NCBI GenBank assembly: GCA_049964835.1 | Contig: JBMFWW010000005.1 | Coordinates: forward strand, 22,047-35,647 | From: Candidatus Micrarchaeia archaeon | GTDB lineage: Archaea > Micrarchaeota > Micrarchaeia > Micrarchaeales > CABMGC01 | DNA length: 13,601 nucleotides | Direction of reading: 5' to 3' | In this document: positions 1 through 13,601 of the stretch, piece after piece | Position numbering within the stretch: position 1 is the stretch's first letter | Layout of the letters: each line of letters begins with the position of its first letter | The notes under the pieces: model-generated | What the model saw: only the letters and a program-made list of their open reading frames with translations | The model's database searches: none | What the model was told of the DNA's origin: nothing | Position numbers and translations under genes: made by a program

Positions 1-1
1 T

Positions 2-1336
2 ATAATATCAAATTCAACTCCAATTTCTGTATTAAATAATCAGAGTTGTTCAATGCAATTATATAATATTTCATATATCCCGTTACAGCAAACAGTTGCA
101 ATAAAGTTTTTTGAAGTTCACAAAATCTCACAATCAAATAATACTATAAATACTACAAAAAATATTACAATAACAAAACCTACAAACATAACAATTTCAG
201 AGTCTTCAAAGAATATTACATTTAAAAATAGAGTAGTAAATACAACCGTAAGTATATCAAATATTACTCCAACAATAATCCATAGCGTTAGCAACAACAA
301 TAACGTTTCATTATATATATCTTCAAAGTCAAATACAAACACAAAATTGAGTTTCTCAGTTCCTCCACTTTCTGATTATCCACTACCTAATAAATATAAA
401 ACTACAATTTCATTAGTAAACGTTACATTAAATAAAAGTTCAAATGTATCTACAAAATTAAACTCATCTTACAACTGCAGTATACCTTCAAATACAATAG
501 AACCATTTATCTATACAAACGATCAATGGGTTCAAATTAATAATTATACAATAAATACAAAATTATGTATAATATCGGTTGTAATACCAAAAGATCCAAT
601 AATTGGAATTTTCACTAATTACACATTAAGTACACCATCTAATAAATCTATCACTTCTACACAAACAACTACTCAAATAACATCAGTAATAACAAGTACC
701 TACAACTCAACCAGTAAAATAATAACTAAAAACGGTACCTCTACAGCAATAACTATTTCAAGTAACAATCCATTATATCTTGTTGTGTTTATAATTGCCG
801 CATTGCTTGTAATTGCATATATACTTAAAGAAAAAATTCTAAAACAAAAACCAACAAAACCTACTAATATTCAAAATGAACTTAAAGAAGATAGAACCAT
901 TCAAAACAATCAACAAACAAACTATATCAGAGAAAGTAATGATACAGAAAGAAACATAGAAAATGATAACAAAAAAGAACTAGATAATAATGAAATTAGT
1001 AATGCCGAAGAAATTACAAATAATGAAAATAAAGAAAGCTCTGATGAAACCAATACAGAAAATACTGAAGGTCAAACTGATTCTAGCGAAGAAAATAATA
1101 ATATAAATAATCAAGAAAATACTAAAGACGAAATAGATACTAATCCCGATGAAGTAAATACTCAAGAAAAATCTAGCGAAGAAGAATCTCAAGATGAGAA
1201 TAAAAAAGAAAACCTTGAAAATAATAACAGTTTAGACAAAGAAAATAATCCTAATTCGGATTCAACTCAAAACACAAATATCGAACCTAAAAATAACGAT
1301 GATACTGACTATAATTCTGATTCACACGACTTTTAA
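2..1336 (+). CDS. 3' part of a membrane-anchored cell-surface protein: N/S/T-rich ectodomain, S/T linker, one TM helix, long acidic Asn/Glu-rich cytoplasmic tail
   Basis: The frame of ORF 53..1336 is open back to the window edge (ata ata tca aat...), so the gene is 5'-partial. It has many N-x-S/T sequons, a Thr/Ser-rich linker (TSTQTTTQITSVITST), a hydrophobic helix LYLVVFIIAALLVIAYIL followed by basic KEKILKQK, then a low-complexity acidic tail. Confidence 0.75.
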   Translation: MISNSTPISVLNNQSCSMQLYNISYIPLQQTVAIKFFEVHKISQSNNTINTTKNITITKPTNITISESSKNITFKNRVVNTTVSISNITPTIIHSVSNNNNVSLYISSKSNTNTKLSFSVPPLSDYPLPNKYKTTISLVNVTLNKSSNVSTKLNSSYNCSIPSNTIEPFIYTNDQWVQINNYTINTKLCIISVVIPKDPIIGIFTNYTLSTPSNKSITSTQTTTQITSVITSTYNSTSKIITKNGTSTAITISSNNPLYLVVFIIAALLVIAYILKEKILKQKPTKPTNIQNELKEDRTIQNNQQTNYIRESNDTERNIENDNKKELDNNEISNAEEITNNENKESSDETNTENTEGQTDSSEENNNINNQENTKDEIDTNPDEVNTQEKSSEEESQDENKKENLENNNSLDKENNPNSDSTQNTNIEPKNNDDTDYNSDSHDF

Positions 1337-1366
1337 TTAAAAATAAACATAAATGTAACTATAAAC

Positions 1367-1581
1367 TTAATCTCGCCACATTAAACATATAATGGTAGTG
1401 TTGTCTTCCTCATTTAATAAATTAAATCCTAAACCATCAATAAGCAAAAGTGTGTTTTTTCTGATTTTTCTATCAATTTGCCATTTCCTGCTGCAAATTC
1501 ATTGAAAACCTCCATATTGCTGTTCTTAAAGTCTGGAAATAAAAGCTCATTATTTTCGAGCTCATTTTTTAAAGTACTCAT
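1367..1581 (-). pseudogene. Frameshifted, truncated N-terminus of an alkaline-phosphatase-superfamily (nucleotide pyrophosphatase/phosphodiesterase-like) gene
   Basis: ATG at 1581 has an AGGT SD and reads MSTLKNELENNELLFPDFKNSNMEVFNEFAAGNGKLIEKSEK. After a frameshift in the A-run near 1455-1460 it continues LLLIDGLGFNLLNEED, the metal-binding IDGLG motif, and stops at 1367. Not in the ORF track. Confidence 0.6.
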
Positions 1582-1600
1582 AAAATACCTTTTCAAGAAA

Positions 1601-1620
1601 CATACTACTTTAGTAGTATG
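1601..1620. promoter_or_regulatory. Perfect inverted repeat, candidate transcription-factor operator
   Basis: CATACTACT-tt-AGTAGTATG (9-bp arms), located between a minus-strand TATA-like element (~1623-1630) and the ATG at 1581. Confidence 0.5.
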
Positions 1621-1723
1621 GCTTTATTAATCTTATTGTTTATAAAATAATTATAATAAGTTGCACTAACAGGAATGAGTAAATGTTTTACAATATTAAT
1701 CTTACGCTAATTTACTTTGGAAA

Positions 1724-1739
1724 TAGCTCATATGAGCTA
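1724..1739. promoter_or_regulatory. 16-bp perfect palindrome upstream of the TOPRIM-dnaG pair
   Basis: TAGCTCATATGAGCTA is its own reverse complement and ends 38 nt before the ATG at 1777. Confidence 0.4.
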
Positions 1740-1776
1740 CTTACTGTATAGTTGCGGCTTTGCATAGTGATTAGCT

Positions 1777-2154
1777 ATGAAGCAGGCAATAAAGGAGTCG
1801 TATAAGGCACATAGAGTAGAACGATTACTATTCGATCTGAAGTCATCCTTTGTAATAGTTGAAGGGAAGCACGATCTAAATGTGTTGAATAAATTAGGTA
1901 TAAAATCATACACATATGAAAGTGTGATGCGCAAAATAAATGTCCCAACAGAAAAGGCTATTCTAATGATGGATTTAGATAGACGTGGAGTTGCAAAGGC
2001 AGAGATGGTTTCATCCTTGCTTTTAGGCGAAAATATAGCAGTAGATAATAAAACGGGCAGGTCTCTGCTTCTTCTTCTAAACACTATCCACGTAGAAGGA
2101 ATACTTACTCCTGTTGAGCAGTTATTTAAAATAGAAAAACAAAACGTGATATAA
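1777..2154 (+). CDS. Stand-alone TOPRIM-domain protein (small primase-like/RNase M5-like)
   Basis: Contains TOPRIM motifs VIVEGKHD and MMDLDRRG (DxD). Its stop abuts the dnaG start (TAA ATG), suggesting an operon. Confidence 0.85.
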   Translation: MKQAIKESYKAHRVERLLFDLKSSFVIVEGKHDLNVLNKLGIKSYTYESVMRKINVPTEKAILMMDLDRRGVAKAEMVSSLLLGENIAVDNKTGRSLLLLLNTIHVEGILTPVEQLFKIEKQNVI

Positions 2155-3576
2155 ATGGCGAAAACATATTTAGACATAGTAAAGTATATGGTAGAGGCAA
2201 AGTTCTCTATAAGCGGAATGGTAGACAAACCAGACATAATAGGTGCGGTATTTGGCCAGACTGAAGGTCTTTTAGGAGATGATTTAGATTTAAGAGAGCT
2301 CCAAAAGAGCGGAAAGATTGGAAGAATAGAGATAGATTTTCAACAATCAAACAACAAGAGCTTTGGAAAGCTTTTCTTACCTGCATCATTAGATAGGATA
2401 GAGACATGTATCCTTGCTGCAGCTGTAGAGTCTGTTGATCGTGTTGGTCCTTATGAATCCCAGTTCTCTGTGGAAAAGATAGAGGATACAAGATCTGAGA
2501 AAAGAAGAAAGATACTCACAAGAGCTAAGGATCTTGTAAAGCTACTGCTCAATACTGAGATACCAGATAGCAAGGAGCTAAGCGAGATGGTCCAATCTGA
2601 CGTAAGAACTAGCGAGATAACTACTTATGGTCCAGAGAAGCTTCCAGCAGGTCCCGAGGTAGGAAAAAGTGCCGAACTTGTAATAGTAGAAGGCAGAGCA
2701 GATGTAATCAACCTATTAAGAAATGATGTTACTCATGTCATAGCAGTAGGCGGCGCATCAGCTGTTCCTAAATCAATAATAGATCTTTGTAGGCAAAAAG
2801 AGGTTACTGTATTCTTAGATGGAGATCGCGGCGGAGATATGATACTAAAGAACATATCCTCTGTTGCAGATGTTGATTATGTTGCAAGAGCTCCAGATGG
2901 TAAAGAGGTTGAAGATCTTACAAGAAAGGAAATAATAAAATCATTAAGAACAAAGATACCTTTAGATCAGTATCATCCTGGCTATAGGCAAAGACAAGAA
3001 CCTGCTCAAGACTATTCAGAAAAATCTAATATGAATGAAAACAATAAACTCGACAGCAACGGTAGCAACAATAGTGGCAGCAATGGCAACAACACAAACA
3101 GCCAAAACCAAAGATTTACAAATAATAGGCAGGAGTACTCAAGGCAGAAAGATACTAACTCATATTCTTCATACAAAAGCAAAACAGAAGATAATAAGAG
3201 ATATGAAAGCACAACAAAAGACACCCAAGAAAGTATGAAAACTGATGACGCTACGGAGCATACAAAACCAGCACTTGAAAGTGTAGTACTAACTGAGTAT
3301 TTAAATGGTCTTGAAGCGCTTTCAGGTACTCTTAGAAGCAGACTTTATGACAGCACCGGAAATATGATGAAGGAGATACCTATTCGCGATCTTCTTTCTT
3401 CAGTTCAAGCTTCTAATGGTGTACATGCAATAGTTCTCGATGGTGTAATAACCCAAAGACTTGTAGAGTTGTCAATTCAAAAAGGTGTAAAGGCAATCTA
3501 TGGCATAAGAGCAAATCCAATGCCTAAAAAGCATCAAGAGATACTGCTTTATACAAAGGAGCATGGGCAGGAGTAA
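2155..3576 (+). CDS. dnaG: Archaeal DnaG-like primase (exosome-associated)
   Basis: Archaeal DnaG N-terminus VDKPDIIGAVFGQTEGLLGDDLDLRELQKSGKIGRI, TOPRIM motifs IVEGRADV and FLDGDRGG, ARAPDGKEVE, and C-terminal DGVITQRLV. A low-complexity N/S/Q linker lies at ~2980-3270. Confidence 0.95.
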   Translation: MAKTYLDIVKYMVEAKFSISGMVDKPDIIGAVFGQTEGLLGDDLDLRELQKSGKIGRIEIDFQQSNNKSFGKLFLPASLDRIETCILAAAVESVDRVGPYESQFSVEKIEDTRSEKRRKILTRAKDLVKLLLNTEIPDSKELSEMVQSDVRTSEITTYGPEKLPAGPEVGKSAELVIVEGRADVINLLRNDVTHVIAVGGASAVPKSIIDLCRQKEVTVFLDGDRGGDMILKNISSVADVDYVARAPDGKEVEDLTRKEIIKSLRTKIPLDQYHPGYRQRQEPAQDYSEKSNMNENNKLDSNGSNNSGSNGNNTNSQNQRFTNNRQEYSRQKDTNSYSSYKSKTEDNKRYESTTKDTQESMKTDDATEHTKPALESVVLTEYLNGLEALSGTLRSRLYDSTGNMMKEIPIRDLLSSVQASNGVHAIVLDGVITQRLVELSIQKGVKAIYGIRANPMPKKHQEILLYTKEHGQE

Positions 3577-3632
3577 TTATTAATAATTATATAACTAAAA
3601 CTAAAATTGCCTTAACTGTTCTATACTATTAC

Positions 3633-3649
3633 TTTTGGTGTTTTTTGTT
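3633..3649 (+). terminator. Possible oligo-T terminator for dnaG
   Basis: TTTTGGTGTTTTTTGTT lies ~60 nt after the dnaG stop in a convergent intergenic region. The AT-rich context weakens the call. Confidence 0.25.
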
Positions 3650-3748
3650 ATAAAAGTTATGGGTATATTCTAGTTACAAAACCTCCATAACCTTCTTTTT
3701 ATATTTATTTTTTAATTTAGTTTGTTTTGGAAATCGTTTTTTTAACAA

Positions 3749-5680
3749 TTAGTGCTTTATTCCGAGTGTCATAAGTATAAATGCATATTTAAATGCTAGC
3801 GATTTATATCTTTCTTCATTTTTAGAACTCATTACATGTCCTCCTGAAATGTTTATCCTCAATAATAATAAATTATTATCACTTTTCATTTTTCTCATTT
3901 TTGCAATAAATTTTAATACTTCCAAATAATAAACTTTTACATCATTTATTCCAATAATTACAAGAATATTAGGATATCGTTGCGATTTAATATTTTCATA
4001 AGGAGAGTAAGACTTAATATAATTATAATACTTTTTTTTATTTGGGTTACCCCATTCTTTATACTCTCTTATGGTAAATGGGCGTTTTTTATCTGATATT
4101 TTACTTAATAACTCTACAACTGGTGATGTCATTACTGCAGCTTTAAATAATTCTGGTCTTTTATTTATTACAGATCCGATAAGCAATCCACCGGCACTAG
4201 CTCCTTCAATAACTAGTAACTCTTTAGATGTATATCTTTTAGCTATCAAATGTTCTGCACAGGCTACGAAATCATTAAACGTATTTTTCTTTTTTAATAA
4301 TTTACCTTCTTGATACCATCGACTACCTTTTTCAGAACCTCCTCTAATATGTGCTATTCCAAAAATAACTCCTCTATCAAGCAAACTCAACCGCTCAACT
4401 GAAAATGTTGGTAAATAACAAATTCCATAAGCCCCATATCCCCAAAGTAACATCGGTTGCCTTTTATTTCTGTTTAACTCTTTTTTATAAATAATTGAAA
4501 TAGGTATTTTATTTCCATCTTTCGCAGTAGCATAAATTTTTTCTGTTTTATAATTAGAACTATTATACTTTTTTATTTTATCTATCTCATTTAATTTTAA
4601 AATATTATTATCCATATCATATTCCAATAATGATTTAGGAATGGTAAATGAGCTATAAATCAAGCGTAAGTTTTTACTATTAAAATCTTGATATGTATCA
4701 AATGAAACGGTACACATTTTTTGGGGCATTTTAATAAATTTTTTAGTTCCTGTAACTATATTTAAAACAATAATTTTATTTGTTGCGTCTGAAATAACTT
4801 TAATTACTATATAATTACGAAATACCTTAAAACTATCTAATTTATTATTTTTATTATTTGGAATTAACGTTTTCCAATTTTCTTTTAGTTTGTTATTAAC
4901 TGGTGTTCTAACTAACTTAAAATTAGGCGCATTTTCATTTGTTAACATATAAAAATATTTACCAAACTGTTCAATATAACATATACTTTTTTTGTTCTTA
5001 TTGAAAAGTTTTAAATCATTCTTATAATCCCCTATTTGGATAAATCTTATTTCTGTAGAATCAATCCCAATCGAATATAAAAAAAGAAATTTTTCACTTT
5101 CAGATTTTTTAACAGATAAATAGTAATAAGCGTTTTTTTCTTCATATAATAACTTATTCTTTTTAAATTTATCTATAAAATTTGAAATATAAGCTCTATA
5201 AGATCTATATATTTTATCAATAGTTGTATAAACTATTGTGTTATCATCTAACCACTCTAACTCCCACACTCCGGTTATTTTTTTAATAATTTTATCTGTA
5301 CTTATTTTTTTAATATATGTTATATACTCTTCTGTTCCTGTTGTATTAACTGAATAAGCAATAAATGTGTTATTTGTACTAATTTTAAAATCATCAAATA
5401 AAAAGTATTTATGTCCTTCTGCAATTTTATTAAGATCTAAAATAAGTTCCTCTTTTTTATTCAAGGAGTTTTTTCTAAAATATGTCTTATACTGCGCACC
5501 GTTTTTAATTTTCCAATAATACTCATACTCTTTTATTTTTATAACATTTGAAAAACTAATACTTTTATATCGATTTTTAATCTCATTATATATTTTATTT
5601 TGTAATTCAGAAGTCTGTGCCATTATTGAATTAGTATACTCATTTTCTTTTTTTATATATGCCTTAATCGTTTTTACCAT
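3749..5680 (-). CDS. ptrB: S9A serine peptidase, oligopeptidase B (protease II)-like
   Basis: Motifs ENEYT (N-terminal), LLWGYGAYG, AHIRGGSEKG..WY..GK..KK.NTFNDF, nucleophile GASAGG, EWGNP, SYSPYEN, catalytic Asp in NDVKV and His in GGH. The N-terminus may be shortened (see findings). Confidence 0.9.
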   Translation of the reverse strand: MVKTIKAYIKKENEYTNSIMAQTSELQNKIYNEIKNRYKSISFSNVIKIKEYEYYWKIKNGAQYKTYFRKNSLNKKEELILDLNKIAEGHKYFLFDDFKISTNNTFIAYSVNTTGTEEYITYIKKISTDKIIKKITGVWELEWLDDNTIVYTTIDKIYRSYRAYISNFIDKFKKNKLLYEEKNAYYYLSVKKSESEKFLFLYSIGIDSTEIRFIQIGDYKNDLKLFNKNKKSICYIEQFGKYFYMLTNENAPNFKLVRTPVNNKLKENWKTLIPNNKNNKLDSFKVFRNYIVIKVISDATNKIIVLNIVTGTKKFIKMPQKMCTVSFDTYQDFNSKNLRLIYSSFTIPKSLLEYDMDNNILKLNEIDKIKKYNSSNYKTEKIYATAKDGNKIPISIIYKKELNRNKRQPMLLWGYGAYGICYLPTFSVERLSLLDRGVIFGIAHIRGGSEKGSRWYQEGKLLKKKNTFNDFVACAEHLIAKRYTSKELLVIEGASAGGLLIGSVINKRPELFKAAVMTSPVVELLSKISDKKRPFTIREYKEWGNPNKKKYYNYIKSYSPYENIKSQRYPNILVIIGINDVKVYYLEVLKFIAKMRKMKSDNNLLLLRINISGGHVMSSKNEERYKSLAFKYAFILMTLGIKH

Positions 5681-5807
5681 GTTTATCTTCCACTAATGAA
5701 CAATTATCCGCTTCATTTTTTAACTGTTTTTGAATTTTTCTTTATCGATAATACTTTTTTCATGTAATCTTATAAAATATATAAACACATCATTTATTAA
5801 TTTAATC

Positions 5808-7037
5808 TTATTCAGCAAATAATGGTTTTATATGTAGTGGGCATAATGGCAAATCATTGTTTATATTTTCTTTATAATTCAAAACAGATCCAGTACGACA
5901 GTAATCAAAATGCTCACATTTTTTACATACATTCGGTATACTTGCGTTTCTTAACATTTCTAAATTTTTATTATTATTCCATAATTTGCTTATACCCTCT
6001 TGAAAGACATTGCCCAAAAAAGCTTTATTATGTGGTAAATCATATGTAGTGCTATAAGTTGATCCGTCATACAAAATATGTAAAACTCTTCTAGTATCTA
6101 TTGTTCCATATAAAATATTCGATAAGTTCTTATCATATTCTAGATCCATATCCTCATAAATCAGAAAAGGGAAATTTGTACGTGAAGTTATCTTAACATT
6201 ATATTTTTTACCAATTATCATGGCTTTTTTAAGAATTTCTTTAAAATCCCAAAAATCTATTCCATCTTTTTGGTTAATAGAACCAAAATCACTTTTACTC
6301 CAATGAAATAAAGTTATTGCTTTTATACCATTATCACACAAAAACTTTATAGTTTCTAATACTGAATCTTTATTATTTTTCGTAATTAAAGTTGTAACAT
6401 GCGTTTTTAATCCCTTATTTATTACTCTGTCCAAAAAATTCAGTTCTTTATTTAGTGCTACGTTATTATTTACAATATCTGCATGTATTTTAGGCAAATG
6501 TGAGTGAAATGATAAACTAAATGATATATCATATTCAACTATCTTATTTATTAGATTTTCATTATACATTGTTCCATTGCTTGATATTGAAATAATCAAA
6601 TCTCTTTTATAAGCGATATCCAAAAGCCATCCCAAATCCCTATATAATAAGGGTTCGCCACCTAGAATAGATAAAGAAAAAATACCATTTTCAACTAATT
6701 CATTCATTATGCTAATAGCATTTTTTCTACTTAAGCCATTTATTTTATTATCTAATCTATTCCCAATATAACAAAATTTACATCTTTCGTTACAAAATAA
6801 TGTAGGATATAAATCTACTGTAGTTGGAGCTGAAAGTATATCACTTCTGAGAATCTTGCTTTTTAGAAATTTAATTTCGGATGAATCAAAAAATTCATAT
6901 TTATTATTTTTTGCTACTTCAACTCCCCTACTAAAATCTAAATTTTTATTAGTTTTATAAGTGTATATTTTATCCTATTTATTATCATAAAATAAATAAC
7001 CAAAAAACTCCTTTCTAACAAATAATCTGTATACCAT
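5808..7037 (-). pseudogene. Radical SAM/SPASM peptide maturase with N-terminal RRE-like segment, interrupted by an in-frame TAG at codon 21
   Basis: The tracked ORF 5808..6707 lacks the SAM motif. The same frame extends to ATG 7037: MVYRLFVRKEFFGYLFYDNK*DKIY...LSAPTTVDLYPTLFCNERCKFCY (CxxxCxxC at 6794-6771), then GGEP, SSNG, and C-terminal LGNV....I..LW and CKKCEHFDYC...CP. The TAG is at 6977-6975. Confidence 0.85.
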
Positions 7038-7066
7038 AAATATCTAGTTGGTTATTAATATGTTGT

Positions 7067-7201
7067 TTATTTTCTTTTGATTGGACTATAACTTGGCCAC
7101 TTTTCTGATCTTGGCATACCAAATTGTTTACTATTCACGGCCTCTTCAATTTTTATAACTGAAATTATCTTATTTTCAGTTACAATTTTTCTTAATTTCA
7201 T
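7067..7201 (-). CDS. Candidate RiPP precursor peptide, 44 aa: MKLRKIVTENKIISVIKIEEAVNSKQFGMPRSEKWPSYSPIKRK
   Basis: Clean ATG..TAA ORF with a GGTGA SD just upstream and a BRE/TATA ~30 nt upstream. It ends 29 nt before the radical SAM ATG and is below the ORF-track size cutoff. Confidence 0.75.
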   Translation of the reverse strand: MKLRKIVTENKIISVIKIEEAVNSKQFGMPRSEKWPSYSPIKRK

Positions 7202-7205
7202 TATT

Positions 7206-7245
7206 TCACCAATATTTATTATTCTTTCCTGTATAAATACTTTCT
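7206..7245 (-). promoter_or_regulatory. Archaeal promoter (BRE+TATA) and SD for the precursor-rSAM-peptidase operon
   Basis: The minus strand reads AGAAAG-TATTTATA (7245-7232), then GGTGA (7210-7206) before ATG 7201. Confidence 0.55.
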
Positions 7246-7290
7246 ACCATAATTATTAGATTCTTTAGAAAAAAAAACAAAAAGTATTAT

Positions 7291-7317
7291 ACTAATTTAG
7301 AAATTTTCTAATTTAGT
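7291..7317. promoter_or_regulatory. Inverted repeat upstream of the precursor promoter
   Basis: ACTAATTTAGAAA-t-TTTCTAATTTAGT: 13-bp arms with one mismatch, containing CTAATTTAG twice. Confidence 0.35.
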
Positions 7318-7361
7318 CAAATAAATATGTTGTTAGAGTAAATTACAAACTAAATAGTTCT

Positions 7362-8276
7362 CTATGACAATTCAGAAAGCTTTTTCATATTCATTCCAAA
7401 TTTTTCAGAAAGAAGGAAATTTAAAATATCCTTACATTCAAAAACATGTCCAGAACCGATAACCAACGCAACACTCTTAGTTGTTTCAAGTTCCTTTAAA
7501 ACTCGCTCTATAATATGGGTATTTCTATATGCTTCAAGATAAGCGCTAGCCTTGTTTATTGGATATTTAACACAATATGGAAATGGAACTGTAAGCTCTT
7601 CATAATTTTGTATATCAGAAAAACTCTTTCCAGTATTTTTAATATTATTATGCTCAATAAAAGTATTAATCCCTGCATCTATCTCTGGCGAATACTGTTT
7701 CATCAACTCTAAAAATTGGTTTTTGTAAGAGTATAGAGAACCATTTTCATTTAAAAACTCCCATTTAAGTACATCTAGTGTTTTTTCATAAACCTCTTCA
7801 TTACTCTTATCTAACATATTGCCCTTAAAGTACCTATATATGCTTACAAAGTTCCAATAAACTCCAAGCTCAATTCCTGTATACTGCTTTTTGTCATATT
7901 CCGAAAGTATTTTCAAATAAGTGGCTCTTGAAAGATTAATTCCAAGAACCGTTGATTCAAATAAAAAGGACAACCTAGCTCCTATACCTACCTCATCCCC
8001 CTGAGCTACTAATTTTTCTATTCTGCTCTGTGGCGTGTTCTCATCAATCTCAAGAAATGTAGTTTTAGGCCGAAATCTTTTGAATACGCTTGAAAATGCA
8101 TCTATAGTATCTCCAGTTAGCTGCTGGTGTCTATGGCCTAAGAACAAAAACGTTTTTTCATTATTATAATAAAGTACACTGTTATCTAAAAATAACTCTT
8201 TTTGTGTCATGATTTTATAGTTGGTCTTTGGTATATGCTTGTATATAAGGTATTCATAAAATTCTTCTGGCGCCAT
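7362..8276 (-). CDS. TraB/GumN/TIKI-like (EreA/ChaN-fold) putative metal-dependent hydrolase or protease
   Basis: Ordered motifs FLFLGHRH, RPKTTFLE, GDE, YRNTHI and LVIGSGH match the GxxH...E...E...RN...GxxH pattern of this superfamily. Confidence 0.55.
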   Translation of the reverse strand: MAPEEFYEYLIYKHIPKTNYKIMTQKELFLDNSVLYYNNEKTFLFLGHRHQQLTGDTIDAFSSVFKRFRPKTTFLEIDENTPQSRIEKLVAQGDEVGIGARLSFLFESTVLGINLSRATYLKILSEYDKKQYTGIELGVYWNFVSIYRYFKGNMLDKSNEEVYEKTLDVLKWEFLNENGSLYSYKNQFLELMKQYSPEIDAGINTFIEHNNIKNTGKSFSDIQNYEELTVPFPYCVKYPINKASAYLEAYRNTHIIERVLKELETTKSVALVIGSGHVFECKDILNFLLSEKFGMNMKKLSELS

Positions 8277-8370
8277 AAGTATTACTTTATCATTACTAAA
8301 AATATTAAAATATAAGTTAGTTTATCAATATATCCCATTAAAACAAAAGGTATATATTCTTATCCTTAAA

Positions 8371-8754
8371 AACATTATTGGGGACAAGTTTCAATTTCCA
8401 AAAGAAAAAGAGGTAGATTCTATGTTAAAACGATGTTTTTATTGGTATCCTACAAAAATGATCAAATATTTAAATTTTTGGCTTAAAAATAATAAAGTAA
8501 TATCTTTTAATAGAATACCGCAATATATTTCATCTTTAAATGCTGGAATTAAACAATTAAAAGATAAAAATTATCATATTTTCTATGTGGATGTCTCTTT
8601 AAATGAAATTAAAAAAGCTGGATTTACGACAGGCAAGGTAATCATTCCAGAATTACAACCTTTATACCTTGCTGAAGAATCAAAAATGCTTTATAGTATA
8701 CATGGTGGAAATATTAAACCCGATAAAAATCTTAAACCACAACCGTTTTGTTAA
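8371..8754 (+). pseudogene. C-terminal fragment of a YcaO cyclodehydratase
   Basis: Contains IFYVDVS...GFTTGKVIIPELQPL and terminal KPQPFC (PxP-type YcaO C-terminus), directly before a SagB gene. It is only ~110-130 aa and lacks the N-terminal ATP-binding motifs. The frame is open upstream of ATG 8422 without another start codon, so the left boundary is approximate. Confidence 0.75.
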
Positions 8755-8765
8755 AAGTGTTTATT

Positions 8766-9467
8766 ATGTTAAAAGACGTTGAGGAATTTTATAAAAAAAC
8801 TAAACTTACTGAAATATCTCTTCCTAAAGGTAAAGCACCAATAGAATATATTCATGTATTCCATAAAGAATATCCAAGATTTTATTCTATAAAATTACCA
8901 CGCAGTTCAAAAGGCGGTGAGTATAATAAATTATTAAATACACGAAAATCTGTCAGACTTTTTTCAAATAAATTTATTTCAATTCAAACATTGGCAAATA
9001 TTTTTAAATCATGTGCAATTATAAAAAACAATCCTGAGAGAAGGTGTTATCCTTCAGCAGGTGTAAGGTTTCCAATAGAAATATATCTGGTAGCGTTCAG
9101 AATAAAAAATTTAAAACCAGGAGCATACCATCTAAATATTAAAAAATTTTCATTAGAGTTGTTATTAAAAACTAATTTAAGAAAATATGAACAGGAATTA
9201 GTATCTCCTTTCCTAAATAATACCGCAGGTATTATAATATTGACATCAGCAATATCACGTTCTGAAGTTAAATATGGATATAAATCATATCCGTTTTCAT
9301 TATTAGAAGCCGGACATATAAGTCAAAATATATTACTTTCTTGTACTAAATATAATGTAGGTAGTTGTCCAGTAGGTTGATTTATAAATGATACTATTAC
9401 AAAAATTTTAGATCTAACTGACGATGAGATTCCGTTAGAAACCATAGGTTTTGGATATTCAATATAA
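8766..9467 (+). pseudogene. SagB/ThcOx-type FMN-dependent azoline dehydrogenase with an in-frame TGA near the C-terminus
   Basis: Motifs KEYPRF..IKLP, RKSVRLF, RCYPSAGVRFPIEIY, GAYH, KYG and LEAGHISQN. After CPVG-TGA (9378-9380) the frame continues FINDTITKILDLTDDEIPLETIGFGYSI-TAA (9467), completing the usual CPxGGFxD..L.L...E...G terminus. The likely start is ATG 8766. Confidence 0.85.
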
Positions 9468-9482
9468 AGTTTAGGTATAAAA

Positions 9483-10724
9483 ATGAAAAATATAGTAATT
9501 AATTCAGATAAAATGTTTGATGGATACAAAATAACTGACAATGTTTCGATATTAATAATTGATGGTATAATAACTAAGATAGGTAAAAGAGGTGAATTTA
9601 AAGGGAAAACATTAAATACTAAATTTATACTTCCTGGATTAATCGACATGCATATACATTTGAGTACTTACGGTGGTTTGTATTATAAAAGTATAAAACT
9701 TATTCCTTATTTTAATAAAATGTTAATTTATAATGGCATAACTACAGTTAGAGATTTAGGCAATTCTTTAAATAATGTTTATAATTTTGAACATTACGAT
9801 GAACTTAAACCCAAAATTTTTTATTCTTTATTTTTAGATAGCGATAAACCATTATGGAGTATGTCATTTATTATAAAAAATAAAAAACAAATACCTGAAT
9901 TAATAAAAATGTACAGTGAAACAGGAATTAAATGGGTTAAAGCTTATCGAGGTATTAATCCAAAAATATTAAAAGAAATTATAAAAGAAGCACATCATAG
10001 AGGGCTTAAAGTTGCAGGGGATTTATTAACTACAAAACCAATAGATGCAATTAATATGAACATAGATACATTAGAACATGTTGTGATGTTAATAAATGAA
10101 ACATATGGAAACAAAGATAAATCAATAGAAAAAATATATAAAAAATGGGCTAGTATAAATTTGAATTCTAAAAGTATTGAAAAACTTATTAATAATTTAG
10201 TTATAAGTAAGACAGTACTATGTCCTACGTTAATTTTAAGCCAAATGGAATTGTTTCCTTCGTTAAAGTATTCAGAATATTTAAAAATCTTATTTCCATT
10301 AGATAAAATTTATACAAATAAAAAGACTAAGAATAATTTTAGTAAGATTAACTATAGTGTTAGAAAAAACGCATTTAAAAATATGCTGAAATTAATTAAG
10401 AAGCTAAATGAAAACGGAGTAAAATTAATATCTGGAACTGATTCTGGAAATCCGTATATTGCCCCAGGTTTTTCAATGCATCAAGAACTAAAATTATTAG
10501 TAAATTGTGGTTTAACCCCAATCGAAGCATTAAAATGTGCAACAACTAATGCCGCTGCTGTTCTTGGAAATGAAAAAATAGGACAGATAAAAGATGGTTA
10601 TAAAGCAGATATTATACTTTTAACAAAAGATGTTGAATATAATATAGCCAATATAGATAAAATATCACATGTTATTTTAGATGGAAAAATTAAGAAGATT
10701 AATATTAAAAATCTTAGAAAATAG
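9483..10724 (+). CDS. Metal-dependent amidohydrolase (TIM-barrel, imidazolonepropionase/prolidase-like)
   Basis: Motifs ILPGLIDMHIH, GITTVRDLG, VKAY, TLEH, SGTDSG, and G.I..GYKADIILL. Confidence 0.9.
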   Translation: MKNIVINSDKMFDGYKITDNVSILIIDGIITKIGKRGEFKGKTLNTKFILPGLIDMHIHLSTYGGLYYKSIKLIPYFNKMLIYNGITTVRDLGNSLNNVYNFEHYDELKPKIFYSLFLDSDKPLWSMSFIIKNKKQIPELIKMYSETGIKWVKAYRGINPKILKEIIKEAHHRGLKVAGDLLTTKPIDAINMNIDTLEHVVMLINETYGNKDKSIEKIYKKWASINLNSKSIEKLINNLVISKTVLCPTLILSQMELFPSLKYSEYLKILFPLDKIYTNKKTKNNFSKINYSVRKNAFKNMLKLIKKLNENGVKLISGTDSGNPYIAPGFSMHQELKLLVNCGLTPIEALKCATTNAAAVLGNEKIGQIKDGYKADIILLTKDVEYNIANIDKISHVILDGKIKKINIKNLRK

Positions 10725-11180
10725 GAACTTGACAAATTAAATATCTTTGTGTTTATAGTATTTTGTGGAATTTCTCTTCTCTTTTTGTCGTCGTAAGACG
10801 ATTTACCGTTAGGCTCCTGAGCAACAGATACAACGAGTGCATCGGTCGCCTGCCAGGAGATGTATAAAATGAAATTATATGAGTCAAAGAATAAAATACT
10901 AGAGATTTGGGCAACAGCCCGGGTTATAGTCCAGAAATATGGGCATAGAAAGAAGTTTGCAAAGCATATTGTTGCATTTGTAATTAAACAAATGAAACAT
11001 TTTACAGATGAGGAGCTTGCAGACTTTTTACTTGTGGATAAGATTGGTAAAATATTAGGATATAAAAAGAGACCGCACGCATCAGTATTTTCCAAGGTTA
11101 GAAAAAGGTCTGATCCCAAAATTTTTGAGGATATGTATAATTGGTTTCTAAAAGAAAAGTATGTAGGAAGGCAGATAAAA
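10725..11180 (+). mobile_element. IS remnant: putative left end or leader plus DDE-transposase N-terminal (DUF772-like, IS4/IS5-type) domain, catalytic domain missing
   Basis: Reads F..KQMKHFTDEELADFL....KILGYKKRPHASVFSKVRKR....F, the PxxSxFSxxRxR signature of transposase N-terminal domains. No DDE region follows. An AGGAG SD at 10855-10859 favours ATG 10869. No partner inverted repeat was found. Confidence 0.6.
10787..10859 (-). ncRNA. Candidate structured RNA overlapping the transposase RBS (antisense or leader)
   Basis: Minus strand: CUCCUG-GCA-GGCGAC-C-GAUGCA-[CUCGU]-UGUAUC-U-GUUGCU-CAGGAG, three 6-bp helices with G-U pairs. Two small hairpins follow. The segment is GC-rich in an AT-rich context. 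Confidence 0.4.
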
Positions 11181-11354
11181 ATAAGAGTAGAAAAAGATAA
11201 GGCCTTTGTACAAGATCTAAGAACCAATATGATATTTTTAACTACCGCGGATGTTGCAAAACGAATAAACATCATTTTAAATAAGACCTTTGAAGAGGCT
11301 TCTCGCTCCGATCCTGATATTCTTAAGTTATTTGAATACAGAAAAAGTGCGTAA
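10869..11354 (+). CDS. Chimeric ORF: transposase N-terminal domain fused to a PqqD/RRE-like C-terminal segment
   Basis: After GRQIK (~11180) the sequence IRVEKDKAFVQDLRTNMIFLTTADVAKRINIIL aligns without gaps to the N-terminus of the other radical SAM (VRKEFFGYLFYDNK*DKIY). It stops 1 nt before ATG 11356. Confidence 0.55.
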   Translation: MKLYESKNKILEIWATARVIVQKYGHRKKFAKHIVAFVIKQMKHFTDEELADFLLVDKIGKILGYKKRPHASVFSKVRKRSDPKIFEDMYNWFLKEKYVGRQIKIRVEKDKAFVQDLRTNMIFLTTADVAKRINIILNKTFEEASRSDPDILKLFEYRKSA

Positions 11355-11355
11355 C

Positions 11356-12396
11356 ATGGAAAGGGTATATCCTGATTTTCCATTTAGGGTAGAGTTTGAA
11401 GTAACCAGTGTTTGCAATCTTGATTGTAAGTACTGTTATGCAAAACCGTTTACATGGAAAACGCCTTCATTTGAAAATATAGAGTATCTCTTTAAAAAAA
11501 CAAAAGAGGAAGCAGATCCTTTTGAGACTGTGCTTGTAGGCGGAGAGCCATTTATAAGAACAGATATGGTTTCATTAATTGAACTTGCAAATAATGTATT
11601 CAGAAGAGGCGTTCAAATAAGTACTAATGGAACATTGTTATCAAGGCTTGATAAAAAGCAGCTCATACGCTTAAAGGATGCAGTAAATGATGGGGTTTCA
11701 CTGCAGGTATCTATAGATAGTTTAAATCCAAGTATAAATGACATTACCAGAGGAAAGACCAAAGAGTCAATAGACGGCATAAATACACTTGAAAAGAGCG
11801 GCATACCCTTCTCCGTAGGGATAGTATTTACAAATGTAAATTCTAATGATATAGTTGCAACAACTTCTAAACTCATAAAAGAATACTCATATTTAGTTTC
11901 GTTAAATCTAGAGCCTCTCCAGCCAACTTCTATACTGGGCGCTGAGTACTTTGAATTAAAGCAGGAAAGCACCGAAATGAGACGACTCTTTAATTTAGTT
12001 AATGGTATTATTAAAGTTCATGGGAGGGACGAATTAAAACTTTATGGTATAGTAGAGGACTGCTCTGAATCTGTAAAGTTTGAGACGCCTGTTCTTGACA
12101 AATACGCATTTAAAACCTGCACCGCTGGCCTTGTTAGAGCTGCAGTTTTTGTTGATGGTTCAGTTACTCCTTGTTCATTAATACGTGATATAAAAATTGG
12201 AAATCTATATACAGATTCATGGGTAGGTATATGGCAGCGTTCCAGAGAAAGATTTGAGTCTATAAAAGATAGTGGTGTAAGCCAGTGTGCAATAAATCTT
12301 CTCCATGAGTCTAAAAGAAATGATAGCTCATTTGTATCACTTGCGGAGGTTGTTGAAAGAATAGAAAAAAGAAAAAGTAGAGTTCTTTCAAAGTAA
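11356..12396 (+). CDS. Radical SAM enzyme with Twitch/partial SPASM domain (PqqE/MftC-like group)
   Basis: Motifs CNLDCKYCY, GGEP, STNG, VSIDS, CTAG...DGSVTPC and IGNL....IW. ATG 11356, right after the upstream TAA, is a likelier start than 11290. Confidence 0.9.
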   Translation: MERVYPDFPFRVEFEVTSVCNLDCKYCYAKPFTWKTPSFENIEYLFKKTKEEADPFETVLVGGEPFIRTDMVSLIELANNVFRRGVQISTNGTLLSRLDKKQLIRLKDAVNDGVSLQVSIDSLNPSINDITRGKTKESIDGINTLEKSGIPFSVGIVFTNVNSNDIVATTSKLIKEYSYLVSLNLEPLQPTSILGAEYFELKQESTEMRRLFNLVNGIIKVHGRDELKLYGIVEDCSESVKFETPVLDKYAFKTCTAGLVRAAVFVDGSVTPCSLIRDIKIGNLYTDSWVGIWQRSRERFESIKDSGVSQCAINLLHESKRNDSSFVSLAEVVERIEKRKSRVLSK

Positions 12397-12459
12397 GAGA
12401 AGCATAGAAAAATATTTATGTATAAGTAGCAATTCAATACTGTTATATTGGTGTTATTT

Positions 12460-13191
12460 TTGAGCGTAAAAAAGGTTAAGGATGATACACTTGTTTTACA
12501 AGGCCATGAAAAACATTCAACAACAAATATTCTATCTGATTTCATATTGGGGAGCCAGGATGGCCTTGTAAATGTTCTTGGAATAATTCTTGGCATTTCA
12601 GCTGCAACAAGCGATATAAGACTTATCTTTGTTGCTGGACTCGCGGCATTAGGTGCAGAATCAATCTCTATGGGTGCAGTAGCCTATACATCGACTCTTG
12701 CAAGGCGTAAGTATTATCTAAAGGAGCGCGAACGTGAGCTAAGTGAAATGAAAAGTGTTCCAAAAACCGAGAAGGCTGAGATACGCAATATATTAAAGGA
12801 ATGGGGCTACTCTGGAAAGAATCTTGATAGCATGACAAATAAGATAGTAGCAAATCCAAAAGCCATGCTTGAGTTTATGATGTCCTTTGAGCTTAAGCTT
12901 TCACCAGTTTCAAAACATCAACCATTGCGCAGCTTCGGAATAGTCTTTGCTGCTACGATTCTGGGCTCTATAATTCCATTGATTCCATTCTTTTTCATAA
13001 ATAACATACATACTGGAGCTATACTCTCGTTAATATTAAGCGGCATAGTGCTTTTTGGAATAGGATATTATGAAGCAAAGAAAACGATAGGCTCTCTATG
13101 GAGAAATGGCATGCAGATGTTAATAATAGGCCTTTTGGCAGGTATAGCCGGTTACTTAATAGGCTACTTCGTAGGAGCCGTGCCTATATAA
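12460..13191 (+). CDS. VIT1/CCC1 family Fe/Mn transporter
   Basis: Motifs DFILGSQDGLV, AESISMGA..Y, E..RE..E, ELKL and IPLIPF, with five hydrophobic helices. A GGTG SD at 12450-12453 favours TTG 12460 (the ORF track starts at 12448). Confidence 0.92.
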   Translation: MSVKKVKDDTLVLQGHEKHSTTNILSDFILGSQDGLVNVLGIILGISAATSDIRLIFVAGLAALGAESISMGAVAYTSTLARRKYYLKERERELSEMKSVPKTEKAEIRNILKEWGYSGKNLDSMTNKIVANPKAMLEFMMSFELKLSPVSKHQPLRSFGIVFAATILGSIIPLIPFFFINNIHTGAILSLILSGIVLFGIGYYEAKKTIGSLWRNGMQMLIIGLLAGIAGYLIGYFVGAVPI

Positions 13192-13273
13192 TTAGAAAAT
13201 AAATTAATCTATGTACTCTATGGGATTAAAATTGAGTATTAAAACCGATTAATTATATTATTTAATCTCAGTA

Positions 13274-13600
13274 CTATTTTTTTAACTTATTCAATTCAGG
13301 ATCTATCTTCATATACACCATTGTCCATTCAAATCCAAGTTTTTCAAATATTTTCCTATTTTTCTTTGTGGTTACAAGTTCCACATACTTTCTTTTTTTG
13401 CACCAATACTCTGTAAACATCTGAACTAAAAGCCTAGCAACTCCTTTTCTTCTGTATTTTTTAAGAACGTATATATTTTCAAGAAATAGGTTCTTAAACT
13501 TGCCATATCTTCTAATATTAAGTTCTCCTTGTATATAATCTACTATTTTTCCATCGCCATTGAATTTGTTTACCTTATACCTTTTTTCTATCAATTTTTC
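13274..13600 (-). CDS. GNAT-family acetyltransferase, 5'-partial
   Basis: Motif A LENIYVLKKYRRKGVARLLV and motif B N..IFEKLGF. The frame runs to the window edge. Confidence 0.8.
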   Translation of the reverse strand, partial: EKLIEKRYKVNKFNGDGKIVDYIQGELNIRRYGKFKNLFLENIYVLKKYRRKGVARLLVQMFTEYWCKKRKYVELVTTKKNRKIFEKLGFEWTMVYMKIDPELNKLKK

Positions 13601-13601
13601 C

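Follow-up and report, generated by a model that had tools for sequence, protein, structure and literature searches.

Introduction

On the minus strand of a 13,601-nt stretch of a Candidatus Micrarchaeia archaeon genome (hereafter, the window), a 44-aa ORF, a 409-codon radical SAM gene and the gene for a 643-aa S9 peptidase follow one another, which raises the question of whether the three make up a functional pathway for a peptide natural product. An earlier note on this DNA had proposed a tightly spaced operon for a possible new class of RiPP, with the peptidase processing what the other two genes produce. Here, we find the three co-oriented genes as that note had described them, while its interpretation stands in part: the precursor/maturase pair and the DPANN host were supported, and the new class, the RRE, the SPASM assignment and the role of the S9 peptidase were not. 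It seems likely that the 44-aa ORF and its neighbouring enzyme gene make up a RiPP pair of streptide type, which is a foreign insertion interrupted by a TAG codon, and that the S9 gene was acquired separately.

Layout of the locus and its host

The features on which the argument draws, all on the minus strand, are the following:

3749..5680, S9A oligopeptidase B-like peptidase, 643 aa, with Ser495, Asp580 and His615 kept and about 30 N-terminal residues missing
5681..5807, spacer of 127 nt between the radical SAM and S9 genes, holding TTTATATA and the in-frame remnant MKRIIVH-TAG-WKIN
5808..7037, SuiB/StrB-like radical SAM peptide maturase gene (by homology and fold), 409 codons, interrupted by TAG
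5841..5927, C371-x2-C374-x5-C380 ... C399, AuxII-type, the only conserved C-terminal cysteines
6771..6794, CNERCKFC, the CxxxCxxC cluster motif, residues 82-89
6975..6977, in-frame TAG, codon 21 of the radical SAM gene
7067..7201, precursor-like peptide gene, 44 aa, leader with IKIEEAVN and core FGMPRSEKWPSYSPIKRK
7202..7361, intergenic region 5′ of the peptide gene, promoter presumed, with GGTGA at 7206-7210, four bases 5′ of the peptide ATG

The spacing is tight, as claimed, between the peptide and enzyme genes (29 nt) and looser between the enzyme and peptidase genes, where the only strict copy of TTTATATA in the region is located (5778-5785). TATA-like octamers in the AT-rich window do not exceed chance (28 found versus 32.5 ± 6.6 expected), and a scan for sigma-70 promoters and terminators was uninformative (30 promoter-like sites versus 33 expected, and no terminators). 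The host is indeed a reduced DPANN-type archaeon, with an 806-kb genome that is 94% complete and an order shared with a Micrarchaeota MAG. The adjacent gene p304 (7362-8276) yielded no significant match in Pfam or NCBIfam and only weak leads in the Atlas. Remnants of other RiPP genes also adjoin the cassette.

A conserved pairing of small ORF and radical SAM gene

The 44-aa peptide has no match in Pfam or NCBIfam. Its core carries Gly28 and Trp35, both invariant, and at W-4 a basic residue, which in the window is the Arg of R-S-E-K-W, and basic residues are found on either side of the core (…NSK-QFGM… and …IKRK). Among the loci with homologous radical SAM genes, six distinct ones retain upstream DNA (L017 and L112 being the same locus). 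In five of them, the window counted, the enzyme gene is preceded by a small ORF whose product ends in G-x-[K/R]-x-x-(x)-W; L013 lacks such an ORF. The four outside the window read:

L014, …RFGMMKGDSWPKT
L111, …QFGHKKTGGWI
L017 (= L112), …LGLDKGSWHC…
L113, …LGFSKSSWGSAC

In an alignment of eight peptides (A5), M1, G28 and W35 are invariant and a basic residue precedes the Trp in every sequence, at W-4 in six and at W-3 in two; L014 (KGDSW) and L111 (KTGGW) fit Lys-x-x-x-Trp, whereas L017 and L113 have K-x-x-W instead. Both proteins are, moreover, present in three close relatives, where the enzymes are 85-87% and the peptides 73-80% identical to those of the window, the contigs with the peptides matching in length those with the enzymes. 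The small ORF could, of course, be a chance or unrelated gene, with the substrate of the enzyme encoded elsewhere, as the family locus without it (L013) might suggest. However, this is very unlikely, because the ORF lies at the same place and in the same direction, with the G…[K/R]xxxW core retained, beside enzymes only 27-53% identical, in archaeal as well as bacterial hosts. The proposal of a conserved precursor/maturase-type pair is thus borne out: a small ORF conserved beside its enzyme in divergent hosts is the generic mark of a RiPP precursor/maturase cassette. The adjoining radical SAM protein is most likely the enzyme that would cross-link the peptide.

The enzyme is closest to StrB/SuiB

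The radical SAM gene extends from an ATG at 7037 to a stop at 5808-5810. Its CNERCKFC motif was rightly described as hidden upstream of the called ORF, since it precedes the first canonical start of a 299-aa ORF (5808-6707). All 13 aligned sequences share C82, C86 and C89, and Radical_SAM (PF04055) matches residues 77-233 in Pfam (E 2.3e-19); by motif and domain, the predicted protein is a member of the radical SAM superfamily.

Two further domain assignments fared less well. SPASM (PF13186) does match residues 317-375 (25 bits against a cut-off of 21.5), but the seven-cysteine, two-cluster pattern is absent and only the AuxII-type cysteines are kept. The positions of the AuxI cysteines of SuiB read Thr, Thr/Ser and Ser in the family, and in 20 of 25 related proteins all three AuxI columns are free of Cys while CxxCx5C…C is retained. 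As for the RRE, PF05402 matches none of 16 family members at E <= 1, and the modelled N-domain (residues 1-60) consists of six strands with no helix, whereas a PqqD-like RRE is defined by three strands and three helices. The modelled N-domain nonetheless superposes on its counterparts in SuiB and SkfB, with the alignment starting from model residue 2-3.

A profile built from 13 family members retrieved SuiB (5V1Q) with E 2.9e-35 and 125 bits, followed by SkfB with 62 bits. For structural comparison, an AF2 model was made from P0004, an intact homologue 87% identical to the window enzyme (pLDDT 86.6, pTM 0.88). Foldseek ranked SuiB first for this model (E 3.9e-17, TM 0.71), and VIA-align superposed the two over 382 residues (Z 33.6, rmsd 3.3 Å; model residues 2-403, chain residues 5-439), with SkfB second (Z 28.1). 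Among NCBIfam models, all of which score the enzyme far under their family cut-offs, the KxxxW maturase TIGR04080 is joint best; its match spans residues 60-392 and scores 84.6 bits, for a cut-off of 500. Thus, as judged by profile and predicted fold, StrB/SuiB are the closest sequence and solved-structure relatives of the enzyme, with an identity to SuiB of just 16-18%.

An in-frame TAG interrupts the enzyme gene

Codon 21 of the radical SAM gene is TAG, where the two closest homologues, P0004 and P0005, have Glu. The residues M1, R8, E10, F12 and G13, encoded 5′ of the TAG, are invariant in all 13 sequences, and the stretch between the TAG and the CxxxCxxC motif contains no ATG, GTG or TTG. 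The source gene call, P0003 (386 aa), begins at an ATA two codons past the TAG; we rejected this start as native because the product would lack the strand with the invariant R8, E10, F12 and G13.

Decoding of TAG as an amino acid, either throughout the organism or on this island, would leave both the radical SAM gene and a longer S9 frame intact, and it is true that in both neighbours an in-frame TAG lies near the 5′ end (at codon 21 in the radical SAM gene and at codon 8 in the extended S9 frame). We nevertheless regard such recoding as extremely improbable. TAG closes 84 of 500 long genomic ORFs and terminates three neighbours within the window (p304, an amidohydrolase and a GNAT gene), for which read-through past the TAG would add only short, junk-like tails; no tRNA with a CUA anticodon is present among the 31 tRNAs found; and what the homologues carry differs between the two sites, with Glu at the first and Phe, Tyr or Ala at the second.

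Since TAG serves this genome as an ordinary stop and the corresponding position is Glu in intact relatives, the window copy is either broken or mis-assembled. The window enzyme is 87% identical to P0004 and 85% to P0005, which are themselves 85% identical to each other, and this lack of excess divergence implies that the lesion is very recent or an artefact. A nonsense codon at this position means that no product is to be expected, barring an assembly error; with that exception, the operon as found is probably inactive, its enzyme gene being interrupted.

The cassette is probably a foreign insertion

The GC content of the radical SAM gene (25.4%) falls at the 2.3rd percentile of 478 long ORFs, and that of the S9 gene (24.4%) at the 0.4th; this shared extreme AT content fits a joint arrival. 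In the same-genus genome G001, the p304-DnaG interval measures 1.36 kb, contains an unrelated surface-protein ORF and lacks the cassette. The AT-rich cassette is, therefore, probably of foreign origin, inserted between a pair of genes that the genus conserves. The enzyme family was found in 3 of 401 genomes of the class, and mobile elements flank it elsewhere, namely DDE transposase fragments at L013 and phage-type integrases at L017. In the literature covered, mostly titles and abstracts, we found no description of this family in archaea.

The S9 peptidase is unlikely to be a dedicated partner

The Peptidase_S9_N and Peptidase_S9 domains match the third gene product with E 3.5e-60 and 1.3e-57 (Pfam), and S495, D580 and H615 are invariant in alignment A4, as expected of an S9A peptidase. 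With 413.9 bits against a cut-off of 1313 for PRK10115 (oligopeptidase B, NCBIfam), it falls short of a full-length equivalog. It shares with oligopeptidase B the beta-propeller and catalytic domains and the Ser/Asp/His triad, being 40-44% identical to the bacterial enzymes, and differs in lacking the N-terminal PPIA…DNYFWLR segment and in reading EYKEWGNP, as does its homologue P0129, where the consensus is EYEEWGNP, a position that we take to shape substrate preference. The profile match starts only at position 33-37, and the remnant in the upstream spacer (5716 down to 5681, with its TAG at 5693-5695) weakly resembles RVDNYFW of oligopeptidase B; from these alignments, the S9 gene looks 5′-truncated.

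Its nearest relatives are one protein at 77% identity and then bacterial oligopeptidase B at 44%, and homologues were found in 4 of 60 relatives and in none of the 10 genomes of the genus. The idea that it serves as the pathway protease fared poorly when, as had also been suggested, the neighbours of radical SAM homologues were inspected: S9 is near no other family locus, adjoining the enzyme gene at none of the four with downstream DNA, where the following genes were seen instead:

L014, PPDK_N/PEP-utilizer
L111, GNAT
L017, integrase
L013, transposase fragment

A tblastn search with the S9 protein at L002 and L013-L017 gave nothing better than E 3. None of the 120 S9 clusters listed has a longest contig equal in length to those that carry the close enzyme and peptide homologues (36,609, 20,816, 3,538 and 2,419 nt), a weak proxy that covers proteins of 353 aa and longer. 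P0129, the one close S9 homologue, breaks off at a contig end in the direction in which the enzyme gene would lie.

These gene neighbourhoods bear directly on the alternative of a working three-gene operon, in which S9 would remove the leader or trim the modified peptide, and the TAG would be an assembly error or be read through. The genes are adjacent and co-oriented, the radical SAM and S9 genes are alike in their extremely low GC, both are missing at the syntenic site of G001, the catalytic triad is intact, and the enzyme has not diverged in excess. Oligopeptidase B-type peptidases cleave after Lys or Arg, a specificity that the flanks of the peptide core would suit. Against this stand the absence of S9 from the other family loci, the 127-nt spacer with its own TTTATATA, the loss of about 30 conserved N-terminal residues together with the in-frame TAG in the upstream remnant, the normal use of TAG as a stop in the genome, and the lack of any ATG, GTG or TTG from the TAG to the CxxxCxxC motif. 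Altogether, we consider a working three-gene operon unlikely, and the S9 peptidase is probably not a dedicated partner of the peptide/enzyme pair.

Proposed function and significance

In the favoured reading of a streptide-type pair with a separately acquired peptidase, the leader of the precursor (…IKIEEAVN…) would dock on the enzyme, and the core (FGM-P-R-S-E-K/S-W-P…) would be cyclized by a radical SAM-made carbon–carbon bond. Judging from homology, this bond would join the side chain of the basic residue at W-4 to the Trp indole, as StrB/SuiB do on Lys-x-x-x-Trp. The enzymes probably represent a small, patchy, mobile-element-associated sister group of StrB, which would have lost the AuxI ligands and most of the RRE helices. 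The S9 gene would be a separately, horizontally acquired gene of bacterial type, shortened at its N-terminus, whose product would act at most as an opportunistic processing protease. A more elaborate scenario would have the window's clade make a new kind of streptide analogue. Here a SuiB-like enzyme with a single auxiliary cluster and a helix-less, beta-only leader domain would form an Arg-x-x-x-Trp macrocycle from Arg side chain to indole, mobile elements would have carried the system among DPANN and other archaea, and an oligopeptidase B variant acquired in this lineage would trim the Lys/Arg-flanked core. This scenario is speculative and, taken as a whole, rather unlikely.

No archaeal radical SAM RiPP is known to have been characterized; according to PMC12144867, haloarchaeal lanthipeptides are the only verified archaeal RiPPs. 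The present family lends itself to testing, since it is compact, involves just two genes and has intact members (the P0004/P0123 pair, L111 and L014). The family is near enough to SuiB for the reaction to be predicted, and yet differs in the missing AuxI, the truncated leader-binding domain and the Arg/Lys donor. It could reveal what purpose the AuxI cluster and the RRE helices serve and whether Arg can stand in for Lys in streptide-type chemistry. In the window genome itself, what is seen amounts for the most part to peptide-modification genes, acquired horizontally and now in decay, in a reduced archaeon.

Comparison with known systems

WprB (cluster C11, Khan et al. 2025) is a radical SAM enzyme without AuxI that links Trp-C5 to Arg-Cγ in WPR motifs, and some members of its cluster are archaeal (PMC11851443). 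Like WprB, the present family lacks all AuxI cysteines while keeping AuxII, and its core is centred on a Trp, with Met and Pro nearby and an Arg as a possible cross-link partner. If the enzyme were WprB-like, the Trp would be linked to the residue at W+2 (W-P-X) instead of the preceding basic residue; the end of the L014 peptide (…SWPKT) fits WxK, and the SMAWPRH repeats of WprA recall GM…WP. This possibility appears quite unlikely to us, because the basic residue that is conserved, in 8 of 8 peptides, precedes the Trp instead of occupying W+2, which is Ser or Asp in the window's clade, Lys in L014 and Cys in L017, and is absent in L111, which ends at W+1. Accordingly, the W-x-R/K precursor motif is not kept (WPS in the window, WPD in close relatives, and WPK in L014 alone), no WprC-like chaperone gene was seen, and the NCBIfam WgkB model scores 46 bits versus 85 for the StrB model. 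Likewise, the labels of the family, 'Micrarchae' included, do not occur among the precursors and accessions found in the PMC11851443 supplement.

The closer parallel is the streptide system, StrA/StrB (SuiA/SuiB), of the KxxxW cyclic peptides of streptococci, in which the radical SAM/SPASM enzyme forges a link from Lys-Cβ to Trp-C7 (PMC11851443). The family departs from this system in several respects: it stays far below the cut-off of TIGR04080 (84.6 bits against 500), lacks the three AuxI cysteines, has an N-domain some 30-40 residues shorter that is modelled as all-beta and has no PqqD match, is not accompanied by an adjacent transporter gene, and resides in archaea (DPANN and others) and an acidobacterium instead of streptococci. 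In addition, W-4 is occupied by Arg, not Lys, in the window's clade, and to our knowledge StrB-type enzymes have been described as acting on Lys alone. The true StrB-type enzymes at L016, L018 and L025 are 26-28% identical to the family and have peptides ending in …AKGDGW or …KKGDGW upstream. There are likenesses as well. As in StrA/StrB, a short precursor is encoded immediately 5′ of the enzyme gene; SuiB is the top match of the family by both profile and fold, with the N-terminal domain included; and the peptides keep a basic-xxx-Trp core (KGDSW at L014, KTGGW at L111 and RSESW in the window's clade) comparable to the AKGDGW found beside StrB-type enzymes. With SuiB as the nearest solved relative of its enzyme and a conserved peptide/enzyme pair, the locus is therefore best described as a divergent streptide-type system, rather than the new RiPP class that had been suspected.

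Gene layout and an interrupted radical SAM gene

The host genome spans 806 kb in 46 contigs, is 94% complete and has a GC content of about 31-32%. An earlier note had placed a peptide gene, a radical SAM gene and an S9 peptidase gene side by side in this stretch, and all three are present and co-oriented:

7067-7201, minus strand: 44-aa peptide ORF, with GGTGA 5′ of its start at 7206-7210
7037 (ATG) to 5808 (stop), minus strand: radical SAM gene, with Pfam Radical_SAM and SPASM domains
3749-5680, minus strand: S9 peptidase gene, 643 aa, with Pfam Peptidase_S9_N and Peptidase_S9 domains

The peptide ORF is separated from the radical SAM gene by 29 nt, and the latter from the S9 gene by 127 nt. 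In the radical SAM protein, Radical_SAM covers residues 77-233 (E 2.3e-19) and SPASM residues 317-375 (25 bits; cut-off 21.5). As to the single archaeal promoter of the earlier note, TATA-like octamers occur at chance level in this AT-rich window (28 observed versus 32.5 ± 6.6 expected), and the sole strict TTTATATA of the region (5778-5785) lies within the spacer between enzyme and peptidase, with none 5′ of the peptide gene.

A CxxxCxxC motif had been described as hidden upstream of the called ORF, and CNERCKFC is indeed encoded 5′ of the first canonical start of a 299-aa ORF. Counted from ATG 7037, codon 21 of the radical SAM gene is a TAG (6975-6977). The enzyme family comprises 12 homologue clusters (403-425 aa, E 2.3e-229 to 1.3e-40) and is well set apart, the next match having an E value of only 3.8e-15. 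Because the residues preceding the TAG (M1, R8, E10, F12 and G13) are invariant in all 13 aligned enzymes, and the nearest two homologues, at 87% and 85% identity, have Glu in the TAG column, the ancestral start codon is ATG 7037 and the gene is interrupted by the TAG. In the host genome, TAG serves as a normal stop codon: of 500 long ORFs, 84 end in it, as do three neighbouring genes (the 304-aa protein gene p304, an amidohydrolase and a GNAT gene), whose read-through yields only short tails. None of the 31 tRNAs found in the genome has a CUA anticodon, and no restart codon (ATG, GTG or TTG) lies between the TAG and the cluster motif. The depositor's gene call, 386 aa beginning at ATA, would give a product without the invariant N-terminal strand. 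The window protein shows no greater divergence than its intact relatives do, and therefore the lesion is either recent or an assembly error; the copy in the window is probably inactive.

The peptide as a conserved partner

The 44-aa ORF has three homologues (80%, 77% and 73% identical), which lie on contigs of the same sizes as those carrying the close enzyme homologues. At four further loci, a small ORF stands immediately 5′ of the family enzyme:

Small ORFs upstream of other family enzymes
L014, Micrarchaeota, enzyme 36% identical: small ORF …VVEEIRNCWRFGMMKGDSWPKT
L111, enzyme 53% identical: small ORF …ITVSEAVNTGQFGHKKTGGWI
L017 (identical to L112), Terracidiphilus, enzyme 33-34% identical: small ORF …LLGLDKGSWHCGGGMGGL
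L113, enzyme 27% identical: small ORF …ELGFSKSSWGSAC

The Thermoplasmatota locus L013 (enzyme 36% identical), which is bordered by DDE transposase fragments, has no upstream small ORF. A small ORF thus accompanies the enzyme at five of six distinct loci, the window included, and the eight aligned peptides share three invariant residues: the start Met, a Gly and a Trp.

The S9 peptidase

The S9 protein resembles oligopeptidase B, scoring 414 bits where the equivalog cut-off is 1313, and Ser495, Asp580 and His615 are invariant in the alignment. It is without the conserved N-terminal PPIA…DNYFWLR segment; its frame runs on 5′ of the ATG as MKRIIVH-TAG-WKIN (5681-5716, minus strand), a weak remnant of that segment, in which the TAG corresponds to Phe, Tyr or Ala in oligopeptidase B homologues. 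This is the second 5′-proximal in-frame TAG, at most 1.3 kb from that of the radical SAM gene.

One relative, 77% identical, is truncated by the end of its contig, on the enzyme-facing side; the remaining nearest relatives are bacterial and 44% identical or less. Four of 60 relatives have an S9 homologue; among the 10 genomes of the genus there is none. At L013, L014, L017 and the more distant radical SAM locus L015, no S9 gene was found closer than about 6 kb to the enzyme (best tblastn E = 3), and the gene 3′ of the enzyme encodes a PPDK_N/PEP-utilizer protein at L014, a GNAT at L111, an integrase at L017 and a transposase fragment at L013. Since no S9 gene lies near these other enzymes and other genes follow them, the S9 protein is, judged from gene neighbourhoods, not a conserved pathway member, and the pathway protease of the earlier note is probably no partner. 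A local, opportunistic role is possible, because the S9 and radical SAM genes share the same extreme AT content.

A protein with PPDK_N and PEP-utilizers domains (swivel-domain, phosphotransferase-like) is encoded 3′ of streptide-type radical SAM genes at L014 (7247-9349) and at the StrB-type locus L025 (6993-8723), that is, in both a Micrarchaeota and a Bacilli locus.

Foreign origin and genomic neighbourhood

Among 478 long ORFs, the radical SAM gene (25.4% GC) ranks at the 2.3rd percentile and the S9 gene (24.4%) at the 0.4th, while DnaG, p304, a second radical SAM gene and VIT1 have typical or high GC contents. In the same-genus genome G001, p304 and DnaG are convergent as in the window, 1.36 kb apart versus 3.8 kb, and the interval holds an unrelated surface-protein ORF. 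Of 401 genomes sampled from the class, three encode a member of the enzyme family. Its full length is covered, with scores above 300 bits, by about a dozen clusters at 50% identity. Further genes of the window are:

2-1336, plus strand: Asn/Thr-rich ORF
7362-8276, minus strand: p304, 304 aa
8422-9380 and 9483-10724, plus strand: SagD/YcaO fragment, SagB-type dehydrogenase, then amidohydrolase
10860-12396, plus strand: region with the second radical SAM/SPASM-like gene, an ORF of 368 aa whose top NCBIfam matches are ScmE and WgkB

The SagD/YcaO fragment is an ORF of 110 aa whose match is confined to the C-terminal region of the cyclodehydratase (TIGR03604 positions 293-343 of 377, E 5e-8). It overlaps the SagB-type ORF, which scores 81.4 bits with TIGR03605 (cut-off 78.4) and matches up to its last residue, at profile position 145 of 173. 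These two and the amidohydrolase gene have 24-27% GC and no counterpart in the syntenic regions of three same-genus genomes (G001, G002 and G004); together they resemble what is left of a thiazole/oxazole (TOMM) cluster. Given its AT-richness, the different interval in G001, its rarity in the class and the TOMM-type remnants beyond p304, the cassette is one of several foreign peptide-modification gene remnants at a variable spot.

A 164-aa ORF just 5′ of the second radical SAM gene is conserved alongside it in its C-terminal third, and both adjoin p304 in G002 and G004 (70-72% and 65-69% identity); they may constitute a separate, genus-level peptide system. p304 has no significant Pfam or NCBIfam match and only weak Atlas leads (DUF5694 and Cofac_haem_bdg clusters, scores 0.87-0.88); it occurs in 3 of 10 same-genus genomes at 63-79% identity, with extra copies and fragments alongside. 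The Asn/Thr-rich ORF at 2-1336, which bears a long acidic low-complexity tail, and another in L107 (~9375-10310) have a C-terminal hydrophobic anchor, and look like surface proteins; an ORF of this type takes up the interval in G001 where the window has the cassette.

Comparison with streptide-type and related enzymes

In a family profile search, SuiB, the streptide Lys-Trp cross-linking enzyme, ranked best (E 2.9e-35, 125 bits) and SkfB second (62 bits). SuiB was also the first Foldseek match of the AF2 model of the intact homologue P0004 (pLDDT 86.6, pTM 0.88), the two aligning in VIA-align over 382 residues from model residue 2 (Z 33.6, rmsd 3.3 Å). Among NCBIfam models, that of KxxxW maturases shares the top place for the enzyme, at 84.6 bits, far under its 500-bit cut-off, and StrB-type enzymes that share 26-28% identity with the family (L016, L018 and L025) have classical …AKGDGW or …KKGDGW peptides 5′. 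Profile and fold matches, the KxxxW model and these peptide-bearing relatives together place the family as a sister group of StrB. The window peptide, said earlier to match no precursor family, reads as a divergent streptide-type precursor; at L014 the core (KGDSW) plainly has the KxxxW form.

The family departs from the streptide system in its AuxI cysteines, its N-terminal domain and, in the window clade, the donor residue, which is Arg rather than Lys. Where SuiB has three AuxI cysteines, the window family has Thr, Thr/Ser and Ser, whereas CxxCx5C…C is retained, so that only half of the cysteine set implied by the label SPASM is present. Among 25 related proteins, the three AuxI columns are devoid of Cys in 20; one protein keeps two of the cysteines, and four more distant proteins keep all three. 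The study of WprB (PMC11851443) describes the same loss, termed twitch-like. The N-terminal domain is some 30-40 residues shorter than that of SuiB, is modelled as six strands without helices, and in none of 16 family members matches PF05402 (PqqD/RRE); a canonical RRE is probably lacking. The domain can nonetheless be superposed on its counterparts in SuiB and SkfB, from which we infer that it may be a truncated RRE-like sheet.

In the Parcubacteria locus L015 (~5700-6100), a PqqD/RRE-like reading (…YRKEPFGGISF…) lies 5′ of the distant radical SAM core, in another frame; it stops before the core, which is 30% identical over residues 68-384 only, and the two could represent a frameshift or a split gene.

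As to the cross-link, WprB is reported to link Trp to the Arg two positions on (W+2) in WPR motifs (PMC11851443). An analogous reaction in the window family would agree with the L014 peptide, which ends in WPK; however, the window clade has Ser or Asp at W+2, L017 has Cys there, and the L111 peptide ends at W+1. A basic residue upstream of Trp is kept in all eight peptides, at W-4 in six and at W-3 in two; in the window clade it is Arg at W-4 (RSESW; RSEKW in the window itself). Because W+2 is not kept and the upstream basic residue is, we favour a predicted [K/R]-xxx-W macrocycle. Of the RiPP interpretation, then, the peptide-enzyme pair is real and RiPP-like, while the new class, the full SPASM cysteines and, probably, the canonical RRE and the S9 partner fall away: the pair represents a new variant of the streptide type.

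Follow-up and report, generated by a model that had tools for sequence, protein, structure and literature searches.

A putative precursor peptide and its radical SAM maturase in a DPANN-type archaeon: a possible divergent branch of the streptide class

Streptide systems are recognized by a bond between the β-carbon of a Lys and C7 of a Trp. To our knowledge, surveys of the radical-SAM-modified peptides of this group have dealt almost exclusively with streptococci and other bacteria. SuiB carries three [4Fe-4S] clusters and joins Lys2 to Trp6 of its substrate SuiA, with its cluster AuxI taking up the electron of the Lys-Trp radical (PMC9012708). WprB is a radical SAM enzyme, reported to lack the AuxI cysteines, that cross-links Trp-C5 to Arg-Cγ, and its sequence cluster takes in some archaeal members (PMC11851443). 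WprA has the motif W-P-R, often as three repeats, and forms a three-residue ring with the help of the chaperone WprC; precursors of this kind, with W-P-R or a single W-x-R/K, have the Trp first (PMC11851443). S9-family proteases occur in RiPP pathways as well, examples being FlaP, OphP, MpgP and WprP2 (PMC12957482, available portion). In the available part of a survey of RiPPs from archaea, the radical SAM classes named are ranthipeptides and sactipeptides, and the word streptide is absent from that part. In the literature searched, no report of a cassette of this kind was found for DPANN or Micrarchaeota.

The window, i.e. the whole stretch of 13,601 nucleotides that was analysed, comes from a genome of 0.81 Mb (46 contigs, 94% complete) which encodes an archaeal-type DnaG (NF003108, 488 bits). 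The host is a small-genome DPANN-type archaeon. Within the window, a gene for a 44-aa peptide is followed on the same strand by that of a radical SAM enzyme. The favoured reading, with a probability of about 0.6, is that the two genes form a cassette belonging to a divergent and rare branch of the streptide (KxxxW; StrB/SuiB) class. As in the streptide systems (StrA/SuiA with StrB/SuiB; TIGR04080; PDB 5V1Q/5V1S/5V1T), a small precursor gene immediately precedes that of a radical SAM/SPASM-type enzyme. The hosts, a DPANN archaeon and uncultured organisms from the environment, differ in not being streptococci.

The precursor peptide and its family

7067..7201, minus strand: precursor peptide gene, ATG start and TAA stop; 44 aa, MKLRKIVTENKIISVIKIEEAVNSKQFGMPRSEKWPSYSPIKRK
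7118-7120 (G28), 7109-7111 (R31) and 7097-7099 (W35), minus strand: core codons of the peptide gene
7206..7210, minus strand: GGTGA, a putative Shine-Dalgarno-like element 4 nt 5′ of the peptide ATG

The initial annotation described an ORF at 7067-7201 with its aromatic residues and prolines in the C-terminal part and with no Cys, and this was exact on re-reading. The only aromatics are F27, W35 and Y38 and the only prolines P30, P36 and P40, all within the C-terminal 18 residues. The lack of Cys excludes sactionine chemistry, as had been stated. The leader would extend roughly over residues 1-25, and the core motif would read N23-x4-G28-M-P-R31-S-E-K-W35. A purine-rich element 5′ of the peptide ORF is present in L002, L017, L018, L020, L021 and L022. 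Of the nine peptide ORFs examined for it, including L031, a locus outside the family, six have such an element.

The G+C content of the window is 29%, and its six frames hold 75 ORFs of at least 30 aa; a 44-aa ORF therefore proves nothing by itself, and the case for it is one of conservation. Three close orthologs with 73-80% identity are found in other assemblies, with the reading frame kept. The N-terminus varies among them, and one ortholog shows a one-codon indel (an extra codon). Residues 16-33, W35, P36, Y38, P40 and K42-K44 are invariant in this close clade, K34 of the window peptide is replaced by Ser in all three orthologs, and S37 and S39 vary even among these peptides. The gene is present in one copy in the genome. 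The peptide and its three orthologs are present as called proteins in the protein collection that was searched, and neither Pfam nor NCBIfam gave a match for the 44-aa peptide or for three of its relatives. Longest-contig values of 3538 and 36609 are common to the peptide and enzyme records of two close orthologs, which fits a location of these two peptides and the two closest enzyme homologs on the same contigs.

Conservation extends beyond the close clade. A small ORF ends just 5′ of the enzyme gene at every one of the nine family loci that have readable upstream DNA (the window, L002, L016, L017, L018, L020, L021, L022 and L023), and this bears out the earlier proposal of a leader/core-type RiPP precursor for the radical SAM enzyme. 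The window and L002 peptides are related with an E-value of 2e-06 (BLASTP). A profile built from 12 peptides had 11 matches at E <= 0.001 among 1.84 billion representative proteins; nine are small peptides of the family, four of them new, and the remaining two are repeat proteins that are regarded as spurious.

The motif N-x4-G-h-x-[K/R]-x2-3-W is shared by 16 distinct peptides of the family. The positions of G28 and W35 are invariant (16/16), the residue at G+3 is always basic (Lys in 12, Arg in four), and Asn is found at G-5 in 14 of the 16. The Arg (R31) is a property of the window clade, where it is found in 4/4 peptides. From the basic residue to Trp the spacing is x3 in eight peptides and x2 in eight: the window peptide has R31-S-E-K-W35, four other members have K-x3-W, and eight have K-x2-W. 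The core of the L002 peptide, ..RFGMMKGDSWPKT, includes ..MKGDSW... The residue that follows Trp can be P, I, S, H, Y, N or G, and the L016, L017 and P0166 peptides reach their C-terminus one residue past Trp. The pattern G-x2-[KR]-x2-3-W within the last 22 residues occurs in 2 of 2892 small ORFs of the source genome, although this background count is post hoc because the motif was derived from the same data.

Generic features of a RiPP precursor are present: a small same-strand ORF beside the gene of a modifying enzyme, a conserved core, and retention in relatives. As judged by sequence comparison, the 44-aa ORF is a real, conserved precursor peptide of the adjacent radical SAM enzyme.

The alignments also bear on the chemistry. 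Trp, one of the residues initially proposed for cross-linking, is the key residue by the ortholog alignment that had been called for, with W35 and G28 invariant and the frame kept in the three close orthologs. An expected conservation of the Trp, Tyr and Pro positions holds for Trp across the family; it does not hold for Y38, conserved in the close clade only, or for the residues past Trp. Of the chemistries considered, a Lys-Trp link, which came last in the initial annotation, has the best support for the family as a whole, but in the window peptide the conserved basic site is Arg31, and K34 is unconserved.

The annotation had also suggested triceptide-like three-residue cyclophanes at WPS or YSP, with S9 cleavage at Pro and basic sites. 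The WP dipeptide of the window clade, L002 and L016 is compatible with such rings, as is the invariance of Y38 and P40 inside the close clade. However, the position after Trp is open to seven different residues. Rings at WPS or YSP are unsupported, because the three family members that stop one residue after Trp have no third residue to offer. On the enzyme side, the cyclophane-maturase model AmcB reaches only 60.5 bits, and for L018 alone. With the distribution of the S9 gene, discussed below, also counted, such cyclophanes seem quite improbable.

The radical SAM maturase and its relatives

5808..7037, minus strand: radical SAM maturase gene, 409 codons, which starts 29 nt past the peptide stop
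6975..6977, minus strand: in-frame amber TAG at maturase codon 21, where the two closest orthologs (87% and 85%) have Glu

The radical SAM motif of the maturase is CNERCKFC, and all 14 aligned sequences keep its cysteines C82, C86 and C89. In the C-terminal part the only invariant cysteines are C371, C374, C380 and C399, which make up Cx2Cx5C plus one distal Cys. SuiB has CLSCGLLKICEGGC at this place, and the maturase family has there Cx2Cx5C without the fourth Cys of the Cx2Cx5Cx3C of SuiB; the Cys upstream of the C-terminal Cx2Cx5C is changed to Ser in most members. The family thus lacks the cysteine set of a full, two-auxiliary-cluster SPASM domain. By the usual SPASM assignment, we take the missing cysteines to be those of AuxI and the retained ones those of AuxII.

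The two closest orthologs of the window enzyme are 87% and 85% identical to it, and both are uninterrupted proteins of 409 aa; the 85% ortholog is P0004. The L002 homolog is 36% identical over 411 columns (BLASTP, E 6e-93). The family is rare: 5.8 billion clusters gave 12 members at E <= 1e-40. The maturase was found in two of 61 relatives and in four of 248 genomes of the order. One of these four, G006 (E 1e-49), was left out of the family as another SPASM protein, which has a different radical SAM gene upstream and no such peptide. Outside the set compared are also L019, whose upstream DNA stops at 48 nt, and L014, which is a C-terminal fragment only. A pattern scan of genome contigs gave eight loci, of which only L004 is a true family member.

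Structural comparisons point to SuiB. The family profile, searched against solved structures, has its best matches in 5v1q/5v1s/5v1t (E 1.1e-32), followed by SkfB at 4.9e-17. An AlphaFold model of P0004 (pLDDT 74.7, pTM 0.78) likewise has SuiB as its best fold match; ranks 1-5 are all SuiB chains, with TM values of 0.69/0.65 over 440 columns. Sequence and fold thus agree in the top solved match, a likeness to the streptide systems. The P0004 model differs in its short N-terminal domain, predicted to consist of six beta strands in residues 5-58 with no helices before the radical SAM core. The initial annotation had described the leader as typical of those that bind an RRE, and in the model this all-beta domain of about 60 residues has none of the helices that a canonical RRE contains. 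Complex predictions of P0004 with the P0040 peptide, both with alignments, scored 0.66, 0.11 and 0.09, the median being below the mark.

Among the NCBIfam models, the window enzyme matches TIGR04080, the model for KxxxW maturases, best, with 86.9 bits against a cut-off of 500. Other members score 84 (P0004), 58 (L002), 92.2 (L022) and 64.2 bits (L021), so that the family members scanned, at 58-92 bits, all differ from streptide maturases in falling below this cut-off. The GeoRSP model TIGR04303 gives 98.7 bits for P0004, 89.1 for L002 and 99.5 for L018, as high as or above TIGR04080. Several SPASM models score the maturase alike, at 60-100 bits, and it passes no curated family threshold. With TIGR04080 far below its cut-off and TIGR04303 at a similar level, the affinity to StrB seen in HMM scores alone amounts to a generic SPASM-level likeness, and the curated models do not place the family.

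In a metagenome scan, the best loci after the family itself, ranked by E-value over long matches, were L024, L031, L033 and L039, with 25%, 25%, 22% and 23% identity, respectively. The peptides upstream of the L031 and L039 enzymes end with ..FAKGDGW.., that upstream of L033 contains Cys/His repeats and is without the motif, and the upstream region of L024 is not covered by sequence. The L031 enzyme, which is of the KGDGW type, scores 256.8 bits on TIGR04080. SuiB as the best solved relative, together with KGDGW peptides at next-nearest loci, places the maturase family beside the KxxxW systems as a divergent branch.

The same data have to be weighed for other modifications of Trp35, such as a link to a residue other than the one at the Lys/Arg position, a WgkB-like double link, or a reaction without a cross-link, for instance methylation, epimerisation or hydroxylation. 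These gain from the lack of any curated threshold passed, from the similar scores of different SPASM models and from the missing AuxI cysteines; furthermore, the spacing between Lys or Arg and Trp is not fixed, and G28 is as invariant as W35. They are made unlikely, although still worth attention, by the Lys or Arg found at G+3 in all 16 peptides, by the wide margin by which SuiB is the best solved relative, and by the KGDGW precursors in two of the four next-nearest metagenome loci. The streptide-like reading is retained below.

The amber codon and the neighbouring genes

It should be pointed out that the maturase gene of the window carries a premature stop. The ORF listed by the program begins at 6707, past CxxxCxxC, while the frame is open from 6974 and continues beyond the TAG to the ATG at 7037. 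The 21 residues 5′ of the TAG belong to the protein family: they include four family-invariant positions (R8, E10, F12 and G13), and the BLASTP alignment with the L002 homolog runs through the TAG without a break. No in-frame ATG, GTG or TTG is found between the TAG and CxxxCxxC. The sequence AAAGGAG at about 7010-7016 was considered as a ribosome-binding site for the maturase and rejected because it is within the extended frame, where it encodes R-K-E that aligns with relatives.

A reading of TAG as a sense codon was ruled out. Of 678 ORFs of at least 150 aa, 392 end with TAA, 177 with TGA and 109 with TAG, little coding length would be gained, and no CUA anticodon is present among the 31 tRNAs found in the genome. 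The source genome uses the standard code, and TAG is an ordinary stop.

With TAG where the orthologs have Glu, the pathway may be dead in the source genome, or the assembly may be wrong. The balance leans slightly towards a decaying relic, with a maturase pseudogene and a peptide that, if produced, stays unmodified. Both closest orthologs (87% and 85%) have Glu at codon 21, the 31 tRNAs found include no suppressor, no alternative start is available ahead of CxxxCxxC, and a truncated YcaO gene nearby indicates that gene decay does occur in the region. On the other hand, the difference is one of a single base in a metagenome-assembled genome, and there is no further break in the 409-codon frame and none in the peptide ORF.

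Genes that surround the cassette in the window are as follows.

3749..5680, minus strand: S9 prolyl oligopeptidase-family gene (Peptidase_S9_N and Peptidase_S9), 127 nt 3′ of the maturase gene
7362..8276, minus strand: 304-aa ORF of no known family, upstream of the peptide gene with a 160-nt spacer
8422..8754, plus strand: C-terminal fragment of a YcaO (SagD-family) protein, 110 aa, model positions 251-343 of 377
8748..9380, plus strand: SagB-family dehydrogenase-like gene, 210 aa, with a Nitroreductase domain (TIGR03605, 81.4 bits vs 78.4)

The S9 gene had been put forward as a pathway partner, a role that the other loci do not sustain. Its position is suggestive, being on the same strand and directly downstream of a radical SAM maturase. 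S9 proteases act in some RiPP pathways, in one case beside a radical SAM cyclophane synthase (PMC12957482, available portion), and the arrangement resembles those systems. The window enzyme differs from them in being oligopeptidase B-like (413.9 bits on PRK10115, cut-off 1313), and the gene adjoins the cassette in only one of the six loci with at least 400 nt of downstream sequence: it is present in the window and absent from L004, L017, L018, L021 and L022. The S9 protein was found in three of 41 related genomes; of the 10 that belong to the same genus, none had it. Its relatives comprise one 77% match on a 4.2-kb contig, followed by bacterial oligopeptidase B-like proteins of at most 44%, and among the S9 matches there is no close ortholog on a contig sized like the 36.6-kb ortholog contig. 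This pattern also weighs against the three-residue cyclophanes, for which S9 cleavage had been invoked. The S9 enzyme is possible as a processing protease in the source genome only; since S9 proteases process some RiPPs a local role may exist, though it is unsupported, as is membership of a conserved cassette.

The genes 3′ of the maturase differ elsewhere: a PPDK-like gene in L004, GNAT acetyltransferases in L017 and L021, integrases in L018 and a methyltransferase in L022. Upstream genes differ as well, and the 304-aa ORF was not found beside the cassette in other loci. At E <= 10 this ORF has no Pfam match save one at chance level; the weak leads are DUF5694 (0.88) and Cofac_haem_bdg (0.87). 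Neighbours of the peptide and maturase genes are not part of a conserved cluster.

The SagB-family gene and the YcaO-like fragment are within 1.6 kb of the cassette, and the core Ser residues had been offered as their substrate, which would give an azoline or azole at Ser. Such a role is highly improbable. YcaO chemistry is unsupported because only the 110-aa C-terminal fragment remains, and from the model positions it covers this fragment is a remnant and not an intact cyclodehydratase. In addition, the two genes are on the strand opposite to that of the peptide, the peptide has no Cys, its S37 and S39 are unconserved in close orthologs, and no YcaO or SagB was found among the scanned neighbours of other family loci.

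Another difference from the streptide systems is regulatory, as no regulator domain was seen among the window ORFs. A scan of the window for sigma-70 promoters gave 29 sites, with 21.6 +/- 4.6 expected, but this consensus is inapplicable to an archaeon.

Proposed product and its meaning

By analogy with streptide, the N-terminal half of the peptide would act as leader. The maturase would abstract H from the side chain at the basic position (Arg31 in the window peptide, Lys in most relatives), leaving a carbon radical that would attack the indole of Trp35. The product would be a macrocycle of five residues, lighter by 2 Da. With the AuxI cysteines missing, the radical electron would need another exit, either the auxiliary cluster that remains or the radical SAM cluster itself. 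Some protease would afterwards cut off the leader; the oligopeptidase B-like S9 protein encoded next to the cassette is a candidate for this step in the source genome only. In that genome the pathway would have been recently inactivated by the TAG at codon 21, unless there is an assembly error at that base.

The peptide resembles the streptide precursors in having a conserved basic residue 3-4 positions ahead of an invariant Trp near the C-terminus, and the exact K-x3-W is present in four of its relatives. It departs from them in the Arg that replaces Lys in the window clade and, across the family, in the x2 spacing found in half of the members. Both features speak against placement in the streptide class, as do the TIGR04080 scores far under 500 bits and the TAG that interrupts the window maturase gene. 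The same applies to the absence of the cysteines that we take to be those of AuxI, the electron acceptor in SuiB.

WprA/WprB can be compared by description. The likeness is in a radical SAM enzyme without AuxI cysteines and, as proposed here, a Trp-Arg C-C link. The differences are that in the present family the basic residue precedes Trp and there is one motif per peptide, and that no WprC-like gene was identified.

A more specific proposal is that the window clade produces a previously unseen Arg-x3-Trp macrocycle, in which a side-chain carbon of Arg is joined to the indole of the Trp four positions further on, made by a SuiB-like enzyme that has lost AuxI and the helical part of its RRE, and that this would be the first archaeal RiPP of the streptide class. 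This is put forward tentatively, as the odds are against it.

The locus defines a small family, with nine peptide clusters among 1.84 billion representatives, which links the KxxxW systems to archaea and uncultured bacteria. It offers a natural replacement of Lys by Arg at the proposed donor position of the cross-link, and a maturase family that is taken to lack the cluster receiving the radical's electron in SuiB. With this link to archaea, the swap and the missing cluster, the 44-aa peptide and the 409-aa enzyme make a compact test of the chemistry's tolerance. That the cassette is kept in a 0.8 Mb genome raises the question of what use a secreted cyclic peptide may be to an episymbiont. Should an Arg-x3-Trp macrocycle indeed be formed, the product could act on the host or on competitors of the DPANN symbiont.

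Other modification-type genes and a possible cluster remnant in the window

Besides the peptide gene and the radical SAM maturase gene of the cassette, the window contains the following features.

7362–8276, minus strand: 304-aa ORF upstream of the peptide gene, with no match in a family search
7950–7923: terminator-like hairpin within the 304-aa ORF
8422–8754, plus strand: 110-aa ORF matching the SagD/YcaO model
8748–9380, plus strand: SagB-family gene, 210 aa (81.4 bits, passing the cut-off of 78.4)
10860–11354, plus strand: 164-aa ORF with a weak transposase-domain match (DUF772, E 0.055)
11290–12396, plus strand: second radical SAM/SPASM gene

The match of the 110-aa ORF is limited to positions 251–343 of the 377 in the SagD/YcaO model, i.e. 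the C-terminal third, and this ORF overlaps the start of the SagB-family gene. Judged from sequence, the YcaO fragment and the SagB gene seem to be what is left of a cluster for thiazole/oxazole peptides in which the first two thirds of YcaO have been lost. The site where these two thirds would have been is now occupied by the minus-strand ORF of 304 aa, for which a language-model atlas provides weak leads only (clusters DUF5694, 0.88, and Cofac_haem_bdg, 0.87).

The second radical SAM/SPASM gene is preceded by the 164-aa ORF. Its top matches are ScmE (84.6 bits) and WgkB (81.5 bits), both far under the respective cut-offs, and no small ORF that resembles a precursor and carries a clear motif was seen there.

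Base composition and the S9 peptidase

G+C content is 21–26% over the S9/radical SAM/peptide stretch (4501–7500), 37–40% over the DnaG gene (2001–3500) and 34–40% around the VIT1 gene (12001–13000). The cassette region is higher in A+T than some of its flanks. The S9 peptidase gene (3749–5680, minus strand) has one relative at 77%; all other nearest relatives are bacterial and oligopeptidase B-like, at no more than 44%, and include Zixibacteria. As the nearest relatives are mostly bacterial and the gene turned up in only three of 41 related archaeal genomes, sequence comparison suggests its acquisition from bacteria.

Related enzymes and their neighbours

The longer enzymes of the maturase family (441–443 aa, metagenome loci L021 and L022) have ~100 residues ahead of the radical SAM core, versus only ~60 in the shorter ones (403–412 aa); the recognition domain seems to have been trimmed in the shorter-enzyme branch. 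The ~60-residue part is all beta in the predicted structure of P0004, a close ortholog of the window maturase.

Two metagenome loci outside the family also have a small ORF before the radical SAM gene.

L031, 447–548: small ORF ending ..FAKGDGWKSKDFI
L039, about 1752–1853: small ORF ending ..FAKGDGWADGGAT

Both are precursors of the streptide type, from outside the named streptococci. On TIGR04080, the KxxxW cyclic peptide maturase model, the enzyme of L031 reaches 256.8 bits, still under the cut-off of 500.

A GNAT acetyltransferase gene lies directly 3′ of the maturase gene in two of the six loci with downstream sequence (L017, 2129–2527; L021, 4066–4518); that of the window (13274–13600) is only 6 kb from the cassette. 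Phage-integrase-family genes adjoin the cassette in two metagenome loci (L018, 4519–7153; L023, 11–961), a hint that mobile elements carry it from place to place.
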